This document shows, piece by piece, positions 1-64,000 of a stretch of DNA of 64,000 nucleotides (positions are counted from its first letter, which is position 1; each line of letters starts with the position of its first letter). The position numbers and the translations under genes are program-made. The notes beneath the pieces are model-generated. The model was not told the origin of the DNA. It did not search any database and worked only from the letters and a program-made list of their open reading frames with translations. Origin of the DNA: an uncultured archaeon (GTDB lineage: Archaea > Asgardarchaeota > Lokiarchaeia > Sigyniarchaeales > SOKP01); assembly GCA_964508365.1 (NCBI GenBank), contig CAZDTP010000018.1, positions 113-64,112 of the forward strand, read 5' to 3'.

Positions 1-825
1 AAGAGCTAAGCAGAGTACAGAGGAATTAAATCCGGGTATTCCGTATTCGTGAGTATCAGTTATTTGTTTGATTATCATAATATCAACACTATTAATATTT
101 CCAGCTGTATCATTTACAAAAAACATAACCAGTAAATATCCTTGTGGTATAGTTTGCCATTCTGAAAATGGTAACCAAACTATGTTATTTCCCTGACTGA
201 CTACCCAGAAGTAACACTCATCTGAGCTATTGAATATAAACCAAAATTTATGGAAATTAACATCAGAAATAGATATATTAAAATCGGGGGGCTCCTCTCC
301 TACAATAGTTCCATTCAGAGGTGAATGTATGGCTATTATGGGTCGAATTGCATCTTTTATTATTTGCAAGTCTTTGAAACCCTCCTTACCAATAGAATTG
401 TTAGCATAAAATTTTATGACTACTATTCCTTCTGGTTGCATCTGCCATAAATTCATATCGATCTCTACTGAATTTCCCGGGAACGTTTTATTTTCACCAC
501 TTCCAATAATCATATACCATGTTTGATTGATTTCATAAGTATCGTTAACATTTATTTGAACTAAAGGGGGATTGTTATAATATGAATTATTTAAAGGTGT
601 AATTATGGTTATTTCGGGTAGAGTGGAATCTCCATTTTCCATGTGTATCTGAGATTTTAAAACCAGATTTTTATTTGATTCATTCATAATTTCCCAATTA
701 ATTTGATTACGGCTTAAATTATAATAGATGAGGGGTAGAAATGTGAGGAAACATATCAATATTATTAAATACCTTACTCTTCGTTTAAATTTAGGATCAA
801 AAAAGCTATTGCCTAAATCTGCCAT
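1..825 (-). CDS. Surface/secreted protein, C-terminus cut by window edge; N-terminal signal-anchor, Asn-rich beta-rich modules, PGF-CTERM-like tail
   Basis: Own translation of the minus strand from ATG (complement of 823-825): MADLGNSFFDPKFKRRVRYLIILICFLTFLPLIYY... The frame stays open to position 1. The last residues seen, ...THEYGIPGFNSSVLCLAL, resemble a PGF-CTERM sorting signal. Absent from the ORF track because there is no stop inside the window. Confidence 0.5.
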   Translation of the reverse strand, partial: MADLGNSFFDPKFKRRVRYLIILICFLTFLPLIYYNLSRNQINWEIMNESNKNLVLKSQIHMENGDSTLPEITIITPLNNSYYNNPPLVQINVNDTYEINQTWYMIIGSGENKTFPGNSVEIDMNLWQMQPEGIVVIKFYANNSIGKEGFKDLQIIKDAIRPIIAIHSPLNGTIVGEEPPDFNISISDVNFHKFWFIFNSSDECYFWVVSQGNNIVWLPFSEWQTIPQGYLLVMFFVNDTAGNINSVDIMIIKQITDTHEYGIPGFNSSVLCLAL

Positions 826-920
826 TATATTCCAAAATTTTCTACTATGTTAAGAAATATTTATTTCAGTTTTATTTAATTATATCTTAAATTTAAAAAG
901 TTAGTTTATCTTTAAAATTG

Positions 921-1003
921 GAAAATCGATTGAGCTGTTAGAAGTGAGATAGAGGTTGGGGTTGTGTTCCGGAGTTTTAACTCCACATTTTTCTATTTTT
1001 TCC
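921..1003 (+). repeat. Intergenic element copy E1 (purine-rich C-poor arm, core, hairpin, oligo-T)
   Basis: Core GGTTGGGGTTGTGTTCC at 954-970. Hairpin GGAGTTTTAACTCC at 971-984. T-rich run at 988-1001. Shares GAAGTGAGAT.GA.GGTT and TGTGTTCCGGAGTTTT(C)AACTCCA with E2. Confidence 0.6.
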
Positions 1004-1100
1004 TGAATTAAATTAATTTCGATCATATTTTTTCTTGGTTTTTAAATTTGCGATGAGAAATTTTGGTAATAAGAAATAAAAAAGGACAAACTGAGAAAAA

Positions 1101-1265
1101 TTGCCAAAATGCTTTCATTGTGGGGAACTCGGTTCTGATTTAACAACTTGTCATACTTGTTTGCATAGTTATTGTAAATTTCACATTGATCCCGTTGTTC
1201 ACGAGTGTAGCCTTATTCTTGAGTCTCGTAAGTTGCAGCACGAGTATAATGTAAGATTCCTATAG
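1101..1265 (+). CDS. AN1-type zinc-finger mini-protein (54 aa), TTG start
   Basis: Own translation: (M)PKCFHCGELGSDLTTCHTCLHSYCKFHIDPVVHECSLILESRKLQHEYNVRFL. It fits C-x2-C-x9-C-x2-C-x4-C-x2-H-x5-H-x-C, the full AN1 pattern. An in-frame TGA at 1092-1094 leaves TTG 1101 as the only possible start. Below the ORF-track size cut-off. Confidence 0.5.
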   Translation: MPKCFHCGELGSDLTTCHTCLHSYCKFHIDPVVHECSLILESRKLQHEYNVRFL

Positions 1266-1412
1266 TGAGTCATATTCGTATCACCTTTCTGTCCTTGTGG
1301 TTGAATTTCTGGAAACTCATTGAATATTTCAGTCAATTTTACTTGAAGTTTTTGTTTAAATTCTCTGGAAAAAGAATCAGATTCTTTTTCAAAAAATCAA
1401 TCTGGAGCTTCT

Positions 1413-1934
1413 TTAACCCGCAATATCAGAACCACAAGAGGGACAAATAGATATGCCCGTTTTAACGCTATTTCCACATTCTGGACAAACACTGCCAATT
1501 TGTAAGGTCTTGAAGAAATCTTCTTTTTTAATCTTTAGTTCAGCTAGCATTCCAGGAGATCTTTTTTTAGCACTAATATAACTTACTAGCAAACATACAA
1601 ATAAAAAGGTAGGAATGGGACTTGATGCGAGTAACCCAAATCCTGCGGCTGGAATATGTGATATAAAAACTAAGCCTAGAATAACTAAAGTTAGAATTAT
1701 CGGTAGTAAAATACTAAAAGCTATATAGTAACCACGTGGTGAGTAACTGTATTTTTTCATTTCATAATCATAATAACATGGCATGCAAAACTCATGCTGA
1801 GTAGCATATTGGCTCTCTTTGACACCATGAGTTATGCTAATTGGTTTTTTGCATTCTATGCATATCATCTTGTCACATTTTTCACATTTTGTTGTTGCTT
1901 CTCTATCTGGATGATAATAACATTTTAAACTCAT
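1413..1934 (-). CDS. Membrane protein with N-terminal B-box-like and C-terminal zinc ribbons
   Basis: N-terminus CYYHPDREATTKCEKCDKMICIECKK. Two central hydrophobic helices. C-terminus CPECGNSVKTGISICPSCGSDI. TATA-like TTTTTATA lies about 30 nt upstream of the ATG. Confidence 0.6.
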   Translation of the reverse strand: MSLKCYYHPDREATTKCEKCDKMICIECKKPISITHGVKESQYATQHEFCMPCYYDYEMKKYSYSPRGYYIAFSILLPIILTLVILGLVFISHIPAAGFGLLASSPIPTFLFVCLLVSYISAKKRSPGMLAELKIKKEDFFKTLQIGSVCPECGNSVKTGISICPSCGSDIAG

Positions 1935-2021
1935 ACTTATTTTTTAGACGCGCGTGTATAAAAATGTAAGTATTTCTTGAAAAAATTTTATTAAAGACAC
2001 AAGGCTTTATTCCCAAATACG

Positions 2022-2240
2022 GAGTTGAAAGTGAATCTTATAACTTCTTATTCGAAGACGGAAAGTAACAAGGTAACCAAAGTAAGGTTCAGGCTTAGAG
2101 CGGAAAGGTTTGTGTTGAGTGGTAGACGATGCGTGTTTGGAAAGTTTGTTTTGCGAAGTTGAGAGATAAGAAGTGAGATGGAAGGTTTGTATTTTGGTGG
2201 GAATGTGTTCCGGAGTTTTCAACTCCATACTTTTTTATTT
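2022..2240 (+). repeat. Intergenic element copy E2 (longest copy)
   Basis: Strongly C-depleted, G-rich arm at 2030-2200. Core GGTGGGAATGTGTTCC at 2196-2211. Hairpin GGAGTTTTCAACTCC at 2212-2226. Oligo-T at 2231-2240. GGAGTTGAAA at 2022-2031 is complementary to 2217-2226. Confidence 0.6.
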
Positions 2241-2278
2241 TATATTATCTTTTTATTCTAAAGAAGGCGGTGTTTTTT

Positions 2279-2404
2279 ATGGGTGAGAATGAGAACCAGT
2301 ATCGGCTGTTAGGTTCGTTGTATGTATTTTTAGGGCTTTGGTTCTTATTGTATTTTACAAATAGTAATTCAGTTAGTTTTTCTTTATTTGGGTATTATGG
2401 TTGA
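2279..2404 (+). CDS. Small single-pass membrane protein (41 aa), hypothetical
   Basis: Own translation: MGENENQYRLLGSLYVFLGLWFLLYFTNSNSVSFSLFGYYG. ATG is preceded by the SD-like GAAGGCGGTG with a 7-nt spacer. Lies directly downstream of E2. Below the ORF-track cut-off. Confidence 0.35.
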   Translation: MGENENQYRLLGSLYVFLGLWFLLYFTNSNSVSFSLFGYYG

Positions 2405-2505
2405 GGACCCGAGAAAACATCGAATAATGCCATGTGTTGATTTTCAATTTCTTTTGTCCACCATGATAAATACTTCCTAAATTTTGTAATGATAGTTTAA
2501 TTTAA

Positions 2506-3360
2506 TTAGGTTTTCAAGAACTCCATAATTAGTTTATTAATTTCCGGTGCCCTTGAGAGAGGAGAACTATGGCCTGCTTTGTCAATAACGGTTAGCTTGC
2601 TGTTTGGAATGACGTCATGCATTTCAATCATCGAATTACTCGAGGTTAATTTATCATGCGATGACGCAATTAATAAAGTTGGAGTTGTTATTTTTTTTAA
2701 ATCGTCTTTAGTTATCCGTTGTAAAAGAGCTGATGATTGATGTATTATATCTTGTGGTGTGAGAGGATTTAGGTTTTCGAACTTTATCAAGTCCTCAACC
2801 GACCATGACCCATGGAACTTTTTCTTGGGATTAGCTTTCATTTCTTTTCTAAAACCATGAGAAAACCCTAATCGTGCCCCATCCCAGAACGCCTGAACCG
2901 GATCTTTTTTCCGTGCTTCTAGGGTTTTGATATGATTATTTTTCAACATTTCTACGCCTTGATTGTCTGGTGCTCCCATGACGGTATTAATAAATATTAA
3001 CTTCTTTATTCGATTTGGATATTTGATTGCAAAGTTTTGTACAATAATTCCACCGAGTGACCACCCAATTATGTGAGATGTCTCAAGTTGGAGGTAATCC
3101 ATTAAACCTCTAACATCATCCGCAAGCATTTCGGCTGTATTTGGGATATGTGGTCGGTACGATTTTCCACCATTTCTATTATCAAAGCGTATCACCTTAA
3201 AATGTTCAGATAAAGGATAAAATTGAGCAATCCATCCTTCCTTATTACTACCAAATCCGTGAACCAAGATTACGGGCTCACCTTTCCCTCGTATTTCATA
3301 ACATATTTTAATTCCATTTACATCCGCAAATGTTTCCACCATGAAGGATCTAAACTCCAT
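2506..3360 (-). CDS. Alpha/beta-fold hydrolase
   Basis: HGFGSN oxyanion region, nucleophile elbow GWSLGG, C-terminal GH motif (DKAGHSS). Paralogous to 4824-5645. Confidence 0.8.
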   Translation of the reverse strand: MEFRSFMVETFADVNGIKICYEIRGKGEPVILVHGFGSNKEGWIAQFYPLSEHFKVIRFDNRNGGKSYRPHIPNTAEMLADDVRGLMDYLQLETSHIIGWSLGGIIVQNFAIKYPNRIKKLIFINTVMGAPDNQGVEMLKNNHIKTLEARKKDPVQAFWDGARLGFSHGFRKEMKANPKKKFHGSWSVEDLIKFENLNPLTPQDIIHQSSALLQRITKDDLKKITTPTLLIASSHDKLTSSNSMIEMHDVIPNSKLTVIDKAGHSSPLSRAPEINKLIMEFLKT

Positions 3361-3544
3361 TTAGCGTTTTATTTTTTATAGGTAATAAATAGAATTAAAC
3401 ATTTATGAAATAATGAAAAACAATAATGTTATTTTCTTTTAATCACCAATCTACTATTTAAATTCATGCATCGCTGATGAAAATTTTGCGCATGTTTTCG
3501 CAACTCTGCTATTTCGGCGTGATATATTATTGTTTTGGGGTAAT

Positions 3545-3650
3545 TGTTGGTCAATAGGTGAGGTGTATTATCGGACTTGAGGCGTGAGCTGAGCAGAGTT
3601 GTGGTGGGCGTGTGTTCTGGATTCTATTTTTTTTATTTTATGTTATTTTT
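3545..3650 (+). repeat. Intergenic element copy E3 (hairpin degenerate)
   Basis: G-rich arm ggtgaggtgtattatcggacttgaggcgtgagctgagcagagttgt. Core GGTGGGCGTGTGTTCT at 3603-3618, followed by T-runs at 3627-3650. Confidence 0.55.
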
Positions 3651-3691
3651 TTAATTCACGAATTAGGTTAATTCTTGAAATTTTGTATTGA

Positions 3692-3832
3692 ATGGTAAAT
3701 TCAAAGTTTGATTTGAAAGGAATTTTAGTTAAAAAAGATAAGATTGAATTTACTTCTGAAATCGTTGAGAAAGTATATAAGTTCGTTCCATCTGAGCAAA
3801 AATATCTTATTAATAGTTCTGGATATATCTAA
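3692..3832 (+). CDS. Small hypothetical protein (46 aa)
   Basis: Own translation: MVNSKFDLKGILVKKDKIEFTSEIVEKVYKFVPSEQKYLINSSGYI. Its start region is homologous to a decayed copy downstream of E5 (about 6984-7085), where ATG is AGG and stops interrupt the frame. Coding status is uncertain. Confidence 0.25.
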   Translation: MVNSKFDLKGILVKKDKIEFTSEIVEKVYKFVPSEQKYLINSSGYI

Positions 3833-3897
3833 ACAAAAAGGAAAAAAAAAAAGAAGTTATTATTTATACTTCAATATTGCATTTTTTCAATAAATTT

Positions 3898-4395
3898 TTA
3901 AGGAAGATATGTTTGAATTAACAACGTACTTTCCTCAATCTTATTATTCTGGAAGTTTCCCTGTATGCTTATAGTCGCAGTATGAAATCCTGGTAAAATT
4001 GTATCTATAGCCATTTGAAGTGTAACCGACCCACCTATAGCTAGATGATCACTAGAAAAGGTTACCTCTGGCGAAACAGGACTCGTTATTACAAATCCGT
4101 CTAGAACAAATCTGAATATAATAGCAGCCTCTCCAATATCAACTAATGTAGCGTATGTATTAAAAAGACCATAGACCGATTCTCCTGATTTTACCGTAAA
4201 ATTAATTGTAATTGCGTTGATAGGAATATCTGTGTAAGTTGGATTTGTGAAATGGACTCCTGAATCATATACAAACAAAGTTTTCTGAATACCACTATTT
4301 TGTTCCTGAGGGAAAATTAGAGAAATTACTCCTAACCCTAAACCCGCTATTCCAATAATAAGGGCAAAGATAGCTAACCCTTTTCCTTTTACCAC
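3898..4395 (-). CDS. Signal-anchored extracellular protein, hypothetical
   Basis: N-terminal hydrophobic helix GLAIFALIIGIAGLGLGVISLIF, followed by a beta-rich domain with no recognisable motif. Confidence 0.55.
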   Translation of the reverse strand: MVKGKGLAIFALIIGIAGLGLGVISLIFPQEQNSGIQKTLFVYDSGVHFTNPTYTDIPINAITINFTVKSGESVYGLFNTYATLVDIGEAAIIFRFVLDGFVITSPVSPEVTFSSDHLAIGGSVTLQMAIDTILPGFHTATISIQGNFQNNKIEESTLLIQTYLP

Positions 4396-4639
4396 AATAG
4401 ATTACCTCTTTCATTTTGTTTTATTATATTTATTTTTTTATCTTTTTAATTATCTTCCGCATCTGATGTATTATAAATTTTTTTGTATTTCTGTGTATTG
4501 AATTGTTATCAGACTCATTGGTATAATTATAGGGATTCTTATATGTTCTGTATTTGCCAATCTATTTGCCACATTAATCCCGTGAAAAAATTAAGTTAAA
4601 TTATTTTTTTTTCATTTTATGGATTCACTTTGACTGAAT

Positions 4640-4735
4640 CGAGTCTGTGTGAGTGGAAGGCGATAAAAGATTTGTTTCTAGATTGAAGGGTGGGAGTGTG
4701 TTCCTGAGTTTCTACTCCCTATTTTCTTTTTTTTT
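4640..4735 (+). repeat. Intergenic element copy E4
   Basis: Core GGTGGGAGTGTGTTCC at 4689-4704, an identical 16-mer to E5. Hairpin GGGAGT 4692-4697 / ACTCCC 4714-4719. Oligo-T at 4722-4735. Confidence 0.6.
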
Positions 4736-4823
4736 AAGTATGATTAAATACAAGAAGAAATTCAGGTTTCCATAAATCATTTAATATAATTCTTATTTAC
4801 TCATTTGTTAAAAAAATAAATGG

Positions 4824-5645
4824 GTGTTGGGAATACCAATATTCAAACACAATGATATTGAAATCAATTATATGATGAAAGGAAAAGGGGAGCCTTTAGT
4901 ACTCGTACATGGATTTGGTACAAAGTATCAAGGCTGGAATTTTCAAATCTCCTATTTTGAAAAAAGAATGAAAGTTATCGCATTAGATAATCGTGGAGTA
5001 GGAAAAAGTTCGCGACCAAATTATCATTATACAATGGATATGTTCGTGGATGATATTAAAGCTCTTTTAGATCATCTAAACATTCAAGATAAAATTCATT
5101 TATGTGGTATTAGTTTGGGAGGAATGATCGTTCAAAATTTTGTATTAAAATATCCAGAGAAAACAAAAACTTTAACGCTTTGTGCTACGTCAGCTTGTTA
5201 TGACCCTGGACCTTTATTTAAGAGTTTTGAATTAATAGAAGAATTGAATTTAGAAGAACGAGTTGAAGCTTTATTACCTTTTACACATTCAAGAGCCTTT
5301 ATTAGGAAATTAAAAAACGATCAAAAGTTATTTGATTCTTTTAAAGAAGATACCCTTTTTATTACTCCGATGAAGGATCCTACACGCTTTCAAGATTACA
5401 TGAATCAAGCTAATGCTATGTATACACATGATACACGTGAATTTTTAAATAAAATTAGAATTCCTACTTTAATAATTGGGGCAAATAAAGATAGATTAAT
5501 ACCTTATCCCCATCAAGAATTCTTGCATGAAAAAATTCTAAACTCACAATTAGAAATTCTCAAGGGTTGTGGTCATGCTTTTACTATAGAAATGCCTGAG
5601 AAAGTAAATGAGCTAATGTGGAATTTTATAAAAGACAATATGTAA
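4824..5645 (+). CDS. Alpha/beta-fold hydrolase
   Basis: HGFGTKYQGW, nucleophile elbow GISLGG, C-terminal CGH. GTG start as in the ORF track. Confidence 0.8.
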   Translation: MLGIPIFKHNDIEINYMMKGKGEPLVLVHGFGTKYQGWNFQISYFEKRMKVIALDNRGVGKSSRPNYHYTMDMFVDDIKALLDHLNIQDKIHLCGISLGGMIVQNFVLKYPEKTKTLTLCATSACYDPGPLFKSFELIEELNLEERVEALLPFTHSRAFIRKLKNDQKLFDSFKEDTLFITPMKDPTRFQDYMNQANAMYTHDTREFLNKIRIPTLIIGANKDRLIPYPHQEFLHEKILNSQLEILKGCGHAFTIEMPEKVNELMWNFIKDNM

Positions 5646-5715
5646 TTAAAAAAACCTAGTTATCTTTATTTTTTTTTATTATCATAATAAGAGAGATAAT
5701 ATAACTTGAAACCAA

Positions 5716-6633
5716 TCAGGCAAAACTCAATTCATAGAGTTTTTGATTTGAACTCATATCAGATTTTACATTTTTGACTACTTCAAATAAATCATCTGAA
5801 AGCTTTCTCATTTCATTTTTTGCAGCGTTTGCATGTCCTGATAGGGCGATTCTTCCAAATTCAGAGTTGAGAAGTTTAACCAGTTTTCTTTTAATAATAG
5901 ATGATGGGAACCAAGTAAACAGTTTAAATTTCTTGGGAAGAATAGGAATACTTAGCTCCTTTAACGCTTTAATGTTCTCTCGAAATCCTTGGAGTGCTAA
6001 GTCAAGGAGTTCTAAATCTGTTCCGAGCGTTTTATTTCGTTTCTTTGCGGCATAACCTCCCATCGCTAATGGACTTATAAAAGCTGCATGACTTTTTAAC
6101 CACGCATCAATATTTTCGCTCAAATCAACTTTAATTCCTGAATTTGTGAATACTTTTTCAATATTTTTTATTCGATCACTTATTGTACCATCAAGTTCCC
6201 CAAGATATAAAATAGCATCATCTACATAAGCCGCGATTATTTTATGACCTTCTCGATATCCCCCTGGACCTCCAAATCCAAGAAGGATTCTACTCTTTTC
6301 AATGCTATTTAAATATTCAGCCGCTCCTGAAGGATTATTTCCTGTAAAAATGATAATAGGACTAATATTCTCCTTTAGGATCGGTAAGATTTGACTTACT
6401 TGTTGCCGTTGCATGATTACTAAGACAATATCGTAATAATCATCTTTCTGCAATTCATCTACAACATTGACAGCTGTTTCGTATACTTTATGAAAAATGT
6501 CGTCTTGAACTATAAGCCCATGCTTCTTTAAATCTTCTAAACGCTTTCCTCTCGCAAGGATGGAAACATCATTCCCACCACTTTTAAGCTTATAGCCAAA
6601 AATGCTGCCAATTACTCCCGCACCATATATCAA
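5716..6633 (-). CDS. 2-dehydropantoate 2-reductase (ketopantoate reductase, PanE/ApbA) family oxidoreductase
   Basis: N-terminal Rossmann motif IYGAGVIGS and ApbA-like length and layout. TTG start. An in-frame upstream K-I-K-I-L suggests the real start might be a non-canonical codon a few residues earlier. Confidence 0.6.
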   Translation of the reverse strand: MIYGAGVIGSIFGYKLKSGGNDVSILARGKRLEDLKKHGLIVQDDIFHKVYETAVNVVDELQKDDYYDIVLVIMQRQQVSQILPILKENISPIIIFTGNNPSGAAEYLNSIEKSRILLGFGGPGGYREGHKIIAAYVDDAILYLGELDGTISDRIKNIEKVFTNSGIKVDLSENIDAWLKSHAAFISPLAMGGYAAKKRNKTLGTDLELLDLALQGFRENIKALKELSIPILPKKFKLFTWFPSSIIKRKLVKLLNSEFGRIALSGHANAAKNEMRKLSDDLFEVVKNVKSDMSSNQKLYELSFA

Positions 6634-6859
6634 TATTTTAATTTTTTTCCACCAAACATATAGAATTTCTTTAGCTAAATATAAATAATTGAATTTAGTA
6701 TTTAAATTTAGTCACGCCTAGATTATTATGAAAAATATTTAAAAGAATAATCCAAACGTTTTCATTCATTAATATCCATGAAGATACTTAACATTTATAA
6801 TCATTTCTCTTATCTAAAATAATGATAAAATATATAATTTAGAGTAGAAAGATTTTTAT

Positions 6860-6942
6860 TGAGCGACAGCAGTAAATGGGGCGAAATGAAGAGGCATTAT
6901 GAGAAGTTGGGAGGTGGGAGTGTGTTCCGCTTTATTTTTTTT
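6860..6942 (+). repeat. Intergenic element copy E5 (no hairpin)
   Basis: Sequence gagaagttGGGAGGTGGGAGTGTGTTCCgc. Core at 6913-6928, directly followed by tttatttttttt at 6931-6942. Contains a perfect SD-like GGAGGTG. Confidence 0.6.
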
Positions 6943-7164
6943 AAATATTATATTTTTCTATCTCAATAATTAAATTATATCATAAAATTTCGTATTAAAG
7001 GGTAAATTCCGAGTCTAACTGCTAGGAAATCCACCCAAAAATCAAAATGAATTAGATGAATCCCTTAAAATTAAAATCTGAAAAAATAGATTTAAATTTT
7101 TTTGGATGATATTAAGAGTTAAACAATTAACTTTTATATATCAAAAGGAAATTATTATACAATT

Positions 7165-9243
7165 ATGGAAATCTATAAAAAACATTTAAGTAAGTATTAT
7201 TCAGAACTGATCTTAATTAGCATAGTATTTCTCTTCTTTTTTCAGCAGATAACTGAATTCGTAGAGTCTATTTATCTATTAAATCTTATAGAAACAGATA
7301 TTAATGAAAATATAGCGGCGATATTATTTTTATTAACTCCGATAGTTTTACTGTTTTTTAAAAAGAAGTTTTCTAGTAAATTAATGGTAATCTTTGGGGA
7401 AATAATGATAATATGTAGGATTTTTCAGCCACTATTTGATACACAAATAAAAATGATAATTATTGGGGTAGGAGTTGGATCGTTTATGATTTTTTTGCCT
7501 GTATATCTTCAAAAAAAATCTTTGGAAAATAATGAAAAGGGTGGATTAATGTTAGGAGTTAGTTTAGGTTTCGGATTAGCACTTTCGATTATATTAAGAA
7601 CGCTTGGATCTTCAGTTGATTTATCTCTAACAGTCGGATTTCAATGGATAGGATGGATTCTTGCGGCTATAGCCGCAATAATGATGATAAACTTAGCAAA
7701 TCCCGATAGGATAACCGTTAATTCAGACAAAATAAGCAATACAGGAAAGATTGGAAGTAAATGGAAAATTTTAGCACTGTGTATGGGGTTATTTAGCGTT
7801 TTATTTTTGTACTATTTTGCGTTTAGTAGTCCAGCCGTTATTGTAAGATGGACAGAAGGAGATTTCGTAGGAATTACGTCCATTCTCATATTAGTAATAA
7901 CTGGTTTTATCATAATTGCTATTTTAAAGCCTGAGTTGATTAGTAAAATTCCTCTTAAATGTATTTTATTTTGGAATGGATTGTTTGTTTTAATGATGAC
8001 GCTGACTATCGGACTCAATCAAATTCCGTTTCCTTTTATTTCCTCATACCCCTTTTATGCTCCTGAAACAACTATATTTCATCAAATCGTTCTATACGTA
8101 ATGCTTTTACTCTCTCCGATTACGTTAATTGACGTTGTGATTTTAATAAGGGAATTATTTAGAAGTAGACCGTCAACTCGAAAAATGGGGGCAGCATTTT
8201 TTGCATCCGCGTTGTTTTTCATTCTTATGATTTTTTCGGCAGTATTTACCACTACTTGGGATTATATTCCGATTGTAGGTCCACTATTCGAAGACATGAT
8301 TTGGCTTGTATTATTAATCGGCGGAATAATAATAATTTTACCAATCCTTTTAGTCAAGAAAGAATCTTTGATTTTTTCGAAAATTTCGCGAAATAATATA
8401 AATAATAGGTATAAAAGCGTTATTATTATAGGAGTTATTGCTATAGGGACAATTCTGGGAGGGTTTATTGTTGAATTACCTAGGGTACAAGCCCCCACTG
8501 ACATTAATACTCTTTCGATTCTCACATATAATATTCAACAAGGTGCTGATGATCCTGGAAACATGAATCTTGAAGGTCAATGGGCGGTTATTAAGAATCT
8601 AAACCCGGACATCGTTGGTTTAGAAGAATCGGATACTGATCGAATCGCTAATGGAAATAATGATTATGTACGCTATATTAGTAATACTCTCGGATATTAC
8701 TCATATTTTGGACCCAAAACTGTTACTGGAACTTTTGGAATAGCGTTATTATCAAAATATCCTATTTTAAATGCTCGTACGTTTTATATGGAATGTGTAG
8801 AAGAACAAGCCGCAACAATTTGGGCTCAAATCGTCGTAGGTCCGAATACCTTCAATATTTTTGTCACTCACCTTGGAAATTATAGAAATACAACTAAAGG
8901 AGATAGAACGCAAATAGTCCAGCAAGAAAATATTTTAACAATAACTGCCGGAAAAGAAAATGTAATCTTAATGGGTGATTTTAATTTTGACCCCAATTCA
9001 GAACAATATAATATTACTATTGCACAACTATATGATTCTTGGGAATTAGTATCTGATGCTAATCCTGCAAACGCCATAGTCGATCCTATTATGCCCGGTG
9101 AACGTGTAATTCCAGAAGAAAGAATAGACCACATTTTTGTGTCTCACCATTTGAATGAATCAGTGATATATATTCGTTATACTGGGGGATTTGAGTCTGA
9201 CCATCCCGCTTTATATGCGAATTTAGATCTAACAAGTATTTAA
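7165..9243 (+). CDS. Polytopic membrane domain fused to a C-terminal endonuclease/exonuclease/phosphatase (EEP) domain
   Basis: About 440 aa with more than 10 hydrophobic helices. EEP motifs follow: LTYNIQQG, IVGLEE, LMGDFNF, DHIFVS, SDHPA. Confidence 0.7.
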   Translation: MEIYKKHLSKYYSELILISIVFLFFFQQITEFVESIYLLNLIETDINENIAAILFLLTPIVLLFFKKKFSSKLMVIFGEIMIICRIFQPLFDTQIKMIIIGVGVGSFMIFLPVYLQKKSLENNEKGGLMLGVSLGFGLALSIILRTLGSSVDLSLTVGFQWIGWILAAIAAIMMINLANPDRITVNSDKISNTGKIGSKWKILALCMGLFSVLFLYYFAFSSPAVIVRWTEGDFVGITSILILVITGFIIIAILKPELISKIPLKCILFWNGLFVLMMTLTIGLNQIPFPFISSYPFYAPETTIFHQIVLYVMLLLSPITLIDVVILIRELFRSRPSTRKMGAAFFASALFFILMIFSAVFTTTWDYIPIVGPLFEDMIWLVLLIGGIIIILPILLVKKESLIFSKISRNNINNRYKSVIIIGVIAIGTILGGFIVELPRVQAPTDINTLSILTYNIQQGADDPGNMNLEGQWAVIKNLNPDIVGLEESDTDRIANGNNDYVRYISNTLGYYSYFGPKTVTGTFGIALLSKYPILNARTFYMECVEEQAATIWAQIVVGPNTFNIFVTHLGNYRNTTKGDRTQIVQQENILTITAGKENVILMGDFNFDPNSEQYNITIAQLYDSWELVSDANPANAIVDPIMPGERVIPEERIDHIFVSHHLNESVIYIRYTGGFESDHPALYANLDLTSI

Positions 9244-9547
9244 AAATATCTTTTTTTTTTTTTAATTTAATTCTAAAAAAAACTTATACTTCAACTAATG
9301 AAATATAAACTCTCAATAATTTTATTGCTCGATTTTTGATATAAAATCAATTTCTTTCTTTTTCTCTTTTAATTAGTAGCTTTTCTAACATTTCTCTCCT
9401 AAAAAATTAGGCGTGGAAGGATATTAATTCAGCTAATATTGAAAATCAGTTATGTTAAAAAATAAAAATAAAAATAAAAATAATGATAAAATAAAAAAAA
9501 AAATGAAATATTTTATTCCATTACATCTAATGCTTATTTTTTAGACT

Positions 9548-10579
9548 TTAAATATATCTTTGGCTTATATTTGTTTGAAAATATTGTTCTTGCCGATCAG
9601 AATTGCTGCTTCCTCCTCTTTTTGAAACGATATAAAACTGAACTAACGAATTTTCGTGGACTAGGGTGTTGCCTCTCCATTTTTTATCCTGCGACTCAAA
9701 TTCGACCACTTCACCAAGTCCTATACCTTTTCTTTCGGAAAAATTCAACTTTAAACTTTGTAATGCCTTTATCAGGTGCTTATCGTATTGACTTGACCCT
9801 TCCTTATAGGATTTATCTTTAAATCTCAGCGATTCGATCGCAAAGGCTTTAAGGATGTCGTTGTTCATTGTTTCCCATACTTTAGGATTTGCGTAAAACT
9901 CTATACCAATAAACTCACCGTTGATAAAGGTTGCTATTCCGCATTGATTTTCTTGATTTTTAAAAGAATTCACTATCTCGTCTGTTTCTTTATCAATATT
10001 TTCTGTCATTTCAAGATAGCTTTGAGATGGGGCAATTGTATTGCTATATTTCATTTCAGTTCTATAAGCTTGGATTTCGTTCCAAACTGAACCCTGACCT
10101 GCCGAAGATATCGCTTCGTAGGCAACATTAGGATGTAATCTTGTATTAGAAGATTTAAATCCTTTTCCTTTTCGATAATTCCATCTCGACTGTTCGACGC
10201 ACTTAGCTGGAACGGTATATTTTTGTTCCATAGGACCGTTATTGCCACCAGATAAGTTTTTTTTTCCTCCAACAGCCAATAGGATTGGTTCCCATATTGT
10301 TCTATCTTGTTTTCCGCCATGGACTGTTACGCCGAAAGGGATCAACACTTGTTTATCGCTATTATTAATTACCTCTAATTGACTAACGGTATCTGTTTCA
10401 TTTATACTTATTAAGCCAAGGTCTTCAGCTTCTTTAACGCTAATAAAATCTAAGGTTTTACCCTTATAGATAATCGGGATAACTGTCATATTACCATGAG
10501 ATTGAGGTTTTCCAAGTTCTAAAATTTCTAAAGGATTCTCAAACAGCATTTCTACCATTTGAACACTTACATTTTTCAT
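9548..10579 (-). CDS. Conserved hypothetical protein (343 aa)
   Basis: Long clean ORF. Its start overlaps the stop of the upstream wHTH gene by 4 nt (ATGA). No motif I can name with confidence. Confidence 0.55.
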   Translation of the reverse strand: MKNVSVQMVEMLFENPLEILELGKPQSHGNMTVIPIIYKGKTLDFISVKEAEDLGLISINETDTVSQLEVINNSDKQVLIPFGVTVHGGKQDRTIWEPILLAVGGKKNLSGGNNGPMEQKYTVPAKCVEQSRWNYRKGKGFKSSNTRLHPNVAYEAISSAGQGSVWNEIQAYRTEMKYSNTIAPSQSYLEMTENIDKETDEIVNSFKNQENQCGIATFINGEFIGIEFYANPKVWETMNNDILKAFAIESLRFKDKSYKEGSSQYDKHLIKALQSLKLNFSERKGIGLGEVVEFESQDKKWRGNTLVHENSLVQFYIVSKRGGSSNSDRQEQYFQTNISQRYI

Positions 10580-11004
10580 AATTTACTTTCCTCCTTTTTT
10601 TTCTTATTAACACTTTCTTCTTTATGCTCTTTTTCCACCATTACTTCTTCGTAAAGGGGGTCTACAAATTGGTTTACGACGTCTTTACCGTTTTTAGTAA
10701 GTTCGACGCCATAGGAGATTTTTAATTTTCCTTCCTTGGTCACTTTGTTAACTATTGCTCCTTTCAATTTTGAGGCTTCCTCCTGAGAAACTTCCATTTT
10801 CTGCGTTTTGATTATTCCCCCTCTCTTTAAGGCGCTTATGTGATAATTAATGTTTTGACGGTCAACTTCTAATTTATTTGCTAAGTCTATTGGTCTTTGT
10901 GAGTTTGTAGATAACTCTCTTACTATATCAACCCTCGTGGGATTTCGAAACACAAGACCGACCTTTTCGAAAATAGGTTTTTTTTTTTCTTTCTTTTCAG
11001 GCAT
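10576..11004 (-). CDS. Winged helix-turn-helix (ArsR-like) transcriptional regulator
   Basis: RVDIVRELSTNSQRPIDLANKLEVDRQNINYHISALKRGGIIKTQ is a typical ArsR/wHTH recognition region. Lysine/glutamate-rich tails. Confidence 0.6.
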   Translation of the reverse strand: MPEKKEKKKPIFEKVGLVFRNPTRVDIVRELSTNSQRPIDLANKLEVDRQNINYHISALKRGGIIKTQKMEVSQEEASKLKGAIVNKVTKEGKLKISYGVELTKNGKDVVNQFVDPLYEEVMVEKEHKEESVNKKKKEESKL

Positions 11005-11188
11005 AAAATGATCACATTTTTTTTACTGTAAAAACTATTTTTACTATAAAAACAATTATTACTTTTCCTATTTAAATATATGCGTTGAATTTAGTTTCTT
11101 CTTAAGTTAAAATAGAATGCTATTAAGCAAAAAGGAAGAGTTTTAGGCGTCCTTGGCAAGAAGACTAATTATTAATTAAAATAGTAGG

Positions 11189-11410
11189 TTAAATTTTGAT
11201 GCTAACTTGTTCTTGAGTTAAAAATTTCGAAGGATTTAAACTTCTTCTTGGGGAAGCTAAGGTTGTTTCTCGTAATTGTTCTTGATTTGCTTCAATTTTG
11301 AAATTTGCTCTTTTTAAAAATAGGTTCACAATGTTTAATTCGTTTAATGTTAATGTTAAAGATTGTAGAAATTTAGGATGACGAAAATTGTTCCAGTCGA
11401 TATTACCCAT
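11189..11410 (-). CDS. Hypothetical 73-aa ORF
   Basis: The only ORF in a 612-bp spacer. No motif, so it may be non-coding. Confidence 0.2.
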   Translation of the reverse strand: MGNIDWNNFRHPKFLQSLTLTLNELNIVNLFLKRANFKIEANQEQLRETTLASPRRSLNPSKFLTQEQVSIKI

Positions 11411-11616
11411 AATACTATTGTTGTGATCTGTTTAAGATATAAATACAAAGACTATGAGAGTTTTCTATTATTTTTACCGAAAAGAACATAAATATCTTAT
11501 TTCGAATAATTTAACTTAATTCAAACTTTTTCTAGCGCAGTTAGTTACCCTTTATCATATCAATCTCGTAAAGTTGTTTTTATAGATTAAATCTTTAAAA
11601 ATCCACAAAGGTTTGC

Positions 11617-13095
11617 ATGAAAATGGAAAGTGATAACATAATCGATGTATTTTTACACCCTAAGTCCGTAGCTGTTATTGGCGCTTCAAAAAAATTAACA
11701 AAAGGCGGATTCCGGATTGCTACCAACCTTATTACTAACAATTTCAAAGGTAGAGTTCATCTTGTAAACCCTAATGCGAAAGGAAAGCTCTACGATATAG
11801 ATTTTAAAAGGAGTATTTTAGAAATCGAGGACGAAGTTGACATTGCAATCTTTTACGTTCCAAATCGACTTATTCCAGACATCTTAAGGGATTGCGTGAA
11901 AAAAGGAGTAAAAGGAGCGATAATAGAAGCATCGGGTTTCGAAGAAGTAGGAGAGAAAGGTCTTCAATTAAAAGAAAAAATAGTTGAGATAACAGACAAT
12001 TTTACTAAATTAAGGATTGTTGGTCCTAATTGTATGGGTCTTAGCACCATCAATGGAGACAGCGATAGTAAAGAAAAGGAAGGTTTTTTTTCTGGATTTG
12101 GTGTTTTTTCTACCTATAAGAGAGGTAATATTGCGTTAATTAGCCAATCTGGGATGCTAAATGGCGGTTATTTAATGCATATAATGACAAAATATCCGAA
12201 TCTAGGATTTCGATATGCTTGTTCAATCGGAAACAAGATGGATTTGAGTGAAATTGAATTTCTGGAATATCTAATAAAAGACGATACTGTAAATGTTATA
12301 GCAATATACCTAGAATCGTTTAAAGACTCAAGAAAATTTATTGAACTATGCAAAAAAGCTAGGTCTATGCCAGATAAGACTATTATTCTGCTTAGAGGGG
12401 GAATTACGCCTCAAGGTCAAAAAGCAACTAGAAGCCACACAGGTTCTTTAGCAGAAAATTCAAATTTAATTAACGGGATCGTAAAACAATCAGGAGTAAT
12501 CAATGCCAACAATTTTTACGAGTTATTTCAATATGCGCGCACCTTCTCGTTAATGTACTTGTCAGGTAAAGAGCTCCCTAAAAAGGGTAACGCTTCATTT
12601 GTAGCGGGCTCCGGAGGTGCAGGAACGATTACAACGGATCTTACGGTGAAATATGGTTTAAAATTTCCTGTTCTTGGTGAGAAAACCTACGCTGCTCTAG
12701 TTGAAGTGTTTCCCGAGTGGATGCCTCCAAACAACTTTGCGTTTGTGGATATATGGCCTGCAATGGAAAAAGCGATGATGAATAATGTAAAACCCGAGGT
12801 TGTAACATCTCAAGTGTATGAAGCTTTATTTAAAGATCCCAACATTGAAGGTATCTTCACCATGATGTTTTGCTCTCGGCAATTTAGATTTATGAATAAT
12901 GTGGACGATATCATAGCCAACGCAAAACAATCATCAAAACCAATATTTTTTTGGTTAATTGGTGAGGCAAAGGAAGTTGAGAGAGTCTCCCAAAAATTAG
13001 CTGTGCATCATCTACCTAATTTTCCCAGCTTAGAAGAGATGGTTAAAAATTTCAGTATTTTAGTACAGAAATCAAAGAATATGAATGTGTCTTAA
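11617..13095 (+). CDS. ADP-forming acyl/acetyl-CoA synthetase alpha-type protein (CoA-binding plus SCS-like flavodoxin domains)
   Basis: FLHPKSVAVIGASKK..VNP CoA-binding start. GPNCMG, ISQSG and a phosphohistidine-loop-like SHTGSLA. Confidence 0.7.
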   Translation: MKMESDNIIDVFLHPKSVAVIGASKKLTKGGFRIATNLITNNFKGRVHLVNPNAKGKLYDIDFKRSILEIEDEVDIAIFYVPNRLIPDILRDCVKKGVKGAIIEASGFEEVGEKGLQLKEKIVEITDNFTKLRIVGPNCMGLSTINGDSDSKEKEGFFSGFGVFSTYKRGNIALISQSGMLNGGYLMHIMTKYPNLGFRYACSIGNKMDLSEIEFLEYLIKDDTVNVIAIYLESFKDSRKFIELCKKARSMPDKTIILLRGGITPQGQKATRSHTGSLAENSNLINGIVKQSGVINANNFYELFQYARTFSLMYLSGKELPKKGNASFVAGSGGAGTITTDLTVKYGLKFPVLGEKTYAALVEVFPEWMPPNNFAFVDIWPAMEKAMMNNVKPEVVTSQVYEALFKDPNIEGIFTMMFCSRQFRFMNNVDDIIANAKQSSKPIFFWLIGEAKEVERVSQKLAVHHLPNFPSLEEMVKNFSILVQKSKNMNVS

Positions 13096-13191
13096 CTTTC
13101 GTGAGTAAAGCAAAAATCAAAATTCATAATTTTAAAAAAAAAGGGGATCTCCGCTTCAATATTATTAGTTAAAATGACTGAGATATGTAAT

Positions 13192-13902
13192 CTAAAATCT
13201 TATTTTATATTTTTGTAGCTTCCAAGCTCCGTATCCTTGAATCAAAAAGCAGAGTAAAAAGGAATATTGAGATATTTTTTGCATGGAAGCTTGTAATATT
13301 AGCCCATCTAAAGTGATAGATTTAGGTATACTTATTAAGACAATAGTGTAAGCAATTCCGACGATTAGCAGGGCAATATAAACGAAGGCATACCGGTTAG
13401 GATAATCCTTGTTGTAAAAAACTGCGATAGTAAAAAATATAATTCCTAAAACGCCGGTAACATTGAACAAATTGGCGAAAATTAGATGAGTTTTTCCAAA
13501 GATGTCCCAGGGAGTGAGAATCGTACCGATCATAAAAATTATTGAACTAAGACAAACTAACGAGCCAATTCTTACTACTAAGTATAACTTTCGATCGCTT
13601 TTGAAAAACGAAGTAATTGCAAAAGCGAAAGGTATAAACGAGGCACTTAGAATTAACGCAGTAATCGTAAATATTACGAACGAAATATTGTTAGGAGCAC
13701 CTGAAAGTGCGATAACTCGACCTAAATCGCTAAAAAAATTACCCCAAAAATAATATCCTGGACTTAAGGGATTGAAAAGGGTTCCCCCGGCGTAAAACAG
13801 CATAGCTACTGCGGTTAGAATAATATATTGAGCGGGACCGAATACTATGAACAGTGAAGCAAATATTTTCCAATTTTTATGTATCTTCATTAACACCACC
13901 AA
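13192..13902 (-). CDS. Polytopic membrane protein, hypothetical
   Basis: Six to seven hydrophobic helices, no catalytic motif recognised. Confidence 0.55.
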   Translation of the reverse strand: MVVLMKIHKNWKIFASLFIVFGPAQYIILTAVAMLFYAGGTLFNPLSPGYYFWGNFFSDLGRVIALSGAPNNISFVIFTITALILSASFIPFAFAITSFFKSDRKLYLVVRIGSLVCLSSIIFMIGTILTPWDIFGKTHLIFANLFNVTGVLGIIFFTIAVFYNKDYPNRYAFVYIALLIVGIAYTIVLISIPKSITLDGLILQASMQKISQYSFLLCFLIQGYGAWKLQKYKIRF

Positions 13903-14043
13903 ATGGTTTAACTACTTATATTTTTGAATTTATCTTTTTAAAGCTCGAAAATTATCCAGAGAACGTAAAAAAAAATCAAGAAAAAAATGTTAGTTCTAAA
14001 TAAGCATTCAGAGGAACTTCAATTTAGACCGTAAAAAGCACTA

Positions 14044-14856
14044 TTATCTAGCATATTTAGGTTTCGTTATGAATCCTATAAACATAAGTAGGTTTACTCC
14101 TATATCGATAATTTCAGCGATTGTACTAAAATAAAGATTGGTAGAAATGAGAATCGTCCTGAGTAAATTTGAAGCTATAAAGCAGATAAATGCTATTCCG
14201 ATTATTAACCCGTTTGCCTGAGAGAGTCGCTTATTTTTGTACATAAATAAAAACATAAACGCAATGGCAATAAAGCTGATAATTGTCATGAAAGGAAAAA
14301 CTAGATTGAGGAAATCTAAGCTTGGGGCTAAAACTATTACTGATATGGTTATCAAAACAAAAATTAAAATGATCCTTAACCTAAGCTTGTTAAATTGCTT
14401 TTTCTTCATCTCTTTATTCTTGTTCATATTAATGTATACAAGAATCGCATCTAAACCAATATACAATATTGGCATCAAATTTGCGATTATTATAAAAAAT
14501 CTGATTTTTACCAACATTAGAATGAACCCCGTATCAAATAAGCCTGATATTACCGCAGAATTATAGAAAACATCGTAAACCTTCGCCCATGTAAATATTC
14601 CAAAAAACGATCCAAATAAGAAGTAGGCATCTGAAATATAAATGGCTTCTTGCTTTAACCATTTACGATAGAGAAAGAACGACATAATACCTAAGATTAC
14701 AATTCTACTCGTTATCGCAATTAAACCAATATCATTATCAAATATAGTGGCCGCCAAAATTGGCCCGTAGAAAGAAAACAACAAGACGAAGGCTACGATT
14801 AAAGCAAGATTTATAGTTAGAACGCTGCACAGGAACTTCTTCTTTTTATCTTCCAT
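14044..14856 (-). CDS. Polytopic membrane protein, hypothetical
   Basis: Seven to eight hydrophobic helices, no catalytic motif recognised. Confidence 0.55.
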   Translation of the reverse strand: MEDKKKKFLCSVLTINLALIVAFVLLFSFYGPILAATIFDNDIGLIAITSRIVILGIMSFFLYRKWLKQEAIYISDAYFLFGSFFGIFTWAKVYDVFYNSAVISGLFDTGFILMLVKIRFFIIIANLMPILYIGLDAILVYINMNKNKEMKKKQFNKLRLRIILIFVLITISVIVLAPSLDFLNLVFPFMTIISFIAIAFMFLFMYKNKRLSQANGLIIGIAFICFIASNLLRTILISTNLYFSTIAEIIDIGVNLLMFIGFITKPKYAR

Positions 14857-14899
14857 TATTAAATCCCTTTTTTTTAATTGAAAACTGCATCAATTTTCA

Positions 14900-15235
14900 A
14901 TGTATTTTGAAATAACAATTTATTCTAATCATTATTTTGCAAATTGGTTTTATAAACCCTCTTCTTTTTTAATTAATACAAAACTTAATTTTAAAGAAGA
15001 AATAACAAAGATATTGCTTAAGATTTTTAACCTCGAAAGTAAATCCAAATACATCGAACTTGATTTTAATATAGAAAAAGCAGAAAACACTGAAAAAAAC
15101 GGCGATTTAATCAATAGCATCAATTATTACCAACAAGCGTTAAAAATTCTCGATGGATTCAAAGTGTACAATGTCATAGACTCCAGAATAAGAAAATTCA
15201 AAAAAAAAATCCAAAAACTCAGAGAAGAAATATAA
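14900..15235 (+). CDS. Hypothetical protein with a C-terminal MIT/TPR-like helical hairpin
   Basis: KAENTEKNGDLINSINYYQQALKIL resembles the A-x3-G-x3-A-x2-Y-Y-x2-A-l pattern of MIT/TPR helices. This is weak evidence. Confidence 0.35.
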   Translation: MYFEITIYSNHYFANWFYKPSSFLINTKLNFKEEITKILLKIFNLESKSKYIELDFNIEKAENTEKNGDLINSINYYQQALKILDGFKVYNVIDSRIRKFKKKIQKLREEI

Positions 15236-15458
15236 ATACACTCGCCATCTAGAAAAACTTTAAATTGTTTGCCTTTCAAAGACTCCTATAAGATTTTAAT
15301 TGGCTTTTTAGGAGCATAACAGGTAAAGGGCACAACTTATACGACTTTTTTGTAAAACGCTATAAAATGCCTGATATTAAGAATATTTTTTTACATGTTA
15401 ATATTACACAATTCAATATCATAAATTATGTTTTTAATTTAGATTAGCACAGTTAACC

Positions 15459-15974
15459 TTGATTACGATGAAAACTGTAAAAGTTATTGTGTCAGGAGAC
15501 GGAAGAGTAGGAAAAACCTCGTTTTTAAACCGACTCGTCCACAATAGCTTTGATGAAGATAGAGAATTAACCAAAGGTGTTGATTTTTATTCGAAAAACA
15601 TCACGGTCAATGGGATTGAATTTAATTTTATTATGTGGGACTTTGCTGGCCAAGCTCAGTTTAGAAAACTTCTAAATGATTTTGTTGAGGGTTCTATCGC
15701 AGCTGTTATTCTTTTTGACTTAACACGGATTAATACCATTGAAAATGTGTACGATTGGATAAAAACTTTTGAAGCTTTTGGAAACCTTCCTATCTTATTA
15801 ATAGGAACAAAAAGTGATCTTATTCCGTCATCTGATAACCAGGCAATAGACAATTACATCCATGATATTGTAAACGAGTACGAAAATATTATAACTTACC
15901 TTAAAATATCTTCAAAGACGGGAGAAAATATAAAAAACGCTTTTGAAATCTTAATTGGTAATCTATGCCTTTAA
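15459..15974 (+). CDS. Ras/Rab-like small GTPase
   Basis: G1 GDGRVGKTS, G3 WDFAGQ, G4 GTKSDL, G5 SSKTG. The start could be ATG 15468 (MKTVKV...). Confidence 0.8.
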   Translation: MITMKTVKVIVSGDGRVGKTSFLNRLVHNSFDEDRELTKGVDFYSKNITVNGIEFNFIMWDFAGQAQFRKLLNDFVEGSIAAVILFDLTRINTIENVYDWIKTFEAFGNLPILLIGTKSDLIPSSDNQAIDNYIHDIVNEYENIITYLKISSKTGENIKNAFEILIGNLCL

Positions 15975-15999
15975 TTAGATGTGAGACCATATTCATACT

Positions 16000-17034
16000 C
16001 TAAATTTTCTCAACCCATCCAAATTCGTCTTCTATATCCAAACGCTGAATGCCAGTGAGCATTTCGTATCCCTTTCGAGTAATCTCTCCCGGTTCCCCTT
16101 CGCTAAAAATCCGCTTTTTTTCCTCGAGAACAATTGATTTAATTGGAGTAATAACAGCAGCAGTTCCCGCGCAAAAAGCTTCGGTACAAGATACTTCAAA
16201 AAGCTCTTTGTAAGAAATGTCTCTTTCTTCTATTACCATTCCAATTTTTTTTGAAGCTAACTCTAAAATTGATTTTCGTGTAATTCCCGGTAAAATTGTG
16301 CCAGCAGTTTTCGGAGTTACTAAGACACCGTCAATTACAGCAAAGAAGTTTGCAGTTCCAACCTCATCAATATATTCTTTATGAACAGCGTCTAAAAAAA
16401 TAACTTGCGCAAAACCTTTTTCCTTAGTTTCCTTGGCGGGTAACATGGAACCTGCGTAATTGCAACACGTTTTGCTCGAGCCCGTTCCACCTGGAGCCGC
16501 TCTTGTGTATTTCTTCGTGATTTCTAAATCAATACCTTTAAATCCTTCTGGAAAATAAGGGCCTACCGGGACGGTAAAGATTATCATTTTATACTCCTTC
16601 GCAGGTTTTACTCCAACTACAGGACCCGTTCCAATCATTATAGGGCGAATGTAAAGAGCTCCACCACTATCATAAGGTGGTATATAATCCTCATTAGCCC
16701 TTACTACTTTTTTAACGGCAGAAACAAAGCTATTTACGTCATATTTGGGCATGAGCAATCTACTAGCACTATCGTTGAATCTCTTTGCGTTCTCCTTTGG
16801 TCTAAAGAGAACGTGATCGCCCTTTTTCGTCTTTAATGCTTTCATCCCTTCGAAAATTCCTTGTCCATAGTTTAATATGCACGCTGCAGGTGAAATCTCG
16901 AAGTTACCAAACGGTACTAATGTACCTTCTTCCCATCTCTCGTCTTTGTAATTTGATACAAACATGGTCTTCGTTTCAATAAATTCGAATCCTAGAGAGT
17001 AGTAATCTATATCTTTGGCATCCATAAATATCAT
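16000..17034 (-). CDS. ilvE: Branched-chain amino acid aminotransferase (fold type IV)
   Basis: FEGMKA, YIRP, SSKTCCNYA, GITR and a BCAT-like length. Confidence 0.8.
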   Translation of the reverse strand: MIFMDAKDIDYYSLGFEFIETKTMFVSNYKDERWEEGTLVPFGNFEISPAACILNYGQGIFEGMKALKTKKGDHVLFRPKENAKRFNDSASRLLMPKYDVNSFVSAVKKVVRANEDYIPPYDSGGALYIRPIMIGTGPVVGVKPAKEYKMIIFTVPVGPYFPEGFKGIDLEITKKYTRAAPGGTGSSKTCCNYAGSMLPAKETKEKGFAQVIFLDAVHKEYIDEVGTANFFAVIDGVLVTPKTAGTILPGITRKSILELASKKIGMVIEERDISYKELFEVSCTEAFCAGTAAVITPIKSIVLEEKKRIFSEGEPGEITRKGYEMLTGIQRLDIEDEFGWVEKI

Positions 17035-17439
17035 ATTCTAGTTAATTTTATCAGAATTATTTAATGATTTGTTTCCTAAAAAATCTTATTGATAAACCGA
17101 GATCGTCCTAATTGTTGGTTTATGTGTGAAAATCTAAAAAATCAATAAATTAACCGAGATTTAAATAAGGAACGAGTTACACGATTTTCAAAGCGTATTG
17201 CTAAGAAACTTATTCTAAGAACATGGAGAATAGAAATCGTGGCATTTTTTTTCGAAAAAGAAAATGAGCGTTAGGTAAGTTACAATCATCTCTATTTCCC
17301 TAACTTTCACTACTCATTGAATAAATTAACGCAATATATTAAAGATCTGTAAGGGATTGAAAATTATTTTTGTTACTGAGAAAGATAGGTCTATTTAAAC
17401 AAACAAAACATTTTTCTGAAGGATAATGTTACTTTATCT

Positions 17440-18327
17440 ATGGCCTTACAAAAAATGACTGCTCAAAAAATAATTGAGAAGAAAAAAAACGGAGAAAAAA
17501 TAGTAACTATCACTTCTTACGACTATTCGTTTGCTAAGATCGTTGACGGATGTGGAATTGATTTAATTCTCGTAGGTGATTCTCTTTCCATGGTAATTCT
17601 TGGATATAAAAATACTTTGGCAGTTACAATGGAAGAAATGATTCACCATACAAAAGCAGTGTCTCGTGGAGTTTCAAATGCGATGATAGTTGCGGATATG
17701 CCCTTTTTATCGTATAAAATCACCATACCCGAAGCAGTTAAAAACGCGGGAAGGTTCATTCAGGAAGGTGGAGCTGAAGCCGTGAAAGTTGAGGGAGGTA
17801 CGAAAATTTGTCCCACAATAAAAGCGATGATTGATGCTGATATTCAAGTCATGGGGCACATAGGACTTACACCTCAGGCTATTTATGAGTTTGGAGGATT
17901 TTTAGTTCAAGGGAAAACGATAGAAACCGCAAAAAAGCTGATTATCGACGCAAAAAAGTTAGAAAAATCAGGGGTGTTTTCAATTGTCCTAGAAAGTATT
18001 CCTTGGCAAATAGCTAAATTAATTACTAAATCGATCGACATTCCAACCATAGGTATTGGAGCGGGTTCTTACTGTGACGGCCAAATTTTAGTTATTAACG
18101 ATATGTTAGGGCTTTTTACCGACTTCAAACCTAAATTTCTCAAATATTTTGGAGATGTGGGAAAATCCGTCCGAAACGCATTATTTAACTATAAAAACGA
18201 AGTAGAAAAAGGGATTTATCCCGATAGAGAGCACTCATACGAATTTCCACAAGAATCCTTAGAACAAATTAACGATTGGTTTGAAAATGTAGATATTGAA
18301 GAAGAGTCAAACAAAAGAACACTATAA
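17440..18327 (+). CDS. panB: 3-methyl-2-oxobutanoate hydroxymethyltransferase (ketopantoate hydroxymethyltransferase)
   Basis: LVGDSL.MV..G, ADMPF.SY, VK.EGG, GH.GLTPQ, GIGAG..CDGQILV. Confidence 0.85.
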   Translation: MALQKMTAQKIIEKKKNGEKIVTITSYDYSFAKIVDGCGIDLILVGDSLSMVILGYKNTLAVTMEEMIHHTKAVSRGVSNAMIVADMPFLSYKITIPEAVKNAGRFIQEGGAEAVKVEGGTKICPTIKAMIDADIQVMGHIGLTPQAIYEFGGFLVQGKTIETAKKLIIDAKKLEKSGVFSIVLESIPWQIAKLITKSIDIPTIGIGAGSYCDGQILVINDMLGLFTDFKPKFLKYFGDVGKSVRNALFNYKNEVEKGIYPDREHSYEFPQESLEQINDWFENVDIEEESNKRTL

Positions 18328-18600
18328 TTCAATGATTTCCAGTTAATATATAAAGTCCCCGTTAAAATCGTTTTTTAAAGGATTCTTAAAAAATTTTAAA
18401 TATTTAATGGGTAAAAGCTTCCAAAATTCTTTTAAAAAGTGCCCAACAACCGCAGTTACCAACACATAAATTAGATAATATGATGTAAAATAACCAAAAG
18501 TATAATTAAATAAATTTTTATTAATAATAATAATATAACAACTTTGATTATTATAAAAAATTCTAATACAAAAACCGAATAAAGTAATGGAAGAATTGAA

Positions 18601-20340
18601 ATGGTTGAAGAATACGATTATCTTTTTAAATCTATTGTGGTAGGAGATGGCGGGGTCGGTAAAACCGCATTGACACTCCGATTTTCGAAAGGATTCTTTA
18701 CTGAAGATTATAAAATGACTATCGGTGTTGATTTTCATGTAAAAACGATCTCGATTGATACTTTTGAAGGACCAATCAAATGTAAGCTCCAACTCTGGGA
18801 TACTGGTGGCCAAGAACGATTTAGCTCTATAAGACCTATGTATTATAGAGGATCGCTCGGTTCAATCCTCGTCTTCGATCTTACGAATTCTGCAAGTTTT
18901 GAACATTTACCACAGTGGATTGAAGAAGTTAGGGCTAACATAAATGCTGAAATACCTGTATTACTTGTTGGCAATAAAAGCGATTTAACTAACCAGAGAG
19001 CAGTTTCAATTGAAGAAATTAATAATTTTACCAGAGATTTCAACTTATATTATATGGAGACGTCTGCTAAGACTGGTGATGGCGTAGGAGATTGCTTTTA
19101 CATTCTCGCTTGCTTGATGATAGGACAAGGAGTTCCTGAACAACTGATAGCTAGCACAACCGTTTACGCTCCAGGACAAATAATTATAGGAAGTGAACCC
19201 ATCGAAAAGCCAGTTGTTCAACCCACAATACCTCAAAACGAGTATTTAGCTCCACCAGTACCAGAACCAATAAATACCTACCCTAAAGAACCCATACCTA
19301 GTTTTGAACCCGAACCCGAACCTGAATATGATGCGCCCCCAGTACCAGAACCTGAATATGATGCACCCCCAGTACCAGAACCTGCTCCTGTGTTTCAACC
19401 TCAAGTTAATCAAGAAATTTTTACGCCCGAGCCAACAGACATAGAATTTAAAACGCCTGATCAGATTATGGCTGAGAAACCTCAGCCGTCAGAACAAGAT
19501 ACTATAACAACTGATGACGAAACGTACAAGCCTAAAACTATACCATTTACATCAAATGTTCCAATCCCAGCACCTACTCCTAAAGAATTCCAAACAGCTA
19601 AAACAGAAAAACCCACGGAGGGTACTTCTTTCCAAACTCCATTCCGTGTCACGAAAAGAGAAGAACCACCTAAACCACGACCCGCCGCTATGACATTTGA
19701 ACCAACTCCCCAGCCACAACAAGAAGTAGCCGTCGAACCGCCATTTTTTCAAGCACCAGTTTCCCAACCTGCAACTTCGGAATCGTTAGTCGACTATATG
19801 CCCCAAACAATAATACCTAAAAAAGAAATGAAAAAATTAGCTAAAGAGAAAAAGAAACTAGGTAGGGAAAAGGCTAAAATCGAAAAAGAAAAGAAAATTT
19901 CTGAAAAACGGGAGAAACAAGGGGAGTTATTTGAAGCGATGAAGACATCAAAAAAAAGTAAAAAAGAAAAAAAGCCTACTGATGAAGGTTTGACACTCGA
20001 ACAAACATCACCTCAAGTATCACCGAGTTCCGAATCAAGTTCATTGTTCCAGACTTTAACTCAAAGAACGGAAGAAATCGCAGAGGAAAGTAGCGCACCC
20101 TTCGCTCCTTTTACCGATACAAAAAGGATTGACGAAGAAGAGAAATCTAAATTACGAATAATTCCTAATATAGCAGACATAGATAGCAATTTCACATCGT
20201 TTACAGCAATTACATCCTCTCATTCAGTTCAAGAAGAAAAGCAAAAAGAGAAGAAAAAAGATCTACTTATTTGCGAACAATGTGGAACAATATTATCTTC
20301 CGATTACGCTTTTTGTAATAAATGCGGTAATAAACTCTAA
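18601..20340 (+). CDS. Rab-like small GTPase with a roughly 400-aa Pro/Glu/Lys-rich disordered extension and a C-terminal zinc ribbon
   Basis: YDYLFK, GDGGVGKT, IGVDF, WDTGGQERF, YYRGS, LVFDLT, GNKSDL, SAKTG (Rab-family-type motifs). The tail ends CEQCGTILSSDYAFCNKCGNKL and has no CaaX or CC prenylation motif. Confidence 0.85.
   Translation: MVEEYDYLFKSIVVGDGGVGKTALTLRFSKGFFTEDYKMTIGVDFHVKTISIDTFEGPIKCKLQLWDTGGQERFSSIRPMYYRGSLGSILVFDLTNSASFEHLPQWIEEVRANINAEIPVLLVGNKSDLTNQRAVSIEEINNFTRDFNLYYMETSAKTGDGVGDCFYILACLMIGQGVPEQLIASTTVYAPGQIIIGSEPIEKPVVQPTIPQNEYLAPPVPEPINTYPKEPIPSFEPEPEPEYDAPPVPEPEYDAPPVPEPAPVFQPQVNQEIFTPEPTDIEFKTPDQIMAEKPQPSEQDTITTDDETYKPKTIPFTSNVPIPAPTPKEFQTAKTEKPTEGTSFQTPFRVTKREEPPKPRPAAMTFEPTPQPQQEVAVEPPFFQAPVSQPATSESLVDYMPQTIIPKKEMKKLAKEKKKLGREKAKIEKEKKISEKREKQGELFEAMKTSKKSKKEKKPTDEGLTLEQTSPQVSPSSESSSLFQTLTQRTEEIAEESSAPFAPFTDTKRIDEEEKSKLRIIPNIADIDSNFTSFTAITSSHSVQEEKQKEKKKDLLICEQCGTILSSDYAFCNKCGNKL
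19318..19377 (+). repeat. Perfect-frame 30-bp tandem duplication (2 units) encoding EPEYDAPPVP
   Basis: gaacctgaatatgatgcRcccccagtacca occurs twice (19318-19347 and 19348-19377) with one substitution. Confidence 0.85.
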
Positions 20341-20376
20341 GAACGAGAACTGAAACGCTTAGCTTAATAATTTTAT

Positions 20377-21183
20377 CTAAAGATTTTTACCGCAAATGGG
20401 GCATGTGCTCCACATCTTTTTGATTTTTGAATTACAATAAGAGCAAACTTTCAACTCTGGGTCTATCTGAGTTTGAAGAGTTCCAAAAATCGTTTTTGTA
20501 TCGTCAACATGGTATTTTTTTGGTTGAGGGGGTTGTACATCGCTTTGATTATTTATATGAAGTTCAGAGAGTTGGATTGATTCATCAAAAATTATTTTAT
20601 CAAGTTCATCCTCGAGATCGACCTTGGGTTTTTCGATACTTTCTGAGGTTTGAGCAGATTGATTCGATACCAAGGAAGTTTGATCTTCTGAGGAATGTGT
20701 AGTACTTTCAGTGGATTGACTCTTATCGCTTCCTAAAGGTTCCCCAGGTAAGCCTACTTTATAACGAAAGTACATACCGTTGTTATTTTCAACGATTTTT
20801 TCACCATGTGCTAATAACACTTCAATGTAATAAATAACTACTGTACCCAACGGAACTTCAACTATTTCGGCAATAAAATAATCTAACTCTCTTTCCATCC
20901 TCAAGCTATACCACGAAACCCCCTGATCAGCGCTAAAAATTAGTAGTATCCGTTCAAAAGAGTCATCAAAATCTTCTTCCGTTATTTTTACGACAATTTT
21001 AATCGTTTTTCTCAATACTTCTTTTTTTCCGACAAATAGGTCTACCTTATCAGAATCCCAAGCAGAACCGCATTTAGGACAATTAGTAAACCAATTAGGG
21101 TATTCGTAATTACAACTGGTACATGTTTTCGTATAATATCTCGTTGTTTTTATTCCAAGCTTTTTTTTTTTATCTTTTGCCAT
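20377..21183 (-). CDS. Hypothetical protein bracketed by N- and C-terminal zinc ribbons
   Basis: CTSCNYEYPNWFTNCPKCGSAW at the N-terminus and CSYCNSKIKKMWSTCPICGKNL at the C-terminus. Central beta-rich domain and acidic/Ser-rich linker. Confidence 0.6.
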   Translation of the reverse strand: MAKDKKKKLGIKTTRYYTKTCTSCNYEYPNWFTNCPKCGSAWDSDKVDLFVGKKEVLRKTIKIVVKITEEDFDDSFERILLIFSADQGVSWYSLRMERELDYFIAEIVEVPLGTVVIYYIEVLLAHGEKIVENNNGMYFRYKVGLPGEPLGSDKSQSTESTTHSSEDQTSLVSNQSAQTSESIEKPKVDLEDELDKIIFDESIQLSELHINNQSDVQPPQPKKYHVDDTKTIFGTLQTQIDPELKVCSYCNSKIKKMWSTCPICGKNL

Positions 21184-21301
21184 TCTCTAACTCATTTCTA
21201 AAAAGGATTTTAACCCTATTTAATTTTAATACATTACGACACTATTATTTGACTTGTGATATATTAATAATGTATAGTATAAAATTCTCTATCATTACTT
21301 T

Positions 21302-22477
21302 TTATAATTTTAGTTTTTTTACGATTTTTTCTAAATCGGAACTAAATTCGATTAAATGTTCTCTTTTTACATGAGGCATAATCACCACTCTCACTAAATT
21401 GAAATCCAGAAATTTTCCTAACATCCATTTGTTGTTACGTAAATTTTTTTCAAGTTCACACATACTTTCTCCACTTTCAGTAGTGATTCCTATTACATTC
21501 ATAACTGGGTCAACCGCTAATTTTACACCATCAATTTCGGTTATTCTTCGTGCGAGGAATTTTGTATTTTCCATACATTTTTTCACAATCTCCTTAAAGC
21601 CATTAATCCCTAAAAGCTTAATTATTGCCCAAAACGCTATGATCGGACCTCCTGGTCTAGTACCTACGATGTGAAAATGTTGAAAATTCCCACCTGCTAA
21701 ATAGGGAATTTCAAATCCTGTTTTTTGTAAAATCGAAGCGTCTTTAATGAAATATCCACCTGAAGGTATAATTCCTAAACCCATTTTATGAGGATCTGCG
21801 GTAATTGAATCCACACTTTTCACTGAAAAGTCCCAAGATGGAACAAGATAACCTAACTCCCTTAGAAAAGGTAACACAAATCCACCAAACGCAGCATCTA
21901 CATGAAAAAATATGTTTCGACCTTCAATATATTCCCCAATTTCTTCAATAGGATCAACTAAACCTAAGGAAGTTGTACCCGCAACTCCAACGACAGCGCA
22001 CGTGTTATCATTAACGAGAGATTTAAAATGACTCAAATCTAATTGAAAATTATCAAGAAGATCCACCTTTCTTAACTTAATATTTAGGAAATCTGCTGCT
22101 TTATCAAAGGATATATGAGCTGAGCATGGAAGTACGACCTCTGGTTTTTTAATATTAGGTCGTAAATTTCTAGCAATCCGCATCGCTATTAAATTCGCTT
22201 CTGATCCTCCTGTTGTAAATGTACCAAAAATATTGCTATTACCAAATAATTCGCCAATTTCGCGTATAACTTCATCTTCTAATTCAGCGGTGCCTAAAAA
22301 TAATCCTGGATCTCCCAAATTTTTTGATATATACTTATTATGTATTTCTTTAGCAATGTTTAAAGGCTCTGAGCACATAGAACCTAAAATTGAGCCTGAA
22401 TCGTAGGATAAATCCTTTTTTAGCTTTTTTTCAAGCAGTTCAAGTATTTTTTGTTTCTCTATGCCTTCTTTCTGCAT
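21302..22477 (-). CDS. mfnA: PLP-dependent group II decarboxylase (MfnA-type tyrosine/aspartate decarboxylase)
   Basis: GGSEANL, HVDAAFGG, and the PLP-lysine motif DPHKMG. Archaeal MfnA-like length. Confidence 0.75.
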   Translation of the reverse strand: MQKEGIEKQKILELLEKKLKKDLSYDSGSILGSMCSEPLNIAKEIHNKYISKNLGDPGLFLGTAELEDEVIREIGELFGNSNIFGTFTTGGSEANLIAMRIARNLRPNIKKPEVVLPCSAHISFDKAADFLNIKLRKVDLLDNFQLDLSHFKSLVNDNTCAVVGVAGTTSLGLVDPIEEIGEYIEGRNIFFHVDAAFGGFVLPFLRELGYLVPSWDFSVKSVDSITADPHKMGLGIIPSGGYFIKDASILQKTGFEIPYLAGGNFQHFHIVGTRPGGPIIAFWAIIKLLGINGFKEIVKKCMENTKFLARRITEIDGVKLAVDPVMNVIGITTESGESMCELEKNLRNNKWMLGKFLDFNLVRVVIMPHVKREHLIEFSSDLEKIVKKLKL

Positions 22478-22606
22478 TCTATATCAATCTAAAACAATTT
22501 TTAATGATATTTCTCATATACTACAAAATAAAAAGCTTAAAAGAATTAAAATTTTACAAAATATGATACATAAATTGAAAAGGTTTTAATAAAATTCTTT
22601 GACTTT

Positions 22607-22921
22607 TTAAAATCTTTTAGCATCTCTTTTTGTATATTTTTCAATTACGGCATCTAATTCGTAGCTAATGTCAATTTTATAGGAATTAGCTAGACAAATC
22701 AAGGCAAAAATGACATCTGCGAGCTCCTCACCCAAATTGGATGAAATTGTATCTGATTTTTTAGGTTTAAAACCTTCTAAATGATTAATTTCTTTTGCGA
22801 GTTCCCCAATTTCTTCTACAATCGCACTAAGCATGGAAAGAGGCGGCCAATATCCTCCGTGATGCACAATCCAATCTTCTATTTTCTTTTGAAATTCTTT
22901 TAGTGATATGTCTTTACTCAT
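22607..22921 (-). CDS. MazG-like nucleotide pyrophosphohydrolase
   Basis: EE.GEL..E......LGEELADV, the EExxE...ExxD four-helix motif. Confidence 0.7.
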   Translation of the reverse strand: MSKDISLKEFQKKIEDWIVHHGGYWPPLSMLSAIVEEIGELAKEINHLEGFKPKKSDTISSNLGEELADVIFALICLANSYKIDISYELDAVIEKYTKRDAKRF

Positions 22922-22964
22922 AATAAGAATAATATTTAAAAGTATATAAAAAAATCAAAATAAA

Positions 22965-25103
22965 CTATTTAATCAGATATTCTCGTTTTCTTGCCTCCCA
23001 TTCGGCTTTTTTACCAGGATTATACCTATCTACTTCGCTATAGTACCCCGTAATTCTAGAGTATACTTTTATGTCGGTGGAATGGCATTGAGGACATGTG
23101 AAACTGCCACCTCGAAACATTTTTCTACAATGAGGGCAATAAGTAAAATCGGTAGTGTAAGCAAAATAAGCCGTATTAGTGTTGAGACAAATATTTTTAG
23201 TCAATTCCCATAAACCCTGAATATCAGGTTTTTGTTCACCTAACCAAATATGTGTAATAACACCTCCGTTTACAATAGGATGATATTCTGCCTGCAATTG
23301 TATTCTTTTTGACAATGGTATATCTGCATCATAACGAATATGATCTGAATTTGTATAATAAGCAGAGATTCCACTTGATTGAGGTATAGCTTTTTTGGGG
23401 AAATGTTTTAAATCTAATCTCGCTAACCTATTCGATGTCGATTCACTAGGTTGTTGCCATAGAGAAAAGCTAATTCCATACGTTTCTGTCATGGAATTGC
23501 ACTTAGCAACCATATATTCTAATATCCTTCTGCCGAATTCGTAAGCAGTAGTGTTTTCGTGCAGCTCAAAACCTATAAGACTTTTTACCGCTTCGTTTAG
23601 ACCCGTATATCCTATGGAGACATTTTGGTCTTTTAAGTTAAAAATCGGTCGACCATTAATTTCTCCGCTACATAAAGGCAAGTGGCCCGATTTTAGACGT
23701 TTTTCGATTAATCTCCATTTTTTAAGTAAAATTCTAGCCGAAAGTTCCATGTTTTCTTCTAAAACCCTTAAATAATCGTCTTCATCCTTAGAAATATAAG
23801 CATAGCGAGGTAAATTTAGACTGACGCTTTGTAAGGAACCGATAGATACGTAATTTTCCCACACATTAGCAGATTTTCTCTCCTCAGGGTCTAACACGCA
23901 CTTTTCTATAATTTGGTTTCCGCTTAAAAATTTTCGACAACATTGGCTATGAATCTCGTCTGGCATCCACTCGGGGCACATGTTAAGAAAATAAGGCGTG
24001 CCCATTTTTGCGACCTCTTCCATCAATTTTATGTACGACGGTTCAAATTCTTTAAGCCACTCTTTTTTAATTTTCACCTCGTGTTTTGGGAACGCAAATA
24101 ATTTTCCGTCGTAATCTCCATGGATATACACATCCGTAAGGGCGTCAAATAGCTTAAGGCATTCGCTCTTATAATCTCCATATTTCCCATAAAGCTTTCC
24201 ATGAGGACCTACCGCAGGTATGTCTAGCAAACCTTCTGGAACGGTCGGAGTGCACGAGATAGATGTGAAGGGAACTTGACCACCTCTAGCCGCAAAAATT
24301 TGGTTAGTTTCAAATATTAAACATTGCATCGATTGATCGATTTCTCTTTGTGAGAGTCTTTTTGCGTAGGGAGCAAGAAATGTCGTTATATAGTCATATC
24401 CCTGACCCCCACTAAATTCACCCTGAATCGTCCCTAACCACTTTGCCAAGTGAGTTACAGCCACTCTCAAACTACCCGCAGGACCAGACTTGCTACAATG
24501 TGCCCAACTATTCACGGGAGGAAGTCCATGTTCGAGAACCATGCGAGGATCCCATTCCATGCAAAATGGGCGCAAATCAAAATACCTTAGCATGTGGACA
24601 TGTAAATTGCCATACAAGTGAGCGTGCGCCTCCTCTGAGTCTAATATTCTTAAAAGAGCGTATTCATCAGAGATTCTATTAGCAGCCCAGTGATGAATAC
24701 TTTCAGGATTCATGTCTTGATTAGCATTTTCGTTTACGCCCTTTTCTAATATAGCTTCGTAATCCATTAATGGCATTCCTATTCGGGTATATAACTTCCT
24801 TTCTTCTTCGTAGTGCTGTTCAGATAAAATAGAACACACAATTTCTCTTATGTGTGGACCTGAGAGAAAACTTATGCTGGAAGAAATAATCCTTCTGACT
24901 ACTAATTCAGTGATTTGAGCTGCAGATTTTTCATCCAAACCGGTTTCCTTAATAATACTCTGTTTTATCTTTAACGGTTCAAAGGGTACAACATCTCCCT
25001 CCGTTCTTGAGACGCTTGGTAATAAATTTTTTAGAAATCCCCTTTCAAGCCCTTTTCCATCTTTCCTTGTATCAGATTCTGGAGTCAATATCATATTAAT
25101 CAT
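22965..25103 (-). CDS. nrdD: Anaerobic (class III) ribonucleoside-triphosphate reductase with N-terminal ATP-cone
   Basis: ATP-cone-like VVPFEPLKIKQSI...; C-terminal zinc site CPHCRKMFRGGSFTCPQCHS; glycyl-radical motif SRITGYY. Confidence 0.85.
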   Translation of the reverse strand: MINMILTPESDTRKDGKGLERGFLKNLLPSVSRTEGDVVPFEPLKIKQSIIKETGLDEKSAAQITELVVRRIISSSISFLSGPHIREIVCSILSEQHYEEERKLYTRIGMPLMDYEAILEKGVNENANQDMNPESIHHWAANRISDEYALLRILDSEEAHAHLYGNLHVHMLRYFDLRPFCMEWDPRMVLEHGLPPVNSWAHCSKSGPAGSLRVAVTHLAKWLGTIQGEFSGGQGYDYITTFLAPYAKRLSQREIDQSMQCLIFETNQIFAARGGQVPFTSISCTPTVPEGLLDIPAVGPHGKLYGKYGDYKSECLKLFDALTDVYIHGDYDGKLFAFPKHEVKIKKEWLKEFEPSYIKLMEEVAKMGTPYFLNMCPEWMPDEIHSQCCRKFLSGNQIIEKCVLDPEERKSANVWENYVSIGSLQSVSLNLPRYAYISKDEDDYLRVLEENMELSARILLKKWRLIEKRLKSGHLPLCSGEINGRPIFNLKDQNVSIGYTGLNEAVKSLIGFELHENTTAYEFGRRILEYMVAKCNSMTETYGISFSLWQQPSESTSNRLARLDLKHFPKKAIPQSSGISAYYTNSDHIRYDADIPLSKRIQLQAEYHPIVNGGVITHIWLGEQKPDIQGLWELTKNICLNTNTAYFAYTTDFTYCPHCRKMFRGGSFTCPQCHSTDIKVYSRITGYYSEVDRYNPGKKAEWEARKREYLIK

Positions 25104-25510
25104 TAATTTTTTTTAATTTAGTATTCCTAAATATGTGGTAAAGGTATATGATTAGGTTTAGAGTCTAAAATTTTTGTCGGCGCTATGAACCGAAACAATA
25201 CCCTTAACGAATATTTATTATCGTTTATACTTTGCCTCTTTTGATATAAAAATGTATTTTTTTTTCCGTTATAAACTTAATCTATTACTACTTTATTCAA
25301 AACCTGAATTATCAGCTCAAAAGTTCACAGAATAAACTCTGTTCTTTTCGAAAATTTCATTCGGGTAATTACTATTCTCGATATTTCACGCAATATAATA
25401 AAATTGTCGTCTTTCCCGATTTTGTAATTTTTTATTGAACTCTACTAAATTTAATAACTATTAACTACGATTACATATAAAGAAAAAGTTGAAGCAATCA
25501 AAAATATGAC

Positions 25511-25849
25511 GTGTTTAATTTGAGCAAAAAATCAGTAAGTAAAAATTCTGTTAATGCTGTTGAAATGTTACCTGGAATTTACAGGAAGACATTAGTGTAT
25601 AATAATAGCGTGATGTTATGTCATTTTTCGTTGGACAAAAATTCGTATATACCTTTACACTTTCATAAGGAGCATCAAATAGGTTATGTGATAACAGGAA
25701 AGTTACAATTCGAAACTGAAAAAGGACATTTTGTAGTACGAGCCGGTGATAGTTATGTTTTTGAATCAAATGAAAAACATGGAGCAACAATCTTAGAAGA
25801 TTCAGAGGTTATTGATGTGTTTAGTCCCTCAAGAGAGGATTATAAGTAG
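25511..25849 (+). CDS. Cupin-domain protein
   Basis: H.H....GYV..G......G and GD......HG cupin motifs. GTG start. Confidence 0.6.
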   Translation: MFNLSKKSVSKNSVNAVEMLPGIYRKTLVYNNSVMLCHFSLDKNSYIPLHFHKEHQIGYVITGKLQFETEKGHFVVRAGDSYVFESNEKHGATILEDSEVIDVFSPSREDYK

Positions 25850-25874
25850 TTGTTCAATCAATAGTAAAAGGTCC

Positions 25875-26228
25875 CTACCATTGATAAACAGCAACAACTA
25901 GAATCGCGATCACGCAAAACAGAAATTCGCCCTTCAACCAATCAACAAACAATTTCTTTTTTTGATCTCTATTTTTTTTAATTCTCGTTGCGAGAGCAAA
26001 ACTTATTGCACTATTAGTTCCCGTGAAAATGATCACGCTAAAACTAGGTGCGTTTAGCTGTAATTCAATCAAACCAAAAATAAAATCAAAAACCAAAAAC
26101 GCTCCGAGAAATACGAGTAAGATTAGTAAAAAAATCCACCCTGAAAAATAAATAATTTTCTCGAATATTAAATCTTCTTCCGACAAGCTCCCGTCTAAAT
26201 TAGTTGATTTTTTCTTTACTTTTGACAT
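25875..26228 (-). CDS. Small membrane protein, hypothetical
   Basis: Three hydrophobic helices. Confidence 0.45.
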   Translation of the reverse strand: MSKVKKKSTNLDGSLSEEDLIFEKIIYFSGWIFLLILLVFLGAFLVFDFIFGLIELQLNAPSFSVIIFTGTNSAISFALATRIKKNRDQKKKLFVDWLKGEFLFCVIAILVVAVYQW

Positions 26229-26314
26229 GTTGTTGATACCATAGTAATTATAAAAAATGGAATGGTTTATGATTCTTAATATTTTTTTTTTTCCAAGGGC
26301 ACTTATCGCGAATT

Positions 26315-26812
26315 TTAAGGTTTGTTTTTTAGATATATAATCGCTTTAGCAATATCTCCGTTGCTATCTATTAACGCCGCATTAGCCTCTTCTTTATCCA
26401 CATTTGCTTGAGCGGCTACTAACATGATATCATTTTCGGTAATAACAGGTTTCAATATGTTCTCTTCCGTTGATTCAACACTCTCTGCTTCTACTCTATC
26501 TTCAATTGTAAATTCTCCTGAGGAATATTCCTCTGCGTCGCCAATGATTTGATACATCTCCTGACCCATCTGCTTCATTAGGATGACCTCTGGCTGATCG
26601 ATTACCAAGGTTTTATCCTCACTTTCGATAATAACACGCGTCGCATCGATCTGCTCCATGTCAATTCCTTGTTGTTGCATTCGGCGACGCATCTGTCTGG
26701 ATGCAACTTGCTGACCTTCTCTCTTCTTAGTTGCTTGGGGGCGAGTTGGTTTACTTTTTTCTTTTTTTTGCATCTCTTTTGGTAATTTTACCATTGTTTT
26801 CAACATCTCCAA
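26315..26812 (-). CDS. nac: Nascent polypeptide-associated complex protein (NAC domain plus UBA-like C-terminus) with a basic N-terminal extension
   Basis: RQMRRRMQQQGIDMEQIDATRVIIESEDKTLVIDQPEVILMKQMGQEMYQIIG, plus the C-terminal ITENDIMLVAAQANVDKEEANAALIDSNGDIAKAI. Confidence 0.8.
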   Translation of the reverse strand: MEMLKTMVKLPKEMQKKEKSKPTRPQATKKREGQQVASRQMRRRMQQQGIDMEQIDATRVIIESEDKTLVIDQPEVILMKQMGQEMYQIIGDAEEYSSGEFTIEDRVEAESVESTEENILKPVITENDIMLVAAQANVDKEEANAALIDSNGDIAKAIIYLKNKP

Positions 26813-26842
26813 ATGTTATATGTTACCCTAATTTAATTAAGC

Positions 26843-27334
26843 TTATAATTTAGTTTTACCTATTCCTTTCCTTATTTTTAGTGCAATTCCAGTTTGAAAA
26901 CTCCTAACATATGGGACTGGAATCACTAATTTACCAATTGCTAATAAATCGTTGTTTTGATTAACTACGATAACCTCATCGTTGGGTCGTAATGCAATAT
27001 CGATATCAACTATATGCTTACAAAAGACGTTTCGACCTTTTCTAATGAATTCCGAGATTTCACTCATAACAACTGCCCTAAGTTTAGGTGAAGGCGTGTT
27101 ATTGATTATCCTTTCTGCTGAAAATAGACTAAGTGTGAAAAAGCCATTCGTAGGTCTTAAATTAAGCAATAAATTATTATCTTGGTAAATATGTTTTATT
27201 TTTCCTGTGTTTCTGGAAAAAATAATTTGAATCTCGCTTTCGTTTTCAAACAAAATATCCGTTATCGTTTGCCCAAATTGGTAATCGCAAATAGCTTTAA
27301 CTTTTCTTAAAGCCAAAATGAATTTAATATCCAT
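26843..27334 (-). CDS. PUA-domain RNA-binding protein
   Basis: N-terminal KAICDYQFG and C-terminal PUA-like RPNDEVIVVNQNNDLLAIGKLV... Confidence 0.6.
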   Translation of the reverse strand: MDIKFILALRKVKAICDYQFGQTITDILFENESEIQIIFSRNTGKIKHIYQDNNLLLNLRPTNGFFTLSLFSAERIINNTPSPKLRAVVMSEISEFIRKGRNVFCKHIVDIDIALRPNDEVIVVNQNNDLLAIGKLVIPVPYVRSFQTGIALKIRKGIGKTKL

Positions 27335-27404
27335 ATTGATTTACTAACAAAAGATTTAACAAAAAATAAGATTGGAGGTAATAAATATGTTTGGCTAAAA
27401 ATTG

Positions 27405-28616
27405 TTAGGAGTATAACCTCGATTGAATCGCTTTGTCTTTTATCTTACTCATTACTTTATTTGCCGCTTCTATAAAATCTTCTTTAATAATCATTTCTGA
27501 GTTTTTTCTTATTGCGAACATTCCAGCTTCAGTACAAATAGCTTTAATATCTGCTCCAGTAGCACCTTCAGTTAAATCGACTAAATTCTTAAATTTAACC
27601 TCACCTTCAATGTTTAGTTTTCTTGAGTGTATATTAAAAATTGATTCTCTTGCTTTCTGATCAGGCACGGGAAAATCGATCATGCGATCAAACCTTCCTG
27701 GTCTTAATAAAGCAGGATCTAAGATATCAATTCGATTTGTAGCGCCAATTATCTTCACGTCTCCGCGTTCCTCAAATCCATCTAACTCACTTAGTAGTTG
27801 CATTAATGTTCGTTGAACTTCACGATCCCCAGAAGTTGCAATTTTTAATCTCTGAGACCCAATAGCGTCTAATTCGTCTATAAATAAAATTGTTGGGGCT
27901 TTCTGTTTAGCTAAATTAAAAACCTCTCTTACTAAACGAGCACCTTCCCCTATAAACTTTTGTACTAGTTCCGAACCTATAATCCTAATGAATGTCGCTT
28001 CTGTTTCGTGTGCAACGGCTTTTGCTACTAGAGTTTTCCCAGTTCCGGGTGGACCATAAAGTAAAACTCCTCTAGGGGGATCAATTCCTACCTTTTTAAA
28101 CAGATCTGGTTTTAATAGCGGTAATTCAACGGTTTCACGAACTTCCATAATTTGATCGTCTAGTCCGCCTACATCCTCGTACGATATATCTGGGACTGCA
28201 TCAATAACTTCCATTCCTTTAACAAAGGGATCTAACTTTGTTGGTAAAGTTTCCATTATAGCGAATGTTCTCTGATTTAATGCTACTCTCATCCCAGGAG
28301 TTAAACTCTCGTTTTTTACTTTCCTACTTGGGTTAACGACAAAGCTAGGACCAGTAGAGCTTTTTACGATTACTTTCCCGGAATCATCTAACATATCTAT
28401 TACAGTAGCTGTTACTAAAGGTGGTTCTCTTAACCTATCTATCTCATTTCGTAAGCTGCTTAACTCTTGTTCTAACCTCAAACGCTCAGCATCTAGTAAC
28501 TGTTTTTCAGTTTCTAAATTTCTCAACCTTTTTTCTAAATGTCTGGTATAGGTAATTAAATATTCTTCATCTTTTGTTTCTTCTTTTTTTTTTCTGCTTT
28601 CTTTGGTCGTTGTCAA
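27405..28616 (-). CDS. pan: Proteasome-activating nucleotidase (AAA+ Rpt-like ATPase)
   Basis: N-terminal coiled coil, Walker A GPPGTGKT, Walker B LFIDELD, second region of homology, and a C-terminal HbYX motif (LYS). Confidence 0.9.
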   Translation of the reverse strand: MTTTKESRKKKEETKDEEYLITYTRHLEKRLRNLETEKQLLDAERLRLEQELSSLRNEIDRLREPPLVTATVIDMLDDSGKVIVKSSTGPSFVVNPSRKVKNESLTPGMRVALNQRTFAIMETLPTKLDPFVKGMEVIDAVPDISYEDVGGLDDQIMEVRETVELPLLKPDLFKKVGIDPPRGVLLYGPPGTGKTLVAKAVAHETEATFIRIIGSELVQKFIGEGARLVREVFNLAKQKAPTILFIDELDAIGSQRLKIATSGDREVQRTLMQLLSELDGFEERGDVKIIGATNRIDILDPALLRPGRFDRMIDFPVPDQKARESIFNIHSRKLNIEGEVKFKNLVDLTEGATGADIKAICTEAGMFAIRKNSEMIIKEDFIEAANKVMSKIKDKAIQSRLYS

Positions 28617-28858
28617 GTGATTAAATCCCCATCTTAAACTTATTTTATTATTAAGCTACTACCTAAATTAATAATAACAATGTGTTCATATAAATTTAAG
28701 GTAATACGCTAATATCATAAAAAACTTGAGTTTTAAAAAATTTTTGGATTATAAATTATAACGAGCGTTGTCTATAAACCAAAAATTATAAGAGTTCTCT
28801 TTCCCAATCATAATATGTAGTTCCGTTCCTTGAAAATTAATGAAAGCATGGTTATTTT

Positions 28859-29395
28859 ATGTCGAAAAAAATGTCGAGTCAATTTGAGAAGGAATGCCCT
28901 ATATGTGGTGGAAAAATATGGGGGCGAGGGCAAAAAGTCTTAATAGAAGGAGCAAAAATCACTGTATGTCAAAGCTGTGCCCAGTACGGTGTTAAAATCA
29001 AAAATGAACCTATAACTAACGGCAAAGTCAAGCAGAACTATGCTAAACCTAAATCTCCTGCCAAGAAAAAGGAGTATAATAGAGAAATTGACGACGGTTT
29101 AGAAATAGTGTCAGACTATGGTACTAGGATTAGAGACGCTCGCAACTCTCGAGGATTGAATCAAGATCAATTTGCTCAAAAATTAAATGAAAAACCCTCC
29201 TTACTTCGGAGAATCGAAACAGGAAAAGTTGAACCCACAATTAAACTAGCCAAGAAAATTGAACAAGTGTATGAAATTACTCTAGTCAAAAAAGTAGACG
29301 AAATTGAGCCTAGTATCACGCAGAACAAATATATGAAGAAATCTAGCAGTTCCTCTTTAGGGGATATTGCCATGGTGAAGAGAAGAAAAAAATGA
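28859..29395 (+). CDS. mbf1: Archaeal multiprotein-bridging factor 1 (zinc ribbon plus XRE-type HTH)
   Basis: CPICGGKI...CQSCAQYG zinc ribbon, then the HTH IRDARNSRGLNQDQFAQKLNEKPSLLRRIE.G. Confidence 0.8.
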   Translation: MSKKMSSQFEKECPICGGKIWGRGQKVLIEGAKITVCQSCAQYGVKIKNEPITNGKVKQNYAKPKSPAKKKEYNREIDDGLEIVSDYGTRIRDARNSRGLNQDQFAQKLNEKPSLLRRIETGKVEPTIKLAKKIEQVYEITLVKKVDEIEPSITQNKYMKKSSSSSLGDIAMVKRRKK

Positions 29396-29515
29396 TAATC
29401 TAACAGCTTTAAATTTCTTAAAATCGAAAGTAAATTGTTAATTATTTTAAACTTAGCACACTGGTCTTATGATGGAAAGATTAAATTTAGAGTTCTAAGG
29501 AAAATCTAACTCAAT

Positions 29516-30097
29516 CTAATTAACTACTAAATCAAGATTTTCAATTAAAACAATTTTTTCTTTTAAAAATTGAATCAGTTCTTGATTATCTTGAGCTTCT
29601 AATGGATTACCACATTTGGGGCACTTAAAATTTAATTCAAAAGCTGTGTCAAAGTCAAATTTTAAGGTCGAATCTTGGCAATTTTTACATACAAAAAAGT
29701 AATTATTTTCCTCGAACTTTAACCGTTCCCTTAGTTTTGTCTCAATAAGTCTCTTTTTTTCCATTAGAATTTCTTCGAATAAGTCAAATTCATGCCACCA
29801 ATAATATATAAACCAACCCGTAGATTTATCGCGTATTCTCCTAAATTGAGCTAGTTTCCCATTATACAACTTGTAGAGTGTTTTACGAACTGTATTTAAT
29901 TTCAAAACTTCAAGACCGTCTTCTTCAAAACTTATTTCCGGATCTAAATTTTTTATGCGTGCTTTAATATTTTCCGTTATTCCTTCATCTGTGATATCTT
30001 TTTCTTCAGAATTCAATAATTCTATGCCAACCTCGATAGCGATATCTCCGCCTATAACGAATAAAAAGGTCCTTAATAATGGGCTTAAATCCTTCAT
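29516..30097 (-). CDS. tfe: Transcription factor E (TFIIE-alpha homolog)
   Basis: Winged-helix N-terminal domain and zinc ribbon CKNCQDS...CPKCGNPL. Confidence 0.7.
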   Translation of the reverse strand: MKDLSPLLRTFLFVIGGDIAIEVGIELLNSEEKDITDEGITENIKARIKNLDPEISFEEDGLEVLKLNTVRKTLYKLYNGKLAQFRRIRDKSTGWFIYYWWHEFDLFEEILMEKKRLIETKLRERLKFEENNYFFVCKNCQDSTLKFDFDTAFELNFKCPKCGNPLEAQDNQELIQFLKEKIVLIENLDLVVN

Positions 30098-30200
30098 TTT
30101 GTTCTGTCTCCTATGAGTTCACTATTCATTATAAATTTCAGTCTTTCATAAAAGTTAAATTTTGTGAAATGTATTGAAAAAGACCTAAGGTTCCATTTCA

Positions 30201-30998
30201 TTATACTACGATAGAATACTGTTTTTCGATAAGGTCGCCATCAATCTCAAGAGACCGAATCATCTTGCCTTTTCTTATCCCCATGATCCTTAATAATCGA
30301 GTATCTTTTACGTTTGTTGGAATCTCGATTTGGTTTATGTTATAATTGTTAAGTATTGTAAGTGATTTCCAATTATTTGGAAGTTCTGATTTAAAATCAG
30401 GGACTGTTAAATCTAACATCATTTCGAGATTAGCGTCTGTATTATTGAGCATTCCAGTGCAAAACTGTATTCTCTTGCTTATGTCGTCGTCTTCTACCTT
30501 TTTTTTAGACGGTTGAGGTATATTTTTTTTCGTGGTAACTCTGCAATTTGCATTTCTGTTATACGATAAAAGTAAATAGCTATTTTCTCGAAATACATCA
30601 ATAATTTGGAGCAACAAATCCTTATTTATTTGATCGACGATCTCTGCTTTATAATTTTTTGTTTTACCCGATGATTTTTTCAAAACCCAGTTTAAGCCTA
30701 ACTCTGATATGATTTTTGTCATATCGCTACCACTTATCAAATTTCCCCTAATCTCGAAAATCTCCTGAGAATTAGAAATTGTTTTTGTTACTATTTCTAA
30801 AATTAAATCTTCATATTCATGAGTACCTTTCATGGTGATTTTTGCTTTAGTTTTAGAGATTTTTAAAGCAGGGCCAATAAAAACCCCCTTAGAATACCGG
30901 TAAAAATGACGATGGATGTTCAAGTGCTGCCTAAAAGGATCTTCTAAAATGGGATTTTTCACTAGTTCGCTCAAAAAATGCATTTTTATATCAACCAT
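30201..30998 (-). CDS. Hypothetical protein (265 aa)
   Basis: Clean ORF with no recognisable motif. Confidence 0.5.
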   Translation of the reverse strand: MVDIKMHFLSELVKNPILEDPFRQHLNIHRHFYRYSKGVFIGPALKISKTKAKITMKGTHEYEDLILEIVTKTISNSQEIFEIRGNLISGSDMTKIISELGLNWVLKKSSGKTKNYKAEIVDQINKDLLLQIIDVFRENSYLLLSYNRNANCRVTTKKNIPQPSKKKVEDDDISKRIQFCTGMLNNTDANLEMMLDLTVPDFKSELPNNWKSLTILNNYNINQIEIPTNVKDTRLLRIMGIRKGKMIRSLEIDGDLIEKQYSIVV

Positions 30999-31077
30999 TT
31001 ATTTCTTTATTAATATAAATCTAAATATGATAATATTATTAGAAGATATCTTTAAATTTTAATTTATACAATAAGTA

Positions 31078-31965
31078 GTGAATAAAATCAAAGGAGTAGA
31101 CAATATAACTTCAAGTATCATTAAATATTTACTGACTAATTTAAAAGGCGATATTATTAGCATTTTTGGTATTGGGAGTTATTATGATAAAAATCTTCCA
31201 TCCAATTGGAGAAATACTGATATTGATGTAATTGTAATAGTAGCAACCTTGGATAAAATTACGAAACTCGATTGGACCGATGTTCGTTACGAACTTAGAA
31301 AATTTGATAGCCATAATGTATGGATAGGATATAACACTTTTCAAGGACTAAAAACAAAAAAGCTTTTCGTTCAGGAATCCTTCGCAAATTATGAATGGAG
31401 CCTATTGGATTTAAAATTTAAAGAAAATTCTCAACTTTTATACGGAGAAGATATTAGAGAACAAGTTCCAGACCCTTTTACTCTTGATTTTGATTATAAC
31501 GATATTTTAGCTAGATGCCTTTATCATTTGGATAAAAGTTTAAAAGAGAGCAAAATTCAGGAGAATTCTACACAAGCTATGAGAGAATTTACAAAAGCGG
31601 TATTTAAATTTGGATTCTATTTGTGCCTTTTCTTCAGCAAAAGGTACTATCTTACTTCAGTGCATAACATTTCATTACAACTTGATAAATTGTTATTGGA
31701 TAACGATATACAGAATTCCATGCTTAATTTCATGAATGAGTCTATGATTTATAGGAGAACAAATAAATTTTCTAAAAAATTCGAAATCCTAAGAAAAAAT
31801 TACATTTTATTTATGCTTTCTTTGCTTAGAAGTGGAATTCTTCATAGAAAGTATGAGTTTCGAGAGTTGTTGATATTTCTTAAAAATAAGTATAATGGTA
31901 TGCCGTATCTTATCTCTTACCTTAAAAAAGCAAAAAATGTATTTTATTCTTCTAAAATAAATTGA
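31078..31965 (+). CDS. Pol-beta-superfamily nucleotidyltransferase domain protein with a helical C-terminal domain
   Basis: FGIGSYYD...TDIDVIVIV, a G-S...D-x-D minimal NTase signature. Confidence 0.5.
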   Translation: MNKIKGVDNITSSIIKYLLTNLKGDIISIFGIGSYYDKNLPSNWRNTDIDVIVIVATLDKITKLDWTDVRYELRKFDSHNVWIGYNTFQGLKTKKLFVQESFANYEWSLLDLKFKENSQLLYGEDIREQVPDPFTLDFDYNDILARCLYHLDKSLKESKIQENSTQAMREFTKAVFKFGFYLCLFFSKRYYLTSVHNISLQLDKLLLDNDIQNSMLNFMNESMIYRRTNKFSKKFEILRKNYILFMLSLLRSGILHRKYEFRELLIFLKNKYNGMPYLISYLKKAKNVFYSSKIN

Positions 31966-32076
31966 CTTATTTTTTTATCCTCCCATTATCGACATGTTTA
32001 ATTTCAGATTGATAAAGTTAAAAAAAAATAAATTATAAGATCTTACTCAAACTACAAAAATATAATACGATTTTTA

Positions 32077-32304
32077 ATGTTATTTATATTACTACAAATC
32101 GACGGATTTCAAATTCCCTCATTATCTATATGGATATTAGCGTGGATTTTTCTCATAATTGGATTATTAGCTTTAACTACTTTAGTCGTTTATACAAGAT
32201 ACGGCAGAGAAATATCCATTAAACTCTCTATTATTTCAATAAGTATTTCTGCAGTTTTGTTGGGTTTTTCTCTCCACTTCTTCTTAATTACATTTGGGAT
32301 ATAA
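32077..32304 (+). CDS. Small membrane protein (75 aa)
   Basis: Two to three hydrophobic helices. Confidence 0.4.
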   Translation: MLFILLQIDGFQIPSLSIWILAWIFLIIGLLALTTLVVYTRYGREISIKLSIISISISAVLLGFSLHFFLITFGI

Positions 32305-32488
32305 TTCTGCTTGGCATAATTGAGGATTGACTTTCTTCTAATACAAATACGCTTATAAATATTGTTATGAGTTAACTCCTATCTCTTAAAAAATTAATAT
32401 TATATTTGTTAATATTTATAAAAGAAGGAGAGTATTTTTTCTTAATTTAAAAAAAAATAAATTTAACTCAATTAAAAGGAGAATAAAA

Positions 32489-32926
32489 ATGTTATTTCAA
32501 TTATCAGAACCCCTTTTATTTATATTATGGTTAATCCTGGCGACTGTCGTAGTATTTCTAATTATGTACATTGCTGTTCGGGTAGTTGTGTCAAAAACTA
32601 AAGCTTCAGACAAATGGGTTTTAATTCTCGTCTTAGCTTTCATTGCAGTTTTACTCCTTCCCGTGATCGTCAACGCAATTATGTTAGTGTTGAATGTAAT
32701 AGGCAATGCATTGGCTTCTTTAAGATCAGCGATTGATGGTGGAGGACATAACTTTCTTGGAAATTTTGCGCCAATAATATTCTTTCTATTACTGCTAGCT
32801 TTTACTAAATTCTTAGTTGATATTTCTTGGGAACATGCATTATGGGTTTCGCTCTTAACATTATTCATTTTATACATAATATATTCCCTGATTCCAGAAT
32901 TGTATTATTTTGTTCAATTCGGTTAA
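32489..32926 (+). CDS. Membrane protein (145 aa)
   Basis: Four hydrophobic helices. Strong SD (AAAGGAGAATAAAAATG). Confidence 0.55.
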   Translation: MLFQLSEPLLFILWLILATVVVFLIMYIAVRVVVSKTKASDKWVLILVLAFIAVLLLPVIVNAIMLVLNVIGNALASLRSAIDGGGHNFLGNFAPIIFFLLLLAFTKFLVDISWEHALWVSLLTLFILYIIYSLIPELYYFVQFG

Positions 32927-33008
32927 TTCAAAGACCCTATCTATTATTTTTTTCTTTATTTTTTAAACTGTACTAAAAGAAAATTAAAATAAAACCAGAG
33001 AAAAAAAA

Positions 33009-36000
33009 TTATATTTTTTCTTTCAATTTGAGCCTAGGAGCTAATCCAAGAGACATCATTTCTTGGAGAAGTAGTTTGAATGCATAAGAACATACAACCT
33101 TAGATATAACCGTTCCTTCCCCACATACCGGACAATATCTCTTATCTCTGTTTCTATCATAAACTGCAAGAAGCCCACACTTCTCGCAAACTAAGACGAC
33201 AGTTCTATCGGATTCATCAAGAAGCCTCTCCTTTAACAATAAAGCAGATCCATGCCCTACTAAGCAATCTCTTTCCATCTCGCCAAATCGTAATCCCCCT
33301 TCTCTTGCTCTGCCTTCTGTTGGTTGTCTTGTTAAGATTTGAACGGGTCCTCTCGCCCTAGCGTGGAGTTTATCAGCAACAAGATGATACAATTTTTGAT
33401 AATAAATTGGGGCGCAGTAGATTCCTGCTTCATATTTTTTACCAGTAATACCGTTATACATTACTTCTCTACCGTTAAATTCAAATCCCGCTTCAACCAA
33501 TTGTTCTTGGAGTTTTGTGATGTCTTTCCACTCGAAGGCAGTTGCATCACCTAATTTACCGGTTGCACATGCTATTTTACCGCTAATACCTTCAAAAAGT
33601 TGTCCAAGCGTCATTCGTGAAGGCATTGCATGAGGATTTACAATAATATCTGGAATCACACCTTTGGATGTGAAGGGCATATCTTCAGCTGGTTGAACTA
33701 ATCCAAGCACTCCTTTCTGCCCATGCCTGGAGGAAAATTTATCACCTAATTCTGGAATGCGTAAATCTCTGACTTTAATTTTTACCAGTTTATTTCCATC
33801 TACGGTTTCTGAAATTATAACCGTGTCGACGATGCCTTTTTCGTTATGGCGCATGTTTTTTGATGTTTCCCGTCTGTTAGGCTGCATCAATTCAAATTCT
33901 TCGTAAGATTTAATGAACCGAGGGGGTGAAGTTCTACCGATAAGGACATCACCGCCATTAACAGTAGTTTCAGGTTCGATAATGCCATCTTCTTCAGATA
34001 GCAATCTATAAGATTCAGCAGATTTAAACCCTCTTACGCCTCTCTCTGGTATCTCAAATTTATCTAATTCTCCTCCCGGATATTTTCTCTCTTCGGCGTC
34101 GTAAGTTCTAAAGAAGTGACTCCGAGCTAATCCTCGCTCGATGGAGGCTTTGTTAATTACTATAGCGTCTTCAATGTTGTATCCCTCAAAGCTCATCATC
34201 CCGATTATGAAATTCTGTCCAGCAGGTCTACGGTTAATTCCTATTATTTCCATAGGACTGGTTTTTACGAGCGCTTGTTGGGGGTAATGAAGTGTATGAC
34301 CCCGCGTATCAAGCCGTAGATGCATATTTGCCGCAAATAATCCTAAAGCTTGTTTAACCATTCCTGCTTCGTAAGTGTTTCGTGGAGACTGATTGTGTTC
34401 TGGAAATGGAATAATAGAAGCGCAAATTCCTAATATAGCTGCCGGGGAGATTTCTAAATGTGTGTGCTCAGCCGTTATATCTTCTTCAAACATCGCAATA
34501 TAGGCGTTCTCTTCTTCTTCTGCGTCTAAGTATTCTATAATGCCTTTCTGAATTAAATCTGACCAATTATACTTACTTTGCTTGAGTTTTTCAATATCTT
34601 CCTTTGTAATCAATAATTCCTTATTTTTGATGATAAATAAGGGACGCGTGGCTCGTCCAGCGTCACAATTAATCTGCACCTCTTTAGAATCGCGATAATA
34701 CCCAATATTAACATGTTGACCAATTTCACCTTTCCGTCTCTTTTCTCGAAGTTGATTTGTGAATGGGTTATATTTTTGATGAATCCCAACTAATTTTCCG
34801 TTTAGAAAAATGTTCACTTTTTCTCCTCTTACGCTTTTTACTTCGCTTATTGGAATTACTCCGAGATCAAATAATATATTTTCTATAATTCTTTCATCGG
34901 TACCAACGGAAATTATTGAAGCAAGTCCAAGATTTTTAACTAGCCCACAGTTTGGTCCTTCTGGTGTTTCTGCAGGACAAATCTTCCCCCACTGTGTAGG
35001 ATGCAAATCTCTCGCCTCAAAATGAGGTTGACTTCTGCTTAATGGAGATATAACTCTTCTTAAATGGCTCAAAGTTCCTACATGATTTGTTCGATTTAAT
35101 AATTGACTAACCCCAGCTTTTCCTCCAACCCAATTACCTGTTGCTAAAGCGTGTCTAATTCTTTCAGTAATTACATCTGCTCTCACAGCAGTTTTAATAT
35201 TAGGAGCTCGTCCTCGTACCGCGGTACGTTCTAATTGATATTTAATGTCTTTTACGAGGTTTAGAAACGCAACTCTGAAAAGAGAAGTGAATAATTCTCC
35301 AGCTAATTTCAACCTTTTATTAGCGTAATGGTCTTTATCATCCGCTTCTCGAAGTCCTAAGTTAAGTTCCATAACTTTTTGAGCCATCTGTCCTAAATAA
35401 TACGCTTTTTTTATACGGTCCTCTTCGGCATTTCCAACATGAGGTAAAAGATATCGATCTAAAACTTGAAGGGCTCTCCGAATACGATAATCTTTTGTTT
35501 GGCCAATGGCGACTCTTTTTCCAATATAATCTAATGAATTTTGTTGGGATTTCTCCGAGTCTCTTAAAACCTGGATTTCGGACGCAACATCTATAACTGG
35601 AATTAATTCTTTTTGAATATCTTCATTTTCCGAGATGGCTTCAAAAATTTCTTTGTCCGATTGTAATCCTAAAGCACGCATTAATATCGCGAGGGGAATC
35701 TTCCCAGGAACCGAGGGAAAAGAAACTCTTAAATTGCCATCTTTCTTTCTCTCAATAGTTACTGGTGCTCGAAATCCACTTCTCGTTGAAAAAACCTTTG
35801 CTTGGTGTGTAGCACTCGAGCTCCGACTTGCCTCTTCAGCTAAAATTCTATTAGGAGCTAAATCTTCTTGAGTCACTAGTACACGCTCAGTTCCATTAAT
35901 GATAAAATATCCTCCTGGATCAAGTGGATCTTCTCCTCGATTAACTAATTCTTGTTCAGTCAGATTTTCTAAAGGGCATCGACAACTTTTTAGCATTATA

Positions 36001-36380
36001 GGAATCTTACCAATATATATGTCTAAAGTTTCTTCTGCCTCCTCCCTTTGAGTTCGTTCATCTATAGTTATAGGTGTCATTTCTAGGATAATATCTGCTG
36101 CATAACTTAACTCTCGTATCCTAGCCTCAATGGGCGTGATTTCCATAGTAGCACCATCTGCTTCTCTAACTTTTGGTATTCCTACTTTAATCTTCCCGAA
36201 ATTGATTTTGAATCCCGGGATATCTGGTATTACTTCGCCAGATTCATCAACGATGTTTTGCATTTCTTCTTCAATAAAATTATTGTAAGAATCGAGGTGC
36301 TGGCGAACTAAACCTTTTTCGTCAAATAAGCTTTTTAACACGACCCACTTGTCGTTATTGGATAAATTTTCAGAACTCAA
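33009..36380 (-). CDS. rpoB: DNA-directed RNA polymerase subunit B (unsplit)
   Basis: 1123 aa with Rpb2-type motifs: GYFIINGTERV, PEHNQSPRNTY, SRHGQKGV, GEMERD, and the C-terminal zinc ribbon CEKCG...CPVCG. Confidence 0.95.
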   Translation of the reverse strand: MSSENLSNNDKWVVLKSLFDEKGLVRQHLDSYNNFIEEEMQNIVDESGEVIPDIPGFKINFGKIKVGIPKVREADGATMEITPIEARIRELSYAADIILEMTPITIDERTQREEAEETLDIYIGKIPIMLKSCRCPLENLTEQELVNRGEDPLDPGGYFIINGTERVLVTQEDLAPNRILAEEASRSSSATHQAKVFSTRSGFRAPVTIERKKDGNLRVSFPSVPGKIPLAILMRALGLQSDKEIFEAISENEDIQKELIPVIDVASEIQVLRDSEKSQQNSLDYIGKRVAIGQTKDYRIRRALQVLDRYLLPHVGNAEEDRIKKAYYLGQMAQKVMELNLGLREADDKDHYANKRLKLAGELFTSLFRVAFLNLVKDIKYQLERTAVRGRAPNIKTAVRADVITERIRHALATGNWVGGKAGVSQLLNRTNHVGTLSHLRRVISPLSRSQPHFEARDLHPTQWGKICPAETPEGPNCGLVKNLGLASIISVGTDERIIENILFDLGVIPISEVKSVRGEKVNIFLNGKLVGIHQKYNPFTNQLREKRRKGEIGQHVNIGYYRDSKEVQINCDAGRATRPLFIIKNKELLITKEDIEKLKQSKYNWSDLIQKGIIEYLDAEEEENAYIAMFEEDITAEHTHLEISPAAILGICASIIPFPEHNQSPRNTYEAGMVKQALGLFAANMHLRLDTRGHTLHYPQQALVKTSPMEIIGINRRPAGQNFIIGMMSFEGYNIEDAIVINKASIERGLARSHFFRTYDAEERKYPGGELDKFEIPERGVRGFKSAESYRLLSEEDGIIEPETTVNGGDVLIGRTSPPRFIKSYEEFELMQPNRRETSKNMRHNEKGIVDTVIISETVDGNKLVKIKVRDLRIPELGDKFSSRHGQKGVLGLVQPAEDMPFTSKGVIPDIIVNPHAMPSRMTLGQLFEGISGKIACATGKLGDATAFEWKDITKLQEQLVEAGFEFNGREVMYNGITGKKYEAGIYCAPIYYQKLYHLVADKLHARARGPVQILTRQPTEGRAREGGLRFGEMERDCLVGHGSALLLKERLLDESDRTVVLVCEKCGLLAVYDRNRDKRYCPVCGEGTVISKVVCSYAFKLLLQEMMSLGLAPRLKLKEKI

Positions 36381-36425
36381 TTTTGATTAACCTATTAAAA
36401 TATTATTTTTAATTATAAAGTTTTT

Positions 36426-36716
36426 CTACACTTTTTCTTTCTTGACATAACGGTAATAATTTATAAATTTTACTGTTGTATGAGATTCTCTTACAATCTT
36501 TATGATGTCTCCTTCTTTTGCGCCAATTGCGATTGAAACCGGGTCATTATCAAACATTTGGGGTAAATCAGAAATATTAATTTTGTATTTCTCTAATAAA
36601 TTCTGCGATTCTTCTTTCGTTAAAAGGTAATGTTTCGGGACTAGTTCATGAAGCAGAACATCTATTTTTCTTTTCTTTGTCAAAAAAAAATCATCTTTCC
36701 TCGCTAATTGTTTCAA
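36426..36716 (-). CDS. rpoH: RNA polymerase subunit H (Rpb5 homolog)
   Basis: HELVPKHYLL..EE...LL.KY.I....LP.....DPV....GAK.GD..KI.R.S. Sits directly upstream of rpoB. Confidence 0.85.
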   Translation of the reverse strand: MKQLARKDDFFLTKKRKIDVLLHELVPKHYLLTKEESQNLLEKYKINISDLPQMFDNDPVSIAIGAKEGDIIKIVRESHTTVKFINYYRYVKKEKV

Positions 36717-36828
36717 AAAATATTCTATTTCTAAAAAATTTTACCATTTTCATTATTATTCTATTAAATTTTTACAAATGCTAATCGTGGTATAGGTATT
36801 TTAAAAGAAGAAAACTTCAACATTTCCT

Positions 36829-37467
36829 CTAAATTGACACCAAACTGAAAATCCAATATCCTGATCTCTTAAAAGTCACATTTATTTTTTCATATAAACC
36901 TGAAAGATTTTGGATTAAATAATTGTAAATATAATTTGCTCCCATTTTTTTTCTTATTACAAATTGAAATTGTCCATTTCTTTTCAGAAACGATGGTATA
37001 TCTTTGCACAATGCGAGAAATTCTTTTCTGCCATTATTTAGTGGAGGATTCATATAAATCGCATCAAATTTTATATTTTTGTTTTGTAAAGGTTTAAAAT
37101 AACTACCATGCAATACTATTACTTTACCTGATCTTTCGGATAAATTATATCTTATGTTCTCCTTAGTGCACCAGAGTGCTCTTTTATTTGTATCAATTAA
37201 ATAAACAGAGCTTTGCGGATTCAAGTACGCTAGAACTATCCCTATAGCCCCATAACCACATCCTAAATCAAGTAAATGATCTCCTTTTTTTGGTAGAGTC
37301 ATGTGTTCAATAAACACTTTTGTACCCAAATCCAATTTTTTATAGGAAAAAATCCCCGTAACTGTTTTAAACAAGTACAAATGGCGATGGAGGCTCACTG
37401 GAACGGTAAAGACTTTAACTCCAACGTCAGGAAATTGCGAGGAATAGTGTTGGTTTTTTTTCTCCAT
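36829..37467 (-). CDS. Class I SAM-dependent methyltransferase (RsmC/MTS-type)
   Basis: LLDLGCGYGAIG SAM motif I and the MNPP motif. I place the start at internal ATG 37467 (MEKKNQ...), because the longer ORF to 37554 overlaps the cbf5 3' end. Confidence 0.65.
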   Translation of the reverse strand: MEKKNQHYSSQFPDVGVKVFTVPVSLHRHLYLFKTVTGIFSYKKLDLGTKVFIEHMTLPKKGDHLLDLGCGYGAIGIVLAYLNPQSSVYLIDTNKRALWCTKENIRYNLSERSGKVIVLHGSYFKPLQNKNIKFDAIYMNPPLNNGRKEFLALCKDIPSFLKRNGQFQFVIRKKMGANYIYNYLIQNLSGLYEKINVTFKRSGYWIFSLVSI

Positions 37468-37483
37468 GTTCGTCGATCTTTTC

Positions 37484-38494
37484 CTATTCGGTTTTAATTT
37501 CGTTCCACCTTGGATAGACACCTCGTTCCATAAAAATTTTATTCGTTTTAGCAATTATTCCTGATTTAGCTTTGTAGATTTTCATGGCTTCCGTTATAGC
37601 TGTACCAAAACCTATTAATTCTTTTTTGAGGGTCATATACACAATTTGCATGTTAGATTGAATTCTTGCATCAATGTAACACACTCCAGCAGAAGCTAAG
37701 TCTGCTCCATGGCATAAAGCGTCTACGGCAGTATCTCTCACATAAATTTTAGGGAGGTGGGATACGATCTTCTCCATAGGAAAAATAATTTTCCTTAAAT
37801 AAGAATCGTCACCCTCATTTCTGTAAATGGTGTAAGCATCTTTTAGATTTTGCAAAGTTATTAAAGTCTCATCTTCTCTGAAATGACCCACCCTCGTTCG
37901 CCTTAACTCCAACATGTGGGCTCCCGAGCATAATGCTTCACCGATATCAAAACAAAATTTTCGAATATACGTACCAGCTTCACATCCAATTTTAAATAAG
38001 ATGTGGTTATTATTTACTTCTAAGATTTTTGCATAGTAAATCTCTCTTACTCTTAATCTTCTCACGACTGAAGATTTAATTGGAGGAGTTTGATAAATTT
38101 TACCTGTAAAAATTTTAAACACTTTTTCAATTTTTTTTATATTTTCGGGTGTATGTAATAGCATAACTCCTACATATTCTTTCCCCGCATACAATAATGC
38201 CGATAGAACCCGAGTGGCTTTACCAAGTGCACAAGGTAATACTCCAGTAACTTTTGGATCTAATGTTCCCCCATGTCCAGCATTATCAGTTTCTATAATT
38301 TTACGAGCCCATGATACTACTTCGTGACTCGTGGGACCGCTCGGTTTATCTAAATTTATAACTCCATATTTTAATAAGTCCTCTATCTTTCTTTTGTAAG
38401 GTTCACATCCATAATCTTCATTAGAAGCATCTTGGGATTTTACAAGTAATTGTTCTGATTCATCAGAAGGCAATCTAAATTCTGAATCTTGCAT
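37484..38494 (-). CDS. cbf5: tRNA/rRNA pseudouridine synthase Cbf5 (H/ACA RNP catalytic subunit) with PUA domain
   Basis: NLDKPSGPTSHEV, catalytic GHGGTLDPKVTG, C-terminal PUA. Confidence 0.9.
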   Translation of the reverse strand: MQDSEFRLPSDESEQLLVKSQDASNEDYGCEPYKRKIEDLLKYGVINLDKPSGPTSHEVVSWARKIIETDNAGHGGTLDPKVTGVLPCALGKATRVLSALLYAGKEYVGVMLLHTPENIKKIEKVFKIFTGKIYQTPPIKSSVVRRLRVREIYYAKILEVNNNHILFKIGCEAGTYIRKFCFDIGEALCSGAHMLELRRTRVGHFREDETLITLQNLKDAYTIYRNEGDDSYLRKIIFPMEKIVSHLPKIYVRDTAVDALCHGADLASAGVCYIDARIQSNMQIVYMTLKKELIGFGTAITEAMKIYKAKSGIIAKTNKIFMERGVYPRWNEIKTE

Positions 38495-38640
38495 ACGGAT
38501 TAACTGTAAAGGATAATATTACGAATTGTAATTCTTGGTGAAATTAATGTTTATCGATTATTGGATTCAAACTAGAAGATGAAAAAGGAATACTTATTTT
38601 TGATTTAAACTCTATTATAATACAGAAATATTGAAAATTG

Positions 38641-38744
38641 CGGGCCATGTGGGAGTTTCGCATTTGCTCTACACGAACAAACATATCGAACCCACGACCT
38701 TCAGGTTAAAAGCCTGCTGCGCTACCTGCCTGCGCTAATGGCCC
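38641..38744 (-). tRNA. tRNA-Lys(UUU) with a 30-nt intron in the T-loop (59/60)
   Basis: Minus-strand read: GGGCCAT TA GCGC AGGCAGGTA GCGC A GCAGG CTTTTAA CCTGA AGGTC GTGGG TTCGAT[30 nt]T CCCAC ATGGCCC G. Intron at 38655-38684. BHB: T-stem, bulge ACT, helix TTCG/CGAA, bulge ATA, helix TGTTTG/CAAATG. The 27:43 pair is G:A. Confidence 0.8.
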
Positions 38745-38892
38745 ATTTCTAAAATTTAGTGTCAAGATTAGATATAAAATGTGGTAAAGTGTTATATACA
38801 TAAAAATGTAATAGATCAAATCTATTATAATTTATAACTTTTTCTGTAATCATCTATGTAGTACCTTATGTGAATGATTTCCCTAAGTTAAA

Positions 38893-39909
38893 TTACTTGA
38901 AATGTTCATAGCCTTGACTTTTTAGGTCAAACCTTTTGTCTTTTTTTAAAAAATAGATTTTCTCGTCAGAAATTGCTTTTCCAATATTAAATAGCCTTCC
39001 TCCTTTAGATATTACTAACTTTTGAGCTTTATCAAAGTCGTCGGGATCAATTGCAAATAGATGAATGAATTCCTCTCCCCCTTCAAAAATCAATTTTTCT
39101 AACGATATAGAAAATTCTTTTGAATATTCCCTAGCTTTTTCGTGAATTAAATTTTCATTGAAATTTATTTCAAAGCCCAAATTAGGATTAGATAAAGTTA
39201 AGTCTTTTAAAGTTTTTGATAAACCATCAGAAGAGTCTATACTAGCTGTAGCTAATTTATTATCCGCTAGAATATAAGCTTCTTTTCCCAAGTCGTTTGG
39301 TTCCAGAACACTATTGATTGCCCCAAGATATTTTGGGCAGTCTTTAATGTTCACATCTCTGTGTAAGAGGATATCAAAACCTACACCTGTTAAGCCAAAT
39401 TTGTTGTTAATTGCTAGTATATCCCCCGGGTTTATACCTTTCCGATATATTATCTCTTTAGGATTCTTAAAACCAAATACAGTTGGATTTATGATAATCT
39501 CTTTAGATGTGTTAAGATCGCCCCCAAGATAATTAAGATTCCATTTATTCGAGTAATCGACAATACCCTCTATTAATCGTTTAAAATTTAATACAGGTAA
39601 ATCATTAGGAAGCCCTAGCGAAACTATAATACCTTCTGGTTTTACTCCCTTAACAACAAGATCGCTAAGATTCATGAGAACAGCCTTAAGTCCCATTTGA
39701 TAGAAATCCATTTGTTTTGGAGCATCAGTTGTAGCGTTAAACATGTCTGAGTTAAGAACAAGGCAATCTCCTTCTTTTTGGTATTTATTTTTAAAAAAAA
39801 AAGAATCGTCTCTTCGTAACCTTTTACCTGTTTTGCTATAAATTACCCCATCTATTAATTCAATTAGTCCAGATTCACCGTAAAAACTAATATTTTCGTT
39901 CTGTTTCAT
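38893..39909 (-). CDS. thiL: Thiamine-monophosphate kinase-like (PurM/AIR-synthase-related superfamily)
   Basis: N-terminal GESGLI...DDSFF and D.F...TD....MD...G.KAV..N.SD, a ThiL-like layout. Confidence 0.55.
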   Translation of the reverse strand: MKQNENISFYGESGLIELIDGVIYSKTGKRLRRDDSFFFKNKYQKEGDCLVLNSDMFNATTDAPKQMDFYQMGLKAVLMNLSDLVVKGVKPEGIIVSLGLPNDLPVLNFKRLIEGIVDYSNKWNLNYLGGDLNTSKEIIINPTVFGFKNPKEIIYRKGINPGDILAINNKFGLTGVGFDILLHRDVNIKDCPKYLGAINSVLEPNDLGKEAYILADNKLATASIDSSDGLSKTLKDLTLSNPNLGFEINFNENLIHEKAREYSKEFSISLEKLIFEGGEEFIHLFAIDPDDFDKAQKLVISKGGRLFNIGKAISDEKIYFLKKDKRFDLKSQGYEHFK

Positions 39910-39961
39910 TAGTAAAATTTTATAATTTTCTAAACTTTATAATTTCTATATTAGTTCGTTT

Positions 39962-40051
39962 GCCTTTGTGGCTTAGTCGTAGAGCGACTGATTCGTAAAA
40001 TTTTCGATTCGAATCATCAGTAGGTCGGGGGTTCAAATCCCCCCAAAGGCT
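39962..40051 (+). tRNA. tRNA-Thr(CGU) with canonical 18-nt intron (37/38)
   Basis: GCCTTTG TG GCTT AGTCGTA GAGC G ACTGA TTCGTA[AAATTTTCGATTCGAATC]A TCAGT AGGTC GGGGG TTCAAAT CCCCC CAAAGGC T. Intron at 39998-40015. BHB central helix TTCG/CGAA, bulges TAA and TCA. Confidence 0.85.
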
Positions 40052-40055
40052 CTCG

Positions 40056-41138
40056 TTAAAAGTCTTGAGTTTCAATAAATTTGTTAATTATTTGTAAAGC
40101 AAGCATTTTGAAGGCATCATTTATATTTTCTCCTGTTTTAGCGGAGGTTTCGATATAAGTCAATGTCAATTTTTGCGCTAATGCCTCTCCCTCGTCGCGA
40201 GACACTACTCTCTCAGACTCTAAATCTATTTTATTTCCCACTAAAATGAGTGCAATATCAGGAGACGCTTTATTAATCTCAATATACCAATTTTTATCTA
40301 TATTTTCGAAACTAGATCGATTAGTTACGTCATAAACTAAAATACCCGCTTCGGCGTTAGCTAAATACGACTGTCTAACGCGTTTAAACTGAGCTTGGCC
40401 GGCTAAATCCCATATTACGAACCTTACAATGCTTTCAAGTTCTTTAAACGTACACTCTTTCTTCATAATAGAAGTTCCAATAGTGGATTTATAATCAGTT
40501 GCAAACTCATTTTCAACATATCTATGCACCATACTCGTTTTACCTACTGCACCGTCACCTCCTAGAATTAACTTAAAGGCATATTCTCCTGATTTGATTT
40601 TAACTTTTTGAAATGTATCCAGTTTTCGCTGAACATTATTAGCACCCCTTTCTGTAATTAATTTAGGTATAACGGGACTTACAGGTCTACCGTCAAAAAT
40701 TCTCGCGATCTTTTCAGCAGCCAAATAAGCGTAAGGGAAAACAGAATCAACACCTGCTATAGCATCCATTACAGTAACTAAAACTGCTTCTGGACCAGAT
40801 TCGCAGAATATGAACCTATAATCTTCTGTATCGAAGGTTCCCGTTCCAAAAGATCCTGAACTAAATTCTTCAGTAATTCTAGTTAAAACTGGTTCTACTA
40901 ACGCACTTACTCCACCGATTATTTCTTCGTCAAGTGATTTTTCCGAAGACCCTACTAAAGAATCCATGATCAATCCATCTCTATTTACTACGAGGGCGGC
41001 AACTAAATTATCACCAATGCTCTGCTTGTACCACTGTAGTAACGCTCCTAACTTTTTTGTATCGACTGACAATCTCTTATAACATCTTTTTTTTGTATTA
41101 AATAGCACTATAATACTAATATGTAAATATTCTTGCAT
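40056..41138 (-). CDS. Roadblock/LC7 (MglB-like) domain fused to a Ras/Rab-like small GTPase domain
   Basis: N-terminal half LVAALVVNRDGLIMDSL...GGVSALVEPV...AVLVTVMD is roadblock-like. C-terminal half has GDGAVGKTS, WDLAGQ, GNKIDL, SAKTG. The true start may be TTG near 41072, which is preceded by a TATA-like ATTTAATA. Confidence 0.75.
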   Translation of the reverse strand: MQEYLHISIIVLFNTKKRCYKRLSVDTKKLGALLQWYKQSIGDNLVAALVVNRDGLIMDSLVGSSEKSLDEEIIGGVSALVEPVLTRITEEFSSGSFGTGTFDTEDYRFIFCESGPEAVLVTVMDAIAGVDSVFPYAYLAAEKIARIFDGRPVSPVIPKLITERGANNVQRKLDTFQKVKIKSGEYAFKLILGGDGAVGKTSMVHRYVENEFATDYKSTIGTSIMKKECTFKELESIVRFVIWDLAGQAQFKRVRQSYLANAEAGILVYDVTNRSSFENIDKNWYIEINKASPDIALILVGNKIDLESERVVSRDEGEALAQKLTLTYIETSAKTGENINDAFKMLALQIINKFIETQDF

Positions 41139-41213
41139 AAAAATTTTTTTACTATAAAAAAGTAAGAACGAACTGGTTAGACGATTGCATCAAAGAAAAA
41201 AACGCCGAGAACT

Positions 41214-42011
41214 TCAATCACCCTTAAAAATTGGTTTTCTCTTCTCTAAGAACGCATTAATACCTTCTTGAAAATCTTTAGTTCCAGCACAAATTTTTAT
41301 CTTTTCAGATTCATTTTTTAAATGTGATATAAGATCACTATTATAGGAATTATTTAACAAATCTTTAATATTTTGATAAGCGATTGTAGGACCTTGGCTT
41401 ATTTTTAATGCAATTTTATTTATTTCACTTAGGAAATCTTTTTCATCTGAAATAGTCATCGATACTAACCCAGAATTCTTTGCTTCTTTTGCTGTAATTG
41501 TTCGATTTAAGAGAATCATTTCTGTTGCTAAGGATAAACCTACTAATTTTGGCAAGTGATAAGAAGTTGAAGAATCAGGAGACAATCCAATCCCTGCGAA
41601 GGCAGCTCCAAATTTTGCGCTATCACAGCAGATTCTTATATCACAGCTACAAGCGTAACCGAGAGACGCTCCAAAACATGGACCATTGATAGCCGCTAAA
41701 GAGGGAACGCGCAAATCATTCAATAATGTTATCCCTTCGTGTAATTTATCTGCTAGTTTACCCATAAACTCTTGGGGTGCCTTGGCTTCTTTAAATTCCT
41801 TTATATCGCCCCCCACCGAAAAATTTTTTCCCATTCCCGTGATAATAAGGCATTTTAACGATTTAAACGATTTCAAATCATTAATAGCTAAACAGAATTC
41901 ACTTACAAGTTTAAAATTAAAAGCGTTCATTGATTTTGGTCTGTTAAAATAAAGGGTTACGATCCCATTGGATTCTTCTAACTCAATTTTAATATTTTCG
42001 TAATCAAACAT
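41214..42011 (-). CDS. Enoyl-CoA hydratase/isomerase (crotonase) family
   Basis: NRPKSMNAF, FSVGGDIKEF, AAINGPCFGA. Start chosen at internal ATG (MFDYENIK...). Confidence 0.8.
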   Translation of the reverse strand: MFDYENIKIELEESNGIVTLYFNRPKSMNAFNFKLVSEFCLAINDLKSFKSLKCLIITGMGKNFSVGGDIKEFKEAKAPQEFMGKLADKLHEGITLLNDLRVPSLAAINGPCFGASLGYACSCDIRICCDSAKFGAAFAGIGLSPDSSTSYHLPKLVGLSLATEMILLNRTITAKEAKNSGLVSMTISDEKDFLSEINKIALKISQGPTIAYQNIKDLLNNSYNSDLISHLKNESEKIKICAGTKDFQEGINAFLEKRKPIFKGD

Positions 42012-42159
42012 AAAAATCATTTCAAAAAAAGTACTTAAATGATTAAAGAATCTAAACAAATAAAATTTTTAACATTTCATTAATTTAATTCGATTAAAAC
42101 AAGTTTTATTTGTATTTAAGTCTTATAAAGAAATATAACATTATAACTCGTAATATCAA

Positions 42160-42277
42160 GCAGGAGTTGCCAAGCCTGGTCTACGGCGCTAGATTGAGGT
42201 TCTAGTGACATAGGTCTTCGTGGGTTCGAATTCGTTTAACGCCTTGACGGCATCGATTGAAATTCCCACCTCCTGCA
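42160..42277 (+). tRNA. tRNA-Leu(GAG), class II, with a 33-nt intron in the T-loop (59/60)
   Basis: GCAGGAG TT GCC..GGC G CTAGA TTGAGGT TCTAG [variable arm TGACATAGGTCTTC] GTGGG TTCGAA[33 nt]T CCCAC CTCCTGC A. Intron at 42231-42263. Splicing restores the canonical T-loop TTCGAAT. BHB-like, with central helix TTCG/TGAA. Confidence 0.8.
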
Positions 42278-42538
42278 TCTATTTTAATTATAAGAGCAAA
42301 ATATAAAAAAAAAAGATTTCTTAGATTAATTGTTTACTTAGTTTTAAGTTAATTTCAGAGAGTAAAAAGTGGTAATAATAAGTTTAAGATAACAACATAA
42401 AAATGTGACTGTAATTTTAGGCTTAAATTAGTAGGATCCTCACGCTACACACCCGAAAAATGCAGTCCTGAAAATTTGAACGGTTGTTTAGATATCTGTC
42501 ACGATACGATAAGAACAATCGACTCATCTAAGCGTAAC

Positions 42539-45500
42539 TTAAAAGAAATTTGATAATTTTTGTTGCTTTATTTTAGGATTATTCGTAAGACTTTCAACAT
42601 ATTCTTTTACTAGTTCCATTCGTTGTATAGTATAAGCGTCCAAATTAAAATCTCTGCTAATTTTTATAGCCTTTGGTATATATTTTTCAATTCCACCGCG
42701 GTTGACTGTCAATATAACATTGCCTCCACATTTTGGACACTTTCCCGCATTTGAGAGGGGTGGACGTCTATATTTCTCGTTACATTTCACGCACCTAAAA
42801 TGCTGTACAGAAAATTTTCTTAGGTTTCCCATTATATCGGGATTAAAGTGTGTTGTCAAAATCTTCTCAGCAACATTTTTATCGTTGACTGCTTTTATAA
42901 TTTTAGCTAGGTGCAGTTGCGCGTTTATCTTTTCTTCCATACTTGCATAGGTCTTATACGCTGTTGTTGTAGGACCGTTGTTAATATCGTTGGTTGGTAT
43001 GTTGAAACCCAGATTTTCGTACTGCGCTTGTGTCCCTAACCGGCTTTTCACTAAATACATTTTCTTTTCTATCTCAAATGGCATAAGATATTCCTGTGTA
43101 GCTGTATAGAACTCTAAAGGATATTTAAATAATGTATCGATATTATGAGCTTCACTATCGATTTCATTAGGGTCTAATATCGAGGATATCACCAAAGTAG
43201 CGTCCATTCTACCTCCTATTTTGCTTGGTAAATAATACCTCGAAAAATTTAACAAAGGATCTAAAAGAAGCATAATCCCATCTTCATCCCCATCGCAGTT
43301 TCGACGTTTGGCTGCATGCCAAAAGGGGTGGGCGTAGATCGAACGTGCCGGCGAAAAGCCAATGATTCTACCGACAATTCCCGCGCTTGTATGAGGAGCA
43401 AGTCCTACAACTAAATGCCCAATTAAGTCTTCTCTCTTAGTAACATTGTAAAATTTGTCAAGATTATAAAATAATTCTAATTCATCATCAATGAAATTAG
43501 CGATTTTAATAAAATATTTAGCGCAATCGTCTGAAAGAATGACATCTTGCACATTTAGCTCTACAATCTGATTTTCGTTATTTAATTCGTTAGATTTATA
43601 ATCAAATTCATATCCCAATTCATTTAACCTGTTTACAGGAGTTGTAATTTCTATAGGTTTGAAATGAGTTAATGGAATATCCGTTGCGTCGTATCGAATT
43701 TCTGCGGTTTTGTATACAAGTAACTCATGCTTAGCCCTAAGAATTCCCTTCATTAGCGGCTCAGGGACTTTAAATTGATTTGTTAATCCAATAATTCCTT
43801 TAAATTTGTTTGGTAAAGACATATTTAAAGAGTTGAGTACTGTTTTTGAATAATTTTGCATATTAAAAGAAGCTTCCTTAGAGAGCTTTAATAAGCCTCC
43901 GCATCGCTGGCACTTTTCTTCGTTTTTAGGGTAGTACATATTACATTTTGGACATATTTTTTGAAATTCAGTATGAGATCCACATTTAGGACATAGATTA
44001 AATGGTGTAATGGATGCACAATCTGGACATTTCTTTCTACATATATCAATTTTAATTTTTCCCAGATCTATCGCCTTCTGCACTAATCTTGTATTACCAA
44101 CTTTATCACTGAGAGGAAATAAGCTTTGAATGCCTTTCATGCTTTTTCTTTCAGATTTCTCAGGGCGTCCCATGCGAGTTCCCATAAAGTAAGGAGCTTT
44201 ATTTCTAATTTCAATGGGAGAAATGCTTGAAAAATAATTGAAAACGTTGTTTTCATTTTTCCCATCAATAAATTCCTTATGGCTTAAATTGAATATAGTT
44301 TCGTATATTTCTGTCGTTGCATCGTCTAGAATAATACAATTTTCATTAACTGTATGAGGAACAAATGCTCTTTCTAAAATATCCTTAATGGCAGTTCTAT
44401 TTTTTAAATTTATTTTCTTAGTCTTATTATCATAATCCTCGGTTAAAGCTTCTCTTAAAGTACTCAAATCACCTACAGAAATGTTCCCCCAAAAATCAGT
44501 GTACTTAGGATGCAAGGGCACAGAAAATTTATTTGCCAAATTGATCGCCTCTTTTGCTGAGGGAATGTTATTAAAAGGATCTTCGATAAATTTATTCAAT
44601 TCCTTGCTCGATCTTTGTTCAATTTTTAATGCTTCCTCTAACTCTAAAGCCCACCATTCTTCAACATAACCAGATGGAACCAGTTTATGGTTGTTTTCGG
44701 AAAATTCCCCAAATCCAAAGAGAATATCTCCTAGAAAAAGAATTTCTTTTATGTTATGAAAGATCTCTGTTGCCTTTTTTGCGCTCGAAATCCTTACCAC
44801 GTTTCCATTTTTGAGTTTTACTATAGGTGGTTCTATCGAGGACACAGGACAAATACTGGTACTTTTTCCAGGTCTTTCAATTCTCAATTGTGTTCCAATT
44901 GCTATAAAACCATCTAAAACAGACATAGTGGCTGGGTGCAATCCCCCCGCAGCTAATCCAGTATTGCGCGATCTTCCATAACGTATTCTATGGCCGCCAA
45001 TTTTGGACGGATGACTAAAAACTGGTCTACCAGCGATAATATCAGAAACATATTTAGAGTTAGGTGTAATTTTAATAGTAGATGTGCTCTCTAAATCATC
45101 TGTTTTCTTTACTTTATCTTCCTTTTGTGCGATATCTTTTAGTTTTCCTAACCAATTCCAACCTTCTAATTTCATGTTTTGAGCAATTTTAAGAAGTTTT
45201 GGAGCTTTAAGTAATATCCCATCGTTTAGTACCAAACAAGCACCTCCTCGAATTTTGTTCGTTTCGATTCTTGGTAATCCTCTAAACGCTGATACTTCTT
45301 CATCTTCAGTAGAGTCTCCGTTTATTTCAACAGGTAAATGCTCTATAGCGTATCGAATTTCATCGTTAGATGATGGATATTGTAAATGAACTCTCCGATC
45401 GTATAGTTTGACCTCTTCTACATATCGTCCAATTTCCCCTTCAGTGGCTACATATTTTGGAATATTTGATCGTTTCCTAACATAATCTGCAATCAAAACG

Positions 45501-45973
45501 CATAAAGCGGCTGTAGTGCCTCCAGCAGCCCTAATCGGCCCTGCAAAATATAAAGATAAGTATTTATTGTTGTGTTGATCTTCACGTATTAATATTTTTG
45601 AAATACCTTCAAGGGGAGCGCTAACGACACCCATAGTTTTTATTGCAAGACCCACCCGGATAGCTCTTTCAACCCTTTCCTCTAACGATTCAATTTTTCC
45701 TATTTTTTGGCTCAGAATGTCAGAAACTACTTGAAACACAATCTCATCTTCGTTTTTTCCTTGATTTTTTAAAACTCTTATAACATCAGCGACGCCCTTT
45801 GGTCCTACAAGCTTTTCTACTCTTCCTGCTAAATCTTTAGCTTGAGGAGATTCTACAAAAGTTTCAGGATCAAGTCCCTTTTTACGAGCTTTTTCTGCAA
45901 TTTCGTAGCATTTATCAACATCTCTTTGCAACAGAGAAAAGTAGTCTTCCATCTTCTTACTCATTTCTACCAT
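42539..45973 (-). CDS. dp2: DNA polymerase II (PolD) large catalytic subunit DP2
   Basis: 1144 aa. Multiple CxxC zinc modules (CPDC..CPKCG, CPKC..CQRCG, CVKC...CPKCGG) and DP2-type conserved blocks (GRPEKS, LLDPLLNFS). No intein apparent. Confidence 0.9.
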   Translation of the reverse strand: MVEMSKKMEDYFSLLQRDVDKCYEIAEKARKKGLDPETFVESPQAKDLAGRVEKLVGPKGVADVIRVLKNQGKNEDEIVFQVVSDILSQKIGKIESLEERVERAIRVGLAIKTMGVVSAPLEGISKILIREDQHNNKYLSLYFAGPIRAAGGTTAALCVLIADYVRKRSNIPKYVATEGEIGRYVEEVKLYDRRVHLQYPSSNDEIRYAIEHLPVEINGDSTEDEEVSAFRGLPRIETNKIRGGACLVLNDGILLKAPKLLKIAQNMKLEGWNWLGKLKDIAQKEDKVKKTDDLESTSTIKITPNSKYVSDIIAGRPVFSHPSKIGGHRIRYGRSRNTGLAAGGLHPATMSVLDGFIAIGTQLRIERPGKSTSICPVSSIEPPIVKLKNGNVVRISSAKKATEIFHNIKEILFLGDILFGFGEFSENNHKLVPSGYVEEWWALELEEALKIEQRSSKELNKFIEDPFNNIPSAKEAINLANKFSVPLHPKYTDFWGNISVGDLSTLREALTEDYDNKTKKINLKNRTAIKDILERAFVPHTVNENCIILDDATTEIYETIFNLSHKEFIDGKNENNVFNYFSSISPIEIRNKAPYFMGTRMGRPEKSERKSMKGIQSLFPLSDKVGNTRLVQKAIDLGKIKIDICRKKCPDCASITPFNLCPKCGSHTEFQKICPKCNMYYPKNEEKCQRCGGLLKLSKEASFNMQNYSKTVLNSLNMSLPNKFKGIIGLTNQFKVPEPLMKGILRAKHELLVYKTAEIRYDATDIPLTHFKPIEITTPVNRLNELGYEFDYKSNELNNENQIVELNVQDVILSDDCAKYFIKIANFIDDELELFYNLDKFYNVTKREDLIGHLVVGLAPHTSAGIVGRIIGFSPARSIYAHPFWHAAKRRNCDGDEDGIMLLLDPLLNFSRYYLPSKIGGRMDATLVISSILDPNEIDSEAHNIDTLFKYPLEFYTATQEYLMPFEIEKKMYLVKSRLGTQAQYENLGFNIPTNDINNGPTTTAYKTYASMEEKINAQLHLAKIIKAVNDKNVAEKILTTHFNPDIMGNLRKFSVQHFRCVKCNEKYRRPPLSNAGKCPKCGGNVILTVNRGGIEKYIPKAIKISRDFNLDAYTIQRMELVKEYVESLTNNPKIKQQKLSNFF

Positions 45974-46241
45974 AATACTGTCCGTACGTTGATAAGATAA
46001 TTAATCTTATTGTTGAAAATTAGGTTACATAATGTAAAATTTTTAGGTTCAAAATAAAATGTATTATTAATAGGTTAGTTGAATCGTACTATTTGAATTT
46101 GAAGAGATTTAAAGTTTTTGATAAAAGTATGAGAATTAGTATGCCCTCCTAATTATTATAAACATTGTTTAATCATTAATAATAAACAATTTATCTTTAT
46201 CTTTTAATAAATATAATAATTCTATCAAGGGAGATTCAGAC

Positions 46242-48020
46242 TTGGAAACTAGAACCACAGAGCATAAGAAGGTTATTCTTAATAAACTAATAGATTCAGG
46301 GATAAATATCTCTCCTACAATGCTAGAAAGCATTCTAAATATGAATAATCCATTGAAACACTTAAATCTCCTTATAAAACAAACGAGTTTCATTCCCTCA
46401 TTTAAGAGTCACTTAACAGAAACTATTGTAAAAGACATTTCAGACGAAAAACTACAAAAAATGCTTAAACGCACCATATCTAAAACAAATTCTCTGCAAT
46501 TACAAGAAGAAACTAAAATATCCTTCGAATATTCCAATCTTCCACAAAAAGCAGTTGAAAACTCTTTAATGGATAAAAATCTCCCATCAGAATTTTCACC
46601 CCTTTTTGAAAAATCTAAAAGAGAATACGAAAGTCAAGAGACTTCTATTACAGATCTCTTACCCGAACAAAGTACCACAATGAAAAACACAAAAAAAACT
46701 CCAAGATTCGAATCCACCAAATCTGTTTTTACCTTCAAACCTATTGCAAAAGAATACAAATCTAACTATAAAGTTATTCAAGATCCTTCAAATGAATTAT
46801 TTACTACTGGAGATTACAATGATTTTTACGAATTAACGCTTGACAAATATAATAAACTTAGGAATCTTATCAGAAAAAGACCGGAAGTAAGTTCGGCTAT
46901 TAAAATCAATAACATATTTAGGATATCTAATGGGATTGAAATATCAACATTAGGTTTAGTAGATGGTATTCATCAAACAAAAAAAGGGAATTTTCTTTTT
47001 ACATTGGAGGATTTAACTGGTAAAATTAGCGTATTGGTTCAAAATAATTCAGAAAATTTAGAGTTCGTCAAAATTATGGAAAGAACTCTCGACGATCAGA
47101 TGTTGTTCGTTAAGGGTTTGTATAATCCTGGTGAACACGGGAGAAAAGGTATCATTTTTGCCTCTTACATCTCAAAAATAGATATTCCAACAAATTTTCA
47201 ACCAAATTTATCCCCAGATCCTCTCTCTATCGCTTTAATTTCAGATACTCACATTGGAAGCAAAGAGTTTGAAGAAAGCTTATTCACCAAATTTATTAAT
47301 TTTTTAAACGGTAAAAGTAAGAATAAACTTCTAAGAGAAAAGGCTGGAAGAATAAAGTATTTAGTCATTAATGGCGATCTAATTGATGGAGTAGGTATAT
47401 ATCCCAATCAACAAGAAGATCTCGTTATCACAGATATTTATAAACAATTCAAAAAAGCTTCAGAAATTCTTATGGAAATTCCGGAATATATTAAAATATT
47501 TTTTGTATCTGGAAATCACGAACCAGTACGAAACGCAATACCTCGACCTGCAGTACCCCGGAAATATTGCGAAGATTTAGTCAATATGGGAGTTAAGTGT
47601 TTGGGTAACCCTTCTTTGCTTAAAACTCATAATGTTAACACACTTATTTATCATGGTGAGGGTATGCACGATATTAATAGATTAATTCACGATTTAGATA
47701 TAAATAAACCGGTCGACACCATGAAGGAATTTCTAATCTGTAGACATCTTGCTCCGGTATATGGTGAAAAAACGCAAATTGCCCCTGTAAGCACTGATCA
47801 TCTAGTAATAGAAAAGATTCCTGATATCTTTCATACAGGACACATACATATAAACGGGATAGGAAAATACAGGAATGTAACTCTCGTAAATTCGGGATGT
47901 TTTCAAGCTCAAACTGACTTTATGAAAAGCTTTGGGATAATACCTACGCCAGGTATAGTACCAGTAATTGAGTTGGATTCTTTAGATTTTTTATCACTCG
48001 ATTTTAATAAAATTAATTAA
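46242..48020 (+). CDS. dp1: DNA polymerase II (PolD) small subunit DP1 (OB fold plus calcineurin-like phosphoesterase)
   Basis: ISDTHIGS, INGDLIDG, GNHE, HTGHIH metallophosphatase motifs. TTG start as in the ORF track. Divergent from DP2. Confidence 0.85.
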   Translation: METRTTEHKKVILNKLIDSGINISPTMLESILNMNNPLKHLNLLIKQTSFIPSFKSHLTETIVKDISDEKLQKMLKRTISKTNSLQLQEETKISFEYSNLPQKAVENSLMDKNLPSEFSPLFEKSKREYESQETSITDLLPEQSTTMKNTKKTPRFESTKSVFTFKPIAKEYKSNYKVIQDPSNELFTTGDYNDFYELTLDKYNKLRNLIRKRPEVSSAIKINNIFRISNGIEISTLGLVDGIHQTKKGNFLFTLEDLTGKISVLVQNNSENLEFVKIMERTLDDQMLFVKGLYNPGEHGRKGIIFASYISKIDIPTNFQPNLSPDPLSIALISDTHIGSKEFEESLFTKFINFLNGKSKNKLLREKAGRIKYLVINGDLIDGVGIYPNQQEDLVITDIYKQFKKASEILMEIPEYIKIFFVSGNHEPVRNAIPRPAVPRKYCEDLVNMGVKCLGNPSLLKTHNVNTLIYHGEGMHDINRLIHDLDINKPVDTMKEFLICRHLAPVYGEKTQIAPVSTDHLVIEKIPDIFHTGHIHINGIGKYRNVTLVNSGCFQAQTDFMKSFGIIPTPGIVPVIELDSLDFLSLDFNKIN

Positions 48021-48054
48021 ATTCTTCTGCTTTTAATTGTATTAGGTGCTTTAA

Positions 48055-48738
48055 TTGAATTTTACTATTCCACGTGGCAATAACTCGGAGATGGTTTTAC
48101 ACATTTGGAAAATAATAGAGCTTCCAAGTATACAACAAGATGATTTATTGCGCAAAATTTCTTTTGAACTGTTTCTTTTCTCGCCTAAAGAGGCAAAGGA
48201 ATTCATAGAAATGGCTATTCATAAAGGTTATCTAATATTAGAAGGCGATGGGCGAATAGAATTATCAGAATCCTTAGCTCTCGACTTAAACAAATGGCAT
48301 GAAGAGAGAAAAACCCACATTTCAGAAAAGATAAAAGATGTCAACGATCTCAAAGAATTCACTAATGAATCTAAAAATAATAGTATAAATAAATTCAAAC
48401 TTTTATTAATAGCTTTACTTGATAAAGGAACGATAAATAGAGCGGTAGCAGAGTCTGATAGCGCGTACAAATTTGGATTAATCGATTCTGCTCAAAAAAT
48501 TATTAAAGCTGAAGTTCAAGGTTCTCAGAAGATTCCTTATTACATTGATATAAACATAACTGAAAAAGTGATAAAACATAATTGCCATGATTTTCTGACT
48601 AAAAGAGCAGTAAATAAAAAATTCTGTAAACACTTAGCGAAATTATTTCTCCTCTTAAAAATTAAAAACGCGGATTTGGCATCGTACTTTCTTGAGTGTA
48701 TTACCAAAGATATTAATAATTGGAGTTTTCTTTCTTAA
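48055..48738 (+). CDS. Hypothetical protein with a C-terminal SWIM-like zinc finger
   Basis: PYYIDINI...HNCHDF...FCKHLAKLFLL resembles the SWIM C-x-C...C-x-H core with H-x-C in the first half. The start may be ATG 48091 (MVLHIW...). Confidence 0.5.
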   Translation: MNFTIPRGNNSEMVLHIWKIIELPSIQQDDLLRKISFELFLFSPKEAKEFIEMAIHKGYLILEGDGRIELSESLALDLNKWHEERKTHISEKIKDVNDLKEFTNESKNNSINKFKLLLIALLDKGTINRAVAESDSAYKFGLIDSAQKIIKAEVQGSQKIPYYIDINITEKVIKHNCHDFLTKRAVNKKFCKHLAKLFLLLKIKNADLASYFLECITKDINNWSFLS

Positions 48739-50057
48739 ATTAGCTTTTTAAACACCACATTCTTTATCTTAACTTTATCGGTTTGAAGTATTATCGGTTT
48801 ATAATCTAATAAGCGATATTCTTTAATTATTTTAATTTGCGATAAAACTCGTTCTATTAGGTTAAAATCGATGTCAAGTTTTACAATTTTCGTTCGACCA
48901 TAATGACCCATCGATTTTGTTATAGCTGTTATTAATCCTGATAACGCTAATTCATTAATATAGTCACTAATCCTTCTATGCGTCAATTGTTTCACATTTG
49001 GAATGAATGATGCTAATTCTGAATGAACCTCGTAAATATCGCCCGAAGTAATTATGTGTTCTTTAGTGTTTTTTGACAATAAAAAGATGGCCGTTAATGT
49101 TAATTTTGATTGAAGAGGCATCGAAAAGATATATTCAACAATATGATCTTTATCTATATCTTTTTGAGCTTTTTCTACATGAGTTTCCATTATTTTTTTA
49201 GTTTGATCTCGTTCAGCGATTTCTCCAGCTTTTCTTAACAATTGAAGAGCTTTTCTCGCATCACCATGTTCTTTTGCTGCTAGACCTGCACATAGCTTTA
49301 TAACTCCATCGTCAATAACGCCTTCCTGAAAAGCTACTTCTGTTCTTAATTTAAGAATATCGTAGAGTTGGTTAGCATCATATGGTTTAAAGACAATTGG
49401 CTCTTCTTCCTCTAGATTGGATGTAACTCTCGCATCGAGGAATTGCATGAATTTTAGTTTATTAGATATCCCGATAACACTCGTTCTACAGTGATCTAAG
49501 TTCTCATTTAACCTCGTTAAGTTATACAAGATTTCATTTCCTCCTTTTTTCTCAATTAGAATATCTATTTCATCTAATACAAGAAAACAGATACTATCTT
49601 TGATATATTCATCCAATAAACCTAACAATTTCTTGAGAATTACGTCTTTAGGTAAACCCGTTGATGGGATTTTTTCTTTGCCAACTATCGTATTGTAGAT
49701 ATGAGCTAAGATTCTATAAGGTGTGGATACTACTGTACAATTAATATATACCCACCAAGGAGGTTTGGTGGAGCAATGTTGCGCAAGTTTTTGTGAGATG
49801 TACCTTACAGTAGCCGTTTTACCCGTACCAGTCATCCCATAACACACGAAATTAGGAGGAACATCACCTTTTAACGCACAAGCAGTTATACCAGCTATCT
49901 TCTCGATCTCCGAATTTCTGTGAGGTAATTCATCAGGAATAAAAGATGGTTCGAGAGCTTCTCGTTTTTTAAAAAGTTTCGGTCCTTTTAAGTAATTCTG
50001 ATAAAATTTATCGATATTGAATGAATACATTCCTCTTTCATTATGGTTAGTCAACAC
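48735..50057 (-). CDS. cdc6: Orc1/Cdc6 replication initiator (AAA+ plus winged helix)
   Basis: LPHRNSEI, Walker A GMTGTGKT, Walker B LVLDEID, sensor GISN, C-terminal wH. Confidence 0.9.
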   Translation of the reverse strand: MLTNHNERGMYSFNIDKFYQNYLKGPKLFKKREALEPSFIPDELPHRNSEIEKIAGITACALKGDVPPNFVCYGMTGTGKTATVRYISQKLAQHCSTKPPWWVYINCTVVSTPYRILAHIYNTIVGKEKIPSTGLPKDVILKKLLGLLDEYIKDSICFLVLDEIDILIEKKGGNEILYNLTRLNENLDHCRTSVIGISNKLKFMQFLDARVTSNLEEEEPIVFKPYDANQLYDILKLRTEVAFQEGVIDDGVIKLCAGLAAKEHGDARKALQLLRKAGEIAERDQTKKIMETHVEKAQKDIDKDHIVEYIFSMPLQSKLTLTAIFLLSKNTKEHIITSGDIYEVHSELASFIPNVKQLTHRRISDYINELALSGLITAITKSMGHYGRTKIVKLDIDFNLIERVLSQIKIIKEYRLLDYKPIILQTDKVKIKNVVFKKLI

Positions 50058-50333
50058 TCATTTCCACCACATAAAAATTTTCCACGCGAAATAATGCCAA
50101 TATTTAACATTTCGATTCCGCGCTATTTAAATTTATTTATTAATCGAAAAATTAAGAATAATATGTTAAAGCTTTAATATGCTAGTTTCATATCATTTGA
50201 TTTGCAGCTATTAAATCGATAGTTTATAATAATATTGTCGGAGCTTTAAAAGATAATTATTTAGGAAGCAATATTATTAAGGGTTTAGTATAATTTGTTA
50301 TATTTACCAAAATTTAATTTTAATTAAAAATTA
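50058..50333. other. Candidate replication-origin region (AT-rich spacer upstream of orc1/cdc6)
   Basis: Position is directly upstream of cdc6 and next to the PolD genes. Two direct TTTCCAC-containing elements (cATTTCCACCAC, aTTTTCCACGCGAAAt) lie at about 50061-50090 and resemble mini-ORB TTCCAGTGGAAA. Very AT-rich tract at 50120-50330. No clear inverted ORB pair. Confidence 0.3.
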
Positions 50334-51137
50334 TTGAATCCATTCATTTTAATTACTGGAAAATTTATGTCTGAAAATATTAACGGAGATATTGAGAGAA
50401 GAAATGTAAGAGTCGCTATAATATTGACTTTGACATTTATCAGTTTGCTTTTTTTTAACTTTCTGATTATCTCTATGATCTTTACATGGGCTGATTGGTT
50501 AGCAACTTTAATTTTTAGCATACTTTTTATTGTCCCAGCATATTTTTCGAACGCAGGAATGGTTATTGTTGGAGGTGGAAAACCATTAGATAAAGGTAAA
50601 CTTTGGAGCGATGGCCGTAGAATTTTAGGAGATCATAAAACAGTATCTGGACTTGTCAAGGGACCTTTATACATAGGGATACCCTTAAGTAGTGCATTAT
50701 TCTTTCTGTTTTTTATTTTATGGCCCATCATACAACAGATTCCAAACGAAGGTGCTTCTCTTGGAGTTTACAAATTATATTCTGAATTGTTTTATTATCA
50801 GTATTATTTTGTTGGAGGTTCATTTCCAATAGGAATAGTTATTATACTTTTAAGGATTATCTTTTGTTCCTACGGTGCAGCTTTTGGAGATTTAGCTGGA
50901 TCTTTTCTGAAAAGAAGGGTTAATATTAAAAGTGGAGCGCCTTTTTGGATCGTAGATCAATTAGATTTTGTAGTAGGAGCTCTAATTTTTGCTTTAATTC
51001 CAGTTATTTTTTTTCCAGGATTGTACGTGATCCCAGATCTTAACATCGTAATATTTCTTTTCATTTTAACCCCCTCTGTAAGCCTTATATCTAATACAAT
51101 AGCGTATCTAATTAATTTAAAAGATGTGCCTTGGTAA
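50334..51137 (+). CDS. carS: CDP-archaeol synthase with N-terminal membrane extension
   Basis: GDHKT..G, then GDLAGSFLKRR....G.P....DQLDF. The start may be ATG 50367. Confidence 0.7.
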   Translation: MNPFILITGKFMSENINGDIERRNVRVAIILTLTFISLLFFNFLIISMIFTWADWLATLIFSILFIVPAYFSNAGMVIVGGGKPLDKGKLWSDGRRILGDHKTVSGLVKGPLYIGIPLSSALFFLFFILWPIIQQIPNEGASLGVYKLYSELFYYQYYFVGGSFPIGIVIILLRIIFCSYGAAFGDLAGSFLKRRVNIKSGAPFWIVDQLDFVVGALIFALIPVIFFPGLYVIPDLNIVIFLFILTPSVSLISNTIAYLINLKDVPW

Positions 51138-51146
51138 AAAAAATAC

Positions 51147-51662
51147 TTATATTTTAACTACATCACACTTAATTCTAATTTGAAATCCGTTACTATTAAC
51201 AAAAATAACATACCGTTCGAAAATCTCGTTAACTGCTTTTATGTAATTACCGTTACACCCTAACGCAATTCCTCGTTCCTCGTACGAAAGAAAACCTACC
51301 ATTACCTCCGTTTTACCAGTATATACATTTCTTTCGATTCTAACTGTATGAATATAAGGATCTGGAAAGAAACCATAAACTAAGTTAACTAGTACGTCTT
51401 CTTCCCGTACAATCACTACTTTCCTATGCTGAAATTTTTTTCTAAGATAGGGTAATTTTGACTTCGCATTAAAATAATTTTCATTTTTTAGGAAAAAAAA
51501 TACAAATTCGTTTACTATAAGTACATTTTGAGGAAAAATCTTCGTTATTTCATGAAAAAAGTGAAAAAGTAAAAGTTGTTCATTTGAAAATTTCTTTTTT
51601 ATCGTTAATCTTTGATAAAAAAGTACCGTGTCATTAAGTGTAGAATGAATTGCACTCAACAT
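51147..51662 (-). CDS. NusA-like KH-domain RNA-binding protein (tentative)
   Basis: RKVVIVREEDVLVNLVYGFFPDPYIHTVRIE...GKTEVMVGFLSYEERGIALGCNGNYIKAVNEIF parallels the archaeal NusA KH layout (..V.V.Y.ED...F..N...P..V..V.I....AIGK.G.NIK...). Confidence 0.4.
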   Translation of the reverse strand: MLSAIHSTLNDTVLFYQRLTIKKKFSNEQLLLFHFFHEITKIFPQNVLIVNEFVFFFLKNENYFNAKSKLPYLRKKFQHRKVVIVREEDVLVNLVYGFFPDPYIHTVRIERNVYTGKTEVMVGFLSYEERGIALGCNGNYIKAVNEIFERYVIFVNSNGFQIRIKCDVVKI

Positions 51663-51783
51663 ATAATTAAGATTTTAGATGTATAGTTTTAAACTCCCCG
51701 ATGCAAAATCAATCAAACGAAAAAACTTATTTTTTATTAAACAATTATCTAAAGTAGATTTTTAACAAATATGAAAAAAAATA

Positions 51784-52221
51784 ATGAAAAAAGCAGGATT
51801 TGAGTATAGAGATCATACTGCCGATGTTCAAGTTAGATGTTGGGGGCCTACTTTGCAAGCGGCCTTTTCGCAAGCTGCATATGGTCTAATGACAACGATA
51901 ACACCAGACCTAAAGAAAGTTACTCCTAATCTTGAAAAGAAAATAGTAGTTAAAGCTGAAGATAAAGCATCATTATTATTTGATTTTCTCTCTGAATTCC
52001 TTTACATCTTTGATGTAGATGAGTTAGTTTTTAGTCAGATTCATGTGAATAAAATTGAAAAAACAAACGGTATTTACATCTTGGAAGCGAAACTTAAAGG
52101 CGAGAAGTTTAATAGAAATAAGCACGATATTGGGATCGAAGTTAAAGCTATTACTTATTCTTTTCTAAATATAGAAGAAAGGAAAAAAAGCACGATAATA
52201 GACATTGTATTTGATATTTAA
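51784..52221 (+). CDS. Archease (RtcB activator)
   Basis: Y.DHTADV.V...G.TL..AF..AA.....I and C-terminal KAITY....I. Confidence 0.85.
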   Translation: MKKAGFEYRDHTADVQVRCWGPTLQAAFSQAAYGLMTTITPDLKKVTPNLEKKIVVKAEDKASLLFDFLSEFLYIFDVDELVFSQIHVNKIEKTNGIYILEAKLKGEKFNRNKHDIGIEVKAITYSFLNIEERKKSTIIDIVFDI

Positions 52222-52507
52222 CGAAATTTTTAATTATATTTTATTAAACCCGCTTGATGGGTTTGCTATCATATTATAAGATTTTGAAAATCCCAGAAAT
52301 ATTTGAAATTAATAGATAAAAATCTCCAAACAAAATGCTAAAAATCTTATTCCAGTTTTAGTTGAGTCTATAAAGAAATAATTAAAAATATATTAACTAT
52401 TGTTGAGTTTAGTAAAGCTTCAAGGTTAATCGTTACACTTAAATTTATTTAAAATTAGGGAGATTTTAAGATGCCAACAAATTGTGACACAATACCAAAT
52501 GCATAAA

Positions 52508-52545
52508 ACTACAGTCTGTAGTTGTATTTTTTTTCTTTTTTTGTA
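52508..52545. terminator. Palindromic hairpin plus T-run between convergent transcription units
   Basis: ACTACAGTCTGTAGT at 52508-52522, followed by tgtattttttttcttttttt on the + strand. On the minus strand the same hairpin lies about 35 nt past the rtcB stop and is followed by TTTTAT. Confidence 0.4.
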
Positions 52546-52579
52546 AAATTCAAATTAAATAATAGGAAGAAGTAAATAT

Positions 52580-54052
52580 TTAACCTTTTACAACGCCAAT
52601 TGGAACTAATCTAACAATTTTTTCCACAATGCCGAGATCATGGCTCACTTGGACAACTTGATCTATATCTTTATATGCTCCAGGAGCTTCTTCAGCAATC
52701 ACTTTAGGAGAAGCGGCTCTTATGGTAATTCCTTTATTATATAGATCTTCCTTTATTTTAGCACCCCAATATTGCTTTGTTGCCTTAGACCTTGACATTA
52801 TACGCCCAGATCCATGAGCTGTAGAACCAAAAGAGAGATTCATTGCTTTTGGTCTTCCTACACATAAATACGAAGCGGATCCCATAGTTCCAGGAATTAA
52901 AGCTGGTTGACCTACACTTTTATAATCATGGGGTATATCTGGATGCTCTGGTGGGAAAGCTCTAGTTGCACCTTTTCTATGGATGTTTAATTTCATTTTT
53001 TTTCCGTCAACTTCATGTTCTTCTATCTTTAAGATATTGTGACAAACACCATAAATCAATTTGAAATCCAGATCGTCAAAACTCCTTTTAAAATGCTCTT
53101 GGAAAGATTCTCTTAACCAATGCGTTATTAATTGGCGATTAGCAAACCCAAAATTTGCAGCACATGCCATGTTTTTCAAGTATTGCATTGCTTCTGGAGT
53201 ATCGGCTGGTACACAAGCTAATTCGCGATCTGGTACTTCAATTTTATATTTTCTCATTGCTTGCTCGATATTTCTAAGTGAATCCGTGCACACTTGATGA
53301 CCAAGAGCCCGAGAACCAGTATGAACCATGACAGCTATTTGATCCTTATCAAAGATTCCCAATTTCTTTGCTACTGACTTGTTATAAATCTCATCAACTT
53401 TTTGTATCTCGAGAAAATGATTACCACTCCCTAAAGAACCGAGTTGTTTTATGCCTCTTTGCTTTGCTTTTTGAGATACTAATTTTGAATCTGCGTTTGT
53501 CAAAAAACCGTTTTCTTCGCAATGCTCTAAATCCTCTTTTATAGCGTACTCATTATCTAATGCCCAATTTAAGCCGTTATCTAAAACCTCATCTAATTCC
53601 GAAGAACTGATAATTAATTTTCCTTTACTTCCTAATCCGGATGGAATATTTCTAAAAATCGTATCTAGTAAGTTAGGAATTGAACTTTCAATATCTTTAA
53701 GGTGAAGATTTGATTTCAACAAATTTACACCACAGTTAATATCGTATCCTACCCCACCTGGGGAAATCATTCCCGAATAAGCGTCTGTTCCTGCTACTCC
53801 CCCAATACAAAACCCATAACCTTGGTGTGCGTCAGAGAGTGCGATAGCGTGCTTTTGTATGCCGGGAAGACAAGCTACATTACAAATTTGATCCAAGGTT
53901 CTATCGTTTTTGATTTTTTCTAAAATGTACTCGTTAGCATATATATGGACAGGTACTTTCATTTGAAATTTTTTGATCTTTCCTTCCACTCGAGCCATTA
54001 AAGTTTTTTGAGGGATTTCGTAGATGTTTTCATCTATTTTATTCACATTCAT
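52580..54052 (-). CDS. rtcB: RNA-splicing ligase RtcB
   Basis: DAHQGYG, GGVGYDINCG, GSGNHF, HTGSR, SYL..G, HG.GR are all RtcB signature blocks. Confidence 0.95.
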   Translation of the reverse strand: MNVNKIDENIYEIPQKTLMARVEGKIKKFQMKVPVHIYANEYILEKIKNDRTLDQICNVACLPGIQKHAIALSDAHQGYGFCIGGVAGTDAYSGMISPGGVGYDINCGVNLLKSNLHLKDIESSIPNLLDTIFRNIPSGLGSKGKLIISSSELDEVLDNGLNWALDNEYAIKEDLEHCEENGFLTNADSKLVSQKAKQRGIKQLGSLGSGNHFLEIQKVDEIYNKSVAKKLGIFDKDQIAVMVHTGSRALGHQVCTDSLRNIEQAMRKYKIEVPDRELACVPADTPEAMQYLKNMACAANFGFANRQLITHWLRESFQEHFKRSFDDLDFKLIYGVCHNILKIEEHEVDGKKMKLNIHRKGATRAFPPEHPDIPHDYKSVGQPALIPGTMGSASYLCVGRPKAMNLSFGSTAHGSGRIMSRSKATKQYWGAKIKEDLYNKGITIRAASPKVIAEEAPGAYKDIDQVVQVSHDLGIVEKIVRLVPIGVVKG

Positions 54053-54205
54053 ACTAATTAGACTAGTGATATTTTTTTCATAAATTTTATGTTTACCAAT
54101 TTTAATAGGACAAGCTTATTTAATTTAATAAAAATAGAAAAATAAACCAACTCAGATTCAAGAAATTAGAAGGTGTAGGTTAAAGGTTATAGGAAAAAAC
54201 TTATG

Positions 54206-54940
54206 TTATTTTATATCAATAAACTTGATCAAACCAAGACCGTCTAAATCATCGATCATTACATCAATCTCCGCCTTTGGAACGCCAGCTTCCTCTGCTA
54301 TATCTGCTACAGTGTGAAAACCATCGGCCAGATGAGCAATCTTATACTGTTCTTTGTTTAAAAAACCCTGAATGATTACTTGGGTAGGAAGACGTTTTGA
54401 AGCCCATACGGGTTTCTGGTCCTGAACTTTTCGTAAATCTTCCTCCGAAAGCACTATACCCTTTTTATTTATTAGTTTCTGAGATTTTAAATAGTCTTTT
54501 TCATAGATTTTTAAAATTGGAATCTTTAGAGGAATTTCTGCTATATGGCCGTTTTTTAACATTTTATCCATAACATTTTCAAATCCTTTGAACATCCTAA
54601 CATCTCCTGACCATTCCTCCATTAGATTTCCATACTTTTCCAAGAATTTGTCGATAATGTCACTTAAGATTTTGTGTGTTATTTTAGCATCATCATTCTT
54701 ATCAGCAGCTGCTGTGCACAAGATTCCTTCCTTAAAAACAAGAAGGAGATAAAATATTTGCATATCAATGATTTTCAATTCACCCGATCCTTTCGAGAAC
54801 TCAACTGAAAAATCTTTTAATGCTGTTAAAAAACCAGATACTAAATCTTGATTAAACTCAATCGTCCCATACTTCCTATGGATTAAACAAATGCCCGTAA
54901 AATTTGATATTAGGTAAACGTTATGAAGGATTGCAATCAA
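54206..54940 (-). CDS. Longin/SNARE-like-fold N-terminal domain fused to a C-terminal winged-helix domain (tentative)
   Basis: Predicted b-b-a-b-b-b-a order: IAILHNVYLISNFTGICLIHRKYG / DLVSGFLTALKDFSVEF / ELKIIDMQIFYLLLVFKEGILCTAAADKNDD / AKITHKILSDIIDKFLEKYG. This parallels sigma-adaptin/longin blocks. The C-terminus KIAHLADGFHTVADIAEEAGVPKAEIDVMIDDLDGLGLIKF is HTH-like. Confidence 0.45.
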   Translation of the reverse strand: MIAILHNVYLISNFTGICLIHRKYGTIEFNQDLVSGFLTALKDFSVEFSKGSGELKIIDMQIFYLLLVFKEGILCTAAADKNDDAKITHKILSDIIDKFLEKYGNLMEEWSGDVRMFKGFENVMDKMLKNGHIAEIPLKIPILKIYEKDYLKSQKLINKKGIVLSEEDLRKVQDQKPVWASKRLPTQVIIQGFLNKEQYKIAHLADGFHTVADIAEEAGVPKAEIDVMIDDLDGLGLIKFIDIK

Positions 54941-55203
54941 CTCCTTAAAGCATAATTATATTTTTTTTTATTAATAATATAAGTTCTCCTATTTATAATT
55001 TCATTTAAGAAAAAATAGCATTTCCTAGATAAAAAAACATAGGAGAAATATTAAAACTAAAATCTGTTTTTCCTCCCTTTTGCAAAAATGATTTATAATG
55101 ACTATTAACTTAATTCTTTTTGTTTATGAAATGCTTTTATCGTAATTAGATTGAAATTGATTTGTACATTATTAGAATCAGATATCATACCTAAGGGAAA
55201 AAA

Positions 55204-55518
55204 ATGGATTATTACACATTTTTCGTCACTGTACCTAATTTTGAACAAGGTAATATAATTGCAAACTTATTAGTTGAAAACAAATTAGCAGCCTGTGTAA
55301 ATATCATACCTAATTTAACTTCGATATATTGGTGGGAAGGAAAAATAGAAAGAAATAACGAGTTACTATTAATAATTAAAACTACTGAAAAAAATTGCGA
55401 TTTTATAATTCAAAAAATCGGAGAAGTTCATAGTTATTCAAACCCCGAATGCGTTGCTTTCAAAATCGAGAAGGGATCTAAGAAATATTTGGATTGGATT
55501 GACGAAGTTGTAGATTAA
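55204..55518 (+). CDS. cutA: Divalent-cation tolerance protein CutA
   Basis: LAACVNI.P...S.Y.W.G.I......L.IKT. Confidence 0.8.
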   Translation: MDYYTFFVTVPNFEQGNIIANLLVENKLAACVNIIPNLTSIYWWEGKIERNNELLLIIKTTEKNCDFIIQKIGEVHSYSNPECVAFKIEKGSKKYLDWIDEVVD

Positions 55519-55542
55519 TATAAGTAGTGCATTGTAAATATC

Positions 55543-56355
55543 ATGACATTTGACATCTTTCAAGTAGATTGGATTACAATTGATATTATTATAATTGTAT
55601 TGTTAATCCTACTTTTAATCGGTGTAAAGGTACTTAAAGAAATATATCGGTGGAGATTTTTTTTTTCAAATGTTTCAACGATTAGGATAGTTGATAACCT
55701 TCAGCATATTAACAATCAGTTTTCGTCTATATCTATAAAAAAGTGCAATTTAACTAAATCTAGCGTTTTTCAGCAAGAAGATTTAATAAAACCGACAATA
55801 ATCTTAATAAGAAGGTATCGAAAACTAATGTTATTGAAAGCACTCACAGAAGCATTTTGTACGTTTGGATATAATGTGATAAACCTTCGGCTTAAAATGC
55901 TAACTAAAAGCATGAAGGAACGATTGATACTTGATATCGAAAAAGAGTTGCATCAAACGTTTCCTACTATTTTAACATTTAACACTCAATATTTTAAATT
56001 ATTGAGTCAGAATTATAATGTTATTGATTTTACTAAAAAAAATTTACCTTTGAATCTTCTTTTGAAAGACTACCATTGTAGGAACATAATTTTGATTAAT
56101 CCTCGCTTAAAATCTTATAATCTGGAAGTTTTTTTAACTTTACTAAATGATTCAAACAAAAATCCTAAATTATCTACGATATTTAGTGAGAAATTAAATC
56201 CAATTTTTAAAAACAAGATTGTGAAAACGATATTACATAATAATAAAACATTTAAATACGCCCCATATACTATTATCCAAAAAACTAAAAGCACATTCAA
56301 GTATTACGAAACATTACTTTTAAGCATAATAATTAGATATATAGAGAAACAGTAA
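55543..56355 (+). CDS. Hypothetical protein with N-terminal TM helix
   Basis: ITIDIIIIVLLILLLIGV anchor. The rest has no motif. Confidence 0.45.
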   Translation: MTFDIFQVDWITIDIIIIVLLILLLIGVKVLKEIYRWRFFFSNVSTIRIVDNLQHINNQFSSISIKKCNLTKSSVFQQEDLIKPTIILIRRYRKLMLLKALTEAFCTFGYNVINLRLKMLTKSMKERLILDIEKELHQTFPTILTFNTQYFKLLSQNYNVIDFTKKNLPLNLLLKDYHCRNIILINPRLKSYNLEVFLTLLNDSNKNPKLSTIFSEKLNPIFKNKIVKTILHNNKTFKYAPYTIIQKTKSTFKYYETLLLSIIIRYIEKQ

Positions 56356-56380
56356 AAAAGATAAAAGCGATTAAATTCTG

Positions 56381-57088
56381 ATGAAAGGACATAAAATTCT
56401 AAGAGATCATTTTAATACCGTTACATACTCTGAAAATCATTTGACACTATTAAAACAAAAAAGAGAACGATCTAAAAAACTGCTGGAGATGTTCGCTAAA
56501 GAGGGTTTGAATCCATTTTTATATGGTAGTATTGCTCGAGGCGATGTGCATAACGATAGCGATATCGACATTGTTTTAATCCAATCAATCGCTCCGTATC
56601 AAATAGAAGTAATACTCGAAAACAACGGTTTTAATAACTACTTCAGAGAAATTATTATGGCAACTCCTGCTGACACTTTGAAACTCTACATTTATTTAAA
56701 CGAGTTAGAGAGCATAACAATTCCATTATCTAAGTTCGATAAAAAATCAAGAGAATTTTACGATTATGGAGGAAAAATTGATATAAACCAATTAAAAAAT
56801 AGTATTAGAGTGCCTGGAATCGATAAAAGGTTAGTTTTTATTCAACCCATTTCTGATGGTCATGAAGAATATTCGATTATTGGAAACGAAAATTTAGCTG
56901 CAAAGCAGTTGAATATTAGTATTGATTTGATTAATGAAAGAAAAAAAGTTCTTTTAAAGAGAGAAAAATTTGGAAAAACAGGTGTATTTTTAAAGAGATC
57001 AATTGAAATATACGAAACTACCGAAGATGTGTTAAAAAAATTAGCCAATAAAAAATCGATTGTGAGAAAAAAGCTGTTCCAAAGATGA
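56381..57088 (+). CDS. Pol-beta-superfamily nucleotidyltransferase
   Basis: LYGSIARGDVHNDSDIDIVLI, a G-S-x9-D-x-D motif. The stop overlaps the next gene's start (ATGA). Confidence 0.65.
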   Translation: MKGHKILRDHFNTVTYSENHLTLLKQKRERSKKLLEMFAKEGLNPFLYGSIARGDVHNDSDIDIVLIQSIAPYQIEVILENNGFNNYFREIIMATPADTLKLYIYLNELESITIPLSKFDKKSREFYDYGGKIDINQLKNSIRVPGIDKRLVFIQPISDGHEEYSIIGNENLAAKQLNISIDLINERKKVLLKREKFGKTGVFLKRSIEIYETTEDVLKKLANKKSIVRKKLFQR

Positions 57089-58236
57089 GAAATCCAGCGA
57101 TTTTAGAATCTAGAGCACATACATTTTATGTGAAAAAAAAAGGAATCCCTAAAGGATGTCAACAATGTTTAAAGGGTGCCAAAGCAGTATTATTTCTTAA
57201 TGGAATCTGCCAGAATCCAAAACATTGTTGGTGGTATTGTCCGATTTCTGAAAAACGAAAAGGTAAGAAAGATACCTATATAAACGAGATTCAAATATCT
57301 TCTAAAGAGCAGATACTACATGAAATCAAAGCTATTAATGCGAAAGGCATGAGTATTACAGGTGGAGAGCCATTATTTGAACCCAACTTAAAAAAAACGC
57401 TAGAATATATCAAATTCATCAAAGAAAATAAAGGAAAAAAGTTCCATATTCACCTTTACACCAACGGTCTTAATTTTAACGAAGAAATTGCGGCAAAACT
57501 CGCTCGAGCAGGGTTAGACGAAATTAGATTCAACCCTGCAAAAGAAAATTGGAATGTGATTAAATACGCATTAAACAAGGGTATGTCCGTAGGAGCTGAA
57601 GTTCCTGTGATTCCAGATGTGGAATATATAGAAAATTTGAAAAAATTCATCTTTTATGTGAATAAAATAGGTGCAGATTTTATTAATTTGAATGAATTTG
57701 AATATACTTTGCCAAATAGCCAAAACCTTAAGGACCGAAATTTTAAGTTGGAAGCAGGTACAATAGCATCTGTAAAGAATAGTAAAGAATGTGCAATTAA
57801 ACTCATACATGATATCCTTCCATATGTTTCAATAAAAATTCATTTTTGTACGATTATAGCTAAGGATTATTGGCAATTGAGAGAAAGATATTTAAGACGT
57901 GCAAAAACTATTAAATTACCATACGAAGAAATCACGAGAGATGGTTTGCTATTATACGCTCAAATAGAAGGCGAGAAGAAGGACATTAAAGCGTTTTATA
58001 ATCTTTTATTAAATGAGCTAAAAATCCCTCAAAACTTCTTATCTTACGAAATAACTTATATTAAATTACCCATAAAGTTTGCTTTGAAAGAATTTTTTAT
58101 GGATTTACTAATTCAACATAATTTAAAAGGATATATAATAGAAATGATACCGTTTCGAGAAGAAATATATCAACAAATAACGGAAAAAACACCTATAAGG
58201 TTATTCAAAGAAGAGATGGGACTAAATGATTATTGA
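57085..58236 (+). CDS. Radical-SAM-like protein
   Basis: Cys cluster CQNPKHCWWYCP, SITGGEPL, TIM-barrel-like length. The Cys spacing is non-canonical (C-x5-C-x3-C). Confidence 0.55.
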   Translation: MRNPAILESRAHTFYVKKKGIPKGCQQCLKGAKAVLFLNGICQNPKHCWWYCPISEKRKGKKDTYINEIQISSKEQILHEIKAINAKGMSITGGEPLFEPNLKKTLEYIKFIKENKGKKFHIHLYTNGLNFNEEIAAKLARAGLDEIRFNPAKENWNVIKYALNKGMSVGAEVPVIPDVEYIENLKKFIFYVNKIGADFINLNEFEYTLPNSQNLKDRNFKLEAGTIASVKNSKECAIKLIHDILPYVSIKIHFCTIIAKDYWQLRERYLRRAKTIKLPYEEITRDGLLLYAQIEGEKKDIKAFYNLLLNELKIPQNFLSYEITYIKLPIKFALKEFFMDLLIQHNLKGYIIEMIPFREEIYQQITEKTPIRLFKEEMGLNDY

Positions 58237-58672
58237 TACAGTCACTCTTAAAGATTTAGATGAAATTTACAATTTAGAAAGACAATATTTCAAGAAAGAC
58301 TCATTTTCAAAAGAATTAATTTTTAATTTGATAAAAACGAACACATTTTTTTTTAAGCTTATCGATGACGAACTATCGAATAATATTATAGGGTTCATCA
58401 TTATTATTCAAGATCGAGAAGAAAGATTAAACTTGATTAACTTTTTAATTAGAAAGGGGGAAAGAAAAAGAGGTTATGGGAGTTCTCTTTTAAGATATAC
58501 TCTGAAAAAAGTAATAGCATTAGATAAGATAAAAACAATTATATTGAATGTGAACTCTAAAAATAAAGCTGCTATAAGCTTGTATCAAAAATTTAATTTT
58601 CAGATTGTCGAAAGAATAGAAAATTATTATCGGGACAAGCAAAGCGCTTACTTAATGATATTGAACGTTTAA
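58226..58672 (+). CDS. rimI: GNAT N-acetyltransferase (RimI/Ard1-like)
   Basis: R..G.G..LL acetyl-CoA motif (RKRGYGSSLL) and N..A..LY.K.GF. Overlaps the previous gene by 11 nt. Confidence 0.7.
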   Translation: MIIDTVTLKDLDEIYNLERQYFKKDSFSKELIFNLIKTNTFFFKLIDDELSNNIIGFIIIIQDREERLNLINFLIRKGERKRGYGSSLLRYTLKKVIALDKIKTIILNVNSKNKAAISLYQKFNFQIVERIENYYRDKQSAYLMILNV

Positions 58673-58782
58673 TCATTTTCTAAAAACCAAGACTTATAAA
58701 TAAATTCTATTATAAATTTTGTATAGAAAGCATTGATAATGTGTTCAAAAAAAGGAAACAAAAATAAAAGTATTGAGTGATT

Positions 58783-58938
58783 ATGACGCCCTTAGGTACC
58801 GAATTAAAAGATGAAATTAAAAAAGGTGTTACTCTCCAAAAGGTTGACGAGGAAGATATGAAAAAACGTGAAGAAGAGAAAAAGAAGCGAATGGAAGAAT
58901 TAGAAAAAGTTAAAGAAGCCTTAGGAGCAAAAGATTAA
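58783..58938 (+). CDS. 51-aa WH2 / beta-thymosin-like mini-protein (candidate actin-monomer binder)
   Basis: Own translation: MTPLGTELKDEIKKGVTLQKVDEEDMKKREEEKKKRMEELEKVKEALGAKD. Residues 7-20, LKDEIKKGVTLQKV, fit the WH2 pattern L-x3-I-x2-G-x2-L-[KRQ]-K-[VT]. Same strand as its neighbours. Below the ORF-track cut-off. Confidence 0.45.
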   Translation: MTPLGTELKDEIKKGVTLQKVDEEDMKKREEEKKKRMEELEKVKEALGAKD

Positions 58939-59085
58939 ATTTTATCTGTTTTTTGTATTTATTATTTTTTTTCTTTATTCTTAGTTTAACTCACAAATCC
59001 CCAAGCAAAATGCAATTTAAGTGTGTTAAACTTAATTGTTAGTGTTAATTATAAAAATTTAGGAATTTTGAGTTTGAAGTGCCTA

Positions 59086-60159
59086 ATGAAAATTCTGGAT
59101 ATTGATAAGAAGGAGGAAACCATTTCATTAAGAACCGAAGATTTAAACGATCTATGGACACTCTATAATATTATTGCTAAAAATGACCACGTAACGGCAA
59201 GAACAAACCGTAGAATAGTTTTAAAAGAAGGTTCTAAAGGAGAAAGAAAACAAATGAAATTGAAAATAAATGTCGATTCTATTTCATTCCACGAGTTTTC
59301 AAATCGGTTAAGAGTAAAAGGAACTATCTTAGAAGGACCAGAGGATTTTGTTTCGTATGGGACATATCACACAATTAATATAGAACTAGGACTAAAATTA
59401 ACAATTAAAAAACCTAAGTGGTTAAATAGTGAGATTAAACGCCTTAGCAAATCGCCTAGATTTCAAACTGATTTTGTCATGCTAATAATAGCGATCGAAA
59501 CAGGGTTAGCAACAATCGCTCTTATTACAAATTATAGCCATAATAGAATCGCTACTGTAAAAAAAAACATCCCAGGCAAAAGATACGAGCAATCCTATCG
59601 AAACAAAGCTTATGAAGAATTCTATAGTGATATTAGCAACATAATTAAAGAAAAAACAGACAGTATAAACTTAAAAATCATTATAATATGTGGCCCTGGG
59701 AGCACAAAGGATCACTTAACACAATATATTAAAGAAAAAGCCCAAATAACGAGGTTACCGAAAATCGTAAACATTCAAGCTAGCTCTGGAACTGAAAGTG
59801 CAATCCTGGAAACTCTTAAATCAAAAGAACTCAAACTTCTAAAGAAAAATGTTAAAATCTTCCATGAAACTGAGAAAATTGAGGAAATTTTTCAGTTGTT
59901 TAGCACCAATTCAGATTTAATTGCAATTGGATTCGATGAAATCTCGAAAGCTATTGAAAAAAGAGCTGTAAAGGAACTTTTTTGTGCAGATATTCTTATA
60001 AGAGGTGCATCAAAAAAACAGAAATTAAGAATAGAACAATTATTAAACGGTGTAGAATCTTTAGGTGGAGAAATTCATATTTTAAGTAGCGAACACCCAA
60101 CAGGGCAACAAATAATTGATTTGGGATCTATCGTTGCTATTTTAAGATTTAAAATTTAA
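59086..60159 (+). CDS. pelA: Pelota (Dom34 homolog), mRNA surveillance/ribosome rescue
   Basis: MKILDIDKKEETISLRTEDLNDLWTLYNII is a typical Pelota N-terminus, followed by eRF1-like central and C-terminal domains. Start set at ATG 59086 rather than the upstream GTG of the track. Confidence 0.85.
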   Translation: MKILDIDKKEETISLRTEDLNDLWTLYNIIAKNDHVTARTNRRIVLKEGSKGERKQMKLKINVDSISFHEFSNRLRVKGTILEGPEDFVSYGTYHTINIELGLKLTIKKPKWLNSEIKRLSKSPRFQTDFVMLIIAIETGLATIALITNYSHNRIATVKKNIPGKRYEQSYRNKAYEEFYSDISNIIKEKTDSINLKIIIICGPGSTKDHLTQYIKEKAQITRLPKIVNIQASSGTESAILETLKSKELKLLKKNVKIFHETEKIEEIFQLFSTNSDLIAIGFDEISKAIEKRAVKELFCADILIRGASKKQKLRIEQLLNGVESLGGEIHILSSEHPTGQQIIDLGSIVAILRFKI

Positions 60160-60189
60160 GAACTGCAAAATCATAGTATTTATTCTAAC

Positions 60190-61230
60190 ATGAATGGTAA
60201 AATACAATATGTTGATAAAATCTCGAAAATCCCTCTAATGGGGGTAGATTTTCTAGGGATCATTGATAGAGGGACAAATGTAATCGAACTTAAACCACTT
60301 ACTCTTTGCAATCTCCAATGCAAGTACTGTTTTGTAAGTTCTGGTAAATACAACACTAACTTCGTTGTAGATTCCAACTATTTGATTGAAAAAGTTCTAG
60401 ATCTTGTCCAAATTAAAGGGGACTATAGTCTCGAAATTCACTTTTCACCTTATGGAGAGATATTACTTTACAAAGAACTCGAAATTCTTTTAAAAAAACT
60501 CTCAGATATCAAAGGAATCTCAATTATATCAATGCAAACTAATGGCTTATTACTTTCGAAACCAGTTATTGATAAATTAAAAAAATCCAGACTCACTCGG
60601 ATTAATATAAGCTTAAATAGTTTAAAAGAGGAGACAGATTGTTATTTATGTAATTGTACTCAATATGATGTCGACAAGCTTATTAAAAATATATATACGC
60701 TAATGAACTCCAACATACAGGTATTGATAGCGCCAGTATGGTTTCCCGGAGAAAATGACAAGGATATTGAAGAAATTATAGAATTTGTTCTTAATGTGAG
60801 GAATGAAGGATATTCAAAGAGTCAATTACAAATAGGTATCCAGAAATATTTAATTTACAAGACTGGTAGAACTCTAAAAAAAATACAACCAAAATCTTGG
60901 GATTACTTTTATTTATATTTATCAAAATTGGAGAAAAAATTCAATATTAAATTAAAACTCGGACCTAACGATTTTGGAATTCATAAACGAAAACGCGTAT
61001 CAACCTTGAATCTTCAGAAAAATGACTTAATTAAAATAGAAATAGTTTCGAGGGGAAGGTGGGAAAATGAGTGTATTGGTAAAATTAATAATTCTCTTGG
61101 AATAAAGGTATTATTGAAAAAACCCCTTGTTTTTTCGGATGAATTAATTGGAAAAGTTATTGAAGCTCAGGTAATAAAAGCAAATTATAAAGATAATATA
61201 CTCACTGCTTTATTTCCTTATAAATTGTAA
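60190..61230 (+). CDS. Radical SAM protein with a C-terminal TRAM/OB-like domain
   Basis: Canonical CNLQCKYC (C-x3-C-x2-C). Beta-rich C-terminal IKIEIVSRGRWENECIGKI... Confidence 0.7.
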   Translation: MNGKIQYVDKISKIPLMGVDFLGIIDRGTNVIELKPLTLCNLQCKYCFVSSGKYNTNFVVDSNYLIEKVLDLVQIKGDYSLEIHFSPYGEILLYKELEILLKKLSDIKGISIISMQTNGLLLSKPVIDKLKKSRLTRINISLNSLKEETDCYLCNCTQYDVDKLIKNIYTLMNSNIQVLIAPVWFPGENDKDIEEIIEFVLNVRNEGYSKSQLQIGIQKYLIYKTGRTLKKIQPKSWDYFYLYLSKLEKKFNIKLKLGPNDFGIHKRKRVSTLNLQKNDLIKIEIVSRGRWENECIGKINNSLGIKVLLKKPLVFSDELIGKVIEAQVIKANYKDNILTALFPYKL

Positions 61231-61313
61231 CTTAATAAAAAAACTAATAATTATAATTATGAAATTACATAAGAATAGTATCGCAATTTAGTATTCATCA
61301 ATATTTTTTTAGG

Positions 61314-61946
61314 TTGATTATAATGAGCCCAATTATAACGCATGAAGATGAATTTGATTTAGCAAGTATGGAAAAAGAATTAGTGACCCAAATAAGGAAA
61401 CTAGCAAAATCTCAGAGTACTTTAATTGATTCTCAAAAAAAATACGCCGAAAATTTAAAAAAAACAACACTTACTCGAGAAATGTTAAACAGAACATTTA
61501 GAGACGTATTGAAACACATGCAGACTCTAGTACGAGAGAAACGATCAAATATTAAAGAGGAAGAAGTGAAAATATTTCAAGATATTATCCACAAAAACGA
61601 TGGATACATAGAAGTTAACAACAAATATATTGATTCGATTAAGGATCTCGCCGTAAAAAAAGACTATTTAGTCGAAAAAAAATATGAATTTGCTTCGGCA
61701 TTAAGCGAAGTAGCAAACAAAAGAAACATAGTAATCAAAAAAGCATTATCTGTTGAGAAAAAAAAAAACGATTTAATCGAAGGAGAAAAAATGAAAATTT
61801 TAGAGTCCGAATTGAACGATTCGCAAAGAGACTTTGATCGTGCTCGAGATATTTTAATGAAAAAATTAGACCAATTTTTACAGATTAAGAACGAAGTAGA
61901 TGAATTGTGGGTAAATTTGAAAAATAGCGTTGACAAAGCAAGCTGA
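61314..61946 (+). CDS. All-helical coiled-coil protein (about 210 aa), hypothetical
   Basis: Heptad-rich K/E sequence in three long helical segments. No enzymatic motif. Confidence 0.55.
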   Translation: MIIMSPIITHEDEFDLASMEKELVTQIRKLAKSQSTLIDSQKKYAENLKKTTLTREMLNRTFRDVLKHMQTLVREKRSNIKEEEVKIFQDIIHKNDGYIEVNNKYIDSIKDLAVKKDYLVEKKYEFASALSEVANKRNIVIKKALSVEKKKNDLIEGEKMKILESELNDSQRDFDRARDILMKKLDQFLQIKNEVDELWVNLKNSVDKAS

Positions 61947-62078
61947 CTTTAAACTTTTTTTTATTTTATTTTTGTTCAAATTATCAAGTAGGAACTTAAA
62001 TTTATTAAATAGTTCAAATATATAATTATTAGAAAATATACTTGGATAAATCGTTATTATTAAACTAGAGAGAATACT

Positions 62079-62528
62079 ATGGCAGAAGAATTCGCAAATT
62101 TCATGAAAGAAACAAAAAAGGCTCCATTAGAAGAAAAACTAAACGCATTTGGAGACATCGTTGAAAGAATGATGTCTGTAATTCTAAGAATACCCGATTT
62201 AGTAGATCAGTCTTTAGCTACTGTAAATCAAAAAATATCTACATTGGAATCACGATTCAATACGTTTAACAATGAAGTATCAGCATTACGAACCAAAGGT
62301 GTTGGGGCATCTTCAGTAATCGCTGCACCTGCTTCCCCAAACAGCGCACCACCTCCTTCTGGAGGTCCACCTGGAGCTCCACCGCCACCGCCTGGAGGTC
62401 CACCTGGAGCGCCGCCTCCACCTCCTGGAAGTCCAGGAGCTGCTCGTCCAGCTAGCCCTGTGAGCTTAAGAGGTGCAATAATGGGCGAATTAAAGCAGCT
62501 ATTTTCTAAGAGAAATCAATCGGGATAG
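62079..62528 (+). CDS. Coiled-coil plus poly-proline plus C-terminal WH2/GAB-like helix protein
   Basis: N-terminal helix/coiled coil (LATVNQKISTLESRFNTFNNEVSALR). Then SGGPPGAPPPPPGGPPGAPPPPPGSPG. C-terminal SLRGAIMGELKQLFSKR. Good ATG context. Confidence 0.7.
   Translation: MAEEFANFMKETKKAPLEEKLNAFGDIVERMMSVILRIPDLVDQSLATVNQKISTLESRFNTFNNEVSALRTKGVGASSVIAAPASPNSAPPPSGGPPGAPPPPPGGPPGAPPPPPGSPGAARPASPVSLRGAIMGELKQLFSKRNQSG
62361..62426 (+). repeat. 33-bp tandem duplication (2 units), GC-rich, encoding GGPPGAPPPPP
   Basis: ggaggtccacctggagcNccNccNccaccNcct occurs twice (62361-62393 and 62394-62426). This is a local GC island in an AT-rich genome, and the differences are synonymous third-position changes. 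Confidence 0.85.
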
Positions 62529-62766
62529 TTAATTTACGAATTATGTTTTTAAAATAAATTCGCTCCATACCTTCCTGATTGAAGAAAAGTTCTCTGTATT
62601 AGTTAAAGTTGGTTTAACTTGAAGACTATTTAGTTTTAGTCGTTTGCTTTTAAGTATTAATCTAATTGTTTTTAAAATCAATTAAAATTAAAACTAAAAA
62701 AAAAATATATTACTATAAGAAGTATTCTGTTTTGATTTGATTTCTTTGGTGTAAGAATTATCAGTA

Positions 62767-64000
62767 AAGACTTAAAAGTAAATAGGGTAAATGTTGCTCA
62801 CGATCTACAAAGACAAATCCTAGAAATTACATCCTTCGTTAGGGTTTTAAATAATTATTATTATGAAAAAGCAAAAATAGAAAAAAAACTAAAACCTCTT
62901 GCACTAAAAAGCTTTAAAGATGAGTTAAAAAACATTGAAAGTGATGAAGATTCGCTTCACAGCGTTCCGCTAGCTATACACTCGTTAAGTGACGATTTAA
63001 ATATCAAGAAAGATTCTTTTAGATTTCCTGATAGCATAATTTTATTTGAGACTTGGATGAATTTAGGTTTTGGAGCGCTTTTTCCTAGATTAGCACTCCA
63101 TTACAAATTTCCTGGATTTTTAAATGGAGAAAAAACGAGGAATATGTTCCAATTCACATATTCAACTTCTAGAGGATTCGGATTCCCAATTTATTTTGGT
63201 CCAGAATTCTATGGGTATATATTAACTATAGGTAAATTTTTAGAATCTTTGTTTAAATGGAGTCACACTATCTGTCACAGAGCAAATCAAGCGATTTATC
63301 TTGTCGGAAAAAAATATGGAATTAAAAGACATCACCCAGGAGAATTTGAATCTGTAATTATATCAGAGTATAAAGACAACGTTTTTAAAGGAATTGACAC
63401 CCTTTTACACGGTTATTACACGCAAGACCCAAAAACATTTGGTGTGTTCTCAAGTTTAGAAAATGCACTTGATAACGTTACATTTTCTTATTCTGTAGGA
63501 GATCACGCAATGTCTGTCGAAAGCGAAAAATCAAAGAAAACAATTAGCGTACCTTTAATTACGCATGATACTATCGTTCGCAAATACAATGTGAATTTTT
63601 ACGACTATTTAAATAACTTATTAGCAACAGAAAAGTTGATAAAAAAAAAGATTATCCACTTTAAACAGCTAAAAAAAGAGTTTATTAATAATTTAAAGAG
63701 AATCGATAGAATTAAATTTAGGATCGATCAATCTAAATCATTTTCAGTTCCAAGTTTGAAAATATCTCAAAAATTTTCTAAAATTCAAGAATTTTCCCTT
63801 CATATTCGACTTATGGAATTAATTATAAAGATGCTATGGACAACTCCCCTTTATACCCATTCGATTCATAAAACTATCGACAACGAAATCAATCTTCAAA
63901 AGCAGAAACAAAATGATTCCACTACTGATTTTAACAACACATCAATAGATTCAATTTTTTTACTTTTTATAAAAAAATTCGAAGTATTAAATTCGTTTTC
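62767..64000 (+). CDS. Large hypothetical protein, runs off the window end; start codon unresolved (possible ATT)
   Basis: The frame is open from the TGA near 62743 to position 64000 (over 400 codons in an AT-rich genome). The first in-frame ATG/GTG/TTG is only at 63067. ATT 62767 is preceded by GGTG with a 5-nt spacer. Absent from the ORF track (no stop). Confidence 0.45.

Follow-up and report, generated by a model that had tools for sequence, protein, structure and literature searches.

WH2-type actin binders and the Asgard toolkit

As regulators of Asgard actin, current descriptions name only profilins and members of the gelsolin family, and according to a 2025 study it is on these that the phylum appears chiefly to depend (bioRxiv 10.1101/2025.11.30.690169). 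The linkers of Asgard two-domain gelsolins carry a WH2-like motif, LVDV in Loki2DGel, LRRV in the Thor protein and LKHV in the Heim protein, which is seen on actin in crystal structures (PMC9433394, PMC7444086, bioRxiv 10.1101/2025.11.30.690169). The Loki linker contacts actin in spite of its non-basic LVDV core (PMC9433394), and non-basic core variants can thus work in this lineage. In the literature that we searched in full text, this four-residue element is the only WH2-like motif reported for Asgard archaea; no free-standing archaeal WH2- or thymosin-like protein, no tandem array and no fusion of such a unit with profilin was found there.

Several other systems provide points of comparison. 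First of all, eukaryotic WH2 domains (PF02205; N-WASP, WAVE, MIM, WIP) consist of a short helix that leads into an extended segment and are embedded in large proteins. Second, beta-thymosins (PF01290; thymosin beta-4, ciboulot, tetrathymosin, actobindin), which are mostly metazoan, are free, charged chains of ~45–50 residues with an N-terminal helix, an LKKT-like segment and a C-terminal helix, and they have tandem-repeat relatives of 2–4 units. Third, the tandem-WH2 nucleators (Spire, Cordon-bleu and Vibrio VopL/VopF) carry WH2-type units in series in one flexible chain. Finally, the profilin of Leishmania major holds a WH2-like segment, a ~20-residue insertion inside its fold, and profilin and segment both contribute to actin binding (PMC10907219).

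Here we describe a free 51-residue protein from a Lokiarchaeial genome whose family appears to be previously undescribed, in that no account of it was found in the literature searched; its named database entries read 'hypothetical protein' or, spuriously, 'multidrug resistance efflux pump'. A first-pass annotation had placed a free-standing WH2 mini-protein outside the known Asgard toolkit, and that literature bears this out. We put the probability that the mini-protein is a WH2/beta-thymosin-like actin-monomer-binding module at roughly 50%.

A conserved gene between RimI and pelota

The coding sequence occupies positions 58783–58938 of the plus strand of the window, by which we mean the whole stretch of 64,000 nucleotides that was analysed, and it specifies 51 amino acids and a stop codon. 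Its ATG frame and translation, its homologues, purifying selection and synteny all identify it as a gene. The translation is identical to the peptide quoted in the first-pass annotation, and the gene coordinates confirm the reported position on the same strand between the gene for a GNAT/RimI-like acetyltransferase upstream (58226–58672, +) and the pelota gene downstream (eRF1 domains 1–3; 59086–60159, +); only the motif numbering, given as residues 7–20, was off by one, LKDEIKKGVTLQKV being residues 8–21. The RimI-like and pelota genes are in turn both flanked by radical-SAM genes.

A frame of this kind could be a chance product of AT-rich intergenic DNA: it is short, rich in Lys and Glu as A-rich DNA predicts, and was absent from the first gene list. 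One public metatranscriptome run that shares a few words with the window also leaves it uncovered, but this run is uninformative: its matches are low-complexity T-rich pieces 3′ of the ORF and a 151-nt contig on pelota. The comparative data already refute this reading, and we give it practically no credence. Among 5.8 billion proteins, 219 homologues were detected at E ≤ 1 by a word-indexed search, nearly all of 48–51 aa (48–58 aa across searches), with identities of 71–94% among the best 120 of the 219. Every same-genus genome searched has a match (24/24), and at all 20 same-genus loci examined in detail an intact frame of 50–53 aa stands in the constant gene order radical-SAM / RimI / ORF / pelota / radical-SAM. 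The first-pass annotation had proposed conservation in relatives and synonymous-biased divergence as a check, and both are seen: 19 orthologues give a mean pS of 0.58, near saturation, versus a pN of 0.08, with a median dN/dS of 0.15. The mini-protein also changes less than the housekeeping genes beside it: at one locus (L013) its identity is 82%, that of pelota 64% and that of RimI 44%. In Promethearchaeum syntrophicum MK-D1, a strain in culture, an orthologue, DSAG12_00453 (QEE14640.1), is annotated; it is not assigned to any COG, arCOG or KEGG group, bears no ESP flag and is transcribed at an RPKM of 347, a level comparable to those of an actin (501), a gelsolin (390) and a profilin-like gene (243) (PMC7015854 Supplementary Table 3). 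The ORF is therefore a real, strongly conserved gene.

Signals around the frame, conserved in position, make it look like a transcription unit of its own and not part of a pelota operon. A BRE/TATA-like element, ACTTATAAATAAA (58692–58704, +), lies ~80–90 nt 5′ of the start codon and is kept in all aligned same-genus loci, the most divergent included, while the intergenic surroundings vary; from what is known of archaeal TATA boxes, it probably acts as the promoter. Immediately 5′ of the ATG stands a Shine-Dalgarno-like TTGAGTGAT (58773–58781, +), which may have a role in translation initiation, and in aligned upstream regions of most orthologous loci TTGAG is found equally far from the start codon. 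The ATG is supported as start by the lack of conservation in the frames that precede the Met. An oligo-T-rich tract 3′ of the stop codon (58940–58979, +), again conserved in position in orthologous loci, is likely an archaeal intrinsic terminator that would separate the ORF from pelota.

The neighbours of the ORF are translation and housekeeping genes, and actin genes occur at none of the loci examined, a point against the actin reading. Within the genus the RimI/pelota synteny would fit a partner other than actin, but the synteny with pelota is lost in MK-D1, in Harpocratesius and in family f4. Because of this loss, and because the gene appears to have its own promoter and terminator, the neighbourhood says little about function.

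Anatomy of the family

The family consensus is L-x3-I-x2-G-x2-L-x-K-V-D-x2-E. In close relatives I12, G15, V16, L18, K20, R29, R36, E39, K42, A46 and G48 are invariant, V21 is nearly so and L8 is invariant or nearly so; K20, R36 and K42 are still invariant after distant orthologues, which carry the core ELKKAIEAGASLKKV, are added. We measured the register from the invariant Leu (L18 = 0) in 50 diverse single-unit representatives (50% identity) and 70 units of multi-unit proteins, the latter with cores such as LLEEISQAPQLKKV. Positions −10 and −6 are hydrophobic (60–83%), −3 is Gly (70% of singles, 34% of repeat units), 0 is Leu (98–100%), +2 is Lys (82% of singles, 50% of units) and +3 is Val or Ile (about 88%); Asp at +4 and Glu/Asp at +7 are conserved. 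Further on, Lys/Arg at +15 and Arg at +18 each reach 94–98%, and +22, +25 and +29 are hydrophobic in 87–100%.

AlphaFold2, run on the family alignment, predicts a helix at 6–13, an extended segment at 14–22 (G-V-T-L-Q-K-V-D) and a helix at 23–49, with a mean pLDDT of 82.8 overall and of about 90 in the last helix. The WH2-like core (residues 8–21; 58804–58845, +) comprises the amphipathic helix with L8 and I12, then G15 and L18-Q-K-V21. The charged amphipathic helix that follows (residues 23–49; 58849–58929, +) carries the conserved R29, R36, E39 and K42 and a hydrophobic stripe of M37, L40, V43 and L47. At the level of sequence, the first half of the mini-protein is in WH2 register, while the amphipathic helix of the second half is peculiar to the family and bears a loose analogy to the helix at the C-terminus of beta-thymosins.

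Two positions depart from the WH2 pattern. Position +1 is seldom basic, Gln, Ala and Glu being commoner there than Lys, and the core of the profilin fusions described below reads L-E-K-P-D, with an invariant Glu at +1; these residues speak against an actin-binding role. Position −9, where WH2 domains have a second helix hydrophobic, is Lys in the free mini-proteins.

The acidic/basic stretch after the motif had at first been taken to match the continuation of WH2 domains. This does not hold: the C-terminal half is the most strongly conserved part of the family (R29, R36, K42 and the hydrophobic stripe), and WH2 domains have no counterpart to it. The peak of conservation in that helix (K/R at +15, R at +18, hydrophobics at +22, +25 and +29) suggests a different account, in which the unit is a lineage-specific helical module that folds upon binding a non-actin partner, be it in signalling or associated with DNA or translation, and its likeness to WH2 is coincidental. 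We consider this rather unlikely, and evidence on both of its sides recurs in the sections that follow.

Likeness to WH2 domains and beta-thymosins

With WH2 domains the family shares the hydrophobic register of the helix, Gly at −3, the L-x-K-V motif and the acidic residues after it, and the short helix followed by an extended segment is also what AlphaFold2 predicts for the mini-protein. The WH2 signature, that is, an amphipathic helix of 2–3 turns with spaced hydrophobics, a small residue and an LKK[TV]-type motif, is thus present in the mini-protein, with deviations at +1 and −9. The first-pass annotation had drawn this comparison from the sequence alone, and profile searches now back it. 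When a profile of the close relatives was compared with 177,635 distinct PDB sequences, the top match was the N-WASP tandem-WH2 chain on actin (3m3n_W, E 0.0054) and the next was the MIM WH2 peptide on actin (2d1k_C, E 0.29), with 2vcp_D also listed; all three alignments fall on profile positions 2–25, over the invariant core. A more diverse profile, with the consensus DeLkkeIkkGvkLkkVdeeE, which HMMER aligns with LLDQIRQGIQLKKVEQ and MLNAIRRGVKLKKT, again places 3m3n_W at the top (E 0.008). These E-values are marginal, and the best of them comes from a single chain with three engineered repeats that are nearly the same. No WH2 chain in the PDB was matched when the profile was built from the repeat units. 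That two differently built profiles both put WH2 chains first argues against a coincidental likeness and hence against a module for a non-actin partner.

The first-pass annotation had itself named the lack of a profile score as grounds for giving up its proposal, and on this point the outcome is negative. At E ≤ 10, neither Pfam WH2 nor Pfam Thymosin matched the window protein, and the same is true of 32 close relatives, of the orthologue in MK-D1 and of the array protein of 479 aa. The highest PF02205 score in the family, 16.8 bits (E 0.0055), belongs to the array fragment P0172 (RLLEEIQQAPTLKKVNEQE) and lies below the gathering threshold of 23.1 bits, and isolated repeat units gave sub-threshold matches in only 2 of 42 cases; PF01290 matched no family member scanned at E ≤ 10. 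The family thus stays below the gathering thresholds of both models, which is among the points in favour of a non-actin partner.

So is the frequency of the bare motif. In a six-frame translation of the genome we counted 5 instances of a strict WH2-like pattern, compared with 2.0 ± 1.9 after shuffling; the motif by itself does not exceed chance, which would give ~2 per genome. The caveat attached to the original observation, that the motif could be fortuitous, is therefore fair for the bare motif. It does not carry over to the family, in which the motif positions are the invariant columns, and this is what makes the motif meaningful.

The resemblance to beta-thymosins in size and charge noted at the outset stands: the mini-protein has 51 residues, is highly charged and follows a helix/extended/helix course in the AlphaFold2 model, and its predicted structure has the format of a free chain of ~40–50 residues with an N-terminal helix, an LKKT-type segment and a C-terminal helix. 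Like beta-thymosins, the family includes tandem-repeat relatives of the unit. The MK-D1 and Harpocratesius orthologues (EIEEHDKSKMAKV and EIEAMNKEKLKKV) share with thymosin beta-4, in its segment EIEKFDKSKLKKT, a longer spacing from helix to motif. The ESM Atlas compares language-model features and not alignments, and scores below 0.9 are rated there as leads only. Its closest cluster with a name is a Thymosin (PF01290) one for the window protein (0.88) and likewise for an orthologue of 49% identity ("Thymosin beta-4 family", 0.87, 185 shared features); this again weighs against a non-actin partner. The mini-protein differs from beta-thymosins in its lack of a PF01290 score and in a much longer C-terminal helix with its own Arg/Lys pattern. 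Common descent is unlikely, given that beta-thymosins are mostly metazoan.

From WH2 domains the family differs, apart from the missing Pfam score, in the Lys at −9 of the free proteins and the seldom basic +1, and also in that the unit runs on into a conserved helix of ~27 residues that WH2 domains lack; the mini-protein, moreover, stands alone, and its actin binding is a prediction. The gelsolin linkers, on the other hand, have a four-residue motif without an amphipathic helix of its own or an autonomous module, and they show no detectable sequence relationship to the mini-protein family. Taken on the sequences, the motif-level likeness to WH2 and beta-thymosin appears real and specific, while membership of either Pfam family is not demonstrated. 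The WH2/beta-thymosin interpretation with which the work began is upheld in its register, in the PDB and Atlas matches and in the profilin fusions and arrays, and fails on the Pfam scores.

Foldseek gave no match in the PDB at E ≤ 10 for the 51-residue model, as expected at such a small size. Two other candidate relationships were set aside. DUF3006 matches 22 of 32 members, the best at E 0.0048 with 13 bits versus a cut-off of 32.3, which we attribute to the composition of a K/E-rich helix. Archaeal EF-1beta (1gh8_A, E ~0.5) recurs in the searches, and pelota lies nearby, but the match covers only 23 residues, is non-significant and leaves the remainder unmatched.

Tandem arrays and fusions of the unit

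A word-based search with the window peptide found no longer homologues; arrays and fusions were recovered only by profile searches. The family is small: when 1.84 billion representatives were scanned exhaustively with HMMER, only 69 clusters reached E ≤ 0.001.

The arrays are proteins of 479–497 aa built of 9–11 units of ~45 residues (TLLEEISQAPQLKKVDEDDLKKYQKEKQ and VLEELMKNIGKGVTLFKIDPKELEAHEKAKRERL are examples), found in a sister family that includes MK-D1, whose array protein has 479 aa, and Harpocratesius. Each unit is homologous to nearly the whole mini-protein, with a full-sequence E of ~1e-24 in a small database. The genome of the window has a single profile match, the free mini-protein, and no array. 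Serial WH2-type units are also what tandem-WH2 nucleators have, although the Lokiarchaeial arrays differ from these in their period of ~45 residues and in linkers that are helical, not short or proline-rich. They also lack KIND, dimerisation or other accessory domains, and nucleation by them is hypothetical. From tandem beta-thymosins they differ in having 9–11 units rather than 2–4.

AlphaFold2 predicts no compact fold for the array protein (pTM 0.16), which is modelled as helices of ~36 residues joined by loops of 8–9 residues at the L-x-K-[VI]-D cores. Such strings of helices raise the question of a chiefly structural role, in which the unit would be a spacer in the form of a charged single alpha-helix, a coiled coil or a hairpin that associates with itself or keeps domains apart, with the mini-protein acting as solubiliser or scaffold. 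The very high content of Lys, Glu and Arg, the long and confident helix 23–49, the PDB matches of the C-terminal half to helical proteins made by design and to further K/E-rich helices, and the position of the unit between or after other domains in multidomain proteins would all suit a spacer. Generic spacers, however, do not keep Gly, Leu, Lys and Arg invariant at fixed positions over ~50% divergence, and AlphaFold2 finds no packed repeat fold. Together with a dN/dS of 0.15, conservation above that of pelota argues for a specific interface, and a mainly structural role is in our view improbable.

The profilin fusions form ~45 clusters of proteins of ~250–265 aa, with identity down to 48%, in which an N-terminal Asgard profilin is followed by one unit and then by a conserved domain of ~50 residues; variants have two units (P0168) or four (P0151), and MHA1996756.1 is a fusion with four. 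The N-terminal domain of one representative (L067) matches the PDB profilins 5zza_P (E 2e-9), 5yed, 5zzb and 7pbh. The fusion partner thus has the Asgard profilin fold, even though its Pfam Profilin scores of 19–22 bits are sub-threshold; two fusion clusters carry a precomputed PF00235 annotation. Within these proteins the unit has invariant F at −7 and −6, G at −3, L at 0, D at +4, R at +18, M at +19 and E at +21. Profilin is among the very few actin-monomer binders in these genomes, and its recurrent and conserved fusion to the unit speaks against a partner other than actin.

A WH2-type unit and profilin compete for overlapping sites on one actin monomer and would do so when fused, so that the unit might conceivably have another target. 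It could belong to the actin system and yet bind profilin itself, recruiting or regulating it, so that the fusions would be intramolecular, auto-regulatory pairs and the arrays would be platforms collecting profilin-actin. Fusions with one, two and four units are compatible with this, as is the observation that polyproline binding of archaeal profilins is divergent (PMC10907219); the profilins of this lineage are reported not to use polyproline. We nevertheless think it improbable: the core fits the actin-binding WH2 register and no known profilin ligand, and Leishmania profilin, with its WH2-like segment that adds to actin binding, is a precedent for a profilin and an actin-binding unit in one chain (PMC10907219). 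The Lokiarchaeial fusions differ from this precedent in having whole units appended C-terminally, together with the ~50-residue domain.

Single units also occur after leucine-rich repeats, after a Ras/Roc-type GTPase domain and flanking ribbon-helix-helix (RHH) segments, none of which has a link to actin; these combinations count against the actin reading. They suit a unit with some other partner, and an RHH domain with a C-terminal unit resembles an antitoxin or an adaptor in architecture. In a ParR-like model, an RHH DNA binder docks its C-terminal helix on an actin-like filament. We rejected such a reading of the RHH proteins, since their neighbours are inconsistent and an actin-like gene is absent among them.

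Distribution

In a 301-genome sample of the phylum, the window's family is represented by 68 genomes, of which 63 have a profile match, and the MK-D1 family by 7, all of which have one; a first scan matched two further families of the same order; elsewhere in the sample there are only three weak matches, in long frames (E 7e-5 to 8e-4). The family is therefore treated as restricted to one Asgard order among the genomes searched, which favours a lineage-specific origin. An apparent span across Thor-, Hod- and Hermodarchaeota, suggested by NCBI submitter names, disappears in the genome-based scan, which puts the same proteins in the window's own family.

The unit was not found, in the 301-genome sample, in other Asgard lineages that have actin. 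A family confined to one order, while other lineages of the phylum also have actin, is an observation that counts against the actin reading. The window's genome encodes several actins, an intact one included, and this counts for the actin reading, as does the transcript level of the MK-D1 orthologue.

A possible grip on the actin monomer

Four observations, namely a core in WH2 register, a format like that of thymosins, tandem arrays of the unit and its recurrent fusion with profilin, would be explained most economically if the unit binds the actin monomer. The alternatives are sustained by the conservation of the C-terminal helix, the acidic residue at +1, the fusions to domains unrelated to actin and the negative Pfam results. 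On the preferred reading, the mini-protein would be a small cytoplasmic protein consisting of one ~45-residue module that binds the monomer of the cell's own actin (Lokiactin). First, the N-terminal amphipathic helix (L8, I12, V16) would dock into the hydrophobic barbed-face cleft of actin. Second, the extended segment G15-V-T-L18-Q-K20-V21 would run along the actin surface, much as LKKT/V does. Third, the C-terminal helix would provide an additional contact, which may lie higher up on that monomer, in a thymosin-like manner that would lead to sequestration, or may be with another partner. The single-unit protein would then buffer or deliver actin monomers, and the ~490-aa paralogues with 9–11 units, like the fusions of profilin with 1–4 units, would bring several monomers together and in this way could nucleate filaments or supply them.

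More tentatively still, the family may make up a third class of Asgard actin regulator besides profilins and gelsolins, with the free 51-aa protein as a buffer, the arrays of 9–11 units as nucleators and the profilin-unit fusions coupling delivery to assembly, so that WH2-style control would here be archaeal-born. Should this be so, an independent invention on the same actin surface is more likely than a root of the eukaryotic motif, because of the narrow distribution. The WH2/thymosin grip on the barbed face would then not be a eukaryotic monopoly, and the family would supply candidates for the nucleation of Lokiactin filaments and for the buffering of the monomer pool. The actin hypothesis is open to direct test: the peptide has only 51 residues, MK-D1 offers both DSAG12_00453 and the 479-aa array, and reagents exist for Loki profilin, gelsolin and actin. 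Even with a partner other than actin, the module is highly conserved, expressed and unannotated, and it recurs in combination with profilin, GTPase, LRR and RHH domains within a model lineage for eukaryogenesis.

One further match, which favours the likeness to WH2, extends to a protein of eukaryotic type. In the library of 1.84 billion representatives, the N-terminal half of the profile matches a repeated TPxRNxIKAGxxL[RK] in a eukaryote-type FHA/PP1-binding/SAP protein (E 4e-9), whose own score on Pfam WH2 is likewise sub-threshold.

Architectures that carry the unit

The unit, the WH2/beta-thymosin-like module of about 45 residues in the 51-aa mini-protein, recurs in several larger architectures. 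In all of the profilin fusions, in which an N-terminal Asgard profilin precedes the unit, another strongly conserved domain of about 50 residues lies C-terminal to the unit (for example, L067:1301-1450, minus strand), with the pattern …F-x-T-D-Y-I-Y-D-D-F-x-L-L-x-V-K… and with no match in Pfam. A second set of proteins places the unit after leucine-rich repeat (LRR) / Ras/Roc-type GTPase domains, as seen at L068:871-1710 (plus strand) and L069:1289-2239 (minus strand). Two proteins recovered by the profile search, P0170 and P0189, belong to the same set, with the unit again C-terminal to these domains. A segment resembling a ribbon-helix-helix (RHH) often trails the unit in these four proteins, which are Roco-like signalling architectures carrying the unit.

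In a third group of small proteins, an N-terminal RHH (NikA/CopG-like) segment is followed by one unit (L071:1531-1887, minus strand; L072:1259-1660 and L074:1264-1668, both plus strand). This architecture is reminiscent of ParR; an ArsA/ParA-like ATPase gene lies upstream in L074, and no actin-like gene was seen next to the RHH + unit genes at the three loci.

The Lokiarchaeial family profile also matched P0156 (E 4e-9), via the WH2-like half of the profile only. P0156 is a eukaryote-type protein of 762 aa, encoded on a JGI metagenome contig of 2448 bases, with FHA, PP1-binding and two SAP domains, and in which TPxRNxIKAGxxL[RK] is repeated about 14 times; its Pfam WH2 score, 18.1 bits, is sub-threshold.

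Actin genes and an adjacent gene with a profilin-like N-terminus

The window's own genome holds six to seven actin-family genes, on contigs C22, C60, C90, C23, C1, C15 and C103. The C60 copy, truncated by the contig end, is the closest to the canonical Lokiactin of relatives. On C22 the gene is intact, but it represents a paralogue common to only a few genomes. Directly downstream of this paralogue, on C22 and outside the window, a 415-aa gene (L021:214-1458, minus strand) encodes a protein with likeness to Loki profilin at its N-terminus (PDB 5yed, E 8.8e-6) and a TrmB-type HTH in its middle (Pfam, 45 bits), and could be an actin-linked transcription regulator.

Database names and a further ORF in the window

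Some JGI entries of the mini-protein family are named 'multidrug resistance efflux pump', which is spurious. Identical or near-identical family proteins carry the submitter taxa Thor-, Hod- and Hermodarchaeota, where genome-based placement instead gives the window's own family. Elsewhere in the window, a Lys/Glu-rich ORF of 210 aa (61314-61946, plus strand), which matches no Pfam family at E<=0.001, is probably a coiled-coil.

What the first reader, a model, noticed from the sequence alone, without database searches (positions are those of the whole stretch)
58783..58938. Unlisted 51-aa ORF with a near-consensus WH2 / beta-thymosin-like actin-binding motif
Between the rimI-like gene and pelota, on the same strand, an ATG ORF encodes MTPLGTELKDEIKKGVTLQKVDEEDMKKREEEKKKRMEELEKVKEALGAKD.

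Residues 7-20 (LKDEIKKGVTLQKV) match the eukaryotic WH2 signature: a short amphipathic helix, then L-x-K-V/T. From memory, compare WAVE LLSAIRQGFQLRRVEEQRE and MIM LLAAIRRGVKLKKT. The acidic/basic continuation after the motif also matches.

Size and charge resemble beta-thymosins. The rest of the window looks Asgard-like, a lineage known to encode actin, profilin and gelsolin-like proteins. To my knowledge a free-standing WH2 mini-protein is not an established part of that toolkit.

Caveat: this is a short motif in K/E-rich sequence and could be fortuitous.
Basis: partly seen in the sequence, partly recalled or inferred. Interest (0 to 1): 0.85.

Follow-up and report, generated by a model that had tools for sequence, protein, structure and literature searches.

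The report
Asgard mini-protein with WH2/thymosin-like actin motif
A 51-amino-acid protein, conserved across one lineage of Asgard archaea, has the predicted shape and a sequence motif of the small eukaryotic actin-binding units called WH2 and β-thymosin, and the same motif turns up repeated and fused to profilin in related archaea, so it is a good candidate for an archaeal actin-monomer regulator, though binding has not been shown.

Summary
An ATG ORF at 58783-58938 (+) encodes exactly the stated 51-aa protein. It lies between a rimI-type GNAT and pelota. It is a real gene under strong purifying selection: orthologs are 71-94% identical, dN/dS is 0.04-0.2 and most differences fall at third codon positions. 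The family is restricted to a subset of Asgard archaea: 63/68 genomes of the window's GTDB family and 6/7 of the sister order, out of 301 Asgard genomes sampled, and its gene order is conserved. AlphaFold predicts a short N-terminal helix (res 4-15), an extended linker (16-22) carrying the invariant I12/G15/V16/L18 and the near-invariant K20/V21 ('I-x-x-G-V-x-L-x-K-V'), and a long E/K-rich C-terminal helix (23-46). That layout is WH2/β-thymosin-like. A profile built from the Asgard family finds WH2 domains as its best matches in the PDB (N-WASP, Spire, VASP, WIP). A broader profile search shows the same motif in tandem-repeat proteins (up to 8 copies), fused C-terminally to an Asgard profilin domain (fold confirmed), and fused to an LRR domain. 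This modular use mirrors how WH2 is used in eukaryotes. Verdict: likely an Asgard WH2/β-thymosin-like G-actin-binding peptide; not proven.

The parts
58783..58938 (+). CDS of the 51-aa WH2/β-thymosin-like mini-protein (ATG..TAA)
   Evidence: conserved ORF under purifying selection
58792..58827 (+). N-terminal amphipathic helix (res 4-15; L8 near-invariant, I12 invariant), the putative actin hydrophobic-cleft helix
   Evidence: AF2 model H4-15, pLDDT ~72-92; conservation
58816..58845 (+). WH2-like core I-K-K-G-V-T-L-Q-K-V (res 12-21), aligning with N-WASP 'I-R-Q-G-I-Q-L-K-K-V'
   Evidence: HMM alignments to N-WASP/MIM/Spire WH2; invariant I12 G15 V16 L18
58849..58920 (+). long E/K-rich C-terminal helix (res 23-46) with conserved R29, R36, M37, E39, K42, A46, G48; the β-thymosin-C-helix-like part, or a single α-helix spacer
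   Evidence: AF2 H23-46; conservation
58226..58672 (+). upstream neighbour: rimI-type ribosomal-protein S18 alanine N-acetyltransferase (GNAT), always adjacent
   Evidence: TIGR01575; synteny
59023..60159 (+). downstream neighbour: pelota (true start probably ~res 22), always adjacent
   Evidence: TIGR00111; synteny
58940..58989 (+). T-rich tract right after the stop; could be an archaeal intrinsic terminator
   Evidence: sequence; not tested

Best explanation
The gene encodes a lineage-specific Asgard (Lokiarchaeia/Promethearchaeota) actin-monomer-binding mini-protein of the WH2/β-thymosin type. [quoted passage not shown] The extended linker with the L18-x-K20-V21 motif would run up the front of the actin monomer. 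The long E/K-rich C-terminal helix would reach toward the pointed end or serve as a rigid spacer. A peptide that covers both ends would sequester Lokiactin monomers, and one that does not would deliver them to filament ends, regulating the monomer pool like β-thymosin or a free WH2. Shown: the gene is real and conserved; its predicted layout; its profile's preference for WH2 sequences; and the same motif used as tandem repeats and fused to an Asgard profilin. Inferred: actin binding itself and sequestration versus delivery.
For: Real, conserved gene: dN/dS 0.04-0.2 with third-position-biased changes; 219 close homologs, all Asgard; conserved gene order GNAT–X–pelota–radical SAM across two Asgard orders. 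Invariant residues I12, G15, V16, L18 fall on the WH2 signature positions, with K20 and V21 near-invariant. Profile of the family vs the PDB: top hit N-WASP WH2 repeats (E 0.001), then MIM WH2. Broader profile: N-WASP 1e-7, Spire 7.8e-4, N-WASP 2.7e-3, Spire 0.13, VASP 0.16, WIP 0.36; the only non-WH2 hit in the top 7 is a synthetic coiled coil. AF2 model: helix 4-15, linker 16-22, helix 23-46, mean pLDDT 80.7. Nearest named language-model clusters are β-thymosin (PF01290) clusters, scores 0.88 and 0.87. The motif recurs as 4-8 tandem units in 217-497-aa Asgard proteins, like the multi-repeat β-thymosins or the WH2 arrays of Spire and Cobl. It is fused C-terminally to a domain whose AF2 model's best Foldseek matches are Odin and Loki profilins (E 1.1e-6; Pfam Profilin E 2.5e-4). 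The genome encodes Lokiactin and gelsolins, including a 2-domain gelsolin with a 'TLLKDV' WH2-like linker, a motif class already shown to touch actin in Asgard 2DGel crystal structures (PMC9433394).
Against: Pfam's curated WH2 (PF02205) and Thymosin (PF01290) HMMs do not detect the protein even at E ≤ 10. The profile-to-WH2 E-values are modest and partly come from summing several weak repeats in a multi-WH2 PDB chain (per-repeat i-E 0.3-20). The WH2 helix match is partial: K9 replaces a usual hydrophobic residue. The C-helix starts straight after the linker, unlike Tβ4, which has a Pro-containing extended segment. Foldseek and VIA find no structural match, only generic helices, though WH2 peptides are unstructured alone. 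No actin-binding prediction was obtained. No expression evidence. Constant adjacency to rimI and pelota points instead to translation.
Confidence: 0.45

Rival explanations
1. A small ribosome- or translation-associated protein. Its constant adjacency to rimI (the acetyltransferase of ribosomal protein S18) and pelota (ribosome rescue) suggests co-regulation with translation quality control. The charged C-terminal helix could bind rRNA or ribosomal proteins, like eukaryotic small K/E-rich ribosome-associated proteins. The WH2 resemblance would then be chance.
For: Gene order rimI–X–pelota conserved in every f1 locus examined and in two order-f2 genomes. K/E-rich C-terminal helix.
Against: The same motif unit is used outside this context: tandem repeats and fusions to profilin and LRR domains, at loci without translation genes. 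In one order-f2 genome the homolog is not next to pelota. No PDB ribosomal-protein hits. Gene-order conservation within one family can simply be inherited.
Confidence: 0.2
2. A conserved helix–linker–helix protein of some unrelated function, for example a partner of a coiled-coil protein or a regulator of another cytoskeletal or ESCRT component. Its WH2-like linker motif arose by convergence or chance in K/E-rich sequence and says nothing about actin.
For: Pfam WH2/Thymosin models do not recognise it. The motif is short and the PDB E-values are modest. The structure searches give only generic helices.
Against: The invariant positions coincide with the WH2 signature. The best PDB matches are almost all WH2 proteins rather than the abundant coiled coils. 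The language-model nearest named clusters are thymosins. The motif is fused to profilin, an actin-monomer binder.
Confidence: 0.3
3. The ORF is a non-coding artefact.
For: None beyond its small size.
Against: dN/dS 0.04-0.2 and third-position-biased divergence; called as a gene in public records; present in 63/68 genomes of its family.
Confidence: 0.02

Closest known systems
Eukaryotic WH2 domain (WASP/N-WASP, WAVE, MIM, WIP, Spire, Cobl; Pfam PF02205)
   Same: An N-terminal amphipathic helix followed by an extended I-x-x-G-hydrophobic-x-L-K-K-V/T linker: the Asgard core I-K-K-G-V-T-L-Q-K-V aligns with N-WASP's I-R-Q-G-I-Q-L-K-K-V. WH2 proteins are the best PDB matches of the family profile. 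Like WH2, the motif is used modularly: alone, in tandem arrays, and fused to other domains.
   Different: Pfam's WH2 model does not detect it. One helix position that is hydrophobic in WH2 is K9 here. It has no proline-rich or acidic partner regions. It is archaeal and mostly a standalone 51-aa protein. Binding to actin is untested.
β-thymosins (thymosin β4, Ciboulot, tetrathymosin; Pfam PF01290)
   Same: A small (40-50 aa) free-standing charged protein with an N-helix–linker–C-helix layout. Multi-repeat forms exist in both (cf. Ciboulot and tetrathymosin). The language-model nearest named clusters are thymosin clusters.
   Different: Linker L-Q-K-V rather than L-K-K-T-E-T. No Pro-containing extended segment before the C-helix. 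The C-helix is longer (24 res) and starts immediately. Pfam's Thymosin model does not detect it. Sequestering activity is untested.
WH2-like linker motifs of Asgard two-domain gelsolins (LRRV/LKHV/LVDV/LKDV; PMC9433394, bioRxiv 10.1101/2025.11.30.690169)
   Same: An Asgard L-x-K/D-V motif that in crystal structures lies on the actin face. The window's own 2DGel carries 'TLLKDV'.
   Different: Those motifs are linkers between gelsolin domains. This one is a separate small gene with its own N- and C-helices.
Asgard profilins (Loki/Odin/Thor/Heim profilins; PDB 5yee, 5zzb, 5zza)
   Same: Related proteins in other Promethearchaeota fuse this motif C-terminally to a domain whose best structural matches are these profilins.
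   Different: The window's protein has no profilin domain. The profilin fusion is a different architecture seen in other genomes.

Membership tests
WH2 domain (PF02205) | Recognised by the curated WH2 HMM | tested here: not met
   No WH2 hit at E ≤ 10 in the Pfam scan of P0001 or in the own-genome scan with PF02205. A related Asgard protein, P0282, reached only E 0.2.
WH2 domain (PF02205) | N-terminal amphipathic helix followed by an L-K-K-V/T-type extended linker | tested here: met
   Predicted helix 4-15 then linker 16-22. Invariant I12, G15, V16, L18 and near-invariant K20, V21 align with N-WASP and MIM WH2 sequences. One WH2 hydrophobic helix position is replaced by K9.
WH2 domain (PF02205) | A profile of the candidate family preferentially retrieves known WH2 proteins | tested here: met
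   The best PDB matches are N-WASP (E 0.001; 1e-7 with the broader profile), MIM, Spire, VASP and WIP WH2 chains. No reversed-profile control was run.
WH2 domain (PF02205) | [quoted passage not shown] | not testable with these tools
No biochemical data.
β-thymosin (PF01290) | Recognised by the curated Thymosin HMM | tested here: not met
   No hit for the window gene.
β-thymosin (PF01290) | ~40-45 aa free-standing protein: N-helix, LKKTET linker, C-terminal helix, with multi-repeat variants | tested here: inconclusive
   The 51-aa layout is helix–linker–helix and multi-repeat Asgard relatives exist. But the linker is LQKV not LKKTET and there is no Pro-containing segment. The nearest named language-model clusters are Thymosin, a lead only.
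β-thymosin (PF01290) | Sequesters G-actin (blocks polymerization) | not testable with these tools
Asgard 2DGel gelsolin WH2-like linker | Motif sits between two gelsolin domains | tested here: not met
   The window protein has no gelsolin domain. The organism's own 2DGel carries a separate 'TLLKDV' motif.
Ribosome-associated small protein (rival) | Co-sediments with or binds ribosomes | not testable with these tools
   Only gene-order adjacency to rimI and pelota.

The most novel reading that the evidence does not exclude
The Asgard family is a true homolog of eukaryotic WH2/β-thymosin actin-binding motifs, not a convergent look-alike. If so, this module existed before eukaryogenesis in the same modular forms eukaryotes use: free-standing mini-proteins, tandem arrays, and fusions to an actin-binding domain (profilin). 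Profilin–WH2 fusions would be an archaeal invention for handing profilin-bound actin to filament ends.
Probability: 0.25. Interest if true: 0.85.

Novelty: new variant of a known kind. Interest (0 to 1): 0.6.

Why it matters
Asgard archaea are the closest prokaryotic relatives of eukaryotes. Profilins, gelsolins and actin are known in them, but free-standing WH2/β-thymosin-type monomer regulators are not reported in the literature searched. If this family binds Lokiactin, then part of the eukaryotic actin monomer-buffering machinery (thymosin-like sequestration, WH2-mediated monomer delivery) predates eukaryotes. That would make the origin of the WH2 motif directly testable with a cheap synthetic peptide. 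The profilin fusions and tandem arrays would also show that the modular WH2 design principle, not just single motifs, was already present.

Tried and rejected
The job was counted, so no binding verdict exists.
2. Structure searches of the peptide model:
- Foldseek PDB found no match.
- VIA-align wide found only generic helices, Z about 4. This is uninformative; WH2 peptides are disordered unless bound.
3. Pfam scans:
- Pfam WH2, Thymosin and Profilin models on the own genome: Profilin found nothing, but Asgard profilins are known to be divergent, so this was uninformative.
- DUF3006 weak hit (E 0.12), below its cutoff: disregarded.
4. Expression: runs search and read laying. The only RNA run's contigs cover just the poly-T tract after the stop, so there is no evidence for or against transcription.
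5. The promoter/terminator scan was not above shuffled expectation.
6. The word-index search for longer or fused relatives found none at E ≤ 0.01. This is weak evidence: the fused forms were found only with the profile.
7. Considered and rejected: a TMA7/SERF-like ribosome-associated family, recalled from memory. No such hit appeared in the PDB or Pfam searches, and these sequences were not typed in for testing.
8. No reversed- or shuffled-profile control of the WH2 PDB result could be run without typing long sequences.

Full report
What is there. It sits between a rimI-type S18-alanine acetyltransferase (58226-58672, TIGR01575) and pelota (59023-60159, TIGR00111). The window is from an Asgard genome: 4.07 Mb, 149 contigs, GC 31.8%. 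That genome encodes a Lokiactin 96% identical to a Promethearchaeota actin and several gelsolin-domain proteins.

The gene is real. A single-sequence search found 219 homologs at 71-94% identity, all 49-51 aa and all from Asgard MAGs. Public records call these orthologs as genes. They sit in a conserved block: 270-aa protein – NTP transferase – radical SAM – GNAT – X – pelota – radical SAM. Against Loki, Promethe- and 'Thor'/'Hod'-labelled loci, dN/dS is 0.04-0.2 and most differences are at third codon positions, so the protein is under strong purifying selection. Across 301 Asgard genomes the family is found in 63/68 of the window's family and 6/7 of the sister order, and essentially nowhere else sampled. 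In two genomes of the sister order the GNAT–X–pelota order is kept.

Anatomy. Across 121 orthologs, I12, G15, V16, L18, R29, R36, E39, K42 and G48 are invariant, and K20 and V21 are near-invariant. AlphaFold2 with the ortholog alignment (pLDDT 80.7) predicts helix 4-15, an extended segment 16-22 (V-T-L-Q-K-V-D) and a long E/K-rich helix 23-46. The core I12-K-K-G-V-T-L-Q-K-V21 matches the WH2 signature I-x-x-G-[I/V]-x-L-K-K-V/T at every invariant position. In a genome-wide six-frame scan the exact pattern occurred in only 4 of 8,347 ORFs.

Link to WH2 and β-thymosin:
- A profile of the family, searched against 177,635 distinct PDB sequences, ranks N-WASP WH2 repeats first (E 0.001) and MIM WH2 among the next.
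- A broader profile that adds the repeat and fusion units (A4) ranks only WH2 proteins in its top 7, apart from one synthetic coiled coil: N-WASP (1e-7), Spire (7.8e-4), N-WASP (2.7e-3), Spire, VASP and WIP.
- The nearest language-model clusters that carry a named Pfam family are two β-thymosin (PF01290) clusters, at scores 0.88 and 0.87, which counts as a lead.
- Against this, Pfam's curated WH2 and Thymosin HMMs do not detect the protein.
- Structure search finds only generic helices.
The link is therefore one-directional and modest. It is consistent with a distant or convergent WH2/β-thymosin-like motif, not proof of family membership.

The motif is modular, as WH2 is in eukaryotes. A profile search of 1.8 billion representative proteins found 54 proteins. 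Most are standalone 37-74-aa relatives. Others:
- Tandem-repeat proteins of 217-497 aa with 4-8 units each (P0242 from a Promethearchaeota MAG, P0294, P0288, P0289).
- A C-terminal unit on an LRR domain (P0284).
- Units after an N-terminal domain in P0269 (Promethearchaeota) and P0270. AlphaFold models this domain as a profilin fold, and its best Foldseek matches are Odin and Loki profilins (E 1.1e-6) and yeast profilin, ahead of roadblock domains.
The organism's own two-domain gelsolin carries a 'TLLKDV' WH2-like linker. Motifs of this class touch actin in Asgard 2DGel crystal structures (PMC9433394), and 'LKDV' was noted in Promethearchaeota gelsolins (bioRxiv 10.1101/2025.11.30.690169). In the literature searched, no free-standing Asgard WH2/thymosin peptide and no profilin–WH2 fusion is reported.

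Mechanism, mostly inferred. [quoted passage not shown] The conserved L-x-K-V segment would run up the front of the monomer, and the long C-helix would either reach toward the pointed end (sequestration, as in Tβ4) or act as a stiff E/K-rich spacer. The tandem and profilin-fused forms suggest the same unit is reused to hold several monomers or to pass profilin-actin on, as in eukaryotic nucleators and elongators. Only the conservation, the predicted layout, the profile preference for WH2 and the modular use are shown. No expression evidence could be found.

Rivals. The fixed neighbours, rimI and pelota, allow a translation-linked small-protein role (about 0.2). But the same motif occurs at loci with no translation genes, fused to profilin and LRR. 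A convergent, non-actin helix–linker–helix protein remains possible (about 0.3), given that the Pfam models do not detect it. An artefactual ORF is excluded by the selection data.

Verdict. The best reading is a lineage-specific Asgard WH2/β-thymosin-like G-actin-binding mini-protein (confidence about 0.45). A synthetic-peptide actin assay would decide it quickly.

Noticed in passing
P0287 (Asgard metagenome protein, 120 aa): The WH2/thymosin-like unit is fused after an N-terminal region that weakly matches ribbon-helix-helix-type NikA-like/DUF6290 (E 0.002, below cutoff). An odd architecture, possibly DNA-binding plus actin motif.
   Followed up: no
P0284 (Logan contig protein, 425 aa): A strong LRR domain (LRR_14, E 2e-36) followed by a single WH2/thymosin-like unit at residues 289-342.
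   Followed up: partly
window 59023-60159 (pelota ORF): The pelota ORF as listed starts at GTG 59023, but the NCBIfam match begins at residue 28 and orthologs are 357 aa. The true start is probably about 60 nt downstream.
   Followed up: partly
orthologs P0003, P0048, P0072, P0075: JGI names these 51-aa orthologs 'multidrug resistance efflux pump', an obvious misannotation.
   Followed up: no
orthologs P0039, P0084, P0114, P0120: Near-identical orthologs in identical gene order carry NCBI labels Hermodarchaeota, Hodarchaeota, Thorarchaeota and Promethearchaeota. MAG taxonomy labels seem inconsistent; GTDB sampling puts the family in one family and its sister order.
   Followed up: partly
window 58700-58740: AT-rich stretch with TATA-box-like 'TTATAAAT'/'TTTGTATAG' about 45-80 nt upstream of the ATG. 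It could be the small gene's own archaeal promoter. Not tested with an archaeal promoter model.
   Followed up: no
window 58940-58989: Long T-rich tract immediately after the stop codon, typical of archaeal intrinsic termination. This suggests the small gene may end its own transcript.
   Followed up: no
genome G000 contigs C38 and C47 (loci L017, L018): Withheld stretches read as X in long ORFs, so parts of the genome are masked.
   Followed up: no
L019 721-1737 (-) (G000:C21): The organism's two-domain gelsolin carries a 'TLLKDV' WH2-like linker, like the Promethearchaeota 2DGels reported elsewhere.
   Followed up: partly
G000 genome: Seven actin-family loci, the best a Lokiactin (L005 1495-2640 -, 96% identical to a Promethearchaeota actin). 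Only one copy of the WH2-like mini-protein family and no detected tandem or profilin-fused version.
   Followed up: partly

What the first reader, a model, noticed from the sequence alone, without database searches (positions are those of the whole stretch)
62079..62528. Coiled-coil, GPPGAPPPPP x2 and WH2/VASP-GAB-like tail: candidate profilin/actin-recruiting factor
The 149-aa protein has three parts.
- An N-terminal coiled-coil-like helix.
- A GC-rich, tandemly duplicated tract encoding GGPPGAPPPPPGGPPGAPPPPPGSPG. This is the type of poly-L-proline run bound by profilin in formin FH1, VASP and WASP.
- A C-terminal SLRGAIMGELKQLFSKR, which resembles the VASP G-actin-binding site (LAAAIAGAKLRKV) and the WH2 pattern. 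It has one residue fewer on each side of the Gly.

Oligomerisation plus a proline-rich region plus an actin-binding helix is the logic of Ena/VASP and WASP-family elongation and nucleation-promoting factors. The two repeat units differ only at synonymous positions, which argues that the proline tract is under coding selection.
Basis: partly seen in the sequence, partly recalled or inferred. Interest (0 to 1): 0.8.

Follow-up and report, generated by a model that had tools for sequence, protein, structure and literature searches.

The report
Asgard tether protein with proline linker
This is a small, strongly conserved Asgard-archaeal protein (an oligomerising helix, a flexible proline-rich arm and an invariant end-helix) that sits beside a BAR-like membrane-curvature gene and shares its design with Arf-like GTPases, but its proposed actin/profilin role is unproven and its tail fails the tests for the WH2 actin-binding motif.

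Summary
ORF 62079..62528 encodes a 149-aa protein with an N-terminal helix (residues 2-73), a Pro/Gly-rich disordered arm carrying GGPPGAPPPPP twice, and a C-terminal helix. It belongs to an unannotated family found only in Asgard archaea (193 protein clusters, 127 species genomes).

- **Conservation.** The tail RPASPVSLRGAIMGELKQLFxKRK is almost invariant. The proline tract is conserved among Loki-type orthologues (a run of at least 5 prolines in 84%). Distant relatives replace it with other linkers.
- **New context.** The upstream gene, adjacent in 76/76 loci, folds as an arfaptin-like BAR domain. The same helix-linker-tail module forms the C-terminal third of about 100 Asgard Arf-like GTPase clusters, mostly without prolines.
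- **WH2 test.** The tail scores like shuffled sequence against a WH2 profile, and Pfam and PDB searches give nothing. Published work reports that Loki profilins do not bind VASP polyproline.

My best reading is a multivalent tether in a GTPase/BAR membrane module, whose tail docks on an unidentified conserved surface. Actin remains possible (about 0.15).

In passing, a 51-aa ORF 3 kb upstream (58783..58938) is a much better WH2 candidate. Its top PDB hit is the WH2 repeats of N-WASP.

The parts
62079..62528 (+). Target gene: 149-aa protein of an Asgard-only family with no Pfam or NCBIfam annotation
   Evidence: ORF. There are 193 homologous clusters, all named 'hypothetical', and 127 species genomes. 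No Pfam or NCBIfam family matches. Codon-position entropy indicates coding selection.
62082..62297 (+). N-terminal helical part (residues 2-73): short helix 2-14, then a long helix 17-73. Residues 1-45 are almost invariant. Residues 46-73 form a canonical heptad coiled coil with variable sequence.
   Evidence: AF2 pLDDT 90-96. Invariant residues: A2, E4, F5, F8, K14, P16, K20, F24, G25, E29, M32, L36, I38, D40. PDB profile hits are coiled coils only, mostly trimeric. The segment from about residue 18 to 75 is homologous to the helix that follows the G domain in Arf-like GTPases.
62298..62456 (+). Disordered Pro/Gly-rich arm (residues 74-126)
   Evidence: pLDDT 42-52. Across 115 homologues the linker is 25-56 residues long, 40% Pro and 25% Gly, with a maximum proline run of at least 5 in 97 of 115. 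GC is 0.62-0.69.
62361..62426 (+). Tandem duplication of 2 x 33 nt, each unit encoding GGPPGAPPPPP (residues 95-116)
   Evidence: The units differ at 4 third-codon positions only. TRF reports period 33 and 88% matches.
62457..62525 (+). C-terminal docking helix (residues 127-149), core SLRGAIMGELKQLFSKR. This is the most conserved element of the superfamily.
   Evidence: Invariant residues: P127, L130, R131, G132, A133, I134, E137, L138, K139, L141, F142. The helix is retained in distant relatives and in GTPase fusions. It is highly specific: in 1.25 Mb of related loci only family members and the GTPases match. It is not a WH2 by profile.
61323..61946 (+). Conserved neighbour gene: 207-aa three-helix protein with a BAR-domain-like (arfaptin-like) predicted fold
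   Evidence: It is adjacent and co-oriented in 76/76 loci with a median gap of 131 bp, and the pairing survives where the flanks are rearranged (L080, L058). There are 497 homologous clusters with 83% mean column identity. AF2 gives pLDDT 90.3 and helices 7-71, 79-149 and 154-206. Foldseek top hits against the PDB are overwhelmingly BAR domains, with arfaptin at TM 0.63-0.67, probability 1.0 and E 5e-3 to 0.1. No Pfam BAR family matches.
61947..62078 (+). AT-rich spacer between neighbour and target (GC 0.14-0.25), with T-runs at 61955-61962, 61964-67 and 61969-73 directly after the neighbour's stop codon
   Evidence: Read directly from the sequence. Oligo-T runs act as archaeal terminators (general knowledge), so the two genes probably have separate transcripts. 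This is an inference and was not tested.

Best explanation
The protein is a free-standing copy of the C-terminal 'stalk' module that many Asgard Arf-like GTPases carry. The module is an oligomerising helix, a flexible spacer and an invariant C-terminal docking helix.

Proposed mechanism:
1. The N-terminal helices (residues 2-73) form a coiled-coil oligomer. The oligomer docks on the arfaptin-like BAR protein encoded next door, or co-assembles with the homologous helix of the GTPases, or both.
2. The roughly 50-residue Pro/Gly arm is a stiff, extended spacer. In Loki-type orthologues it also offers PPPPP runs to any proline-binding module.
3. The invariant tail (RPASPVSLRGAIMGELKQLFxKRK) is the working end. 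Each arm tip docks by one narrow hydrophobic stripe (I134, L138, L141, F142), flanked by R131, E137 and K139, onto a single conserved surface. That surface is a protein groove or the membrane, at sites where the BAR protein and GTPase act. The result is a multivalent tether or adaptor.

What is shown: the family, its architecture, its conservation pattern, the gene pairing, the BAR-like fold of the neighbour, and the sharing of the module with GTPases. What is inferred: oligomerisation, contact with the neighbour or the GTPases, and the identity of the tail's target. It is not a detectable homologue of WH2, Ena/VASP or WASP.
For: - **Family and conservation.** The family is confined to Asgard archaea and its termini are nearly invariant.
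- **Structure.** AF2 gives helix, disorder, helix.
- **Module sharing.** A profile search of 1.84 billion representatives finds the whole module (query residues 18-151) at the C-terminus of Arf/RagA-like GTPases: P0287 (E 1.5e-12), P0320, P0340 and P0352. The N-terminal helix alone is fused to a Ras-family GTPase, P0270.
- **Tail on GTPases.** About 95 of 106 clusters of that GTPase family end in the tail motif: 74 by a strict pattern, the rest judged by eye.
- **Neighbour.** The upstream gene is invariably adjacent (76/76) and is predicted to have a BAR-like fold closest to arfaptin, an Arf/Arl/Rac-binding BAR domain.
- **Specificity of the tail.** The tail motif does not turn up by chance in 1.25 Mb of related DNA.
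- **Variable linker.** Linker composition varies across the superfamily while the tail does not, so the tail is the conserved functional element and the linker acts as a spacer.
- **Protein contact.** An invariant Glu and a near-invariant Arg flank the hydrophobic stripe, and the motif occurs internally in a transmembrane protein (P0386) and in a zinc-ribbon protein (P0385). Both points favour a specific protein contact.
Against: - There is no experimental or co-folding evidence for any of the proposed contacts. Only monomer predictions were possible.
- The BAR assignment rests on Foldseek E-values of 5e-3 to 0.1 and TM scores up to 0.67, with no sequence-profile support.
- The pairing with the BAR-like gene is seen only in the Loki-type orthologue group. 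Distant relatives (L083, L085, L086) have unrelated upstream genes.
- Much of the surrounding synteny is plain conservation of housekeeping gene order.
- Neighbourhoods of the GTPase fusions are uninformative.
- The explanation leaves the tail's target open.
Confidence: 0.45

Rival explanations
1. This is the first reader's model: an Ena/VASP- or WASP/WAVE-like actin assembly factor. The coiled coil clusters several arms. The PPPPP runs recruit profilin-actin. The adjacent C-terminal helix binds the actin barbed-end cleft as a WH2 helix or the WASP C-helix does, and hands monomers to growing Lokiactin filaments at membranes shaped by the BAR-like neighbour.
For: - The proline tract and the tail are adjacent and both are conserved in Loki-type orthologues.
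- The start of the tail, R-x-A-I-M-x-x-L, fits the N-terminal WH2 helix pattern R-x-A-L-L-x-x-I and the WASP C-helix G-A-L-M-x-V-M. Both of those sequences were verified against the PDB.
- Some distant relatives end in [ML][KR][KR], which resembles LKKT.
- The BAR-plus-small-GTPase context is how eukaryotic nucleation-promoting factors are controlled (general knowledge).
- In L. ossiferum, a Lokiactin co-IP enriched an Arf GTPase (log2 1.34, adjusted p 0.009) and detected two BAR proteins. One of them is 24.73 kDa, the mass of the neighbour family. The identity of that BAR protein with the neighbour family was not verified.
- Asgard actins keep the cleft that gelsolin and WH2-like motifs use (PMC9433394).
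Against: - The WH2 profile tests fail.
- Searching the PDB with a profile of the tail returns no actin binder.
- The spacing to any LKKT-like element is wrong, and AF2 draws one continuous helix.
- The tail mostly occurs without prolines: only 6 of 74 GTPase tails follow a run of at least 5 prolines, and many small relatives have non-proline linkers.
- Loki profilin-1 and -2 are reported not to bind VASP polyproline.
- No acidic or Trp element for Arp2/3 is present, and no EVH1 domain.
- The tag next to L. ossiferum Bar1 (GNAMCCOK_01914, which would be the orthologue only if Bar1 is the 207-aa neighbour, unverified) is absent from the stored part of the co-IP sheet.
Confidence: 0.15
2. Here the tail is simply a membrane-targeting amphipathic helix with a polybasic end. 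The proline arm plays the part of a 'hypervariable linker'. The tail would then do for these archaeal GTPases and for this small protein what the C-terminal helices of MinD, FtsA and septins do, or the polybasic and lipid anchors of Ras and Rab. The small protein would anchor or co-anchor the BAR-like protein to the membrane.
For: - The motif sits at the extreme C-terminus in nearly all carriers, after a linker of variable composition. Carriers include about 95 of 106 GTPases that lack an N-terminal Arf-type amphipathic helix.
- The tail has a basic end (KRK) and a hydrophobic stripe.
- The neighbour has a BAR-like fold.
- Characterised Asgard Arf GTPases do use terminal amphipathic helices to bind membranes.
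Against: - The hydrophobic moment is only about 0.30, half that of FtsA's membrane-targeting sequence.
- An invariant Glu and a near-invariant Arg lie at or within the apolar stripe. Near-identity over 20 residues is unusual for lipid-binding helices.
- The motif is internal in P0386, which already has transmembrane helices, and in P0385.
Confidence: 0.25
3. There is no specific function for the tract. The Pro/Gly run is a low-complexity expansion in an otherwise ordinary small coiled-coil protein, and the resemblance to eukaryotic modules is compositional chance.
For: - Linker length and composition drift widely across the superfamily.
- Short-motif resemblances are cheap. I compared the tail with about ten motif types.
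Against: - Proline and glycine content is maintained in an AT-rich genome (GC 0.32) across 115 orthologues, with only synonymous differences between the two repeat units.
- Both termini are under strong purifying selection.
- The module is reused on GTPases.
Confidence: 0.08

Closest known systems
Ena/VASP proteins
   Same: Both have an oligomerising coiled coil, G/P-rich runs of the GPPPPP type, and a short basic amphipathic helix close to the proline region. Both present several flexible arms.
   Different: The order is reversed: the coiled coil is N-terminal here and C-terminal in VASP. There is no EVH1 domain, no Pfam VASP_tetra or WH2 match, and the tail scores at shuffle level against a WH2 HMM that includes the VASP GAB. 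My impression that the tail resembles the VASP FAB rests on memory only. That stretch found no PDB entry to verify it against.
WASP/WAVE VCA module and MIM/MTSS1 (I-BAR + Pro-rich + C-terminal WH2)
   Same: Both have a proline-rich region directly upstream of a C-terminal helix, and both associate with a BAR-type protein and small GTPases. The tail's R-x-A-I-M-x-x-L resembles the WH2 pattern R-x-A-L-L-x-x-I and the WASP C-helix G-A-L-M-x-V-M.
   Different: There is no LKKT/V element at the right spacing, no acidic or Trp tail, and no profile-level similarity. The BAR-like protein is a separate gene, and by fold it is closest to arfaptin rather than to an I-BAR.
C-terminal stalk of Asgard Arf-like GTPases (P0287 family, annotated 'ADP-ribosylation factor-like protein')
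   Same: This is true homology. The helix, linker and tail align over query residues 18-151 (E 1.5e-12 to 3e-6), and the tail consensus is the same.
   Different: The window protein lacks the G domain and the N-terminal extension. It has its own extra N-terminal 17 residues. Its linker is far richer in proline than most GTPase linkers, which have a median proline fraction of about 0.04. I found no description of this stalk in the Asgard Arf papers I searched by keyword.
Arfaptin and other BAR domains (for the neighbour gene)
   Same: The size is about 200 residues, with three long antiparallel helices. Foldseek top hits are arfaptin 1/2, SNX1/5, FAM92A, Lsp1/Pil1, BIN2 and the IRSp53 IMD.
   Different: No Pfam BAR family matches and sequence identity is 10-15%. 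Dimerisation, curvature and lipid binding were not tested.
Terminal membrane-targeting helices (MinD, FtsA, septin C-terminal extension)
   Same: All are short, basic amphipathic helices at the extreme C-terminus after a flexible linker. The septin layout of GTPase, coiled coil and amphipathic helix parallels that of the GTPase fusions (general knowledge).
   Different: The hydrophobic moment is low. Charged residues are invariant. The sequence is far more conserved than is usual for such helices.

Membership tests
WH2 domain (Pfam PF02205) | Match to the family profile | tested here: not met
   Pfam hmmscan of the tail, and of the proline tract plus tail, reports no WH2 at E<=10. HMMER's speed filters may hide very weak matches. 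A full-sensitivity search with my own HMM, built from 7 PDB-verified WH2 motifs, gives a median of -1.2 bits for 39 tails against -1.3 for 1950 shuffles. Only 2.6% of tails exceed the 95th percentile of the shuffles.
WH2 domain (Pfam PF02205) | N-terminal amphipathic helix with the hydrophobic pattern (R)xALLxxI | tested here: inconclusive
   R131-G-A-I-M-G-E-L138 fits the pattern in register with WASP, N-WASP and WIP. The pattern carries little information, and I compared the tail with about ten motif types.
WH2 domain (Pfam PF02205) | LKKT/V-type motif a few residues after a helix-breaking Gly | tested here: not met
   Loki-type tails read ELKQLFAKRK, predicted as one continuous helix. Only some distant relatives have [ML][KR][KR], and it is offset by one residue.
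WH2 domain (Pfam PF02205) | Binds G-actin in the cleft between subdomains 1 and 3 | not testable with these tools
   No multimer prediction or biochemistry was available.
Ena/VASP | N-terminal EVH1 domain | tested here: not met
   No Pfam domain of any kind matches the 149-aa protein.
Ena/VASP | Central proline-rich region with GPPPPP-type profilin sites | tested here: met
   The sequence carries GGPPGAPPPPP twice. A run of at least 5 prolines is present in 97 of 115 orthologues. This is a sequence-level result only. Binding was not tested, and Loki profilin-1 and -2 are reported not to bind VASP polyproline.
Ena/VASP | EVH2 region: GAB, FAB and a C-terminal tetramerisation coiled coil | tested here: not met
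   There is no WH2 or VASP_tetra Pfam match. The coiled coil is N-terminal. PDB profile hits are generic coiled coils, mostly trimeric.
WASP/WAVE nucleation-promoting factors | VCA: WH2, connector helix and an acidic tail with a conserved Trp | tested here: not met
   The protein ends ...FSKRNQSG. The end is basic, with no acidic stretch or Trp. The weak hit to BRICK1 of the WAVE complex (E 0.44) is at coiled-coil noise level.
Stalk module of Asgard Arf-like GTPases (unnamed) | Homologous helix, linker and C-terminal [ILV]..EL[KR].[LV]F.[KR] tail | tested here: met
   The family profile hits P0287 (E 1.5e-12, query 18-151), P0320, P0340 and P0352. Their G domains pass the Pfam Arf and Gtr1_RagA cut-offs. 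The tail is present in 74 of 106 clusters by a strict pattern and in about 95 by eye.
BAR domain (for the neighbour gene, 61323..61946) | Three-helix antiparallel bundle of about 200 residues with fold similarity to solved BAR domains | tested here: met
   AF2 gives pLDDT 90.3 and three helices of 53-71 residues. Most of the Foldseek top hits against the PDB are BAR domains, with arfaptin-2 at TM 0.63-0.67 and probability 1.0. E-values are only 5e-3 to 0.1.
BAR domain (for the neighbour gene, 61323..61946) | Sequence-profile membership, crescent-shaped dimer, membrane binding | tested here: inconclusive
Membrane-targeting amphipathic helix | Terminal helix with a strong hydrophobic moment, a broad apolar face and basic flanks | tested here: inconclusive
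   The helix is terminal and has a basic end. The hydrophobic moment is 0.30-0.32 and D is 1.3-1.6. The stripe is narrow, with an invariant E137 and a near-invariant R131 beside it.

The most novel reading that the evidence does not exclude
The proline-arm-plus-tail would be an archaeal counterpart, analogue or precursor, of the eukaryotic 'proline-rich region + WH2-type helix' actin-assembly module. It would be clustered by a coiled coil and wired to an arfaptin-like BAR protein and Arf-like GTPases. That would make it the first actin elongation- or nucleation-promoting factor outside eukaryotes. It might work together with the WH2-like 51-aa mini-protein encoded 3 kb upstream.
Probability: 0.12. 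Interest if true: 0.9.

Novelty: new variant of a known kind. Interest (0 to 1): 0.55.

Why it matters
Only profilins and gelsolins are established regulators of Asgard actin. How Asgard small GTPases and BAR-like proteins connect to membranes and to the cytoskeleton is an open question.

This finding defines a widespread, unannotated, Asgard-only module: a helix, a disordered arm and an invariant docking helix. The module occurs in two forms. One is a small protein paired with a BAR-like gene. The other is the C-terminal stalk of about 100 Arf-like GTPase clusters.

Identifying the surface that the invariant tail binds would give a direct handle on how these archaea organise GTPase-driven membrane or cytoskeletal assemblies. 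That bears on how eukaryotic trafficking and actin-control logic arose. The tail is a 20-residue peptide, so the question can be tested directly with peptide binding, liposome and actin assays.

Tried and rejected
- **Family libraries.** Pfam and NCBIfam scans of the target, the neighbour and the downstream gene gave no family.
- **PDB sequence searches.** The full family profile (A1) found only coiled coils, including BRICK1 at E 0.44, which I rejected as noise. Tail profiles A3 and A4 found only chance hits: c-Kit helix C, designed coils, and twinfilin-2 over 13 residues at E 0.16.
- **Comparisons by eye.** I compared the tail with ESCRT-III MIM1 (same i, i+4, i+7 leucine spacing but all charges inverted), the RPEL motif (RP...EL spacing wrong), the MinD 'LKRLF' tail, calmodulin-binding patterns and the PIP box. 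I rejected all of these or left them as untestable leads.
- **VASP FAB.** I recalled a resemblance to the VASP FAB, but that stretch found no PDB entry, so the recalled sequence could not be verified.
- **Hydrophobic moment.** The calculation did not discriminate between hypotheses.
- **L. ossiferum co-IP.** I tried to tie the neighbour to the published Lokiactin co-IP. 'Bar1' is 24.73 kDa, like the neighbour family, but no L. ossiferum accession appeared in any search. The mapping is unverified. The co-IP 'Arf' is 38.1 kDa, which does not match the 46-49 kDa stalk-bearing GTPases.
- **Other neighbourhoods.** Neighbourhoods of distant relatives and of the GTPase fusions showed no recurrent partner.
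- **Rest of the window.** No actin, profilin or gelsolin gene was found among the ORFs scanned.
- **Window GTPase.** The window's own 579-aa Ras GTPase does not carry the module.
Full report
**1. The observation**

The ORF at 62079..62528 (+) exists as described and encodes 149 aa. The window is AT-rich (GC 0.324), but GC reaches 0.62-0.69 across 62300-62450. Two head-to-tail 33-nt units (62361-62393 and 62394-62426) both encode GGPPGAPPPPP. They differ at four positions, all third-codon and synonymous. No other ORF of at least 100 aa in the window has a proline run of four or more.

AlphaFold2 on a 36-sequence alignment gives helices 2-14 and 17-73 at pLDDT 90-96. Residues 74-126 are disordered. 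A C-terminal helix spans 127-148 at pLDDT about 70-77.

**2. The family**

The protein has 193 homologous clusters, all unnamed or 'hypothetical' and all without Pfam domains. Relatives occur in 127 species-level genomes, essentially all Promethearchaeota/Lokiarchaeia MAGs. Third-codon-position entropy far exceeds that of positions 1 and 2 in both the N-terminal part and the tail, so the protein is under purifying selection.

The alignment shows four zones:
- an almost invariant N-terminus (residues 1-45);
- a coiled-coil segment with variable sequence but canonical heptads (46-73);
- a Pro/Gly arm of variable length;
- a nearly invariant tail, RPASPVSLRGAIMGELKQLF-x-KRK.

Over 115 homologues the arm is 25-56 residues long, 40% Pro and 25% Gly. 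It contains a run of at least 5 prolines in 97 of them.

**3. The wider superfamily changes the picture**

I searched 1.84 billion representative proteins with a profile of the family. The search found many divergent small proteins of the same layout. NCBI names place them in Helarchaeota, Freyarchaeota, Njordarchaeota and other Promethearchaeota. [quoted passage not shown] The tail consensus is [SN][LIV]R.[AS][ILV][MNQ].EL[KR].[LV]F.[KR][RMKL][KR], with the Glu invariant. The linker, however, is often Thr/Ser/Ala/Gln-rich or charged. By my reading of the sequences, only about a third carry a PPPPP run.

The same search found fusions:
- P0287, P0320, P0340 and P0352 (399-464 aa) have an N-terminal extension and a G domain that passes the Pfam Arf and Gtr1/RagA cut-offs. 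After the G domain comes the whole module, aligned to query residues 18-151.
- P0270 is a Ras-family GTPase followed by the family's N-terminal helix.
- P0386 carries the proline tract and tail internally, ahead of transmembrane helices.
- P0385 carries the tail after a zinc ribbon.

A follow-up search showed that this stalk-bearing GTPase family comprises 106 clusters, several annotated 'ADP-ribosylation factor-like protein'. Of these, 74 end in the tail by a strict pattern and about 20 more do so by eye. Only 6 of the 74 have a run of at least 5 prolines in the linker, and the typical proline fraction is 0.02-0.07.

The tail motif is specific. In 1.25 Mb of related loci it matches only family members and these GTPases. 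The conserved functional unit is therefore helix + spacer + tail. The polyproline is a lineage-specific elaboration of the spacer.

**4. The neighbour**

The upstream gene (61323..61946, 207 aa) is adjacent and co-oriented in 76 of 76 loci, with a median gap of 131 bp. The pairing holds even where insertions or rearrangements break the surrounding gene order, as in L080 and L058. Adjacent locus tags in Loki_b31 confirm it.

The neighbour is even more conserved than the target, with 497 clusters and 83% mean column identity. AlphaFold2 predicts three long antiparallel helices at pLDDT 90.3. Foldseek against the PDB returns mostly BAR domains, led by arfaptin-1 and -2 (TM up to 0.63-0.67, probability 1.0). 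Other hits include SNX1/5, FAM92A, Lsp1/Pil1, BIN2, the IRSp53 IMD and amphiphysin. E-values are modest (5e-3 to 0.1) and no Pfam BAR family matches, so I call it BAR-like.

T-runs directly after its stop codon suggest that the two genes have separate transcripts (an inference). Distant relatives of the target do not have this neighbour. Most of the remaining synteny consists of housekeeping genes: CutA, a nucleotidyltransferase, two radical-SAM enzymes, a GNAT and Pelota.

**5. Testing the WH2/VASP reading**

- Pfam reports no WH2 for the tail, or for the proline tract plus tail, at E<=10.
- Two tail profiles searched against all PDB sequences return no actin-binding protein.
- I verified the WH2 sequences of WASP, N-WASP (two motifs), WIP, WAVE1, MIM and the VASP GAB against PDB entries and built an HMM from them. 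Scored at full sensitivity, 39 tails have a median of -1.2 bits, against -1.3 for 1950 composition-matched shuffles.
- A partial resemblance remains. R131-x-A-I-M-x-x-L138 fits the WH2 helix R-x-A-L-L-x-x-I and the WASP C-helix G-A-L-M-x-V-M. The pattern is low in information, and I compared the tail with about ten motif types.
- No EVH1, acidic/Trp or VASP-tetramerisation element exists.
- Loki profilin-1 and -2 are reported not to bind VASP polyproline, whereas some Heimdall and Thor profilins bind it weakly (PMC8410842). Native peptides have not been tested.

Membership in the WH2, Ena/VASP and WASP families is therefore not met. 'Works like' remains possible but unsupported.

**6. Membrane anchor or protein-docking peptide?**

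For a membrane role:
- the motif is at the extreme C-terminus and has a basic end;
- it sits on GTPases that lack an Arf-type N-terminal amphipathic helix;
- the neighbour is BAR-like;
- characterised Asgard Arfs use terminal amphipathic helices to bind membranes.

Against a membrane role:
- the hydrophobic moment is only about 0.30;
- the hydrophobic stripe is narrow (I134, L138, L141, F142), with an invariant Glu and a near-invariant Arg beside it;
- the motif is internal in a transmembrane protein;
- near-identity over 20 residues is more typical of a peptide that fits a protein groove.

I cannot decide between these with the tools available.

**7. Published experiments**

A Lokiactin co-IP from L. 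ossiferum (bioRxiv 10.1101/2025.11.30.690169) enriched profilin, five gelsolin-homology proteins and an 'Arf' GTPase (38.1 kDa, log2 1.34, adjusted p 0.009). It also detected two BAR proteins below significance. Bar1 is 24.73 kDa, with log2 0.94 and adjusted p 0.18.

The neighbour family weighs 24.0-25.0 kDa, so Bar1 may be its orthologue. No L. ossiferum accession appeared in any of my searches, so the mapping is unverified. The 38.1-kDa Arf does not match the 46-49-kDa stalk-bearing GTPases. I treat this as a lead only.

**8. Verdict**

The finding is a real, conserved, unannotated Asgard protein. I found no description of the family or of the GTPase stalk in the literature I could search.

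The best-supported reading (about 0.45) is a multivalent tether or adaptor belonging to a BAR-like/Arf-like-GTPase module, with the invariant tail docking on a conserved surface that is not yet identified. Rival readings are a plain membrane-targeting helix (about 0.25), a VASP/WASP-like actin/profilin recruiter (about 0.15) and a functionless low-complexity expansion (about 0.08).

**9. A better WH2 candidate in the same window**

A small ORF at 58783..58938 (+) lies between the GNAT and Pelota genes. It encodes MTPLGTELKDEIKKGVTLQKVDEEDMKK..., 51 aa, and is conserved in 40 related loci. Residues L7, I11, K12, K13, G14, L17 and K19 are invariant, and the ORF shows coding-type codon-position entropy.

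Its motif EL-x-x-EIKKGV-x-LQKV matches the full WH2 pattern, LL-x-x-I-x-x-G-x-x-LKKV:
- It scores 8.2 bits against the same WH2 HMM, and its homologues score 3-10.7. Only 2 of 1000 shuffles reach 8.2.
- A profile of the family searched against the whole PDB returns as its top hit the N-WASP tandem-WH2 construct 3m3n (E 8.5e-4), aligned at each of that construct's three WH2 motifs.
- Pfam's WH2 model does not report it at E<=10, so this remains a candidate.

It is nonetheless a markedly stronger candidate than the tail of the target. The only WH2-like motifs described so far in Asgard archaea lie inside gelsolins.

Noticed in passing
window 58783..58938 (+) (listed from GTG 58777): A 51-aa ORF, conserved in 40 related loci, with the motif EL..EIKKGV.LQKV followed by a charged helix. 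This is a full WH2/beta-thymosin-like pattern. It scores 8.2 bits against a WH2 HMM built from PDB-verified motifs, and only 2 of 1000 shuffles reach that score. The family profile's top hit in the whole PDB is the N-WASP tandem-WH2 construct 3m3n (E 8.5e-4). Pfam's WH2 model does not report it. In the literature I searched, no stand-alone WH2-like protein is described for Asgard archaea.
   Followed up: partly
proteins P0287, P0320, P0340, P0352 and the 106-cluster family; loci L081, L087-L089: Asgard Arf/RagA-like GTPases of about 400-430 aa with an N-terminal extension of about 110-135 residues (weak helix-hairpin-helix signal in P0320). They carry a C-terminal stalk of coiled coil, linker and the conserved tail. 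I found no description of this stalk in the Asgard Arf papers I searched by keyword.
   Followed up: partly
window 18601..20340 (+), 15459..15974 (+), 40056..41138 (-): The window holds three Ras-family small GTPases. The 579-aa one has a disordered Pro/Glu-rich region of about 380 residues, with the repeat PEPEYDAPPVPEP, and ends in a zinc ribbon. It does not carry the helix-linker-tail module.
   Followed up: partly
window 63057..64000 (+, runs off the end); L056:8657-10411, L017:8534-10261, L058:5799-7550: A 575-584-aa protein with no Pfam or NCBIfam match lies directly downstream of the target in 54 loci. In related loci it is followed by a conserved run of four further proteins: 366-391 aa; 318-326 aa with zinc-ribbon signals; 379 aa; and 431-438 aa. 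The first, third and fourth have no family match.
   Followed up: partly
window 54206..54940 (-): A 244-aa protein with a sub-threshold Longin domain match (E 1e-4, 22.6 bits against a cut-off of 26.2) plus a winged-helix signal. It is conserved at the edge of the syntenic block in 28 loci. Longin and roadblock domains are typical platforms for regulating GTPases.
   Followed up: no
L001 (DATKTW010000134.1); L010, L012, L015, L017, L036, L058, L065 and others: The closest relative of the window region (96% protein identity over a 62-kb contig) is deposited as 'Candidatus Nanopelagicaceae bacterium', which is almost certainly a mis-binned archaeal contig. Several loci labelled Odin-, Thor-, Hod- or Hermodarchaeota share 55-77% identity and the full gene order with Lokiarchaeial loci, so those labels look unreliable.
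   Followed up: no
window 62266..62421 (-): A 51-aa antisense ORF lies inside the GC-rich proline tract. It is a mechanical by-product of the CCN/GGN codon runs and not a gene. It gives a weak spurious match to the family profile.
   Followed up: yes
window 61955..61973 and 62546..62550: Oligo-T runs (T8, T4, T5) lie directly after the neighbour's stop codon, and a T5 run lies after the target's stop. They resemble archaeal terminators and suggest that the two paired genes are transcribed separately.
   Followed up: no
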